Source: Bacteroidales bacterium | GTDB lineage: Bacteria; Bacteroidota; Bacteroidia; Bacteroidales; ML635J-15 | DNA: 34,753 nucleotides | Assembly (NCBI GenBank): GCA_035388205.1 | Contig: DAOOPK010000002.1 | Coordinates: 1 to 34,753 of the forward strand | Direction of reading: 5' to 3' | Part shown: piece after piece, positions 1 to 34,753 of the stretch | Numbering within the stretch: position 1 is the first letter of the stretch | Layout: each line of letters begins with the position of its first letter | Position numbers and translations under genes: made by a program | The notes under the pieces: generated by a model | Seen by the model: the letters and a program-made list of their open reading frames with translations, nothing else | What the model was told of the DNA's origin: nothing | The model's database searches: none

Positions 1-32
1 ATTTTTAGCCAATAGTTTTAATACATTTAACC

Positions 33-1067
33 ATGAAAAAATCATTATTCATTTTATCAATTCTTATAGTTTTATTTATTTCTTCGTGCAAGACCACATC
101 AGTATATATTGAAGTTTTAAAACCTGCCGAAATTAATATTCCAGGAAAGCATGAAAAAATAACAGTAATTAACAGAAGTCTGCCCGGAAAAGGAGAAAAA
201 GGAGGTAATTTTTTTGAAGGCTTATTTTCTGGTGAAGGAATACATCAAGATAGAAATGCTTCTGATAACTGTATAAATAACTTTTCGATAACAGTAAACG
301 AAGCTCCAAAGTATTTGACTGTTGTTGGGGATATGTTTGATGTAAGAGGTACTGGAACAAAGGAGTGGCCTTTACCTCTGGATTGGGATACTGTATCAAA
401 AATAACCGATTATTACAAAACAGACTTATTGATAGTTCTCGAGACATTTGATTCTGACACTAGGTATTTTTCGCGAGTGGAAACAAAAACAAAAACTGTT
501 GATGGAGAAAAAATCTCTGTAAATAACTATACCGAAGGTCTCGAAGTGTTTATTGATGCAGGTTGGAGAATTTATGATCCAGCAAAGAAATCAATTCTAG
601 ATCAGAATACTTTTAGAGATGCAAAATTATGGGAATATACTGATGAAAATCAAAGTACTGCTAAAAATAGAATACCATCTAAACGAGATGCTGTTATAGA
701 AGCAGGGGCATTTGCAGGTTTTATGTATGCTAAACGTATTTCTCCTGTTTGGGTAACCGAATCAAGAACACTTTTCCGCACACGAAACGAACAAATGAAG
801 CAAGCAATAGAATATGTCCGTAAAAATAATTGGAAAGATGCTTATCAGATATGGAGCCAATTAAAAACATCAGAAGACCCTAAAATTGCTGCTTATGCAC
901 TTCATAATCTTGCATTATATCACGAATTTAATGACAATGTTGAGCTTGCTTTAAAGTATGCTAATGAAGCTTATAATAAATTCAACAATGACCATACAGC
1001 GAGATATATCAATATTTTGACAGGAAGACAGGCCGAAATAAATAGATTAAATGAACAATTGAAATAG
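33..1067 (+). CDS. Exported lipoprotein of unknown function with C-terminal TPR-like helical repeats
   Basis: 344-aa ORF. N-terminal signal peptide ends in the lipobox-like ISSC (Cys19). The C-terminus has a helical-repeat pattern (WKDAYQIW...AAYALHNLALYH...ALKYANEAY). No family recognised. Confidence 0.6.
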   Translation: MKKSLFILSILIVLFISSCKTTSVYIEVLKPAEINIPGKHEKITVINRSLPGKGEKGGNFFEGLFSGEGIHQDRNASDNCINNFSITVNEAPKYLTVVGDMFDVRGTGTKEWPLPLDWDTVSKITDYYKTDLLIVLETFDSDTRYFSRVETKTKTVDGEKISVNNYTEGLEVFIDAGWRIYDPAKKSILDQNTFRDAKLWEYTDENQSTAKNRIPSKRDAVIEAGAFAGFMYAKRISPVWVTESRTLFRTRNEQMKQAIEYVRKNNWKDAYQIWSQLKTSEDPKIAAYALHNLALYHEFNDNVELALKYANEAYNKFNNDHTARYINILTGRQAEINRLNEQLK

Positions 1068-1377
1068 TTGTTCATTTATAACATACTAAGACTATTTATT
1101 TAATCTATTTTTTAAACGGTTGCTGATATATAGCGTGCGGAAAAGGAATCGCGAATCCACTTGAGTACAAGCTGTGAGCAGAATTTTATAATTTTGTTTT
1201 CATTTTTTCATGTTATAAAAGCCAATTTTTAAATCACGAACACCATTAAAATCATAATATGGTGAATAAATTATATAATTTGGCGGAGGAACGGAAATAC
1301 GATTCCCAGTATTACTTGCATTAAACTCCGTATGGTATATAGGTGTTGTTACAAACTGGTGGTGGTTGTTTATCAAA

Positions 1378-1677
1378 TTAGATTTTAAGTTTCTTTGGGT
1401 TTTGTCTGTTATCAAATATTGAAACAATATTTAGCGTGTCTTGACTAATACTGTAATAAAGAGTAGTTTGTTTTGTTACTACTGATCTACGTACATTATA
1501 ATTTTTAGCTTTTGGAAAAGAATCTGGTTGTGTTTGGATAATTGAAATATGTTTATCAAGCTTTTTTAGAAATTTTTCGATCTCTCTATTTGTCCAATTC
1601 TCTTCCAAATATTTGATAATGCTACTTAAGTTTTTATTGGCTTCTTCTGTCCAAAGAACTTTAGATATATTTTTCAT
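1378..1677 (-). CDS. Type II toxin-antitoxin system toxin, RelE/ParE family
   Basis: 99-aa ORF with the size and sequence pattern of Bacteroidota ParE/RelE plasmid-stabilisation toxins (WTEEA..L..I..YL.....; C-terminal IVSIFDNRQNP). Its start overlaps the upstream small ORF by 17 nt, the typical TA arrangement. Confidence 0.75.
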   Translation of the reverse strand: MKNISKVLWTEEANKNLSSIIKYLEENWTNREIEKFLKKLDKHISIIQTQPDSFPKAKNYNVRRSVVTKQTTLYYSISQDTLNIVSIFDNRQNPKKLKI

Positions 1678-1882
1678 ATTGTTTCATGACGTCAGAGTGA
1701 TTAATAACTTTGTTTTCTGAAATGTCTTTCAATCCTCTTTCAATTGAGTCACGCTCTGCTTGGCTTATTTCAGTCCACCAATCAGACTTTTCCGCAATAC
1801 TTAGAAGTTTGTCAATCATTTGAGTGTCACGCAAATTCATAATCCACTCCATTAGCTGGTATTTCTTTGAATATATGTCCAT
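1661..1882 (-). CDS. Cognate antitoxin (addiction-module component) of the RelE/ParE toxin
   Basis: Small acidic ORF directly upstream of the toxin and overlapping it by 17 nt. I prefer the ATG at 1882 (MDIYSKKYQL...) to the track start at 1918, because the extra 12 codons contain a promoter-like TATTTTTG box. The C-terminal WWTEISQAERDSIERGL...VINHSDVMKQY resembles Bacteroidota antitoxin partners of ParE. Confidence 0.65.
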   Translation of the reverse strand: MDIYSKKYQLMEWIMNLRDTQMIDKLLSIAEKSDWWTEISQAERDSIERGLKDISENKVINHSDVMKQYEKYI

Positions 1883-1896
1883 TTTCGTTCTTTTTA

Positions 1897-1904
1897 CAAA
1901 AATA
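1897..1904 (-). promoter_or_regulatory. Candidate Bacteroidota -7 promoter box (TAnnTTTG) for the TA operon
   Basis: The reverse complement of caaaaata is TATTTTTG, an exact match to the Bacteroidetes -7 consensus TAnnTTTG. It lies 15-22 nt upstream of the ATG at 1882. This is only an 8-nt degenerate match in AT-rich DNA. Confidence 0.3.
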
Positions 1905-2092
1905 CAAATTTCTATCAAACAAAACGGAAACGTGAACTAAAATATTTCTTTTTTAGCAATGTAATTGGGTATTGAGTTGGCTTTTCCCACTTGTTTGTAA
2001 CTACTTTGGAATAGTTTTACCTAATTAAATCAATCTTCACTTCTTAACATTTTCATCAAATTTATGTTTATAGTTATAAAGATTTAACTATT

Positions 2093-3028
2093 ATGAAAAC
2101 CTATACATTTTTACTGCTATTTGTGATAGCGTTTTCGTCAATTAAATGCCAGACAGATATGAAAAATGAATATAATAAATTGACAAAAGAAGAAGAAAAT
2201 GTAATCTTACATAAGGGAACCGAACGACCATATACTGGCGAATATGACAATTTTTATGAAGATGGCACTTATGTTTGTAAAAGATGCAATTCTCCACTTT
2301 ATTATTCCGACAGCAAATTCAATTCCGGCTGTGGATGGCCTGCTTTTGATAGCGAAATTAAAGATGCTGTAAAACGAATACCCGATAAAGACGGTTTAAG
2401 AACTGAAATTGTTTGTGCTAACTGCGGTGCTCATTTAGGACATGTTTTCGAGGGCGAAGCTTTTACCGAAACTAACACTCGCCACTGTGTAAATTCTATT
2501 TCTTTGAAATTTATTCCAAATGATAAGACAACAGAATCTTCTCAAAACTATGAAACTGCAATATTTGCAGCAGGTTGTTTTTGGGGTGTTGAACATCATT
2601 TGAAACTTGCAAAAGGAGTAATTTCAACAGAAGTAGGTTATATTGGAGGCAAAACTAAAAATCCTACTTATAAAGAAGTTTGCTATTTAGAAACAGGACA
2701 TGCCGAAGCTGTAAAAGTTGTTTATGACACAAGTCAGACAAATTTCGAGAGCTTAGCAAAATTGTTCTTCGAAATACATGATCCCGGACAATTAAACCGA
2801 CAAGGGCCGGATGTTGGTTCTCAGTATAGATCCGAGATTTTCCACACAACTCCCGAACAGGCAGAAATTGCTAAAAATCTTATTAAAGTATTAGAATTAA
2901 AGGGTTATAGTGTTGTAACAAAAATAAGTCCTGCTTTAGATTTTTATCCTGCAGAAGATTATCATCAGGATTATTACGATAAAACTAATTCAAATCCTTA
3001 TTGTCATTTTTATCAGAAGAAATTTTAA
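2093..3028 (+). CDS. msrBA: Bifunctional methionine sulfoxide reductase MsrB-MsrA fusion with N-terminal signal peptide
   Basis: The N-terminal half has the MsrB/SelR pattern: two CxxC zinc pairs (CKRC, CANC), GCGWPAF, and the catalytic RHCVNS. The C-terminal half has the MsrA GCFWGVE active-site motif and HDPGQLNRQG. MKTYTFLLLFVIAFSSIKCQ looks like a signal peptide. Confidence 0.92.
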   Translation: MKTYTFLLLFVIAFSSIKCQTDMKNEYNKLTKEEENVILHKGTERPYTGEYDNFYEDGTYVCKRCNSPLYYSDSKFNSGCGWPAFDSEIKDAVKRIPDKDGLRTEIVCANCGAHLGHVFEGEAFTETNTRHCVNSISLKFIPNDKTTESSQNYETAIFAAGCFWGVEHHLKLAKGVISTEVGYIGGKTKNPTYKEVCYLETGHAEAVKVVYDTSQTNFESLAKLFFEIHDPGQLNRQGPDVGSQYRSEIFHTTPEQAEIAKNLIKVLELKGYSVVTKISPALDFYPAEDYHQDYYDKTNSNPYCHFYQKKF

Positions 3029-3046
3029 TGAGTTTGGAGGTTGTTT

Positions 3047-3802
3047 TTAACTTAGCAATTCTACTTCCTTAAAATTATACAAGCGTGTTGTTGATTCTTT
3101 ATCACTGATAATAAGCTGTCCGCTTTCATTAACATTCTTAATATAACCTGAGAATTCTTTGTCCTTGTCCTTAAATTTAGAGAATAAACCAAATCTGTAT
3201 AGCTTTTTGTTATAATATTTTAAAACTGTTGTGAAATTTTTAGATTTAAACTGTTCTAGCTTATCAATTAAAATCTGAGCTATAAGTTTTGCTTCTATAT
3301 CAATATCATAAACGGTATTTTTAATCTGTTTAAGCGATATAGGATTTTTTAATTCTGAAGGAAACTCTGTTTGATTTAAATTTAAACCTACACCAATAAT
3401 AGAGGATTCTATTAAATTGCCATAAATATTGTTTTCAATTAGTATTCCGGCTATTTTTTTATTCTGACAATAAATGTCATTAGGCCACTTAATTTTTACT
3501 TCTATGCCCTTTAAAAGAAGAAATTCGCATATTGACAAAGAGACAATCATATTTAATTTGAAATGTTCTTCAGCTTTTATGTCAGAAAAAACAACCAGAG
3601 AGAAAAGCAAATTTTTACCTGCTTGCGAATGCCATGTATTTTGACCTAGGCCTTTTCCGGAGTTTTGTTGCAGAGTATAGATCAGCGTAGGTTTTTCGAT
3701 TTTTTTATCAGCTATAAGCCCAGCAGCATATTTATTTGTCGAATCTGTTTCTAATAATTTTACTATTTCAATAGTATTTGGTTTTGCTTTTGGTAAAGTC
3801 AT
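3047..3802 (-). CDS. birA: Biotin--[acetyl-CoA-carboxylase] ligase, group I (no N-terminal HTH)
   Basis: 251 aa with ETDSTN, a QQNSGKGLGQNTWHS biotin-binding loop equivalent, KWPNDIY and KIAGILIE motifs. The length implies there is no repressor domain. Confidence 0.85.
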   Translation of the reverse strand: MTLPKAKPNTIEIVKLLETDSTNKYAAGLIADKKIEKPTLIYTLQQNSGKGLGQNTWHSQAGKNLLFSLVVFSDIKAEEHFKLNMIVSLSICEFLLLKGIEVKIKWPNDIYCQNKKIAGILIENNIYGNLIESSIIGVGLNLNQTEFPSELKNPISLKQIKNTVYDIDIEAKLIAQILIDKLEQFKSKNFTTVLKYYNKKLYRFGLFSKFKDKDKEFSGYIKNVNESGQLIISDKESTTRLYNFKEVELLS

Positions 3803-3892
3803 TTATATTAATGTAAAATGCCACTAAGATATGAAGACACAAAGATAGTCAAATTTATCAGAATCTTAATAACTTAGTGGCAAACAAATGTT

Positions 3893-4633
3893 TTATTCGA
3901 AGAAATAGACCAATCCTAATTTCAAACCGCCATATAAGGGGTTAGTTTTAAAATTAACTCTTTCTGAATCTGAGATAAAACTTGTATTTTCTTTATTCAG
4001 ACCCAAACCATTTACTCCTTGCAGGTCTGTAATTATATAATTAAATCTCATTCCAAAATTCAACTTCAGTACGTCTTCAATCAGATTGAAATTTGCTCCA
4101 AAACCCATACAAACACCTATACCTATACCGTTAAAATCAGACTTGACAGCTTTATTTACTTCATTTGAAAAAGTATAAAAATGATCGTTATACCAACCTA
4201 AATTAGCTGTTTCGTCAAAAGTACGAGTATAAGTTGCTTTATTAACGAACTGAAACATCGGGCCAAATTCAAAATAAGAATTTTTCCCGAATTTCATTAA
4301 AATTGGTATATCTGTAGTTTTTAGTACAGTAGAAGCATTGTAATTATTTCTTTCATCTCCTATTACATAATCTATACTGCCTGAATATTTCTGTTCGATT
4401 TTATTTGAATTAAAATTAATTTCCAATCCAAAATTGTCAGAGAAATAATAACCTGCGATTAAACCGTAATAATGACCGAAAGAAGCAGCCACATCCATTT
4501 CGGCACCTTCGTCAAATACCTGTTTATTCATTAACCAGGTACTGTTATAGGCAAAATGACCTCCTAAAGTCAACTGAGCAAAGCTGATTGTCGAAACAGC
4601 CGCAAAAACTAAAATTAAAACTATCTTTTTCAT
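3893..4633 (-). CDS. Small outer-membrane beta-barrel protein (porin-family/OmpA-like barrel)
   Basis: Signal peptide MKKIVLILVFAAVSTISFAQ. Alternating hydrophobic, Gly/aromatic-rich strands and an aromatic-rich C-terminus (GLVYFFE). Confidence 0.6.
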   Translation of the reverse strand: MKKIVLILVFAAVSTISFAQLTLGGHFAYNSTWLMNKQVFDEGAEMDVAASFGHYYGLIAGYYFSDNFGLEINFNSNKIEQKYSGSIDYVIGDERNNYNASTVLKTTDIPILMKFGKNSYFEFGPMFQFVNKATYTRTFDETANLGWYNDHFYTFSNEVNKAVKSDFNGIGIGVCMGFGANFNLIEDVLKLNFGMRFNYIITDLQGVNGLGLNKENTSFISDSERVNFKTNPLYGGLKLGLVYFFE

Positions 4634-4673
4634 ATTAAAACTTTTAAATTAATAAATTATCCAAACTCTTATT

Positions 4674-5813
4674 TTAAAATTCAAAACTATAAAAAATTTC
4701 AATAAAATCAGCCTGAGCTAAATTTACTTTTAAATTTATTCCAACAACAGATTTAAATTCTTCAGCATCAATTATTCTGTATCTTAAACCTAACTTATTG
4801 CTATTTATTGATTTAAGAATATCCTTTGCACCAAATTTATCGCCATAAATTGTTACAAAATATCTGTAAAATGGCTTATAAATATCCAAACCAAGCTCGG
4901 TATATAAGCCAAATTTCCCAAACATAAATTCATGAGCTCCAAATACTGTAACTGCCGAACTTTTCAGAAATGGATCTCCTATATTCAATTCCTGATCAAT
5001 TATAAATTTCTTAAAACTGCCATAATTCAACAAATTAAATCCAAGATAGAACTTATGAATTAAATTTATTTGTTTAGAAATACCAAAACCCAGATCATAA
5101 ACTCTGTATTTAGGTCCATTCGCAGGTTTTGTTGACGAACCATATTCATGCATTCCTACTGCAACAAAAGCAAAATAATTCCAATTATTATTTAATAAAA
5201 TATCTTTCTCATTTTTTTCTAAAATTGATATTTCGTCTAACCTGTATTTATAATAAATATTTACAGCCGGAAGATTCATTCCTATATTCGGCAATTTACA
5301 ATGTCCATTCGAAAAATGTAAAGCGCCCAGACCAAATCCAATAAAACTGTTTTTAACAAATTCAAAATTAAACCCAGCTTCAATATTTGCAATTGCTGTA
5401 AGATGTGAACCAATTAACATGTTCGAAGCGTTATCAGTTACATCATAAACATTAGTGTGATAAGCAATACTCAGACCTGTTTTTAAATTAAAGAATAATT
5501 TATCATTTAATGGTTTTGTAAATAAAAACTGAGGACTTAAACTAAAAAAATATCCATATTCCTTATTGCCCGGATATCCTCCAAAAACTGAAACATAAAA
5601 TGTCGGATAATTATAATATTTATGCCATGATTTTTCACCATTCAAATTTTGTCCAATAGAAAACTCAGCAGCATAGCCCGGTTTTATCGGAGGTAATTTG
5701 CTATAATTACGAACCACATAACAGTTATAAACAGATACTCTATATTCGTTAGTATTTTGTGAAATTAATGAAAAACTGAGAAATAAGAATAATATTAAAT
5801 TAACCAATTTCAT
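4674..5813 (-). CDS. Outer-membrane acyloxyacyl hydrolase / lipid A deacylase (PagL-like) family protein
   Basis: Signal peptide, beta-barrel-like composition and terminal Phe (FYSFEF). The HFSNGH motif resembles the His-x-Ser catalytic motif of PagL-type deacylases. Family assignment is by motif only. Confidence 0.45.
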   Translation of the reverse strand: MKLVNLILFLFLSFSLISQNTNEYRVSVYNCYVVRNYSKLPPIKPGYAAEFSIGQNLNGEKSWHKYYNYPTFYVSVFGGYPGNKEYGYFFSLSPQFLFTKPLNDKLFFNLKTGLSIAYHTNVYDVTDNASNMLIGSHLTAIANIEAGFNFEFVKNSFIGFGLGALHFSNGHCKLPNIGMNLPAVNIYYKYRLDEISILEKNEKDILLNNNWNYFAFVAVGMHEYGSSTKPANGPKYRVYDLGFGISKQINLIHKFYLGFNLLNYGSFKKFIIDQELNIGDPFLKSSAVTVFGAHEFMFGKFGLYTELGLDIYKPFYRYFVTIYGDKFGAKDILKSINSNKLGLRYRIIDAEEFKSVVGINLKVNLAQADFIEIFYSFEF

Positions 5814-5815
5814 TT

Positions 5816-6814
5816 TTACAAACCAAGTTTTGCGGATATTTCCAACATTCGTTTTATTGATTTTTCAGCTTTCAATCTTATTTTTTCATCCACTACAACT
5901 TCGGGTAATTCATATTTGAGACAATTATATAATTTTTCAATTGTGTTTAATTTCATAAAATTACAATCATTACATTCACAAGTAGAATCGAGAGCAGGAG
6001 CGGGAATAAATACTTTTTTCGGACTTGCTTTTTTCATCTGGTGCAAAATTCCTGATTCTGTTGCAACAATATATTTGTTTGATTTGTCAGTTTGTGTAAA
6101 TTTCAACAAACTTGCGGTACTTCCAATATGTTCGGCAACAATAAGCACAGGTTGTTCACATTCGGGATGAGCAATAATTTTAGCATCAGGATTTTCCTTT
6201 TTTAAACGTAAAATTGCTTCCAGATCAAATTGTTTATGTACATGACAGGCTCCATCCCACAATAACATATTTCGACCTGTTACACTGTTTATATAATTTC
6301 CAAGATTCCTGTCAGGGCCAAAAATTATCTTTTCATTTTTAGGAAGACTGTTTACAATTTCTTTTGCATTCGATGAAGTAACAATAATATCTGTTAAAGC
6401 TTTAATATCTGCAGTAGTATTTACATAAGAAATAACAGTATGATCGGGATACTTTTTTACAAACTTCTCAAAATCTTTAGCATCACACGAATCAGCCAAT
6501 GAGCAACCTGCCTTAATATCCGGAATAATTACTTTCTTTTCAGGCGACAATATTTTTGCTGTTTCAGCCATAAAGTGAACACCAAGAAATACAATTATAT
6601 CAGCCTGAATTTTTGCTGCTTGTTGCGACAATTGTAAACTATCACCAACAAAATCAGAAATATCCTGTAAGTCTGCTTCTATATAAAAGTGACCTAGTAT
6701 AATTGCGTTTTTTTCTTTACGCAACTTATTTATTTCTTCTGCCAAATTTATATCTTTGGGGATTGGAATATTTAAAAATCCAAAATTTTTTAAATTCGTT
6801 TTATTCATAATCAT
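5816..6814 (-). CDS. nadA: Quinolinate synthase
   Basis: 332-aa ORF with the typical NadA layout: KEKNAIILGHFY, DFVGDSL, VHFMAETAKIL, conserved Cys ligands (AGCSLADSC, ACHVHK), ATESGILH. Confidence 0.95.
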   Translation of the reverse strand: MIMNKTNLKNFGFLNIPIPKDINLAEEINKLRKEKNAIILGHFYIEADLQDISDFVGDSLQLSQQAAKIQADIIVFLGVHFMAETAKILSPEKKVIIPDIKAGCSLADSCDAKDFEKFVKKYPDHTVISYVNTTADIKALTDIIVTSSNAKEIVNSLPKNEKIIFGPDRNLGNYINSVTGRNMLLWDGACHVHKQFDLEAILRLKKENPDAKIIAHPECEQPVLIVAEHIGSTASLLKFTQTDKSNKYIVATESGILHQMKKASPKKVFIPAPALDSTCECNDCNFMKLNTIEKLYNCLKYELPEVVVDEKIRLKAEKSIKRMLEISAKLGL

Positions 6815-7406
6815 ATTAATTTTATAAATTAATTTAAAAAAATATGATGATTATTAATGTTTGTTAATACTGTTGAAATATTTATTAAAATTTTCATTTT
6901 AGCTATTGCAAAGATGATTTATTATCTTTTATAAACAATGAAAAAATTAAACTTTATTTGATTTTCAGTATTTTAAATTTTTAATTAACAACTGTTAGTA
7001 TTAATTAGTAACCATCAAAAATGATTAAATTTTTGGATTTTGAGTTAATAAATTGGTTAATTAAAAGATAGAAAATTGTTAATTTAATATTTGGAAAATA
7101 GAAAGTATTTTATAATCAGAATTCACTTAGAAAATCCAAATTAATTTTTTTATTTTTTTTCGACAAATATTAACTTTTTTTATAAAAACTGTTAATAATT
7201 TACCATATTGTAAATCAACGATTTAACAATTTTGGACCAAATTAAAGCTATGATTTTCAATAAATTAACAAGAAAAAATAATCTGTTAATAAAAAATGTT
7301 TGGACAAATCTAAGAGGTTGAAATAGACGATTATAGGTAAATTATGAACGCTATTTTACGCTAAATACTTGCATAGTGTTTGTGCCCTAAATTATTATTA
7401 ATAAAG

Positions 7407-8813
7407 TCAGTCAGTTATGATAATTTTCTTTGTTGCAATTATTTTATTGTCCTTAATTAAACGAACCAAATATATTCCGCATGGAAGATTATTACGCGAG
7501 AATGTAAATGTATGTTCACTGACATTTTTTATTTGACTTATAGTCTGTCCAAAAATGTCTTCAATGTTTAATGATATGTTTGTTAAAGGTGGCGTTATTT
7601 GAATAGTTGTTTGTGTGTTAAAAGGATTTGGAAAAATATTAATTTCATTTAAATCAAAGCTAACATTTTTTACAGAATTGGAATTAAGTATTTTAAATCG
7701 CATAATATTTGCATGCCAGCTATTTCCTTCAGAATAAATATGAGGTGGACCATAAGAATTTAAAGTATAATTATCAACATCATATGATACATATAGTGTG
7801 TCATTTACTTTTAAAAGAAATGGTCTATTTGCATTATACTGTGTAGTACCTATTTCAGGGCTGGTTCCAATTATAAATGGTTGGTTATTTGTTATTGTTG
7901 TGTCATATACTTTTGACCAATTAACATCATAAATAGCAACAACAATATTCCCGGATCTATGCTCGTGACCAGAATGATATGAAACGTAATAGTAATTACC
8001 ATCCCAGAGTACTCCTTGACTCCATTGTCCATCATTATTTAAATTGATATTATTAATATAATTCCATGTTGCATCGTATCGATATACATTTAATTTATAC
8101 ACAGTATCAATCATTACAGTAGTTTTAGCACATGTAATAATTTGATAAATGTCATTATTAAATAAACAACTGGCTCCCCATGGAGTATATATTTGATTAA
8201 AAACTGTATCATTTGAAAGTGGGTTAAGATTTAAATCATACTCCCATTTATGTAAACGAGGCAACCAGGTTGCTTGTTGGGTTGGCATTGACGGATGATA
8301 ATATCCAGGTTGTCTGAAAACACCGATCACGAGACGATTATTAGTGTAATCAAACATCATGTCAGCTTGACTGTCGCATGTGTCCAGAGCAAGCACAGTC
8401 GAATTTATAAGATTAAAATCGTCATCATATTTTGATAATCTTAAACTCCAATCATTTGTAGGTGCTATATGGTAATAATATGTTCCAACCATTTGCATTG
8501 CAAAATCACCAGCAGAAAAAGCTCCTGTAAGCGTTCCGTGGTTTCCAGTATATTCAAAATTTGAGTTATACTCTCGCCACCTGAAATACTGCATTGTACC
8601 TGATGTTGTAGGTCTGCCCGCATAAACAACATAAAATTTATTTTTAACCGAATGATGGAATATTCTGCAGAATACACCATTAGAATCTTCAGCATTAGGA
8701 GTCACCTGATAATGATTTAAAAAACTAAGTGAAATTTGAGCATTTACATTCTGTATTGAGATAATAATAATTGAAAGCAATAAAATTGTTCTTGTCAGTA
8801 TGGTGATTTTCAT
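7407..8813 (-). CDS. Secreted protein of unknown function with T9SS (Por) C-terminal sorting domain
   Basis: Signal peptide ending NVNAQ. The C-terminal ~80 aa (INIFPNPFNTQTTIQI...GIYLVRLIKDNKIIATKKIIITD) match the type A T9SS CTD pattern. The Tyr/Asn/Trp-rich body may be a beta-propeller. Confidence 0.8.
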   Translation of the reverse strand: MKITILTRTILLLSIIIISIQNVNAQISLSFLNHYQVTPNAEDSNGVFCRIFHHSVKNKFYVVYAGRPTTSGTMQYFRWREYNSNFEYTGNHGTLTGAFSAGDFAMQMVGTYYYHIAPTNDWSLRLSKYDDDFNLINSTVLALDTCDSQADMMFDYTNNRLVIGVFRQPGYYHPSMPTQQATWLPRLHKWEYDLNLNPLSNDTVFNQIYTPWGASCLFNNDIYQIITCAKTTVMIDTVYKLNVYRYDATWNYINNINLNNDGQWSQGVLWDGNYYYVSYHSGHEHRSGNIVVAIYDVNWSKVYDTTITNNQPFIIGTSPEIGTTQYNANRPFLLKVNDTLYVSYDVDNYTLNSYGPPHIYSEGNSWHANIMRFKILNSNSVKNVSFDLNEINIFPNPFNTQTTIQITPPLTNISLNIEDIFGQTISQIKNVSEHTFTFSRNNLPCGIYLVRLIKDNKIIATKKIIITD

Positions 8814-8968
8814 AACAGTTTTTCTAGTTAATAGTATTTTTTAAGGTTTAAATTGTCAATTAAACTGTATATAAGCATTGACTATAAAACATTGTCGTTA
8901 TAGAGTTTCTCTATAATTTTCATTTTACTTTCATGTCTTTTTCTGTCGGCTCGTGTGTCTGCCGTTTT

Positions 8969-10006
8969 TTATTCGTTTATTTTCCAATGCCCTGTTTTAT
9001 CACTGCCAATACGTTCAATTTTTCCGTTGTTTCTGAGTTCTTTAATTCTTCGTCTTACGGTGCTTAAACTCAATTTCAATCGTTCGCTGATTTCATTAGC
9101 TGTTATTTTGTTGTCTTGCTTAATCAATGAAAATACAGTGTCATTTACAGTGTCAAACTGTGATTTTACAGTGTCATTTACAGTGTCAGCGAGAATGTGT
9201 GCGTCACGATTTTTTAGCGAATAATTTTCTTTTAGTAATAAGTTTGAAAGAAAGCGAATCAAAAACTTTTCTGTCCTGTGAATCCCTCTTGATAAGTCTT
9301 CGAAGTTAGCTCTTACTAGTGCATTTCGGAAATACCAAGAGTTGTGGGCAAACAAGTCGTTATTAACGTTTTTAAATCCTAATTTTCGCAAATATTTGAT
9401 AAAGAAAATGGCTGTTGTTCGTGTGTTGCCTTCGCCAAAAATGTGAATTTGCCACAAGTATGAAATAAAGTGTGCTATGTGTTCTATTATGTCCTGTTCG
9501 CTTAATCCTTTGTAGCTAAATATTCTTTCTTGTTCAAAATCATATTCCAAGCTTGCTTTCAAACTGTCGGCACTTGCATAGAGTACGGTTTCACCATTCA
9601 ACACCCATTCTATTTTCGTAATGTTGTAATCACGAATTTTTCCTGCAAATTTGTAAATGCCAGTAAACAATCTACGATGAATAGACAAGTATTCTGCCGG
9701 TGAAAAACTAAAGGTTTGCTCACTTAATATTTCAGTAATTCGTGCAGAAACCTTGTCCGCTTCTTCAGTGCGGTCTTCGTCTGTTTTGGTCGGGTTTTGT
9801 TGATAGTAACTGTCAATACGGCTTTTTACTTCGTCAATAGTTATAAGGCCTTCAATATTTTGTTTGGCAGTTTCGATGAGATATTCAGACGGTTTTAAGC
9901 CGTCCACTTGTTGCAAGCCGATAGCCATTTTCCAAACTTTTGCTTTCTCTGCTTTGTCTGGCTCACCTTGTCTTAAATATTCATCAAAGTTTTCCGTTGT
10001 TTTCAT
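8969..10006 (-). CDS. Fic/Fido-domain protein with VbhA-like N-terminal segment and C-terminal winged-helix HTH
   Basis: Fic core motif variant HIFGEGNTRTTA at aa 188-199 (nt 9410-9445), preceded by GKIRDYNITK. The N-terminus AIGLQQVDGLKPSEYL...ITIDEV resembles the VbhA antitoxin-like helix. The C-terminus ITANEISERLKLSLSTVRRRIKELRNNGKIERIG is a wHTH. Confidence 0.85.
   Translation of the reverse strand: MKTTENFDEYLRQGEPDKAEKAKVWKMAIGLQQVDGLKPSEYLIETAKQNIEGLITIDEVKSRIDSYYQQNPTKTDEDRTEEADKVSARITEILSEQTFSFSPAEYLSIHRRLFTGIYKFAGKIRDYNITKIEWVLNGETVLYASADSLKASLEYDFEQERIFSYKGLSEQDIIEHIAHFISYLWQIHIFGEGNTRTTAIFFIKYLRKLGFKNVNNDLFAHNSWYFRNALVRANFEDLSRGIHRTEKFLIRFLSNLLLKENYSLKNRDAHILADTVNDTVKSQFDTVNDTVFSLIKQDNKITANEISERLKLSLSTVRRRIKELRNNGKIERIGSDKTGHWKINE
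9134..9188. repeat. Internal tandem repeat in the Fic gene (4 copies of tacagtgtca; one 22-bp unit present twice)
   Basis: The 22-mer tacagtgtcatttacagtgtca occurs at 9134-9155 and 9167-9188. On the minus strand it encodes DTVNDTV twice, in the linker between the Fic domain and the wHTH. Confidence 0.9.
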
Positions 10007-10304
10007 TTCAAATCTGCCGTTTTTTCTGTTGGCTATCTCTATTAATTATCTCTAAAAAGTTTTCAAGGTCTTTGTCTTTAATAATCTTTCTAACTGCCTG
10101 TACAAGTAATAAAGACAGTTTAATATTTTAGTCAGTATTTCCTACAAAATTATTGAAATATTTCATAAATCAAAACAATGGTCGCTGGATTATTAATTTG
10201 CATTTCTTTGCTTGTATGATTTTTAAAAGCTAAATCTATTTTCATTTTCTCCAATCCTATTTTTTTCTCTATCTTTACACTCGCAAAAAAAGAATTATTA
10301 TAGT

Positions 10305-11357
10305 ATGACAAAAACTATTTTTATTACAGGTGGGGCAGGCTTTATAGGTTCGCATGTTGTGCGTTTATTTGTCAATAAATATTCGGATTATCGTATTGTA
10401 AATATTGATAAACTGACTTATGCAGGTAATCTCGAAAATCTTAAAGATATCGAAAATGCTCCAAATTATATTTTCGAAAAAGCAGATATTGTTAATACAG
10501 AGCAAATAAATAACTTATTTGCAAAATATAATCCCGATGGAGTTATTCACTTGGCTGCAGAATCGCATGTTGATCGTAGTATTTCTAATCCTACCGAGTT
10601 TATTTTTACAAATATAGTTGGAACTGTGAATTTGCTTAATGCTGCACGTAATTGCTGGAAAGGTAATTCCGAAGGCAAACGTTTTTACCATATTTCGACG
10701 GACGAAGTTTATGGTTCCCTTGGCAACGAAGGATTTTTTACCGAAGAAACAGCTTATGATCCAAAATCTCCCTACTCTGCCGCAAAAGCTAGTTCCGACC
10801 ATCTGGTACGTGCCTATAATCATACTTTTGGCTTACCGGCAGTAATCTCAAATTGTTCAAATAACTACGGACCAAATCATTTTCCCGAAAAACTGATTCC
10901 GCTGGCAATTAACAATATCAAAAACATGAAACCAATTCCAATTTATGGGAAAGGCGAAAATGTTCGCGACTGGCTTTTTGTTTTAGACCATGCAAGAGCA
11001 ATTGATATTATATTTCACAAAGGACGCACCGGTGAAACTTACAATATCGGCGGAAATAACGAATGGACAAATATTGCATTGATAAAAAAACTTTGCGAAG
11101 TAATGGATAAAAAACTTGACAGAAAACCCGGGACTTCAGCATCGCTTATTACTTTCGTTCAGGATAGAGCAGGACACGATTTGCGTTATGCTATTGACAG
11201 CACCAAACTAATGACAGAACTCGGCTGGAAACCATCTTTGAAGTTTGAGGAAGGACTCGAAAAAACCGTTGACTGGTACCTCGAAAACGAAGAATGGCTG
11301 GACAATGTAGTGTCCGGCGGCTATCAAAAGTATTATGAAGATATGTATGGGAAATAG
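10305..11357 (+). CDS. rfbB: dTDP-glucose 4,6-dehydratase
   Basis: 350 aa with the SDR extended-family pattern: TGGAGFIGSH, AAESHVDRS, STDEVYG, YSAAKASSDHL, NNYGP. Confidence 0.95.
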   Translation: MTKTIFITGGAGFIGSHVVRLFVNKYSDYRIVNIDKLTYAGNLENLKDIENAPNYIFEKADIVNTEQINNLFAKYNPDGVIHLAAESHVDRSISNPTEFIFTNIVGTVNLLNAARNCWKGNSEGKRFYHISTDEVYGSLGNEGFFTEETAYDPKSPYSAAKASSDHLVRAYNHTFGLPAVISNCSNNYGPNHFPEKLIPLAINNIKNMKPIPIYGKGENVRDWLFVLDHARAIDIIFHKGRTGETYNIGGNNEWTNIALIKKLCEVMDKKLDRKPGTSASLITFVQDRAGHDLRYAIDSTKLMTELGWKPSLKFEEGLEKTVDWYLENEEWLDNVVSGGYQKYYEDMYGK

Positions 11358-11508
11358 TAAGAATTATTTAGTAAGTAGTAGGTAGGAAATAGTGGTCAAC
11401 CATATTGGCTTCAGTTCGGCCATGCTCACTGCATCGCGCCGAGCTAAAGGTTCAGGCATTAAGATACAGATCACCGATTAGCGATTACTGATTACAAAAA
11501 CCTTTAAT

Positions 11509-11844
11509 ATGACAGAACAAATTTTCAAATCTCTTCCTTTTGCAGTAACAGCTTGCGATAAAGATGGGATTATTATTTACATGAACGAAAAATCAATTTC
11601 AACTTTTGTTAAAAATGCAGGAGAATCTTTGATAGGCAAATCACTTTTTGATTGTCATGGCGAAAAATCAGCGGCCAAAATACGCGACTTACTCGCAACC
11701 GGCGATACAAATGCTTACACTATTGAAAAAAATGGATTAAAAAAGATGATTTATCAATGCCCTTGGTATAAAGATGATAAAATAGCTGGACTGGTTGAAA
11801 TATCATTAGTTATTCCATTTGAAATTGATCATTTTATAAGATAA
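11509..11844 (+). CDS. Stand-alone PAS-domain protein
   Basis: 111-aa ORF with the PAS-fold pattern (FKSLPFAVTACDKDGIIIYMNEKS...GKSLFDCHG...). No output domain. Confidence 0.65.
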   Translation: MTEQIFKSLPFAVTACDKDGIIIYMNEKSISTFVKNAGESLIGKSLFDCHGEKSAAKIRDLLATGDTNAYTIEKNGLKKMIYQCPWYKDDKIAGLVEISLVIPFEIDHFIR

Positions 11845-11889
11845 TAGAGGATAGTAAAAAATACAGTTTAGAATTTGTAACAGTATAAA

Positions 11890-13242
11890 TTATTTAATAA
11901 CCCCTGCCCGCAGTTTATATGTATAATCTGCATTTTGCAGGATCATATAATCCAAATCAACTCCCAACTCCTCCGCTTGTATGATAATTTTGTTTTTCCA
12001 TTTCTCATTTGCATTAATTTCTTTAACAATCTTGTTTATCTCCCTGTTACGGAACTCCAGATAAAGGCTGTCAACTGTTGTAAGTGTGTCCGAAATGGTT
12101 TTATTTATAAATTCAGATTCATAAGTAATAAGATATTTTTCGCAGAAATCATAAGGGAATAAATGATTTGTTGCTTCAGATGTTACAAGAAATACAAAAT
12201 CCTGACTTTCAATTTCCTGTTTATAATCAAGTTCATCAACATTCTTTACAGGATTACGTACAGGATAAACAGTTTTATTATAAAACCAGAATCCGCCGTT
12301 TGAAAAAATATTTTGTGGTATTGCAACACTTTCAGCATAAATAGTCCACCAATATGAATCTGATATTGCAAGTACTTTAGGTTTGATTTTTTCTTTTCCG
12401 TTATTGAATTTTAAAACAGGATACGAAATCTTTTTATATGGAGGATAGAAAAGCAAGTTCATGGTTTTGTACAGATCGTCATCCTGATTTCTAAGAGTAT
12501 CGGGGGTTTCCATTTTTAGTATTGAAAAATCAGCATAATCTTTATTTGTAATATTTTCCATATATTTAATTACAGTATCCATTGCAATTGAAGCTGCCCA
12601 AATTGTCCAGTGTGCACCCAGATCACAGTATATTTCGTATGTTGCCGTATCTTTCATCGAAACAATATAGCTATTTAAATCAATGATATTAATCCCTTTT
12701 TTATTAAAATTTTCCATGTAAGCCTCATAATTATTCTTTGATTTCTTTGATGGTTTATACTTGTCCGGTATCAGTTCAGGATAATATGAGGCTTTACCGG
12801 GAGAGAAAATGATGATCAGGTTTACTCCTTTTGTTTTTAAAATTTCCTGAGTCGCCAATAAGTTGTTTGTATTGTTTTCAATCTCTTCATCACCAATAAA
12901 AGTTCTACCGAGATAACTAATTATATATGATTCCTCAAATAAAACACCATCTTTTCCAATAACAGGTCCTTTTATGGGGGATTCACGTAATACAGAAAAT
13001 ATCATTTGATTGTTAAATCTGACTAAAAAGTTGTGAAATCCGATGTTTTCTTCTATGTATTTGATACATGAATCCTGATATGTTTCGTTCCAGATTGATT
13101 TGATCGAGATTTTCGGTTTAACTGCCGGAATATAGGCTCCATTTAATGGTTTTTCGTGAAACCAGCCCGTAAAATTCTGAATCATAGGAACAGATAAGAG
13201 TACCATAAAAAATAGAAACCATATTTTCTTAAATTTTTCCAT
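11890..13242 (-). CDS. AlgJ/AlgX-like (SGNH-like) O-acetyltransferase partner of the MBOAT protein
   Basis: 450-aa ORF with an N-terminal membrane anchor. Its start overlaps the MBOAT stop (ATGA at 13242). The LGAHWT motif resembles the DxxHW(T) signature of AlgJ/AlgX-type proteins. Confidence 0.6.
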   Translation of the reverse strand: MEKFKKIWFLFFMVLLSVPMIQNFTGWFHEKPLNGAYIPAVKPKISIKSIWNETYQDSCIKYIEENIGFHNFLVRFNNQMIFSVLRESPIKGPVIGKDGVLFEESYIISYLGRTFIGDEEIENNTNNLLATQEILKTKGVNLIIIFSPGKASYYPELIPDKYKPSKKSKNNYEAYMENFNKKGINIIDLNSYIVSMKDTATYEIYCDLGAHWTIWAASIAMDTVIKYMENITNKDYADFSILKMETPDTLRNQDDDLYKTMNLLFYPPYKKISYPVLKFNNGKEKIKPKVLAISDSYWWTIYAESVAIPQNIFSNGGFWFYNKTVYPVRNPVKNVDELDYKQEIESQDFVFLVTSEATNHLFPYDFCEKYLITYESEFINKTISDTLTTVDSLYLEFRNREINKIVKEINANEKWKNKIIIQAEELGVDLDYMILQNADYTYKLRAGVIK

Positions 13243-14669
13243 CAGAATCTGAAATAAATAAACGGGTTAAATCCACCTTTTGTAACAAATGACAATGATA
13301 TGATTGATAAGAAAAGCAATATAGTACCAACAAAAATATATTGTTTTATGTTATAATCGCTGTAAAAGAAGAACTTCTCGAGTCTGCTGCCAAATTTAGA
13401 TATGCCGATAAAAGCAAATAAACTACCAATAAATAGGAATACCCAAAATTTTTTGTCCATATAGTTAGGAAAAAGATTGCCATCAAATTTGAACATGCTT
13501 TGAATATATGCGATAGCATATTTGAGGCTTTCGGCGCGGAAAATAACCCAACCAATGAGAGTAATAATATAAGTAATAAATATCCTTGTGAATGTACCGA
13601 TTTTACTAAATAGTTTTATAAGAAATAGCCTGTCTAGAACAAGGAATAAGCCGTGGAATGCTCCCCAAACTACAAAATTCCAAGCGGCACCGTGCCATAA
13701 ACCAGAAATGATGAAAACTATCCAAAGGTTAAAATATAGGCGGTATTTTGATTTTACTTTATTTCCTCCCAGAGGAATATAAAGATAGTCTTTCATCCAC
13801 GAACCGAGAGTCATGTGCCAGCGTCTCCAAAACTCAGAGATATTTTGGCTGATATATGGATTGTTAAAATTTTCTGGAAATTTAAATCCTATCATTCTTC
13901 CGATACCTATGCCCATGTCTGAATAACCAGAAAAATCGTAGTATATCTGAAAAGAGTATGCAATAATGCCGATCCAGGCGGTTAGAGTCCCTATTTCTGC
14001 TGCAGGTCCAGCGAAGATTGTGTCAACGACTTGGCCTAAAGTATTTGCTATTAGAACTTTTTTTGCTAACCCAATCATAAAACGGTAAAGTCCAAGTATC
14101 CTATTGTCTATATTTTCATTCTTCTTTCTATCTACAAGTTCAATAGCAATTTCATTATATCTTACTATTGGGCCAGCAATAAGCTGAGGGAACAGTAAAA
14201 TAAACAGTAGGTAATCAAAAATAGAATCCAGACGCTTACTCTTTCCACGATAAATATCAATCGAATAACTTAATTTTTGAAAAGTATAAAATGAAATTCC
14301 TATTGGTAAAATAACTTTTGTCCAGCTTATCCCCTCTATACCAATTCTCCATAAAATATAATTCAGATTTTCGACGAAAAAATTGGCATATTTAAAATAT
14401 GCAAGTAAGCCTATATTTAATACAACAGAGGCAAAGAGCAACCATTTCCTTTCTTTTTGATTTTGGGAGATATCAATTCGTTTAACAATAAAAAAATCAA
14501 TAGCTACAGAGAAAAAGATAATAAACAAAAACTTAGGTGCTCCAAATCCATAAAAAATCAAACTTGCAATAAGCGCAATCCAATTTTTGTACTTTACATC
14601 AGCAATGTAATAAAAGAAAAAGAATAGCGGTAAAAAATAAAGTAAAAATATGCTACTGCTAAAAACCAT
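13242..14669 (-). CDS. MBOAT-family membrane O-acyltransferase (AlgI/DltB-like)
   Basis: 475-aa polytopic membrane ORF with FWRRWHMTLGSWMKDYLYIPLGGN and the conserved-His GLWHGAAWNF motifs typical of AlgI/DltB. Confidence 0.9.
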   Translation of the reverse strand: MVFSSSIFLLYFLPLFFFFYYIADVKYKNWIALIASLIFYGFGAPKFLFIIFFSVAIDFFIVKRIDISQNQKERKWLLFASVVLNIGLLAYFKYANFFVENLNYILWRIGIEGISWTKVILPIGISFYTFQKLSYSIDIYRGKSKRLDSIFDYLLFILLFPQLIAGPIVRYNEIAIELVDRKKNENIDNRILGLYRFMIGLAKKVLIANTLGQVVDTIFAGPAAEIGTLTAWIGIIAYSFQIYYDFSGYSDMGIGIGRMIGFKFPENFNNPYISQNISEFWRRWHMTLGSWMKDYLYIPLGGNKVKSKYRLYFNLWIVFIISGLWHGAAWNFVVWGAFHGLFLVLDRLFLIKLFSKIGTFTRIFITYIITLIGWVIFRAESLKYAIAYIQSMFKFDGNLFPNYMDKKFWVFLFIGSLFAFIGISKFGSRLEKFFFYSDYNIKQYIFVGTILLFLSIISLSFVTKGGFNPFIYFRF

Positions 14670-14727
14670 TAATACCTTGAAGTTTTAAGGACGCAAATAT
14701 AGAAAAATAAAAATATTTAATGAGGTA

Positions 14728-15354
14728 TTAGAAGTTTCTTCCAATGAAATATGTTCCCGTAATGTTAAATACTGAATTATTCATCGAATAGAATTCAGAA
14801 GACGAAAGATCAACAAATCCAAACGAATAATTTGCTTTAACCTGAAATTGTTTAAAATCAACACCACCACCAAAAGTTAAACCGGAATCAAATCTTTTAT
14901 AACCATATTCAGGGTCAAATTCAACCTCATGTTCAAACTCTTCGTCCATAACTTCAGAATGGTAAATAGATTTGCCCGCAATAGCTACACATGTATAAGG
15001 CCCAATGTTTCCAAATACACTTAAATTCCCAATAGGTACTTTATATCCTATTGTTATAGGAATATCAATACAACCTAGATTTAATCTTGATGTTCCAAAC
15101 TCGTCAACAACCTTATTTCCCTTGTTGAAAAATGTTACTGCTGCTCCGACGTATAAGAAACTCATGATTTCCAGTTCTGCAGCAGCACCAATCTGATAAC
15201 CCATCTTGAAACTTTGTTTAACGGTTTCATCCAAAGAGTTTTTTTCTATATAACTAGTGTGGCTTAATCCGATTTGAGGTCCAAAATATAAACCTTGTGC
15301 ATTAAGTGTTGTAAAAACACTTAACAAGATAAAGATAAATAATATTTTTTTCAT
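14728..15354 (-). CDS. Small outer-membrane beta-barrel protein (porin family)
   Basis: Signal peptide MKKILFIFILLSVFTTLNAQ. Eight-strand-like alternating pattern and C-terminal Phe (FIGRNF). Confidence 0.65.
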   Translation of the reverse strand: MKKILFIFILLSVFTTLNAQGLYFGPQIGLSHTSYIEKNSLDETVKQSFKMGYQIGAAAELEIMSFLYVGAAVTFFNKGNKVVDEFGTSRLNLGCIDIPITIGYKVPIGNLSVFGNIGPYTCVAIAGKSIYHSEVMDEEFEHEVEFDPEYGYKRFDSGLTFGGGVDFKQFQVKANYSFGFVDLSSSEFYSMNNSVFNITGTYFIGRNF

Positions 15355-15382
15355 ATTTATGAATTTTATGTTAATTTAGCCT

Positions 15383-15390
15383 TAATTTTG
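15383..15390 (+). promoter_or_regulatory. Candidate -7 promoter box (TAATTTTG) upstream of the WD40-caspase cassette
   Basis: Exact match to TAnnTTTG, 80 nt upstream of the ATG at 15470, in the 115-bp divergent intergenic region. Weak evidence in AT-rich DNA. Confidence 0.25.
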
Positions 15391-15469
15391 TAATTTAATT
15401 TAACTAATTAGTATAATTTTTTATACAGAAAAGCAAAAATATTAAAAAAAACCATATTAACAATATTCT

Positions 15470-16249
15470 ATGAAAAAAATATTATTTGTTACACTTTTAT
15501 GTATTCCTGTAAGCATCTTTGCTCAACAGATCATTCGGGGTTATTCGGCTTCGTTCTCTTACGGACTGCTTGCAAAAGGCGATGATTTTACCATACATTA
15601 TTCAGGCGATGATTATACTGCCACAGCCAGGAAAACCGAAGGAGGCAGTCTGGGATTGGGCTTTCCATTCGATTTTGGCTATAAGCGAAGCAGATTGGTA
15701 ATTACTCCGGGACTTGATTTTTTGACATCAAATTATCAACTTGATTTAGAAACAGACATTCCAGGTATAGACTCCGACAGCGACAGCCTCAAGTTGTCTT
15801 CATTTATGATCATCCCGAAAGTCGGGATAATGTATAAATTTCATTTTTATGTTAAATCTGTTCACATAGCTTTTGGTTTAGGAGCAGATGCCAACTATCC
15901 TGTTTCAAATAATATTACTTTAAAAACAAAAGATAAGGCCGAAATAATTGAGTATAATGCTGATTATAATGAAAACCCTCCAGAAGATTCCAATATTGAC
16001 TATATGGTATTTAAACCTAACACTGTTTATTCAAATATGGCAGATCTTGGTTTTCATATAAATCCAAAAATAGGATTAGATATTTATGTAACAAAATATC
16101 TGATTACTAATATAACAATTCATATTTCGCCACTGACAACTTACTCTGATAAGCCTATAATAAGGGGATATGCTGGTTTTGGTGCAAGTTATCTTATGCC
16201 ATTGGGCAAAGAAGATGATTCGAGATTATTACAATATTATAAACAGTAG
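15470..16249 (+). CDS. Exported beta-rich protein, possible outer-membrane barrel; first gene of the WD40-caspase cassette
   Basis: 259 aa. Signal peptide MKKILFVTLLCIPVSIFAQQ. Gly/aromatic-rich alternating segments (GSLGLGFPFDFGY, IAFGLGADANY, GYAGFGASYLMPLG). No terminal aromatic residue, so the barrel call is tentative. Confidence 0.5.
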   Translation: MKKILFVTLLCIPVSIFAQQIIRGYSASFSYGLLAKGDDFTIHYSGDDYTATARKTEGGSLGLGFPFDFGYKRSRLVITPGLDFLTSNYQLDLETDIPGIDSDSDSLKLSSFMIIPKVGIMYKFHFYVKSVHIAFGLGADANYPVSNNITLKTKDKAEIIEYNADYNENPPEDSNIDYMVFKPNTVYSNMADLGFHINPKIGLDIYVTKYLITNITIHISPLTTYSDKPIIRGYAGFGASYLMPLGKEDDSRLLQYYKQ

Positions 16250-16280
16250 TTAAATCAATTGATTATAAAATATTAGTTAT

Positions 16281-19200
16281 ATGAAAAAAATAATTATAAT
16301 AACAACAATAGTTCTGGCCGCGTTATCAGTTATTAAAGCTCAAGATGTTGTTCCGGTTGTTCAGGCAGGACACTCGGGTAGTATTTTATTTGTAGAGTGG
16401 GATCCCACGAGTCGTTATCTTGCAAGTGTTGATGCCAATAATGAATTGGTAATTAATGACCTTGTTTCAGGAAAAATGTTTTATAGAATGAAAATTCCGG
16501 GAGACGAAACTGTAAATGCTCTGAATTTTGAAAATGAAAATAAGCTTGTAGTTGCTACTTCAGCACAGATATTTAAATTTAATATGCGAAATCTTGAACT
16601 TGAAAAATCTTCAGGAAATGTCAATAAGAAAAAAATGACTGAAGATTTGAAAATTTATGGAGCTGTTCTAAAAAAAGGAGGGAAGTCATTATTTAACCGC
16701 GATGCATATACTTGGTTTACTTATGCTGCAAATTCAAATGATAATAAATATGTTTTAGCCGGAGACGAAAAAGGGCGTTTATATTATTGTAATTCAAATT
16801 TGAATACCAAAAAATTTGAAAACACTCATTTTTTAAGTATCAATGATATTGATTTTTCGGCTGACGGAAAGTTTGTTGCCGTTGCTTCTGCTGACAGGTC
16901 TATCTCGGTATGGAGATTGCCTGAATTTAAGTTTGAAAAAAGAATAATTCCTCGCAGCTTCAATGTTTGCGCTATTGATTCTCATCCAACAGACAGTCTT
17001 ATCGCATTTGGTGACGAATTGGGATTTGTGTATTTGCTTAAATTCGAAAATGATAAAGTAACCTGCGAAGGCATAAACGGACATAATGGGAAAATAAATG
17101 ATATTTGCTTTTCTCCAAACCCTCTTATTGTTGGTACTGCCGGAAGTGATAATCGTGCTGCTGTTGTTGACTTCGAAAACAAAAGTGTTCTTCAATATTT
17201 TACTCTTCATCCAAGAGCATCGAAAGTAAAACAAACATTTAATATAAAAAGTATTCAGGAAAAAGTAACAAACACAGAAAAAGGGAAACTATGGTTCGAT
17301 GAAAATGTGTATTCTGTTGCCATTAGTCCTGATGGAAAAACTATTGCTTATTCCGGTGGAAAATGGGGTCTTACAAATCCTGTTTTAAAAGTGTCATCAA
17401 TATCAAATTTAAATATTTTTGAGCCCAAAGAAAACAGAAAACCCAAAAAAGCAGATTTGGGATTAATGTCAAAAGAAAATCAACATATTTTTAAACAGTT
17501 ATATTTTGCTAGCGACAAGGAATTTTATGGTTTTGGCGAAGAAGATAGAGATAAGGGCGTTAGATTTAATACAACAATTACAGGTTATTCCGAGAAAGAT
17601 AAAACTACAATTGAATCCGTTTACAGAAATAACAGACCTCAAAATACTCTTGTTCTTCAGGCGTTCTATCCTAAAAATTCTGAATCTGATTATATAATTA
17701 AAACCGACCCTATCACAAAGGATGTTTATACTTGTCGTGGTTTTGATATTGAAAGACAGACTGGCGGAAAAACAATTAAATTTACCGGACACAGGGGCTA
17801 TATTAATGATTTTGAAATTGTAAAAGGTAAGGGTTATCTTGTAAGCTCTGCCGAAGATGCTTCAATGAACATCTGGGATATTAACACAGGAGAAAAGTTG
17901 TTGAGTATTTTTGTCGTTGATATGGGTAAACTGGTTTTTATTACTCCGGACAATTATTATATGGCAACTGGAGACGCTCTAACAGGCCTAGGATTTAATT
18001 TTGAAGGAAAAGTTTTTCCGGCCGAGCAATTTGATATCAAATATAATAGACCGGATTATATTTTGGAATCTTTCGGTTATTTTGATGAGGACATGATCGA
18101 ACTATACCACAAAGCCTATTTAAAAAGAATATCAAAATTAGGATTTACGGAAGAAATGCTTAACGGAAAAATCAATTTGCCAGAAATAGAGATAACAAAT
18201 CTGAATAATATTCAATTAAAAACCACCCAACCCGAAGCTCTTATCCAATTAAAGATGAAAGATGAAAATTATATTCTGGATAGAATAAATGTTTATGTAA
18301 ATGATGTTCCGTTATATGGTACAAGAGGCTTGTCTGTAAAAGATAAGTCTGTGAAATCACTTATGCAAGATATAAACATTCCGCTTTCTGCAGGACGTAA
18401 TATTATTTATATTTCTTGCCTGAATGAAAAAGGTATAGAATCTTTAAAAGAGGAATTGGAAATAGTATATGATAAAACCGACAAGAAAAAGCCGGATTTG
18501 TATCTAATTTCTTTGGCAGTTGCTGAATATGAACAGTCTCAATATAATCTAAGATATACAATAAATGATGGTCTTGGTTTTATAAAATTATTTTCCGAAA
18601 ACAGTAAGAATTTTGATAAGGTACACATACTTAAGTTTCATAATCAGGAATGTACAAGAGATAATGTACTTGCAATAAAAGAAGAGTTGATGAAATCGGA
18701 TGTTGATGATTATGTATATGTACATATTGCAGGACATGGGTTGCTTGATGATAATCTTGATTTTTATTTTGCAACTGCAAATATTGATTTTTCAAATCCA
18801 GCAAAAAATGGATTAAAGTATGACGAAATAGAAGGCTTGTTGGATGGAATACCGGCTCGCAACAAACTATTGCTAATGGATGCCTGTCATTCGGGCGAAG
18901 TTGATAAAGACGATGAATTTGCCATAAATACTGTTGGGGATGATGAAAATACCAGAGGTGTTACGATGTTTGCCACAAAGAACGAAAATAAACCTAAAAC
19001 AGGCTTACAAAATTCATATGAATTAATGAAGCTTTTATTTGCCGATTTAAAGAAAGGAACCGGTGCCGTGGTGATTTCTGCAGCATCGGGAGGTGGATAT
19101 GCTCTGGAAAACGAAGATATTGAAAACGGGATCTTTACATATTGTTTAATTCAGGCTGTTGGAAAAAGTAAAGCAGATACTGACGGAGATAAACAAATCT

Positions 19201-19313
19201 CGGTGTCTGAATTGAGAAACTATATTTTCGACGGAGTAAAAAGACTAAGTAACGGTAAACAGCAGCCAACTTCACGTAAAGAGAATTTAATGAATGATTT
19301 TATTATTAAATAA
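16281..19313 (+). CDS. Signal-peptide-bearing WD40-repeat protein fused to a caspase-like (peptidase C14) domain
   Basis: 1010 aa. Signal peptide MKKIIIITTIVLAALSVIKAQD. WD40 units include GHSGSILFVEWDP...LASVDANNELVINDL, FSADGKFVAVASADRSISVWRL, GHNGKINDICFSP and GHRGYINDFEIV...SSAEDASMNIWDI. The C-terminal ~275 aa carry the caspase dyad: HIAGHG (His819, nt 18735-18737) and LLLMDACHSGE (Cys869, nt 18885-18887). Confidence 0.85.
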   Translation: MKKIIIITTIVLAALSVIKAQDVVPVVQAGHSGSILFVEWDPTSRYLASVDANNELVINDLVSGKMFYRMKIPGDETVNALNFENENKLVVATSAQIFKFNMRNLELEKSSGNVNKKKMTEDLKIYGAVLKKGGKSLFNRDAYTWFTYAANSNDNKYVLAGDEKGRLYYCNSNLNTKKFENTHFLSINDIDFSADGKFVAVASADRSISVWRLPEFKFEKRIIPRSFNVCAIDSHPTDSLIAFGDELGFVYLLKFENDKVTCEGINGHNGKINDICFSPNPLIVGTAGSDNRAAVVDFENKSVLQYFTLHPRASKVKQTFNIKSIQEKVTNTEKGKLWFDENVYSVAISPDGKTIAYSGGKWGLTNPVLKVSSISNLNIFEPKENRKPKKADLGLMSKENQHIFKQLYFASDKEFYGFGEEDRDKGVRFNTTITGYSEKDKTTIESVYRNNRPQNTLVLQAFYPKNSESDYIIKTDPITKDVYTCRGFDIERQTGGKTIKFTGHRGYINDFEIVKGKGYLVSSAEDASMNIWDINTGEKLLSIFVVDMGKLVFITPDNYYMATGDALTGLGFNFEGKVFPAEQFDIKYNRPDYILESFGYFDEDMIELYHKAYLKRISKLGFTEEMLNGKINLPEIEITNLNNIQLKTTQPEALIQLKMKDENYILDRINVYVNDVPLYGTRGLSVKDKSVKSLMQDINIPLSAGRNIIYISCLNEKGIESLKEELEIVYDKTDKKKPDLYLISLAVAEYEQSQYNLRYTINDGLGFIKLFSENSKNFDKVHILKFHNQECTRDNVLAIKEELMKSDVDDYVYVHIAGHGLLDDNLDFYFATANIDFSNPAKNGLKYDEIEGLLDGIPARNKLLLMDACHSGEVDKDDEFAINTVGDDENTRGVTMFATKNENKPKTGLQNSYELMKLLFADLKKGTGAVVISAASGGGYALENEDIENGIFTYCLIQAVGKSKADTDGDKQISVSELRNYIFDGVKRLSNGKQQPTSRKENLMNDFIIK

Positions 19314-19350
19314 ATTAGTTATTGAAATAGTATTAACAAAACCATGAATT

Positions 19351-21405
19351 ATGAAAAAGTTATTATTGACAATAATTTTGATTTTCACAATATTTTTACT
19401 TAATGCACAATTTCCAACTTATGTAAAAGAACTTAAGATCGAACCGAATGGAAATATTAAAGTATCCGGAAATTTGGCTCAAGGGAAGGTAATCAATGAC
19501 TTAACTTGGGCGAGCAATAGTGCTGTAGCATGTTTCCCAAGCACTCAAAATTTAAAATTTAATGGAAAACATGTTTTATATTGGACAAGTATTCCGCCAA
19601 GAGCCGAGTTATTTATCAAAGTTATACCAGATAATCCGTCTGCAAATTTTAGCATTTATGCTTATCAGATCAGTACAAACGATTATTCTGTCGTACCGAA
19701 TCTGAATTCATGCGTTTCTTGTGAGGCGGAACACAAATGGGATTACCCGAAAGTTGGCAAAACACAAGATCATACAAGAGAAATTTCATTAAACTCTGTT
19801 GACAATTCGTATAAAATTGTCATCGGTGTTGTCGGTGCAGATGGATTATCTGAAGGCTCATACAAACTTGAATTAAGATTAGTTGGAGGAGAGGAGCAAG
19901 TAGTTATTCCACAGGAAACAGTAAAGGTATATGAAGTAGAAAGTAAAGCCAATAGTACAGTATCATATAAAGGCAATCTTAACACTGGAGTGAAAATACA
20001 TGATCTGTCATGGGCATCATCAAGTTCAAATGCATGTTGGCCCTCTACACAAGACCTCAAATTTAACGGTAATCATGTTTTATATAAAACAGTTATACCC
20101 CCGAGATCAGAAATGTATGTAAAAGTAATCCCCACAGACAAAAATGCAAACTTTAGTATTTATGCATATCAGGTAGGGGTTACCAATAATTCAATTGTTC
20201 CCAATCTGGCATCATGTATAACCTGTGAGGCAGAACACAAATGGGATTATCCGAAAGTTGGCAAAACACAGGACCATACAAGAGAAGTATATCTAAATGC
20301 GATTACGGAACCATATAACGTATTTATTGGCGTAGTAGGAGCAGACGGATTAACGACCGGAGAATATACCTTAGAAATAAAGATAGTAGGAGGGGAGAAG
20401 GAGGAGATTTTAGACCAAGCTGAAGTTAATGTAAACAATATAGAGTGTAAAGCTAATAATACCGTATCGTATAAAGGCAATTTAAATAATGGAGTAAAAA
20501 TACATGATCTTTCATGGGCATCAACTAGCTCAAACGCATGTTGGCCATCTACACAAAATCTCAAATTTAACGGTAATCATGTTTTATATAAAACAGTAAT
20601 CCCGCCCAGAGCCGAAATGTATGTTAAAGTAATACCCACAGATAAAAATGCAAACTTTAGTATTTATGCATATCAGGTAGGACTTAACAACAATTCTGTA
20701 GTTCCTAATTTGGCATCATGTGTTACTTGCGAGGCAGAGCACAAGTGGGATTATCCTAAAGTAGGAAAAACCCAGGATCACACACGTGAGATATATCTTA
20801 ATTCAATTGATAATTCGTATAATATTTATATCGGTGTTGTTGGAGCAGATGGGTTAACGACAGGAGAATATACTCTCGAAATAATGGTAGTAGGAGGGGA
20901 GGAATCAAATGAGGTGCAAGAAGAGGTAAAAGTAAGGACTTTTGAATCTGCTAAAAATAAAGTTACAGAGGTTAAAGGAAACTTGTTAGAAGGTGTGAAG
21001 ATACATGACCTGTCATGGGCATCAACAAGTTCAAATGCATGTTGGCCAGGAACACAAAATGAAAAATTTACAGGAAATCATGTCTTGTATTCCACAGAAC
21101 TTCCGGCAAATTCGGAAATGACAATAACTGTTATTCCTGATGACAAAAAAGCAAATTTCAGCATTTATGCATATCAGGTTGGTGTTGATAATAATGCTAT
21201 TGTTCCGAATCTGCCATCTTGCGTAACTTGTGAGGCAGAACATAAATGGGATTATCCTAAAGTTGGAAAAACTCAGGATCACACAAGAACAATTTCGGGA
21301 TTTACAGCTCTTAATAGTCCATATAAAGTTGTTATCGGAGTTGTTGGGTCTAACGGTCTGACAGAGGGGTCTTATACACTTAAAGTAGAAGTAAAATCGA
21401 GGTAG
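19351..21405 (+). CDS. Exported protein composed of four tandem ~168-aa beta-sandwich-like (pre-peptidase C-terminal/PPC-like) domains
   Basis: 684 aa. Signal peptide MKKLLLTIILIFTIFLLNAQ, followed by four homologous units. Each contains DL(T/S)WAS..(S/A)..AC(W/F)P, ANFSIYAYQ, an invariant CEAEHKWDYPKVGKTQDHTR, IGVVG..GL..G.Y.L, and (units 1-3) a VGGE linker. Confidence 0.85.
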   Translation: MKKLLLTIILIFTIFLLNAQFPTYVKELKIEPNGNIKVSGNLAQGKVINDLTWASNSAVACFPSTQNLKFNGKHVLYWTSIPPRAELFIKVIPDNPSANFSIYAYQISTNDYSVVPNLNSCVSCEAEHKWDYPKVGKTQDHTREISLNSVDNSYKIVIGVVGADGLSEGSYKLELRLVGGEEQVVIPQETVKVYEVESKANSTVSYKGNLNTGVKIHDLSWASSSSNACWPSTQDLKFNGNHVLYKTVIPPRSEMYVKVIPTDKNANFSIYAYQVGVTNNSIVPNLASCITCEAEHKWDYPKVGKTQDHTREVYLNAITEPYNVFIGVVGADGLTTGEYTLEIKIVGGEKEEILDQAEVNVNNIECKANNTVSYKGNLNNGVKIHDLSWASTSSNACWPSTQNLKFNGNHVLYKTVIPPRAEMYVKVIPTDKNANFSIYAYQVGLNNNSVVPNLASCVTCEAEHKWDYPKVGKTQDHTREIYLNSIDNSYNIYIGVVGADGLTTGEYTLEIMVVGGEESNEVQEEVKVRTFESAKNKVTEVKGNLLEGVKIHDLSWASTSSNACWPGTQNEKFTGNHVLYSTELPANSEMTITVIPDDKKANFSIYAYQVGVDNNAIVPNLPSCVTCEAEHKWDYPKVGKTQDHTRTISGFTALNSPYKVVIGVVGSNGLTEGSYTLKVEVKSR
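19411..21402 (+). repeat. Four in-frame tandem coding repeats (period 504 bp between units 2 and 3)
   Basis: Unit boundaries from the translated sequence: 19411-19893, 19894-20397, 20398-20901, 20902-21402. Units 2 and 3 share identical DNA runs up to ~38 nt. The similar antisense ORFs in the track (19770-20060, 20247-20564) are a by-product. Confidence 0.9.
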
Positions 21406-21414
21406 ATTTTACCT

Positions 21415-21444
21415 AATCCAAAATATCAGATGTTATTTTGGATT
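21415..21444. terminator. Hairpin between convergent genes (candidate bidirectional terminator)
   Basis: Perfect 11-bp inverted repeat aatccaaaata / tattttggatt with the 8-nt loop tcagatgt. It lies 10 nt after the stop of the 684-aa ORF and 17 nt from the stop of the convergent 242-aa ORF. The stem is AT-rich and there is no long U-tract. Confidence 0.5.
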
Positions 21445-21460
21445 TGATGACATGATTAAT

Positions 21461-22189
21461 TTATTTCTGAACGAACAGATAAATTATCCCTAATCTTATT
21501 TGGGTGTAATAGAAGCTAATGTCATTACCTAAGTTATCATCAAAAGAATTCTTTTTGTAAAAGCGACTTAGAGATCTATAAGCTTCGATTGAAATGACAT
21601 ATTTGTCATTAATAGAATACTTTCCGCCTATATTTATACCGGCTTCAAAGATATTGATATTGTTCTTATTATTGTAACTACTATCAACATCAGGTAAAAG
21701 CCCTCCTTCTCCTATTTTGACATTAATATCTACATCATCCGACATATATGCATTGTAGGAACTATATATTCCAGTAGTTATAGCCATTTTATCCGAAAAA
21801 GAATACATAAAAGGAATTTCAATATAGAAACCAACAAGTCGAACTTTTCCTGTAATATTTGCAGTATAATATGTTGGTATATTTGCAGGCATACCCGATA
21901 TATTAGTTAAAACTACAGTGTCTTTTTTTTGACTTGCATAATAATTAAACCAACGAAAATCAGTAGAAATTTGAGGGATAAATTTAATTTTATCTGTTAT
22001 TTTGATATTTTTTCCAAAACTAACATAAGCTCCTGGAAATATTTTTGCTGATGAGTTTTCTGTTATTTGTGTTGGCATTGCCCCTCCATAATTTGTTCCA
22101 ATTCCAAAATAAATCTGAGAGAAAAGAGCCTGCGGCAGATACAAAAGAAATATTAAAGATAAGATAATGAATAGCTTATTCATATTCAA
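21461..22189 (-). CDS. Small outer-membrane beta-barrel protein
   Basis: Signal peptide (LPQALFSQ) and alternating beta-strand pattern. Overlaps the upstream gene by 14 nt. Confidence 0.6.
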   Translation of the reverse strand: MNMNKLFIILSLIFLLYLPQALFSQIYFGIGTNYGGAMPTQITENSSAKIFPGAYVSFGKNIKITDKIKFIPQISTDFRWFNYYASQKKDTVVLTNISGMPANIPTYYTANITGKVRLVGFYIEIPFMYSFSDKMAITTGIYSSYNAYMSDDVDINVKIGEGGLLPDVDSSYNNKNNINIFEAGINIGGKYSINDKYVISIEAYRSLSRFYKKNSFDDNLGNDISFYYTQIRLGIIYLFVQK

Positions 22190-22871
22190 AGTTTAGTTTA
22201 TCTATAAACAGAACAGACCCTGCGTGTCCTTTCATCTCTTTTCCCGAAACACTAGAAAGCAAAATTACATGAACGCTATCAGGAATGGTATTTATTAAAT
22301 AATCTATATTAACTGAGAAAGGACTATAAGAATTAATTTCTCCCGAATAGGTATATTCACCTTTTGCAATAGTATCTCTTACTTCATTAGTGCCGTTATA
22401 TTTTGTGAGAGTGATAAAGATAACCAAAGTATCATTATCGGCAGGAAAGTACTTAAAGTAGCCGTTTAGTTTTGAGGGCTTTTTCGTAAAAGGCTTACCA
22501 ATAACAAGGTTTTCGCCTATTGGTAAATCGGGATTGAAATACCCCGAAGCAAGTATTCCTGGAATGGTTAAATCTTCACCCCACCATTTAGTCTCGAGTC
22601 TTAGGGCATAGCTTCCCGAATAAGAATCTGTAGTTTTAGTTACAGTAATGGGACCACCAATTACAGACAAATAATTTAGTCCGTCCCACCAGTCTCCCGA
22701 AGGCTTATCAAAACTAACTTCTCCTTGAGTTTGGGTAGTCCATACTTCAAAATCGCCTCCTGCCAGAGCTTCAGTAACTGTGGTTTCAGGTGGATCAAGA
22801 GGATCTTTATCGCAAGCGATGAAAGAAAATGTTGAGAGAAAAAACAATGCTATTATTATAAAAGATTTCAT
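22176..22871 (-). CDS. Lipoprotein with PCMD-like (putative carbohydrate metabolism domain) fold
   Basis: Lipobox SFIAC. Has GDFEVW...DWWDGLNYLS...TTDSYSGSYALRLETK...LNGYFKYFP...GSVLFIDKLNF, the pattern I associate with PCMD/PF13201 proteins. Recognised from memory only. Confidence 0.5.
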   Translation of the reverse strand: MKSFIIIALFFLSTFSFIACDKDPLDPPETTVTEALAGGDFEVWTTQTQGEVSFDKPSGDWWDGLNYLSVIGGPITVTKTTDSYSGSYALRLETKWWGEDLTIPGILASGYFNPDLPIGENLVIGKPFTKKPSKLNGYFKYFPADNDTLVIFITLTKYNGTNEVRDTIAKGEYTYSGEINSYSPFSVNIDYLINTIPDSVHVILLSSVSGKEMKGHAGSVLFIDKLNFEYE

Positions 22872-23740
22872 TGTTTAATAAATTTTTGAGAATGTATAAT
22901 GTCATAATATTCCACAGAAATAATATATGTACCTTCTATCAGATTGGAAATATTTATAAGTTGATTATATTGATTTTGAATGAGTTTATTGCCATTAAGG
23001 TCGGAAATATAGTAATTACAATTTATAAAGCGATCGTTTAGCATAATAAAATCGCTTGTTGGATTTGGGTAAACCTGAAAGTCTGAAAACGTTTCATCTA
23101 TAATTCCTGTATTATAATCAAGTTCTATTTTATCAATATACAAAACACTTTCTGCTATAGGGTCATCAGGATTTGATGAAACTGCCATGATATTTAAAAT
23201 CTCTGGCTCATATTCATTACGGTATTCTATGTCAAGTATTAACTCAGTATAATTATTTTGAGGTTCATAACTCTCATATAATGCAGTTGCAACAGTGTCG
23301 GGGACGTCTGTTCCGTCATTTCTTAACATCCACATACCTATTCTCATTTTATCATTGTCAATAGGTAAATATTTATACCAAAGCTTTAATTTATTGGGTT
23401 TTAAATTGAAATCTATTCCACCCGTAATACTCGTTTCCTGAGTCCAAAGATCAATATCAAAATCACCCAAAGTAATAAATCCTGGAGCGACAAAAGTTAA
23501 CACAGTTTTAGATATGAGTTTAACCGCATATTCACCCTCATACGAATCTGTAGTCTTTTCGGTTGTGATTTTATATATGGGCATAACATTAGTTGTAGAA
23601 TTTGCAGTATTCCATGAAACAGGATCTTCATGTCCCTGTTCTGCGGTATGCCATTCATCAAAACTGTTGTTGGGAATAGTCTGGGAAAACACTAATACTG
23701 TCAATGACAAAAAAATACAAATGTTGAATATTTTAACCAT
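22868..23740 (-). CDS. Secreted PCMD-like protein with T9SS C-terminal sorting domain
   Basis: Signal peptide. Paralogous pattern to the downstream gene (NNSFDEW...TTDSYEGEYAVKLISK...LKLWYKYLP...SVLYIDKIEL), followed by the CTD VYPNPTSDFIML...GTYIISVEY. 4-nt overlap with the next gene. Confidence 0.6.
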   Translation of the reverse strand: MVKIFNICIFLSLTVLVFSQTIPNNSFDEWHTAEQGHEDPVSWNTANSTTNVMPIYKITTEKTTDSYEGEYAVKLISKTVLTFVAPGFITLGDFDIDLWTQETSITGGIDFNLKPNKLKLWYKYLPIDNDKMRIGMWMLRNDGTDVPDTVATALYESYEPQNNYTELILDIEYRNEYEPEILNIMAVSSNPDDPIAESVLYIDKIELDYNTGIIDETFSDFQVYPNPTSDFIMLNDRFINCNYYISDLNGNKLIQNQYNQLINISNLIEGTYIISVEYYDIIHSQKFIKQ

Positions 23741-23808
23741 AAGTTAATTTTTTCAAATAACATGGTAATAACAGAAATAATGGCGAAAAGTTCAATTCAA
23801 AGATTGAA

Positions 23809-24978
23809 TTACCTCAAATTTTTAAAGCCATTTTCTATTTCGAAGCTAATTTTTTCGAACACTTCCTCAAAACTACCAATACCGCTTATTTTAACCACTC
23901 CATGAAGTTCGTTGTATTTTTCGATAACGGGTACAGTTTTAATTTCATGATCTTGTAATCTTTGAACAATCTTGGCAGTGCTTGAGTCGTAAGGCATACA
24001 ATCTTTTGTTTTACTTCTTTCGTCAAGTCGGCGGATTAGTTCGAGTGTTGGGACTTCGATTTCTATAATTTTTGATAATGATGATCTGTGTTTTTTTAAT
24101 AATCCGTCAAGAATATAAGACTGAACCAAGGTACGTGGAAAGCCTTTAAAAATGAAACCTTTTACGCCCTTAGAGTATTCAAGTTTTTGTTCTATAAGTT
24201 TTACAACAATCTCATCAGGAATAAGCTGCCCGTTATTATATAAATCCTGAACCTGTTTGCCTATTTTGGATTGTTTTGAAATTTCTTCACCGAGCATCGG
24301 ACCTGTAGCTACATATTCAAGACCATATTTTTTGGAGATGGCTTTACCCTGTGAACCTCGCCCTGAACCCGGATAGCCGAACAAAACTATATTTAACAAA
24401 CGTTTGCTTAATTCTGTTTTAATGATTTTGTTTATTTTGCCTCTTACATTTTCAATTGTATCTATTCCCTTAATGTTAAAAAACACGCCCTTATCTTTAT
24501 AAAAATTCAATACCGGCAATGTTTTCTGATTGTATTCTTTCAACCTGTTACGGATAACCATTTCATTGTCATCCGAACGCCCTGAAGATTCTCCTCGTTT
24601 AAGTAAACGTCTCACGGATTCTTCTTCAGGAACTTCGAGGCTTATAAGACAATTTAAAGAAGTATTGAGTTTTATCATTAAGCCTTCGAGAATATATGCC
24701 TGAATATAAGTTCTGGGAAAACCATCAAATAAAAATCCGTTGACATTTGGATTGTCAGTTATTGTTTTTTCGATGATTTGAACGATTATTTCATCAGAAA
24801 CCAAACCCCCGGAGGCAATAATGCTTTGAGCTTCTTTCCCCAGTTTGGATTGTTCTTTTATTTCTTTACGTAATAAGTCGCCTGTTGAAATATAAAACAA
24901 GTTGTACTCTTTAATCAGAAATTCGGATTGAGTACCCTTACCGGCACCCGGAGGTCCAAACAATGCAATATTTAACAT
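23809..24978 (-). CDS. adk: Tandem (duplicated) adenylate kinase fusion; N-terminal half canonical, C-terminal half divergent
   Basis: 389 aa. Half 1 (aa 1-190) has GPPGAGKGT, STGDLLR, DGFPRT and a short LID RGESSGRSDDN. Half 2 (aa ~194-389) repeats the fold but has GYPGSGRGS, ATGPMLG and KGFPRT. Confidence 0.85.
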   Translation of the reverse strand: MLNIALFGPPGAGKGTQSEFLIKEYNLFYISTGDLLRKEIKEQSKLGKEAQSIIASGGLVSDEIIVQIIEKTITDNPNVNGFLFDGFPRTYIQAYILEGLMIKLNTSLNCLISLEVPEEESVRRLLKRGESSGRSDDNEMVIRNRLKEYNQKTLPVLNFYKDKGVFFNIKGIDTIENVRGKINKIIKTELSKRLLNIVLFGYPGSGRGSQGKAISKKYGLEYVATGPMLGEEISKQSKIGKQVQDLYNNGQLIPDEIVVKLIEQKLEYSKGVKGFIFKGFPRTLVQSYILDGLLKKHRSSLSKIIEIEVPTLELIRRLDERSKTKDCMPYDSSTAKIVQRLQDHEIKTVPVIEKYNELHGVVKISGIGSFEEVFEKISFEIENGFKNLR

Positions 24979-25059
24979 AATGGTGTCTAATTAATTATAA
25001 TATGCAAATTACAAAAATAAATTAGAACGATGAGGTTTTGTGTAAAATATTTGAAATAA

Positions 25060-26961
25060 TTAATAGGCTCTTTCGTTTTTTCGCTCATAAAAGTTTATGA
25101 ATGAAGTATTTGCAACTTTATTTCCACCGGCAGTAGGATAATTTCCAGTGAAATACCAGTCTCCGTGATTATCGGGGCAGGCTTTATGCAAATTTTCAAT
25201 ACTTTGAAATATTACTGCGACTTTAGCATTTATGCATTCATTTTTTATTATTGTTGCAACTTCTGAAGATATTTGTTCAGGAGTAAACTCTTTATAGAGA
25301 TTTCTGACATAATTCACAATGTCTTCTTTAGGAAGGTTTTGCTGAGATTTGCATTGTTTGTAAGTCTCATCAATGATTTTTTGTTTATTATTTTTCTTAA
25401 GCAAATCAATTGTAGCCTGAAATGCAACAAAATCACCAATCTTTGCCATATCAATGCCATAACAATCGGGATATCTTATCTGTGGGGCAGATGATACAAT
25501 AATTATTTTTTTAGGATGAAGTCTGTCTAATATTTTTAAAATGCTCTGTCTTAGTGTCGTGCCTCTTACTATGCTGTCATCAATAATTACAAGATTGTCT
25601 AGGTCTTTGATAATTGTGCCGTAAGTAATATCATAAACATGCTCTACCAGTTCGTTACGATCTTCATCCTGAGTTATAAAAGTACGCATTTTAGCGTCTT
25701 TAACTGCGATTTTTTCAACACGGGGTCTTAATTCCAACAATTTTTTCAATTCAGCATCGCGTAAATTTCCATTTTTCTTTTTTATTTCATCTTGTTTATA
25801 ATTATTCAGATGTGTTTCCAGACCTTTAAGCATTCCGTAAAATGCAGTCTCGGCAGTATTTGGAATAAAAGAAAAAACAGTATTTTCGAAATCGTAATCA
25901 ATTTCTTTTAAGATATCAGGAACTAACAATTCACCCAGTTTTTTTCTTTCGCTGTAAATGTCTTTATCTGTTCCACGGGAAAAATATATTCTTTCAAAAC
26001 TGCATGGGGATTTCTTCTCAGGCAGTCTTATCATTTGCTTGCTTATTTCTCCATTCTTTCTAACTATAATTGCAGCTCCGGGATCAACTTCTTTAACATC
26101 TTCGGTAAATACATTCAAGGTAGTTTGAATTACAGGTCTTTCGGAGGCAGCAACAAAGATTTCATCATCATAGTAGTAATATGCAGGTCTTATTCCCCAT
26201 GGGTCGCGGACAATAAAGCTGTCTCCGTGTCCCATCACTCCACCCATGACATAACCACCATCCCAATTTTGAGTTGACTCTCTTAATACTTTTGCAATAT
26301 CAATTTTTTTCTCTATCAATCCACTTATTTCACGATTTTTATAACCCTGATTTTTGTATTCTCTTAAAAGCTTTTGATTTTCCTCATCCATAAATAATCC
26401 TATCAATTCTAAAGCCGTTACCGTATCAGAATATTCTTTTGGATGTTGACCAAATTCGATTAGATATTTAAAAAGTTCATCAACATTCGTTAAATTGAAA
26501 TTTCCAGCAAGTGCAAGTGTTTTTGTTCTCCAGTTACTTGTTCTGAGTACAGGATGTACTAATTCAACATTGTTTTTTCCAAAAGTGCCATATCTTAAAT
26601 GCCCTAAGTATAATTCAGCTGCAAAATCAAGATTTTCTTTAGCCCATTGTGGGTCGTCAATTTTATCAGGATTCTTCTTAATGAGATTGTCAAGTTCGTA
26701 ATAAATTTCGTTAAAGCAATTTATAATTGGTGTTGATGAGGCCGACCTTTTCCGGCTCATATATTTCAATCCTGGGGGCATATCAATTTTTAGACTTAAT
26801 ATTCCTGCACCATCCTGACCACGATTGTGTTGTTTTTCCATCAATAAATACAATTTATTGATTCCATATCTCCATGTTCCGTATTTTTTCTGATAATATG
26901 ATAATGGTTTTAATAACCTTAAAATTGCTATTCCGCATTCATGTTTAATCTGGTCGCTCAT
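25060..26961 (-). CDS. purF: Amidophosphoribosyltransferase (long Bacteroidota type)
   Basis: N-terminal Ntn-amidotransferase Cys (MSDQIKHECGIAIL). PRTase motif NLVIIDDSIVRGTT. 633 aa. Confidence 0.92.
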   Translation of the reverse strand: MSDQIKHECGIAILRLLKPLSYYQKKYGTWRYGINKLYLLMEKQHNRGQDGAGILSLKIDMPPGLKYMSRKRSASSTPIINCFNEIYYELDNLIKKNPDKIDDPQWAKENLDFAAELYLGHLRYGTFGKNNVELVHPVLRTSNWRTKTLALAGNFNLTNVDELFKYLIEFGQHPKEYSDTVTALELIGLFMDEENQKLLREYKNQGYKNREISGLIEKKIDIAKVLRESTQNWDGGYVMGGVMGHGDSFIVRDPWGIRPAYYYYDDEIFVAASERPVIQTTLNVFTEDVKEVDPGAAIIVRKNGEISKQMIRLPEKKSPCSFERIYFSRGTDKDIYSERKKLGELLVPDILKEIDYDFENTVFSFIPNTAETAFYGMLKGLETHLNNYKQDEIKKKNGNLRDAELKKLLELRPRVEKIAVKDAKMRTFITQDEDRNELVEHVYDITYGTIIKDLDNLVIIDDSIVRGTTLRQSILKILDRLHPKKIIIVSSAPQIRYPDCYGIDMAKIGDFVAFQATIDLLKKNNKQKIIDETYKQCKSQQNLPKEDIVNYVRNLYKEFTPEQISSEVATIIKNECINAKVAVIFQSIENLHKACPDNHGDWYFTGNYPTAGGNKVANTSFINFYERKNERAY

Positions 26962-27175
26962 ATAAAATGTCTAATTATAAGATAGTTACAAGTCTTTTGA
27001 CTGTCCGGACAAATCTATATTTTTTTAAGGATACTTTAATGATATTTTTTTGAAAGAATTTAACAAAATTTCAAAACCTGTTATCAACACTATTTTGTTG
27101 TGTTTATAAATATTTGTAAAGAACTTTAATTTAGCATCAATATTAATTTTGTTAATTTACAGAAATATAATTTCG

Positions 27176-28297
27176 ATGAGCGGTTTGTATATTCATATTC
27201 CTTTTTGTAAAAGCAAATGCAGCTATTGTGATTTTTATTCCATTGCAAACAATTCATTTATACCGAATTATCTAAAAATGCTGTTGAGGGAAATTGAATT
27301 AAGAAAGAATGAAATTGATAATAAAACAATTGAAACAATATATTTTGGAGGAGGGACTCCATCAATTTTACGAGTTGCTGTAGTTAATGCAATCATCGAA
27401 CAAATAATAAAATATTATAAAATATCGGGAAGTGCTGAAATAAGTTTTGAGGCTAATCCCGAAGACCTAAATAAATTATATCTGACAGAACTTAAAAAAA
27501 GCGGAATTAACAGATTGAGTATTGGCTTACAAAGTACAGATGATGAAACTTTGAAAATGATGAGAAGAAGGCATAATGTTGTTGAGGCAATTAATTCTGT
27601 ATATAATGCTTTTGAAACAGGTTTTGAAAATATTAGCGTGGACTTTATCTATGGTATCGAAGGCATATCTTATGAAAGCTTTGTGAATCAGTTGAGAAAA
27701 ATTGTAAATTTGCCTGTAAAACATATTTCAGCATATCATTTAAGTGTAGAAAAAGGAACATTGCTGTACAGAAGATTGAATGAGGGGAGATTTGCAATTA
27801 TGAACGAAACATCAAGCTACGATCAATATTGTAAATTGCTTGATATTACTTCCGAAAAGGGATTTTTTCAGTATGAAATTTCAAATTTTGCCAAAAATGG
27901 ATTTATTTCAAGGCATAACTCATCTTACTGGACAAGAAAAGAATATCTAGGGTTTGGTCCTTCGGCTCATTCTTTTGTTAAAAATGTCAGAACAAGTAAT
28001 TATGCTGATGTTACAGATTATATCAAAAGTATGAACAAAGGAGAATATTCCCAGAATACAGACTTATTGACTAGAGATGATATTATTAATGAAAGTATTA
28101 TGCTCGGATTAAGAACCGTAAAAGGGATAGATCTGATTCAGTTTCAGAATTTGTTTGGCCTGCAAGAATATAATAGTCTTTTGGAAAAGCTGAAAATAAT
28201 CAATAAGAAATCTTATGTAATTAGTAATGGGTTTCTGAAACTATCTAGAAATGGAATGTTTGTTTCGGATAATATAATATCAAAGCTTTTCAAATAG
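27176..28297 (+). CDS. hemW: Radical SAM heme chaperone HemW (HemN-like, oxygen-independent coproporphyrinogen oxidase family)
   Basis: MSGLYIHIPFCKSKCSYCDF carries the CxxxCxxC radical SAM motif. Also IYFGGGTPS and a HemN_C-like tail. The track start at 27149 is a TTG; the ATG at 27176 gives the usual N-terminus. Confidence 0.85.
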   Translation: MSGLYIHIPFCKSKCSYCDFYSIANNSFIPNYLKMLLREIELRKNEIDNKTIETIYFGGGTPSILRVAVVNAIIEQIIKYYKISGSAEISFEANPEDLNKLYLTELKKSGINRLSIGLQSTDDETLKMMRRRHNVVEAINSVYNAFETGFENISVDFIYGIEGISYESFVNQLRKIVNLPVKHISAYHLSVEKGTLLYRRLNEGRFAIMNETSSYDQYCKLLDITSEKGFFQYEISNFAKNGFISRHNSSYWTRKEYLGFGPSAHSFVKNVRTSNYADVTDYIKSMNKGEYSQNTDLLTRDDIINESIMLGLRTVKGIDLIQFQNLFGLQEYNSLLEKLKIINKKSYVISNGFLKLSRNGMFVSDNIISKLFK

Positions 28298-28306
28298 TTA
28301 AGGAAT

Positions 28307-29368
28307 CTAGTTATTAGAAATTTCTGTATTTTCAGAGTTTTCTGATTCGTCGTTCAACTCATTGGTAATTATAGGAAACAAAACTTCTGCAATTTGCTCA
28401 GCAATGATGTTATTTCCTTTTTTATTTAAATGACATTCATCTGTAAACGAATTTTCTTCATCAGCAATAGCAAATAACAAGTTTTTGTGATATTGCAAAT
28501 CCGACAAACTATCATTTAAGCAAAAATAAATACTTGCAAGTTGCTTTTCACGTTCATTTAACGGATTATCAACAAACTGTAAAGGCTGTAAGAAATGATA
28601 GTATTTTATTCCTTTGGCACGGCAAAAAGCTTCAATATCTTTTACTCTTTGAGAGTAGGTCAAGGCAATTATTTCTTTATTATCAGCCAATGAGGAATAT
28701 GAATTTCTATTGTGATGCGTATTGCGATAGAAAAAATCAAACAATCTTGAAATATTTGGAAACATTCCCAAAAAACGACCAGACAAAGAACGGGAATTTT
28801 CATTTTTACTAATTATTCTGAAATCTCGCCAATTATGAGGTGGCAATACATCAGGACAAGGATAAAAACGATTTATCTCTGTCGAGATGAGATCATTATA
28901 TCCATCAATTGAAATTATCATATCAGGTTCGTAGTACTGTAAAACAAGTTGTATAAGGATAAATTCCTGTTCGATCACATAAGCAGGCACTCCCGCATTA
29001 AGAACTTCGATATTTCTATCAGGAAAGCTATCTCTTAAAATTTTTTCAAAATTGGCAGATATTGTATTTTCAGGATCTAAGCCATAAACTACACTTCCAC
29101 CTGCAATAATAATTCTAAAAGTATTATCCGGTTTGTTTTTACTTCGAAAAATTTTTAGTCCGTCTTCATTCCTGTATCCCTTGCATTCTGTTAGTTTGAA
29201 ATATAAATACGGATAATCATGTGTTTCAGCATCAATTAATTTTCTATCTTTAATCTTGAAAAAAATACCAAGACTAATTTCAAGTAATAATAATGTTATA
29301 ACAGAAATTAGAGATACTTGTAGAAATATCCTACAAATGCTTTTAGCTCGATTGTTAAAATCTTTCAT
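28307..29368 (-). CDS. Membrane-anchored SGNH/GDSL-like hydrolase family protein
   Basis: N-terminal TM helix. Block I-like IIIAGGSVVYG and block V-like DECHLNKKGNNIIAEQIA (DxxH). Confidence 0.55.
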   Translation of the reverse strand: MKDFNNRAKSICRIFLQVSLISVITLLLLEISLGIFFKIKDRKLIDAETHDYPYLYFKLTECKGYRNEDGLKIFRSKNKPDNTFRIIIAGGSVVYGLDPENTISANFEKILRDSFPDRNIEVLNAGVPAYVIEQEFILIQLVLQYYEPDMIISIDGYNDLISTEINRFYPCPDVLPPHNWRDFRIISKNENSRSLSGRFLGMFPNISRLFDFFYRNTHHNRNSYSSLADNKEIIALTYSQRVKDIEAFCRAKGIKYYHFLQPLQFVDNPLNEREKQLASIYFCLNDSLSDLQYHKNLLFAIADEENSFTDECHLNKKGNNIIAEQIAEVLFPIITNELNDESENSENTEISNN

Positions 29369-29374
29369 TTAACA

Positions 29375-30598
29375 TTATTCCTGAGCAGGATTTTTGGCTT
29401 CTTCTTCAGGGGTCTCAGAGTTTTTTACATACAACATCCAATTCTGATTTCCACTACGCCAATGATATCCCAAAGAAAAATCCAGAGGTTTAACTTCTGA
29501 AGTTTTATAGGCTTCATCAAGGTCTTTTTGGAATAAATATGTTGACTGAAAATCCGAAATGGGTTTTTCATATATTCCAAAAAGATAATATGTCCAGTCA
29601 TCAACAAAGTATCTGAAAGGGATACCCGTATCGTCTTCTAGGACAGACCCAGAATTATTCAGTACCATATCCCTTATATTTGAAAATGTTTCATAATGAC
29701 TTAAATATGAAGCAGATTTGATAAATGTATTACATGTTCTTAAATTTTGTAAATATTGTAAGAATACAGGATTTTTTACGAAACCGTCATCAGAAATGTC
29801 TCCATAAAAATAAAACAGATTTTTCAGCTTCTTATCACCTTTTTTCTTAATTTTAAACCAAATACATTCTGATACTTCCAGAGAATTAGTTGGACTTTCA
29901 ATTTTAGTAAAACTTATTGCATCATTTTCAAGCCTGTAGTAGCCAAATTCATAAATTTCATGTCCGGTGCGATTTAAAAATACATAAAGCAAAGGCAAAA
30001 CCCCATCAACTTTTTGTTTACGCAGGTCCTGATCCATATTTCCAGTAATGAAATAGCTACGTTTGTAAATATCTCTTAAACCGAAATTTACTGCATCTAG
30101 ATATGACTCAAGGTCCTTTTCTGTCATAGAATACAAATCAGGAATAGTGCCTAATTTTTCCATTGCAACCAAAACATAATCATTTGCATTTGGGAATAAA
30201 TAAAACGCGTTGAGAAAATCAGGTCCTGAAAATGGGTAGAATAGCAAAGAGGTATCATTTATTTTTGTGCTGACCTCATTTTTTGTCCATTTATCCATTC
30301 TCGAAAGTCTTTCATCAGTAATTCTTTGCCATGGAGTGTCTATGGATGTTTTATAGTCATTCCAAAAAACCATTTTGTCAGTAAAAACATCTTTAAAAGC
30401 ATCGGCATTGTCTCCAGCCAATAATGCAGCTATTTGGTCCAAAGTTGTATCTTTCGGATAATTAATTTTATCAGATTCAACATTTACTGTATCATTATTT
30501 TTGTCAGACTTATTGTTTTTACCAGAATTACAGGAAAAGATAATTACATTTGTAGTTGTAAGAACAATAATTAAAATAAGAGATTTTATAAATTTCAT
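29375..30598 (-). CDS. Lipoprotein of unknown function
   Basis: 407-aa ORF. Signal peptide with IFSC lipobox, followed by a low-complexity N/K-rich linker. No family recognised. Lies 6 nt upstream of the SGNH-like gene. Confidence 0.6.
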   Translation of the reverse strand: MKFIKSLILIIVLTTTNVIIFSCNSGKNNKSDKNNDTVNVESDKINYPKDTTLDQIAALLAGDNADAFKDVFTDKMVFWNDYKTSIDTPWQRITDERLSRMDKWTKNEVSTKINDTSLLFYPFSGPDFLNAFYLFPNANDYVLVAMEKLGTIPDLYSMTEKDLESYLDAVNFGLRDIYKRSYFITGNMDQDLRKQKVDGVLPLLYVFLNRTGHEIYEFGYYRLENDAISFTKIESPTNSLEVSECIWFKIKKKGDKKLKNLFYFYGDISDDGFVKNPVFLQYLQNLRTCNTFIKSASYLSHYETFSNIRDMVLNNSGSVLEDDTGIPFRYFVDDWTYYLFGIYEKPISDFQSTYLFQKDLDEAYKTSEVKPLDFSLGYHWRSGNQNWMLYVKNSETPEEEAKNPAQE

Positions 30599-30753
30599 AA
30601 AATAATATTTAAAAAACGGTGTAAAAATACATTTTTTCTCCAGAAAGACAACCTAAATCTAATGTTTTCGTCAATAAAATGTTTTGTATTTAAAAAAATT
30701 GTATATTTACATTTTATAAAATAGGGCTATTTTATTAAAAGGAGGACATTTGA

Positions 30754-31293
30754 ATGAAAAGATTATTGACATTGTCTTTATTACTGTACGCAGTATTTTG
30801 TAGCGCACAGTTTCCCTCGGACTCAATAATTAAGAACTTCAGTTCTATTGAAGCTGATTTTACTTATAACGAGGAAGAAGTAGTATTAATTCCGGGGACA
30901 CATATTAAAATGCAACCACCGGAACATTTTCTTGTTAGTAAAGAAATTCCGGGATTGATTCACCCGGGAACATCTACCACAGTTCAAGTGCAGGAAATTA
31001 CCGGGACATCCTATGTTATGATTCAACAGGCAATGACCCCTGAACATTTTGAGAGCCAAGGGGTGAGTTTGATTACTTCTTACCCTGTTAAGATGCTTGA
31101 CGGTAAAACAGGAATCATTTATTTGGTTGAATTTATTGTTAATGGGTTTAATTATGAAAGAATAATGCTTTTTGCGGGTGATTATAATAATACTATCTGG
31201 ATTAATGCCAATTATCCAAAATCTGCAAAAGAATTATTACAAGATATTTTAATAAAGAGTTTATTAACAGCACAATATACTGATCAATTATGA
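30754..31293 (+). CDS. Small exported protein of unknown function, translationally coupled to the SprB-repeat gene
   Basis: 179 aa. Signal peptide MKRLLTLSLLLYAVFCSAQ. Unusually for this window it is preceded by a canonical AAGGAGG 8 nt upstream of the ATG. Its stop overlaps the next start (ATGA at 31290-31293). Confidence 0.6.
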   Translation: MKRLLTLSLLLYAVFCSAQFPSDSIIKNFSSIEADFTYNEEEVVLIPGTHIKMQPPEHFLVSKEIPGLIHPGTSTTVQVQEITGTSYVMIQQAMTPEHFESQGVSLITSYPVKMLDGKTGIIYLVEFIVNGFNYERIMLFAGDYNNTIWINANYPKSAKELLQDILIKSLLTAQYTDQL

Positions 31294-34200
31294 TAAAAAA
31301 GTTACTATTATTAGGCAGTTTTTTGGCTGTATTTGGGATTTCCGCTATGCAGTCGCAAAACATTCTTATACACGAAATACCCTATAGCACTCACCATCAG
31401 GACATGTGGGGTGCTGGCGATGCTTTCAGTCTTGATATGGATTATGATTTATTCAATATAGCAGTTCAAGATGGATTCTCTGAAGGATGGATAGAGGAAA
31501 TTCTCGGTTCTCAATGGGGTATAGGTGTTGAAATGAACATCTGGATGTTTTTAAGATCAACATTCAGTATTCATGGCTTCACTTTAGGCTCGGTTGATGT
31601 TGACTATCCGGTGGAAATTACTCTGGATTTTCCTGATGATTATACTTTTGATCATGGTGAAACAGTGCCTATTCATTCATCCTATGAAGTACTTGATGGC
31701 TGGGCTTTGGAAACACACTTTCCAACAGCCGGAGTTATTGCATTAGATTTGGAATACGGCTTCGGTTTGAATTTCGATATCATAGTCTGTATGGTAGATT
31801 GCGAAACAATTCCAATAATACCATCAATTAGCATACCTATAGATCCATATTCTACCGACCCCTTACCACACGATTCAATAGCAATTTTTTATCTTAACGG
31901 ACAAACAGGAGAAGTTGTATATCCATGTATTGATGAAGTTACTGGATTACCAATGATTTGCGAAGATGATGTCTTACCTATTGTTATTCCGGACTGGTTT
32001 GGAATTGGTTTAACAGGTGAAATTGATCTTCCCTATGTTGAAACTGAAGATTGGCTCGACCCCACCACACAATGTTTACATGCACATGGTAATGATGAAT
32101 GGTTGTGGTTTAACTTAAATATAATGCAGTTCCTTTCATTTATAGCAGGACTGATTCCGCCCCCTGAAGGTCCGGCCATACAGGAAGCAATCGACTTTTT
32201 AGATGGAGGAGTAATAGAATACGAAATTATTTCAGGTGTAACTGCAGTTATCGAGTACTTTATTCTTCATCTTGATCTACACATGTCAAGTTATATGACT
32301 CAGGATTTTGCATTTTGTCCGACTATTTGGGCAACTTTGGCATTTGAAACAGAGCTTGCATATACCGAAACAGATCCCGCCAATGGAAATGCTTTAATTG
32401 CTGAAGGTGTTTCAGATACAATAACATTTGCTATTAATAACGACCTGAATATTACTTACCCGTGTTATGAATGGGATTCGATGGAGGTTTATGATGTTAC
32501 TTATAATATTACTAGCGGATTTTCAAATCATACATGGGATTCAATTGCTTTCGATTTTATACTGGAAGCAATTTTCTTTCAGGTCACAATTCCAACGGGA
32601 GGCATTTTCCCTATAGCAGCAATGCCAGAATTTTGTCTTCCAGACATTCATATTGATAATGCTGATCTGGGGATGACACAAACCATAACTGCTTGTTCTC
32701 CTTCTTATCCTGTTCCTCAGGTGCTACTTGAAGATTACATGCCCGAAGAACAACAAAAGGGTGGGGAGTCCCAGACAAAAGACATTGAGTTCTGTTTCCC
32801 GACAAATTGCGAGCCTTTAATATCTGAAACGTTTCCATTAGGATATATTCCTCTTACATGGTATGATGAGGAATGGGATCTTCAAGGCTTTGTTCAGGAT
32901 ACTGTTTTCCCGGGTACATGGTTGTTCCCATTACCAGAACTAGATATTGATATTTCAGGACAGGATGTTGTTTGTTTCGGAGACACTTCCGGAGTTATTA
33001 CTGTGACAGCAATAAATAGTACAGGAGAGTTTACATTTGAATATTCATGGGGTTCTGTAAATACCCACATGGATCCGGTAGATAATATTACCGTGCCTTC
33101 AGGTTATTACTTTATCACTTTAACAGACGTATATGGTTGTCAGGTATTTGGTGAAATGAATATTGCAGATGACAACCCACCATTATTATCAAATTTGTAT
33201 GCAGATGATGTTTTGTGTGCTGGAGAACCTACGGGTAATCTTTATTCATACGTAAGCGGAGGAGTTCCCCCATATACATATAACTGGCAACCAAGCGGAA
33301 GCACAGATGCAAATCCTGTCGGAGTTTATGCCGGTTGGCATTATCTGACTATTACAGATGATGTAGGTTGTGAACACGAAGATTCAGTATTTATAGATGA
33401 ACCTGATGCCCCACTATCTCTGACAGCAGAAACAGGTATGGTATCTTGCTACGGCTACTCTGACGGATTTATTAATATAACTGCTGCGGGTGGTACCCCT
33501 CCTTATTATTATATTTGGTCTAATAGTATGCAGGTGCAGGATCAGATCAACATCCCCGCCGGCACTTATATAGTTACTGTTATTGATTCACACGAATGTG
33601 ATCTTGAAGAAACATTTGTTATTACGCAACCTGAGCCACTGGAATTAGCGACATATACTCAAGATGTTTTATGTTATGGCGAAAATACTGGAAGTATAGA
33701 TTTGGTTGTTACAGGAGGAACTCCGCCATATACATATGAATGGAGTAATGGTGCCGGGTCGCAGGATTTATGGGATATTTTTGCAGGCATTTATATTGTT
33801 ACGGTAACTGACGCACATAATTGTGTTAACTATACAATGGTTCAAATCGAACAGCCTGACTTACCGTTGCATGGCGATATTACTCCTACTCATGTCAGAT
33901 GTTTTGGCGAAGGAAACGGAATAGCCGATCTTAATGTTTTCGGAGGAACACCGCCATATTATTTCAGCTGGAGTAACGGAGAAATAAGCGAAGATATTTA
34001 TGATTTAATACCCGGGATTTATAGTGTTACCATAAACGATGCTCACGATTGTCTTGCTTATGATACAGTGCAGATTTTCCAACCTGATGCTCCAATGAAT
34101 GGTATGATCAGTGGTACTCATAATATGTGTAACGGAGACGAAAATGGAAATGTGTATATTACGGTCACTGGCGGAAGACCTCCATACAATTTTGAATGGT

Positions 34201-34753
34201 CTAACGGAAGCTGGCAGGAAGATTTAATAGGAGTTCCTGCAGGTAATTATACAGTAACAGCTACCGATCAAAGTTATTGCCATTATTCTATGACATTTGA
34301 AGTGACCGAACCAGAGCCATTTTATATTCAGGCAATGGATGATCCTACAATTTGTTATGGTATGAGTACCGAGATAGGTGTTGGTATTATTAGTGGCTCT
34401 GTACCACCATATACGATTGTATGGAGTAACGATGATAGTGGAATGACCACAACCGTCAATCCGACTGAAACAACTGTATTTACTGCTCATGTTATAGATG
34501 CAATGAATTGTGTAAGTGAAGATATAGAAATAACTGTTAATGTATTAAAACCAGTTGTAATGGAAGTTACTACACTTGAAGATACAGTATGTCCGGGAAC
34601 AACGGTGGACTTTGATGTAATGATTGACGGAGGTGGTTTAATAGGTGATCAGGTTTTGGTTAATGATTCTCTTATGTCAATACCGATTTCTCTGGATGTA
34701 TTTAATGATACTGTATTTAATTTCCTTGTTTATGATGTATGTAATTTTGATAG
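31290..34753 (+). CDS. Large secreted cell-surface protein with SprB repeats (3' end beyond the window)
   Basis: Not in the supplied track because it has no stop in the window. Read by hand, the frame starting at ATG 31290 stays open for 1154 codons to the window end. Signal peptide MIKKLLLLGSFLAVFGISAMQSQ. From about aa 555 there are six ~76-aa units with the SprB-repeat pattern C.G...G.I.....GG.PPY.Y.WSNG......L..I.AG.Y.VTV.D...C. Confidence 0.85.
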   Translation, partial: MIKKLLLLGSFLAVFGISAMQSQNILIHEIPYSTHHQDMWGAGDAFSLDMDYDLFNIAVQDGFSEGWIEEILGSQWGIGVEMNIWMFLRSTFSIHGFTLGSVDVDYPVEITLDFPDDYTFDHGETVPIHSSYEVLDGWALETHFPTAGVIALDLEYGFGLNFDIIVCMVDCETIPIIPSISIPIDPYSTDPLPHDSIAIFYLNGQTGEVVYPCIDEVTGLPMICEDDVLPIVIPDWFGIGLTGEIDLPYVETEDWLDPTTQCLHAHGNDEWLWFNLNIMQFLSFIAGLIPPPEGPAIQEAIDFLDGGVIEYEIISGVTAVIEYFILHLDLHMSSYMTQDFAFCPTIWATLAFETELAYTETDPANGNALIAEGVSDTITFAINNDLNITYPCYEWDSMEVYDVTYNITSGFSNHTWDSIAFDFILEAIFFQVTIPTGGIFPIAAMPEFCLPDIHIDNADLGMTQTITACSPSYPVPQVLLEDYMPEEQQKGGESQTKDIEFCFPTNCEPLISETFPLGYIPLTWYDEEWDLQGFVQDTVFPGTWLFPLPELDIDISGQDVVCFGDTSGVITVTAINSTGEFTFEYSWGSVNTHMDPVDNITVPSGYYFITLTDVYGCQVFGEMNIADDNPPLLSNLYADDVLCAGEPTGNLYSYVSGGVPPYTYNWQPSGSTDANPVGVYAGWHYLTITDDVGCEHEDSVFIDEPDAPLSLTAETGMVSCYGYSDGFINITAAGGTPPYYYIWSNSMQVQDQINIPAGTYIVTVIDSHECDLEETFVITQPEPLELATYTQDVLCYGENTGSIDLVVTGGTPPYTYEWSNGAGSQDLWDIFAGIYIVTVTDAHNCVNYTMVQIEQPDLPLHGDITPTHVRCFGEGNGIADLNVFGGTPPYYFSWSNGEISEDIYDLIPGIYSVTINDAHDCLAYDTVQIFQPDAPMNGMISGTHNMCNGDENGNVYITVTGGRPPYNFEWSNGSWQEDLIGVPAGNYTVTATDQSYCHYSMTFEVTEPEPFYIQAMDDPTICYGMSTEIGVGIISGSVPPYTIVWSNDDSGMTTTVNPTETTVFTAHVIDAMNCVSEDIEITVNVLKPVVMEVTTLEDTVCPGTTVDFDVMIDGGGLIGDQVLVNDSLMSIPISLDVFNDTVFNFLVYDVCNFD
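32952..34316 (+). repeat. Array of six SprB-type protein repeats (~228 bp each) inside the partial CDS
   Basis: The GG(T/V/R)PPY(T/Y/N)(Y/F)xW core occurs in five of the six units: GGVPPYTYNW, GGTPPYYYIW, GGTPPYTYEW, GGTPPYYFSW, GGRPPYNFEW. The first unit is degenerate (GEFTFEYSW). Each core is preceded by a CxG..(T/S/N)G and followed by a (T/N/I)D..xC. A seventh, more divergent unit follows (SVPPYTIVWSND). Confidence 0.8.

Follow-up and report, generated by a model that had tools for sequence, protein, structure and literature searches.

A conserved gene pair in Bacteroidales couples an exported WD40-caspase to a predicted outer-membrane beta-barrel

In a group of Bacteroidales, the gene of an exported WD40-caspase (ORF2) is strictly paired with an upstream gene (ORF1) whose product is predicted to be a small outer-membrane beta-barrel, and this pair, not the three-gene cassette put forward in a preliminary description of the locus, is the conserved unit. 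The pair is described here from the window, the whole stretch of 34,753 nucleotides of contig DAOOPK010000002.1 that was analysed, in which a third gene (ORF3) follows on the same strand. We give an even chance to the reading in which ORF1 and ORF2 constitute a two-gene envelope module, with an exported orthocaspase working together with its partner barrel. Bacterial caspase homologues have so far been seen almost wholly as cytoplasmic death or defence effectors, and most of the Bacteroidota relatives sampled carry export signals, none of them having a known function. The strict pairing with a barrel is the first concrete handle on the task of these envelope caspases, as it supplies a likely binding partner together with candidates for the docking motif and the activation site. 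Moreover, if the protease is regulated by the barrel, caspase-type signalling would extend to the bacterial periplasm.

The pairing was counted among ~1010-aa ORF2 orthologues having upstream DNA, whose pairwise identities reach as low as 46%. In all 37 distinct orthologous pairs (ORF2 46-90% identical), the gene immediately before ORF2, in the same orientation, is ORF1-like, and the two genes are separated by -1 to 137 nt, in most cases by 5-12 nt. Reciprocally, when the ORF1 profile was used for searching, ORF2 was the next gene in all 11 metagenome loci with downstream DNA. Each locus examined contains a single copy of the pair (counted per locus), and the pairwise identities of ORF1 and ORF2 are correlated across pairs (r = 0.94), a combination that fits co-inheritance of the two genes.

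In the window, ORF1 (259 aa, 15470..16249), ORF2 (1010 aa, 16281..19313) and ORF3 (684 aa, 19351..21405) are all encoded on the + strand, and recomputation returned the coordinates, the strand and the gaps of 31 and 37 nt that had been given in the preliminary description. The divergent intergenic region ahead of them (15355..15469) is, as described, 115 bp long and AT-rich, with 14% GC. It contains a candidate Bacteroidetes-type -7 box, TAATTTTG (15383-15390, + strand), and may act as the promoter; the full Bacteroidetes -33/-7 pattern had no match within these 115 bp, and sigma-70-like matches in the consensus scan were not more frequent than chance. At the other end, a hairpin with a perfect 11-bp stem (21415..21444, + strand) is located between convergent genes. 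It had been called the strongest one found in the window; it is the longest inverted repeat within 14600-22300 and ranks third across the whole window, and its free energy of -10.9 kcal/mol gives a z of -2.0 versus shuffles, which is modest. Because no T-run follows it, the hairpin was not called by the consensus terminator scan; it is a possible bidirectional terminator. The neighbours in the window are housekeeping and envelope-polysaccharide genes and not a defence island. The OMP_b-brl_2 gene that diverges upstream is syntenic in close relatives only.

The architecture of ORF2 was derived from Pfam, AF2, Foldseek and an alignment of 28 sequences. A signal peptide (aa 1-20, A20|Q21) is followed by tandem WD40 propellers (about aa 28-562), a helical linker with an Ig-like sandwich (about aa 575-735), and a Peptidase_C14 domain (aa 738-1010). 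Pfam matched both WD40 and PF00656, the latter over residues 748-1007 with 47 bits against a cut-off of 21.4. In the AF2 model (pLDDT 78.6), the order of secondary structures in residues 740-1010 fits the caspase fold, with core blocks in 740-870 at a pLDDT of about 66-92 and with the His and the Cys each located where one of two consecutive core strands ends. The whole-chain Foldseek search, dominated by the WD40 part, gave only WD40 matches, double WD40 propellers being at the top. When the caspase domain was searched against PDB, the single sequence had no match and the profile gave weak metacaspase matches (E 0.03-0.7); the NCBIfam model caspase_w_EACC1 matched ORF2 weakly, below threshold (65 bits versus a cut-off of 140).

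The His/Cys dyad, reported earlier as intact, is so in all 28 orthologues, where His819 and Cys869 are invariant, and both residues are kept in distant relatives. His819 (codon 18735..18737, + strand, checked) belongs to the motif HIAGHG, where a beta-strand ends; this motif aligns with metacaspase SGHG. Asp867-Ala-Cys869 (18879..18887, + strand) is likewise invariant and kept across the wider superfamily, its motif DACHSG aligning with DSCHSG of AtMC4 and Yca1. Orthocaspases cut after basic residues (PMC6426788), and ORF2, being of the metacaspase type with Asp867 in the DxCHSG position, probably has Arg/Lys specificity at P1. Directly after the catalytic Cys, a disordered loop (aa 871-909, 18891..19007, + strand, pLDDT < 50) contains an invariant Arg892-Gly893 (18954-18959, + strand). 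In most of 20 superfamily members inspected, [KR]-G occurs about 20-30 residues past the Cys, and Arg892-Gly893 is thus a candidate autoprocessing site, at which the enzyme may be cleaved.

All three products appear to be exported, in agreement with the preliminary description. Heuristics called Sec-type signal peptides in ORF1-3, each of which starts with a KK n-region, continues into a core of strong hydrophobicity and has a small-residue|Q cleavage motif (predicted at A18|Q19, A20|Q21 and A19|Q20, respectively); no second TM-like segment was seen beyond the signal peptide in any of them. These A|Q motifs agree with the Bacteroidetes Q-rule for signal peptidase I substrates (PMC5837995). By a signal-peptide heuristic, a signal peptide with a Q-rule motif is present in 37/37 ORF2 orthologues, and 33 of 40 distant relatives are positive for a signal peptide. 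HMM searches found no T9SS C-terminal sorting domain (Por_Secre_tail / TIGR04183 or type-B CTD) in ORF1-3; sorting-domain matches were obtained in neighbouring genes at 22868-23740 and 7407-8813. Because ORF2 has no such domain, and no lipobox that would make it a lipoprotein, it most likely stays in the periplasm after Sec export and cleavage by signal peptidase I.

ORF1, the conserved partner, has a signal peptide (aa 1-18) and is then predicted to form a small outer-membrane beta-barrel, which bears out the suggestion of a beta-rich, possibly outer-membrane partner. The AF2 model (pLDDT 80.6) is almost entirely beta, and all 25 Foldseek matches in PDB with E <= 1e-3 are outer-membrane barrels, including OmpW, OmpA, Ail/OmpX and Pla/OmpT (E about 1e-5 to 1e-3), with low TM-scores of 0.3-0.5 that indicate a loose resemblance. 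Among HMMs, the TDE1717 barrel matched weakly (E 0.005), and the PorV, PorQ and PorP/SprF models did not match. Past the last barrel strand, ORF1 ends in a C-terminal tail, GKEDDSRLLQYYKQ (16205..16246, + strand), with the family motif LQ[YQF]YK. The tail columns are invariant or nearly so in the family alignment, the LQxYK motif is present in all ORF1 family representatives, and among the 8-mers of ORF1 the tail ranks third in conservation over the 37 pairs, though it lies outside the barrel, where AF2 models it as a low-confidence helix. We propose that it may be a periplasmic docking motif for ORF2. A conserved basic residue before the tail was considered as a cleavage site and rejected, as it is missing in L002, L021 and L026. 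The ORF1 family is small, since the profile search of a representative library gave only 17 clusters, and these held no functional lead.

As an envelope module, ORF1 and ORF2 would be co-transcribed and often translationally coupled, and ORF2 would act alongside the ORF1 barrel on the periplasmic side of the outer membrane, probably docking on the periplasmic C-terminal LQxYK tail and probably maturing through a cut at Arg892-Gly893 in the loop after the catalytic Cys. The propellers would recognise a ligand or substrate, the Ig-like domain would be a spacer, and the most likely task of ORF2 would be to process or turn over those envelope proteins that the propellers select. As a counterpoint, the variable genes downstream of the pair (TPR-CHAT, a second WD40-caspase) and the tandem arrays of paralogues in other orders fit a diversifying repertoire for recognition better than a housekeeping protease. 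The same components could also serve as an envelope sensor-protease switch, a possibility to which we attach a low probability. Here, the WD40 propellers would bind the LQxYK tail of ORF1 as their ligand; a barrel perturbed or mis-assembled upon phage binding, toxins or outer-membrane damage would release or expose the tail, which would activate the periplasmic caspase for the cleavage of envelope targets. Such a switch would follow an apoptosome-like or DegS-like logic, wholly outside the cytoplasm, and the exported TPR-CHAT protease or second WD40-caspase encoded next to the pair in other genomes could be a further member of the cascade.

Several characterised systems share parts of the envelope module. 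In Prc-NlpI of E. coli and CtpA-LbcA of Pseudomonas, periplasmic proteases are recruited by outer-membrane adaptors with repeat domains that select the substrate. The logic proposed for ORF1-ORF2 would resemble theirs purely by analogy, with a partner anchored in the outer membrane that tethers and directs the protease. However, Prc and CtpA are serine S41 enzymes with TPR lipoprotein adaptors, whereas ORF2 is a clan-CD cysteine enzyme with its own propellers, its partner is a predicted integral barrel, and there is no sequence relationship to either system. DegS, which bears on the sensor switch above, is a periplasmic protease whose regulatory domain binds a conserved aromatic motif at the C-terminus of barrel proteins in the sigma-E envelope stress response. 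It differs in being a PDZ-containing serine protease of the inner membrane that responds to unassembled outer-membrane proteins in general, whereas ORF2 would have one dedicated barrel with a dedicated tail. In the T9SS, PorU is a clan-CD peptidase and PorZ a double-propeller protein. The T9SS attachment complex, with PorU and PorZ on the barrels PorV and PorQ, thus resembles the pair in combining such a peptidase and a double propeller with outer-membrane barrels (PMC8545088, PMC5562754), and the genes of type-B CTD cargo in Bacteroidota likewise adjoin that of a cognate, dedicated PorP-like barrel (PMC9143113). Unlike T9SS components, ORF2 has no C-terminal sorting domain and ORF1 is not PorV-, PorQ- or PorP-like by HMM; in addition, PorU belongs to family C25 and ORF2 to C14.

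Among caspase-type enzymes, ORF2 is similar to orthocaspases and metacaspase-like C14 proteins (Microcystis MaOC1, cyanobacterial WD40-C14) in its p20-type domain, His/Cys dyad and DxCHSG motif, and orthocaspases are often fused to WD40 repeats (PMC3501461, PMC6426788, PMC5756287). The studied ones are cytoplasmic and usually begin with the caspase domain, with NACHT or WD40 after it (P0057-P0065), whereas ORF2 is exported, has the order signal peptide, WD40, Ig, C14, and is accompanied by an obligate partner predicted to be an outer-membrane barrel. A repeat scaffold is also combined with a clan-CD protease in Craspase TPR-CHAT (type III-E CRISPR), gasdermin-activating proteases and EACC1-associated caspases; unlike these cytoplasmic defence effectors, ORF2 is exported, and no CRISPR, gasdermin, NTPase or EACC1 partner gene is present within the window.

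Four other explanations were weighed against the envelope module, and two of them depend on what lies downstream of ORF2. In a true three-gene cassette, ORF3 would be a dedicated substrate or regulator of the caspase. ORF3 has a signal peptide (aa 1-19) and then, as the preliminary description had it, four domains of 168 aa, which are 55-81% identical to each other, share three conserved Cys and the invariant motif KWDYPKVGKTQDHTR and represent an orphan domain; profile searches of Pfam, NCBIfam, PADLOC and PDB gave only noise (PADLOC, weakly, Cas8b, 17 bits, E 0.0013). It is exported as ORF2 is, it follows ORF2 on the same strand at 37-61 nt in the window, L006, L011 and L013, and the consensus scan saw no terminator-like site in the ORF2-ORF3 gap; ORF3 may be co-transcribed with the pair in this lineage. 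However, these four loci form a shallow clade (ORF2 about 90% identical), and in every other orthologous locus ORF2 is not followed by ORF3, beginning with relatives whose ORF2 is about 80% identical, whereas the pair is found in all 37. With 29 proteins, the ORF3 family is small, and it occurs independently of the pair; no caspase is encoded near its homologues in Saprospiraceae and another lineage. As the trio is limited to the closest relatives, the cassette is not conserved in related genomes, an outcome that the preliminary description had itself named as refuting its reading; a dedicated role of ORF3 is improbable, to about the same degree as the sensor switch, and ORF3 is a lineage-specific exported neighbour recently placed behind the pair. 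Elsewhere, this position is taken by an exported TPR-CHAT protease (six rumen-clade loci), a second WD40-C14 protein (two loci) or unrelated genes. Such variability bears on a Sec-exported polymorphic toxin as well, in which ORF2 would carry a C-terminal 'Tox-Caspase' on a propeller stalk. Toxins with a signal peptide, propeller or TPR repeats and a C-terminal caspase-like domain have been listed, Bacteroidetes included (Zhang et al. 2012, PMC3482391), but the architecture and the C-terminal domain of ORF2 are constant across orthologues down to 46% identity, without C-terminal polymorphism, the downstream gene is variable and unrelated rather than a conserved immunity gene, and the conserved partner is an upstream membrane barrel. 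This is by far the least probable of the explanations.

The most serious rival, though still unlikely, is an envelope defence or abortive-infection sensor, in which the propellers would detect phage, toxin or envelope damage in the periplasm and switch on the caspase, with destruction of envelope proteins or permeabilisation of the cell as the outcome. Fusions of WD40 or TPR repeats with caspase/CHAT domains are typical of conflict systems, the generic 'caspase' model of PADLOC matches ORF2 weakly (28.9 bits), exported clan-CD proteases cluster behind ORF2, and distant relatives form tandem arrays of 2-3 paralogues (L054, L059, L062, L068) that suggest diversification. Against this, no system-specific PADLOC model matched (ORF2 otherwise gave a weak match to the HEAT-ARM_XIII repeat model, 21 bits, E 1.1e-5) and ORF1 matched none at all, the genomic neighbourhood is no defence island and offers no gasdermin, CRISPR or NTPase partner in the window, the single pair per locus with correlated divergence is consistent with co-inheritance, and a search of IMG/VR viral contigs found relatives neither of ORF2 nor of the ORF3 repeat. 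The roles considered earlier, in defence or in ORF3 maturation, found no direct support. Slightly less probable is a surface-displayed or secreted protease, which ORF1 would anchor or help to export and which would act on external proteins in nutrition or surface remodelling. The T9SS and type-B cargo precedents speak for it, as do the T9SS cargo genes close by in this organism; however, ORF2 is not a lipoprotein and has neither a type-A nor a type-B sorting domain, its C-terminus being the caspase domain itself, ORF1 is unmatched by PorP/SprF models, and a barrel of ~240 aa is too small for passage of a folded 110-kDa protein.

Exported proteins of this architecture are less unusual than the preliminary description implied, as signal-peptide WD40-C14 proteins are widespread in Bacteroidota, with 76 loci in species-representative genomes. 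N-terminal export signals have been on record for prokaryotic metacaspases since 2012 (PMC3501461), and Bacteroidota account for about an eighth of all bacterial orthocaspases (PMC6426788). The earlier statement that the locus matches no known system stands, since no characterised exported WD40-caspase or system of this kind was found in the literature searches. Remote homologues of the pair extend to Cytophagales, in which an ORF1 homologue (hhalign probability 91.5%, E 8.6e-7) and a WD40-caspase are found in a same-strand cluster; the extra ~211-aa gene of these clusters is unrelated to the OMP_b-brl_2 gene upstream of the pair in the window. One of the Cytophagales with such a pair-like cluster is Chryseosolibacter histidini, a cultured organism in which the related cluster is testable.

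Three plus-strand genes, ORF1 (15470-16249; 259 aa, a predicted barrel), ORF2 (16281-19313; 1010 aa, a WD40-caspase) and ORF3 (19351-21405; 684 aa, a 168-aa-repeat protein), are separated by gaps of 31 and 37 nt, with coordinates exactly as in the preliminary description, which regarded them as an exported cassette built around the caspase. However, ORF3 lies directly 3' of ORF2 only in the window and at three loci of relatives (L006, L011 and L013) whose ORF2 is ~90% identical; thus the trio is not conserved in related genomes, and a tighter two-gene unit, ORF1-ORF2, emerges in its place. A lineage-specific link between ORF2 and ORF3, compatible with these few loci, has no comparative support, as genes other than ORF3 are found downstream wherever ORF2 is 80% identical or less to that of the window.

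Approximately 45 full-length ORF2 orthologues, sharing 52-90% identity with the ORF2 of the window, come exclusively from metagenome-assembled genomes of Bacteroidales or Marinilabiliales (digesters, rumen, sediments). Wherever the DNA upstream of an ORF2 orthologue is available, it carries an ORF1 homologue immediately before ORF2 on the same strand, giving 37 distinct pairs with gaps of -1 to 137 nt, mostly 5-12 nt. A reciprocal metagenome scan with an ORF1 profile yielded 11 informative loci, and in all 11 the next gene downstream is ORF2. Mean pairwise identity is 41% for ORF1 versus 63% for ORF2, so ORF1 is the faster-evolving partner, and the pairwise identities of the two correlate strongly (r = 0.94). 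That the two genes are strictly adjacent, are often translationally coupled and diverge in a correlated manner argues that ORF1 and ORF2 probably act together.

ORF2 matches many WD40 propeller models as well as Peptidase_C14, the latter above the curated cut-off. In an AlphaFold2 model (pLDDT 78.6) based on an alignment of 28 orthologues, a signal helix precedes beta-propellers that span residues ~30-560; a helical linker then leads to an Ig-like sandwich (~635-730), and residues 740-1010 form an alpha/beta domain. According to Foldseek, the N-terminal half resembles double WD40 propellers. Two successive core strands have His819 and Cys869 at their ends, and both residues, within IAGHG and DACHSG, are invariant among the orthologues and align with SGHG and DSCHSG of Arabidopsis metacaspase-4 and yeast Yca1. 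The earlier reading of the middle protein as WD40 repeats joined to a caspase-type domain with an intact His/Cys dyad is therefore upheld. The Asp two residues N-terminal to Cys869 is of the metacaspase type, and orthocaspases cleave after basic residues (PMC6426788), from which we infer that ORF2 may be specific for Arg/Lys. Directly after Cys869, residues 871-909 form a predicted disordered stretch in which Arg892-Gly893 is invariant; since [KR]-G occurs at similar spacing from the Cys in most of 20 inspected superfamily members, some only ~30% identical, this is a probable autoprocessing site.

For ORF1, no Pfam family was matched. Its model (pLDDT 80.6) consists of long antiparallel strands nearly throughout, and the significant Foldseek matches are all outer-membrane barrels, with low TM-scores. 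The family is very small, comprising 17 clusters at 50% identity among 1.84 billion representatives. As the termini of bacterial outer-membrane barrels generally face the periplasm, both ends of ORF1 would by this rule be periplasmic. The C-terminal extension, ...LQ[YQF]YK, lies outside the barrel with low model confidence, yet it ranks in the top three segments for conservation in a protein that otherwise evolves fast, suggesting that it may behave like a short docking motif.

All three products start with MKK and a very hydrophobic core, after which a small residue meets Gln at the predicted cleavage sites A18|Q19 (ORF1), A20|Q21 (ORF2) and A19|Q20 (ORF3); Gln at +1 characterises Bacteroidetes signal peptidase I substrates (PMC5837995). 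Sec-type signal peptides, as originally proposed for all three, are thus called by this heuristic, which also finds the feature in 37 of 37 ORF2 orthologues. Sequence inspection of the three proteins revealed no lipobox and no additional TM-like segment, and a profile search found no T9SS sorting domain in ORF2, although neighbouring genes do carry one. Because lipobox and sorting domain are both absent, the periplasm would be the default location of ORF2 after Sec export.

Given this default, the presumably periplasmic termini of ORF1 and its docking-motif-like tail, we propose that the barrel tethers or regulates a periplasmic ORF2 protease through LQ[YQF]YK; the propellers might pick substrates or ligands, and the protease could be matured by a cut at Arg892. 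In function, the nearest parallels are NlpI-Prc and LbcA-CtpA, in which NlpI and LbcA serve as outer-membrane adaptors of the periplasmic proteases Prc and CtpA, and the barrel-anchored T9SS PorU/PorZ complex. Display of ORF2 on the surface via its cognate barrel has precedents (PMC9143113), but the protein lacks a sorting domain. The C-terminal domain is constant and an immunity gene is lacking, contrary to what a polymorphic toxin (PMC3482391) would show. The joining of repeats to a caspase, and the clustering with further exported clan-CD proteases, raise the possibility of a defence or abortive-infection sensor, also entertained in the preliminary description. Against this, no system-specific defence model matches, the gene context is housekeeping, the viral contigs searched hold nothing similar, and the two proteins diverge in step as expected of co-inherited genes.

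The ORF2 protease itself is a member of a known family, its orthologues already being named "caspase family protein" in public records, and export signals of prokaryotic metacaspases were mentioned in passing in 2012 (PMC3501461). Our literature search found no paper on exported Bacteroidota WD40-caspases, on the barrel that obligately accompanies them or on its conserved tail. Genomically, the ORF1-ORF2 pair is well defined, and it is testable.

Related proteins are widespread. Cytophagales, Chitinophagales, Saprospirales and Flavobacteriales commonly encode WD40-C14 proteins of 1030-1700 aa with a signal peptide, often in tandem arrays; at the distant loci L054, L059, L062 and L068, two or three paralogues stand head to tail. 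The ~1032-aa WD40-caspases of Cytophagales, that of the cultured Chryseosolibacter histidini included, belong to an overlapping four-gene same-strand cluster, which is also seen in Chitinophagales relatives (L049:3659-9105, L050:3590-9045; also L052, L055 and L060). Its other genes encode a lipoprotein of ~330 aa weakly similar to VWA, an exported protein of ~211 aa and a remote homologue of ORF1 of ~243 aa (hhalign probability 91.5%, E 8.6e-7), the last ending in a similar aromatic tail, KKKIYYED. Because this homologue is clustered with a Cytophagales WD40-caspase, the barrel-plus-caspase association reaches beyond the Bacteroidales family.

ORF3 comprises four 168-aa repeats with 55-81% mutual identity; every repeat has three conserved Cys, and its KWDYPKVGKTQDHTR block is invariant. 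Searches of Pfam, NCBIfam and PDB gave no relative. The repeat defines an orphan exported domain of only 29 proteins (P0121-P0149) with 2-6 copies each; most carry signal peptides, some atypical of Bacteroidota, and homologues in Saprospiraceae and one other lineage have no caspase nearby. At the orthologous ORF2 loci that lack ORF3, ORF2 is followed by a convergent T9SS protein, by NadA or PanC, or by another WD40-caspase paralogue (L028, L038). The rumen clade differs: six genomes have a TPR-CHAT gene directly downstream on the same strand (L030:9098-12580, L042:9152-13138; also L031, L040, L041 and L047). Its 900-1330-aa product combines a signal peptide and numerous TPR repeats with a CHAT domain at the C-terminus (E ~1e-53) and is a second exported clan-CD protease beside the first. 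At L001 (ORF2 73% identical), the small downstream genes, including Peptidase_M78 and HNH (12331-14871), look like a mobile or phage-derived insertion.

The divergent intergenic region 5' of ORF1 spans 115 bp (GC 14%). Between ORF3 and the next, convergent gene, a hairpin with an 11-bp stem (21415-21444; -10.9 kcal/mol), described initially as the strongest in the window, is the top inverted repeat locally but third across the window, with a modest gain over shuffles (z = -2.0), and was not called by a terminator scan. Immediately convergent with ORF3, three overlapping minus-strand genes (21461-23740) form a small surface-protein-plus-barrel operon: 22868-23740 encodes a PCMD-domain protein bearing a T9SS sorting domain, 22176-22871 a PCMD-domain lipoprotein with lipobox FIAC, and 21461-22189 a weak OMP_b-brl_2 barrel. 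A further minus-strand gene (23809-24978) encodes a 389-aa protein with two complete adenylate kinase domains in tandem, and is kept in the syntenic relatives L004, L006 and L011. On the other side, divergent from ORF1, a 208-aa OMP_b-brl_2 barrel (14728-15354), syntenic in close relatives only, follows a minus-strand MBOAT (AlgI-like) and AlgX-like SGNH pair with overlapping start/stop codons (11890-14669), which suggests polysaccharide O-acetylation. Further along the minus strand (8969-10006), a Fic/DOC-domain protein carries a winged-helix HTH at its C-terminus.

What the first reader, a model, noticed from the sequence alone, without database searches (positions are those of the whole stretch)
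16281..19313. WD40 propeller - beta-sandwich - caspase architecture behind a cleavable signal peptide
Seen in sequence: aa 1-22 form a signal peptide with an A-x-A-like cleavage site (IKA/QD). Residues ~25-600 contain at least five recognisable WD40 units, including canonical GH...WD-type blades ending SVWRL and NIWDI. Residues ~640-735 look like an Ig-like beta-sandwich (INLPEIEITNLNN...YISCLNEKG). Residues ~738-1010 are a C14 domain with HIAGHG (His819) and DACHSG (Cys869). There is no T9SS C-terminal domain and no lipobox, so the expected destination is the periplasm or the outer membrane. Inference: about 575 aa of WD40 is long enough for one large or two stacked propellers. That would be a ligand- or partner-sensing platform attached to a protease that is probably held inactive until oligomerisation, as in other caspase-family enzymes.
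Basis: partly seen in the sequence, partly recalled or inferred. Interest (0 to 1): 0.65.

Follow-up and report, generated by a model that had tools for sequence, protein, structure and literature searches.

The report
Exported WD40-caspase with outer-membrane barrel partner
This gene encodes a caspase-type protease that is exported out of the cytoplasm of a wastewater Bacteroidales bacterium behind a large WD40 propeller platform; the architecture is real but common and already annotated, and the new point is that it is always paired with a small outer-membrane barrel gene.

Summary
ORF 16281-19313(+) encodes 1010 aa: a signal peptide cut at A20/Q21, a WD40 region (aa 21-555), a conserved linker, a beta-sandwich (aa 635-730) and a C-terminal C14 domain with H819/C869. 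A family profile aligns the dyad and two acidic S1-pocket residues (D763, D867) with solved metacaspases. I therefore predict cleavage after Arg/Lys, not Asp.

The architecture is not rare. The C14 domain has 18,440 relatives among 50%-identity clusters, mostly at the C-terminus of long proteins, about 70% of them signal-peptide-like. Close homologues are named "caspase family protein". No member has been characterised.

It folds as a small outer-membrane beta-barrel and precedes the caspase gene in 36 of 36 core-family loci. Its C-terminal tail ([KR]-x-L-Q-[YQ]-Y-K-x) is its most conserved segment. Cytophagales relatives have a similar small protein plus a VWA lipoprotein.

Best reading: a periplasmic Arg/Lys-specific protease tethered to, or regulated by, its partner barrel. 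Activation by oligomerisation is untested. New variant of a known kind; moderate interest.

The parts
15383..15390 (+). TAATTTTG, a match to the Bacteroidota -7 promoter consensus TAnnTTTG, about 80 nt upstream of the barrel gene. Candidate operon promoter, weak evidence only.
   Evidence: it is the only match in the 115-nt intergenic region, and there is none in the barrel-caspase gap. Background is 1.1 matches per kb, so a chance hit is about 12% likely.
15470..16249 (+). Partner gene: a 259-aa exported small outer-membrane beta-barrel protein. Signal peptide aa 1-18, cut IFA|QQ.
   Evidence: AF2 pLDDT 84.7, pTM 0.77, about 10 long strands. Foldseek matches OmpA, OmpW, OmpX, Ail, Pla and the NalP translocator at probability 0.9-1.0. 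No Pfam family. Only 40 homologue clusters, on the same contigs as the caspase family. Directly upstream of the caspase gene in 36/36 core-family loci.
16199..16246 (+). Conserved C-terminal tail of the barrel protein (aa 244-259, PLGKEDDSRLLQYYKQ), predicted to be a periplasmic helix. Proposed docking peptide or cleavage site.
   Evidence: It is the most conserved segment of the protein, 0.83-0.92 against a mean of 0.65. The motif [KR]-x-L-Q-[YQ]-Y-K-[QK] is kept at 26% overall identity, and a related KK[IV]YYE[DNE] ends the Cytophagales proteins. Helix 250-258 in the model.
16250..16280 (+). 31-nt gap between the two genes with no terminator-like or promoter-like element. Co-transcription is inferred.
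   Evidence: The gaps are 5-13 nt in L001 and L002.
16281..19313 (+). WD40 - beta-sandwich - C14 (caspase family) gene, 1010 aa.
16281..16340 (+). Sec/SPase I signal peptide (aa 1-20), cut A20|Q21. It follows the Bacteroidetes Q-rule.
   Evidence: the features are conserved while the sequence is not. PMC5837995 and PMC10653852.
16341..17420 (+). First propeller region (aa 21-380): about seven WD40-like blades, with insertions at aa 111-141 and 310-340.
17421..17945 (+). Second beta region (aa 381-555): about four more blade-like units. Only the last one (GH504...IWDI) is recognisable as WD40 by sequence.
   Evidence: The wider family's conserved module starts near aa 484-530.
17946..18182 (+). 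Conserved linker and helical segment (aa 556-634). Highly conserved, low model confidence, no known family.
18183..18470 (+). Beta-sandwich domain (aa 635-730).
   Evidence: six strands at pLDDT 80-94. No Pfam match.
18492..19310 (+). Peptidase C14 domain (aa 738-1010), metacaspase/orthocaspase type.
   Evidence: PF00656; profile hits to AtMC4 6W8S (E = 2.9e-5), GSU0716 3BIJ and Yca1 4F6O.
18567..18569 (+). D763, aligned with the Asp of the metacaspase 'GC-x-N-D' motif (TbMCA2 Asp95). Acidic S1-pocket residue.
   Evidence: PMC4357240 and PMC6426788.
18735..18737 (+). Catalytic His819, in HIAGHG, at the C-terminal end of strand 811-822.
18879..18887 (+). D867-A-C869. The catalytic Cys is at the end of strand 861-869. 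The Asp at Cys-2 is equivalent to TbMCA2 Asp211.
18888..19025 (+). Disordered linker of variable length (aa 870-915), in the position of the p20/p10 intersubunit linker. It holds invariant R892-G893 (18954-18959), a candidate autoprocessing site.
   Evidence: pLDDT below 50. R892 and G893 are invariant in the 31-member family. The position is basic in 10/11 relatives at about 50% identity. That it is cleaved is inference.

Best explanation
This is a two-gene envelope module. The first gene (15470-16249) makes a small, roughly 10-stranded outer-membrane beta-barrel. Its C-terminal 16 residues are predicted to form a conserved helix on the periplasmic side. The second gene (16281-19313) makes a protein that is exported by Sec and cut by signal peptidase I at A20|Q21. 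That protein has no lipid anchor and no T9SS tag, so it should stay in the periplasm.

The N-terminal half of the exported protein is a WD40 platform, probably two propellers with about 11 blades. Its C-terminal end is a metacaspase-type C14 cysteine protease with an acidic S1 pocket, so it should cut after Arg or Lys.

I propose that the propeller platform binds the barrel's conserved C-terminal tail. That would hold the protease at the inner face of the outer membrane, where it processes envelope proteins. I also propose that the protease matures by cleavage at R892 in its disordered linker.

Shown here: the domain architecture, the export signals, the dyad and pocket alignment, the strict gene pairing and the conserved tail. 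Inferred: periplasmic residence, tail-to-propeller docking, autoprocessing and the substrates.
For: - Architecture.
- Export: the signal peptide features and the Q at +1 are conserved in 28 of 29 complete N-termini while the signal sequence itself drifts. This fits the Q-rule. There is no Cys before residue 170 and no PF18962 hit, although the genome does encode T9SS cargo.
- Active protease: H819, C869, D763 and D867 are invariant in the family and in relatives at about 50% identity. They align with the His, the Cys, the Cys-2 Asp and the GCxND Asp of AtMC4 and Yca1. His and Cys sit at the ends of consecutive strands, as in clan CD enzymes.
- Partner: the barrel gene lies immediately upstream in 36/36 core-family loci down to 54% caspase identity and 26% barrel identity. 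The barrel family has only 40 clusters, and they share contigs with the caspase family. The fold matches outer-membrane barrels.
- Tail: it is the most conserved segment of the barrel protein.
- Wider support: a homologous-looking small protein (hhalign E = 1e-4 and 3e-3; PF13568 at 27.6 bits in one) with a related YY tail heads a three-gene operon in 7/7 Cytophagales-type loci.
- Precedents from established knowledge: the periplasmic TolB propeller binds short partner peptides. The DegS PDZ domain is activated by C-terminal peptides of outer-membrane proteins. PorE has a periplasmic WD40 domain.
Against: - There is no experimental or transcript evidence. No RNA runs hold the gene.
- The barrel model matches solved barrels only at TM 0.3-0.5. 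Its strand number is not fixed.
- Blade geometry is unresolved (pTM 0.53), and aa 381-500 has no WD40 sequence signal.
- Most wider-family members have no detectable barrel neighbour. The barrel therefore cannot be needed for the protease family in general.
- The S1 assignment rests on a profile-to-sequence alignment (E = 2.9e-5), not on a structural superposition.
Confidence: 0.5

Rival explanations
1. The barrel is the substrate rather than the anchor. The protease cuts the barrel's periplasmic tail at the conserved basic residue (R252, seven residues from the C-terminus). This would change the barrel's state, for example by opening or closing it. The logic resembles protease-activated pore proteins, but located in the envelope.
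For: A basic residue is conserved just before the phi-L-Q-[YQ]-Y-K motif in all core-family barrels, and in the KKK/RKK of the Cytophagales proteins. The protease is predicted to be Arg/Lys-specific. The genes are strictly paired, with the small protein upstream.
Against: No gasdermin or other defence model matches the barrel in PADLOC at E <= 0.1, and no gasdermin structure appears among the top 50 fold matches. The barrel carries a signal peptide. A 7-residue peptide is a small switch. A conserved basic residue is equally expected in a docking motif.
Confidence: 0.15
2. The barrel is a dedicated exporter or surface anchor. It places the WD40-protease on the cell surface, or releases it, in a two-partner or autotransporter-like way. 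The protease would then act on external proteins.
For: The fold matches include 12-stranded autotransporter translocator domains such as NalP, EspP and EstA. The genes are strictly paired. The protein lacks a T9SS tag in a T9SS-bearing organism, so another route would be needed if it is on the surface.
Against: The best matches by TM-score are 8- to 10-stranded barrels such as OmpA, OmpX, Ail and OmpW. The barrel has no POTRA or Omp85 features. The passenger is about 990 aa of tightly folded propellers and is not covalently linked to the barrel. Most wider-family members lack such a barrel.
Confidence: 0.12
3. It is a cytoplasmic, apoptosome-like or NLR-like immune caspase, like the cyanobacterial caspase-NACHT-WD40 proteins or the proteases linked to bacterial gasdermins. 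On this reading the N-terminal hydrophobic stretch is not a cleaved signal.
For: WD40 with C14 is the commonest bacterial caspase-homologue architecture (PMC3501461). There are weak hits to the NCBIfam EACC1-associated caspase model (65 bits) and to the PADLOC caspase model (28.9 bits). Apaf-1 is among the fold matches.
Against: The signal peptide with an [AS]|Q junction is conserved across the family and is common in the wider family. There is no NTPase or adaptor domain. The NCBIfam score is far below its cut-off of 140. The neighbours are exported envelope proteins. The domain order is the reverse of the cyanobacterial proteins.
Confidence: 0.03
4. It is a non-catalytic scaffold, that is a pseudo-protease, in which the C14 fold only binds a ligand.
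For: Pseudo-orthocaspases with a conserved acidic pocket are known (PMC6426788).
Against: His819 and Cys869 are invariant in all 31 family members and in the wider family. Known pseudo-variants replace them with Tyr/Ser or Tyr/Asn.
Confidence: 0.05

Closest known systems
Bacterial C14 caspase homologues (orthocaspases / metacaspase-like proteins) with WD40 repeats, e.g. the cyanobacterial caspase-NACHT-WD40 proteins surveyed in PMC3501461
   Same: They share a Peptidase_C14 domain with an HC dyad in the [SA]GHG and D[SA]CHSG motifs. They also share an acidic S1 pocket and WD40 as the accessory domain. Hydrophobic N-termini, possibly signal peptides, were already noted for part of that set.
   Different: Here the order is signal peptide - WD40 - beta-sandwich - C14, with the protease at the extreme C-terminus. 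There is no NTPase. The protein is exported and is paired with an outer-membrane barrel gene. No solved caspase homologue is found by a single-sequence search; they appear only with a broadened profile.
Eukaryotic metacaspases with solved structures (AtMC4 6W8S, Yca1 4F6O, TbMCA2)
   Same: The dyad and both S1 Asp positions align. There is a long disordered linker after the Cys that holds a basic residue, as in type II metacaspases.
   Different: The match is very distant (E = 2.9e-5 at best, and only over the p20 part). There is no prodomain. Dependence on Ca2+ is unknown.
Periplasmic propeller or protease sensors: TolB (propeller that binds partner peptides), DegS (protease activated by C-terminal peptides of outer-membrane proteins), PorE (periplasmic WD40 domain in the Bacteroidota T9SS)
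   Same: A periplasmic location is proposed. A beta-propeller or a protease would read a short peptide from an outer-membrane partner.
   Different: There is no homology in the protease part. This comparison is about how it may work, not about membership. Nothing here tests peptide binding.
Apaf-1 / apoptosome
   Same: Both combine a tandem WD40 double propeller (fold match) with caspase activity.
   Different: Apaf-1 is cytosolic and driven by an NTPase, and it recruits a separate caspase. Here the propeller and the protease are one exported chain with no NTPase.

Membership tests
Peptidase family C14 (caspase family; Pfam PF00656) | The domain model matches above the curated cut-off. | tested here: met
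   47 bits against 21.4, E = 3.5e-12, aa 748-1007 covering model positions 10-232 of 233.
Peptidase family C14 (caspase family; Pfam PF00656) | A His-Cys catalytic dyad at the C-terminal ends of consecutive strands (beta3 and beta4) of the caspase-haemoglobinase fold. | tested here: met
   H819 ends strand 811-822 and C869 ends strand 861-869 in the AF2 model. Both are invariant and both align to the His and Cys of AtMC4 and Yca1. The rule is taken from PMC4357240.
Metacaspase/orthocaspase subfamily (C14B) | An acidic S1 pocket: Asp equivalents of TbMCA2 Asp95 and Asp211, which give Arg/Lys specificity. | tested here: met
   D763 aligns with the GCxND Asp, and D867 is the Asp at Cys-2 in DACHSG. 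Both are invariant. This rests on sequence alignment only. No structural superposition was possible.
Metacaspase/orthocaspase subfamily (C14B) | Peptidase activity after basic residues, with autoprocessing. | not testable with these tools
   This needs enzyme assays. R892-G893 in the disordered linker is only a candidate site.
WD40 repeat beta-propeller (PF00400) | The repeat model matches above the cut-off, with four-stranded blades. | tested here: met
   82.5 bits against 27. There are five clear repeats and about 44 strands. All top fold matches are tandem WD40 propellers.
WD40 repeat beta-propeller (PF00400) | Closed propeller(s) with a defined number of blades. | tested here: inconclusive
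   I count about 11 blade-like units, but the model coordinates could not be read. pTM is 0.53, and aa 381-500 lacks a WD40 sequence signal.
Sec/SPase I exported protein of Bacteroidota (Q-rule) | An N-terminal signal peptide with small residues at -1 and -3, and Gln at +1. | tested here: met
   The site is VIKA|QD. The [AS]|Q junction occurs in 28 of 29 complete N-termini of the family. The rule is from PMC5837995. No dedicated predictor was available, and cleavage itself is not shown.
T9SS cargo | A C-terminal sorting domain (PF18962). | tested here: not met
   There is no hit, and the chain ends with the C14 domain at residue 1007 of 1010. The same scan finds the domain in two other genes of the window.
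Lipoprotein | A lipobox Cys at the end of the signal peptide. | tested here: not met
   The first Cys is residue 170.
EACC1-associated caspase (NCBIfam NF047832) and defence-system caspases (PADLOC) | The model matches above the cut-off, with associated adaptor or NTPase genes. | tested here: not met
   65 bits against a cut-off of 140. PADLOC caspase gives 28.9 bits only. There are no NTPase, adaptor or gasdermin neighbours.
Outer-membrane beta-barrel (partner protein, 15470-16249) | A signal peptide plus a closed antiparallel transmembrane barrel. | tested here: met
   Signal peptide cut at IFA|QQ. AF2 pLDDT 84.7 and pTM 0.77 with long strands. Foldseek probability 0.9-1.0 to OmpA, OmpW, OmpX, Ail, Pla and NalP, at TM only 0.3-0.5. 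No Pfam OMP family is matched, and the NCBIfam TDE1717 hit is weak at 16.8 bits. The protein has no C-terminal aromatic residue.

The most novel reading that the evidence does not exclude
The pair could be an envelope-located sensor and executioner, a periplasmic counterpart of apoptosome or gasdermin logic. In this reading the WD40 platform detects a signal in the periplasm: envelope damage, an invader component, or exposure of the partner barrel's C-terminal tail. The fused caspase-type protease then activates and cuts the barrel tail or other envelope proteins. The result would be a change in outer-membrane permeability or cell death.
Probability: 0.08. Interest if true: 0.8.

Novelty: new variant of a known kind. 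Interest (0 to 1): 0.42.

Why it matters
Caspase homologues are abundant in bacteria, but very few have a known role, and nearly all discussion concerns cytoplasmic cell-death or immunity systems. This protein belongs to a very large, uncharacterised branch in Bacteroidota (thousands of 50%-identity clusters) that appears to work outside the cytoplasm.

The strict pairing with a small outer-membrane barrel, which carries a conserved C-terminal peptide, provides a concrete partner that can be tested. It is a starting point for finding out what exported caspase-type proteases do in the cell envelope.

One wider-family member lies in a cultured strain, Chryseosolibacter histidini PWU4 (L045). It has the related three-gene operon, so experiments are feasible there.

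Tried and rejected
- **Searches of the C14 domain against PDB sequences.** A single-sequence search and a narrow-profile search found no caspase homologue. Only a profile broadened with relatives at about 50% identity reached the metacaspases.
- **Whole-chain Foldseek.** It returned only WD40 proteins in the top 50.
- **Model coordinates.** They are not exposed to scripts. I could not count blades geometrically or inspect the S1 pocket.
- **The downstream 684-aa repeat protein as part of the system.** Rejected: it is present only in the 90%-identity relative L008.
- **Gasdermin-like identity for the upstream protein.** Rejected: it has a signal peptide, an outer-membrane barrel fold and no PADLOC hit.
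- **Defence-island or mobile-element context.** Rejected: the neighbours are housekeeping genes.
- **RNA evidence.** No RNA runs hold the gene.
- **Rfam.** Nothing was found in the window.
- **Bacteroidota O-glycosylation sequons as a marker of localisation.** There is only one D[ST][AILMTV] site, conserved in 13/31 members, so this is uninformative.
- **Barrel-like neighbours for other wider-family members.** None were found.
- **Sigma-70 style promoter and terminator scan.** The counts were at the level expected by chance.
Full report
**1. The observation**

The ORF 16281-19313 (+) is real and encodes 1010 aa.
- Pfam finds WD40 (PF00400, 82.5 bits, cut-off 27). Many beta-propeller families also match over aa 28-563.
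- Pfam finds Peptidase_C14 (PF00656, E = 3.5e-12, 47 bits, cut-off 21.4) over aa 748-1007.
- The quoted motifs are at the stated positions: SVWRL at aa 209-213, NIWDI at 530-534, HIAGHG at 815-820 (His819) and DACHSG at 867-872 (Cys869).

The N-terminus MKKIIIITTIVLAALSVIKA|QD has the parts of a Sec/SPase I signal.
- There is no Cys before residue 170, so there is no lipobox.
- There is no T9SS sorting domain. The same scan finds that domain in two other genes of the window.

**2. Family and export signal**

The protein has 47 homologue clusters at 52-90% identity. All are about 1010 aa and come from Bacteroidales or Marinilabiliales metagenome-assembled genomes. Where named, they are called 'caspase family protein' or 'WD40 repeat protein'. 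The exact sequence occurs in activated-sludge, anaerobic-digester and wastewater metagenomes.

Across the family the signal sequence drifts but its features stay. Residue -1 is Ala or Ser, and residue +1 is Gln in 28 of 29 complete N-termini. The mature end Q-x-[IV]-[IV]-P-V-[VI]-Q-x-G-H is strongly conserved. Gln at +1 is the Bacteroidetes 'Q-rule' for signal peptidase I substrates (PMC5837995, PMC10653852). All four neighbouring exported proteins in the window follow it too. Export is therefore well supported by sequence, although cleavage itself is not shown.

**3. Structure**

AlphaFold2 on a 31-sequence alignment gave mean pLDDT 77 and pTM 0.53.
- **aa 35-554:** about 44 beta-strands, that is about 11 four-stranded units. 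There are low-confidence insertions at aa 314-336.
- **Sequence-level repeats:** a blade HMM built from the family's own clear repeats finds five strong units and two or three weak ones. It finds none in aa 381-500, although that stretch is confidently beta.
- **Fold matches:** all of the top 50 are tandem WD40 double propellers, including 2YMU, Utp21, Aip1 and Apaf-1, aligned over 570-690 columns.
- **Reading:** two propellers, roughly 7 plus 4, are the likeliest arrangement. I could not read the coordinates, so the blade count is an estimate.
- **aa 556-634:** among the most conserved parts of the family, yet modelled with low confidence and matching no family. This is unexplained.
- **aa 635-730:** a six-stranded beta-sandwich at pLDDT 80-94.
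- **C14 domain:** His819 sits at the end of strand 811-822 and Cys869 at the end of strand 861-869. This is the clan CD arrangement (PMC4357240).

**4. Catalytic machinery and specificity**

Single-sequence and narrow-profile searches of the PDB found no caspase homologue. A search of 1.84 billion cluster representatives gave the following:
- 18,440 relatives of the C14 domain at E <= 1e-3, and 2,738 at E <= 1e-30.
- In all of the best 150, the domain is at the extreme C-terminus of a 600-1700-aa protein.

A profile built from 11 relatives at about 50% identity then reached Arabidopsis metacaspase-4 (6W8S, E = 2.9e-5), Geobacter GSU0716 (3BIJ) and yeast Yca1 (4F6O). In those alignments:
- the family's [AS]GHG pairs with SGHG;
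- DACHSG pairs with DSCHSG;
- the Asp of Y-[AT]-x-[KN]-D (D763) pairs with the Asp of GC-x-N-D.

These correspond to TbMCA2 Asp95 and Asp211, the acidic residues of the metacaspase S1 pocket (PMC4357240, PMC6426788). H819, C869, D763 and D867 are invariant. I therefore predict an active protease that cuts after Arg or Lys, not Asp.

The stretch after the Cys (aa 870-915) is disordered in the model and varies in length. It keeps R892-G893 in all 31 family members and a basic residue in 10 of 11 wider relatives. It occupies the place of the p20/p10 linker. Autoprocessing at R892 is an inference.

**5. The partner gene**

The 259-aa ORF 15470-16249 ends 31 nt before the caspase ATG, with no terminator-like site in between.
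- **Family:** no Pfam family and only 40 homologue clusters. Their longest contigs coincide with those of the caspase family.
- **Synteny, first look:** in two diverged loci (caspase identity 73% and 54%) a homologous gene sits 5-13 nt upstream.
- **Synteny, reference genomes:** the barrel gene is directly upstream in 36 of 36 core-family loci that have upstream sequence. This holds down to 26% barrel identity.
- **Fold:** the AF2 model (pLDDT 84.7, pTM 0.77) consists of long antiparallel strands. It matches OmpA, OmpW, OmpX, Ail, Pla and autotransporter translocator barrels at Foldseek probability 0.9-1.0, with TM-scores of 0.3-0.5.
- **C-terminal tail:** the last 16 residues (PLGKEDDSRLLQYYKQ, predicted helix 250-258) are the most conserved part of the protein. 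The motif [KR]-x-L-Q-[YQ]-Y-K-[QK]-COOH survives in rumen-clade proteins that are only 26-28% identical overall.
- **Downstream gene:** the 684-aa repeat protein is shared only with the closest relative, so it is not part of the module.

**6. Wider family**

The scan found 242 relatives across Bacteroidota. Most of those examined start with a signal peptide that runs straight into a 'Q...GH[ST]' first blade. The part conserved most widely is aa ~500-1010.

In 7 of 7 Cytophagales/Chitinophagales-type loci, including the cultured Chryseosolibacter histidini PWU4, the operon has three genes:
- a small signal-peptide protein of 220-246 aa;
- a VWA lipoprotein of about 330 aa;
- the signal-peptide WD40-C14 protein.

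The small proteins resemble the Bacteroidales barrel weakly (hhalign E = 1e-4 and 3e-3; one reaches PF13568 at 27.6 bits). Most of them end in KK[IV]YYE[DNE]. Other wider-family members sit next to paralogues, CHAT/TPR proteins, FGE-sulfatase or LPP20-type lipoproteins, with no detectable barrel.

**7. Mechanism**

The best-supported reading is an envelope module. A Sec-exported, probably periplasmic, Arg/Lys-specific C14 protease is carried on a WD40 platform. It is tethered to, or regulated by, a cognate small outer-membrane barrel through the barrel's conserved periplasmic tail.

- **Shown:** the domain architecture, the export signals, the dyad and pocket alignment, the gene pairing and the tail conservation.
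- **Inferred:** periplasmic residence, tail-to-propeller docking, autoprocessing at R892 and the substrates.
- **Rivals:** the tail is a cleavage site rather than a dock; the barrel exports or displays the protease; the protein is a cytoplasmic immune caspase; the protein is a pseudo-protease. The signal peptide, the missing NTPase and sub-threshold defence-model scores count against the cytoplasmic reading. The invariant dyad counts against the pseudo-protease reading.

**8. Comparison and novelty**

WD40 is the commonest accessory domain of bacterial caspase homologues. N-terminal hydrophobic segments that may be signal peptides, and OmpA-type operon neighbours, were noted in 2012 (PMC3501461). 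The protein is thus a member of a known and annotated kind.

Three literature searches found no characterised member and no description of an exported WD40-C14 protein paired with a barrel. I rate it a new variant of a known kind. Interest is moderate. The architecture alone would not surprise a specialist. The conserved partner, however, makes the function of a very large uncharacterised family testable.

Noticed in passing
window 19351-21405 (+): A 684-aa signal-peptide protein made of four repeats of about 166 aa. Each repeat carries 'HDLSWAS..NACWP' and 'C.TCEAEHKWDYPKVGKTQDHTR' (four Cys per unit). No Pfam family scores above its cut-off. The gene starts 37 nt after the caspase gene but is shared only with the 90%-identity relative L008.
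   Followed up: partly
window 17946-18182 (aa 556-634 of the caspase protein): A segment that is among the most conserved in the family but is modelled at pLDDT 36-60 and matches no known family. It may be an interface or a conditionally ordered element.
   Followed up: partly
window 23809-24978 (-): A 389-aa protein with two adenylate-kinase domains in tandem (PF00406, two matched stretches).
   Followed up: no
window 14728-15354 (-), 15470-16249 (+), 21461-22189 (-): Three small genes of outer-membrane barrel type lie within 7.5 kb. The divergent PF13568 gene at 14728-15354 is syntenic with the barrel-caspase pair in 14 of the related loci.
   Followed up: partly
window ~31290-34753 (+): An ORF of more than 1156 aa with a signal peptide runs off the 3' end of the window. 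It was not listed by the ORF tool for that reason.
   Followed up: no
window 8969-10006 (-); 2093-3028 (+): A Fic/DOC protein fused to a winged-helix DNA-binding domain, and an MsrB-MsrA fusion protein.
   Followed up: no
L004-L007 (distant WD40-caspase paralogues): WD40-caspase genes of about 1100 aa sit in arrays with other WD40-caspases, CHAT and TPR proteins. In L006 and L007 they are next to a bAvd/23S_rRNA_IVP gene, which is typical of diversity-generating retroelements.
   Followed up: no
L044-L047, L050, L051, L055: A conserved three-gene operon in Cytophagales and Chitinophagales: a small signal-peptide protein, a VWA lipoprotein and a signal-peptide WD40-C14 protein. The genes overlap or abut. 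One carrier, Chryseosolibacter histidini PWU4, is cultured.
   Followed up: partly
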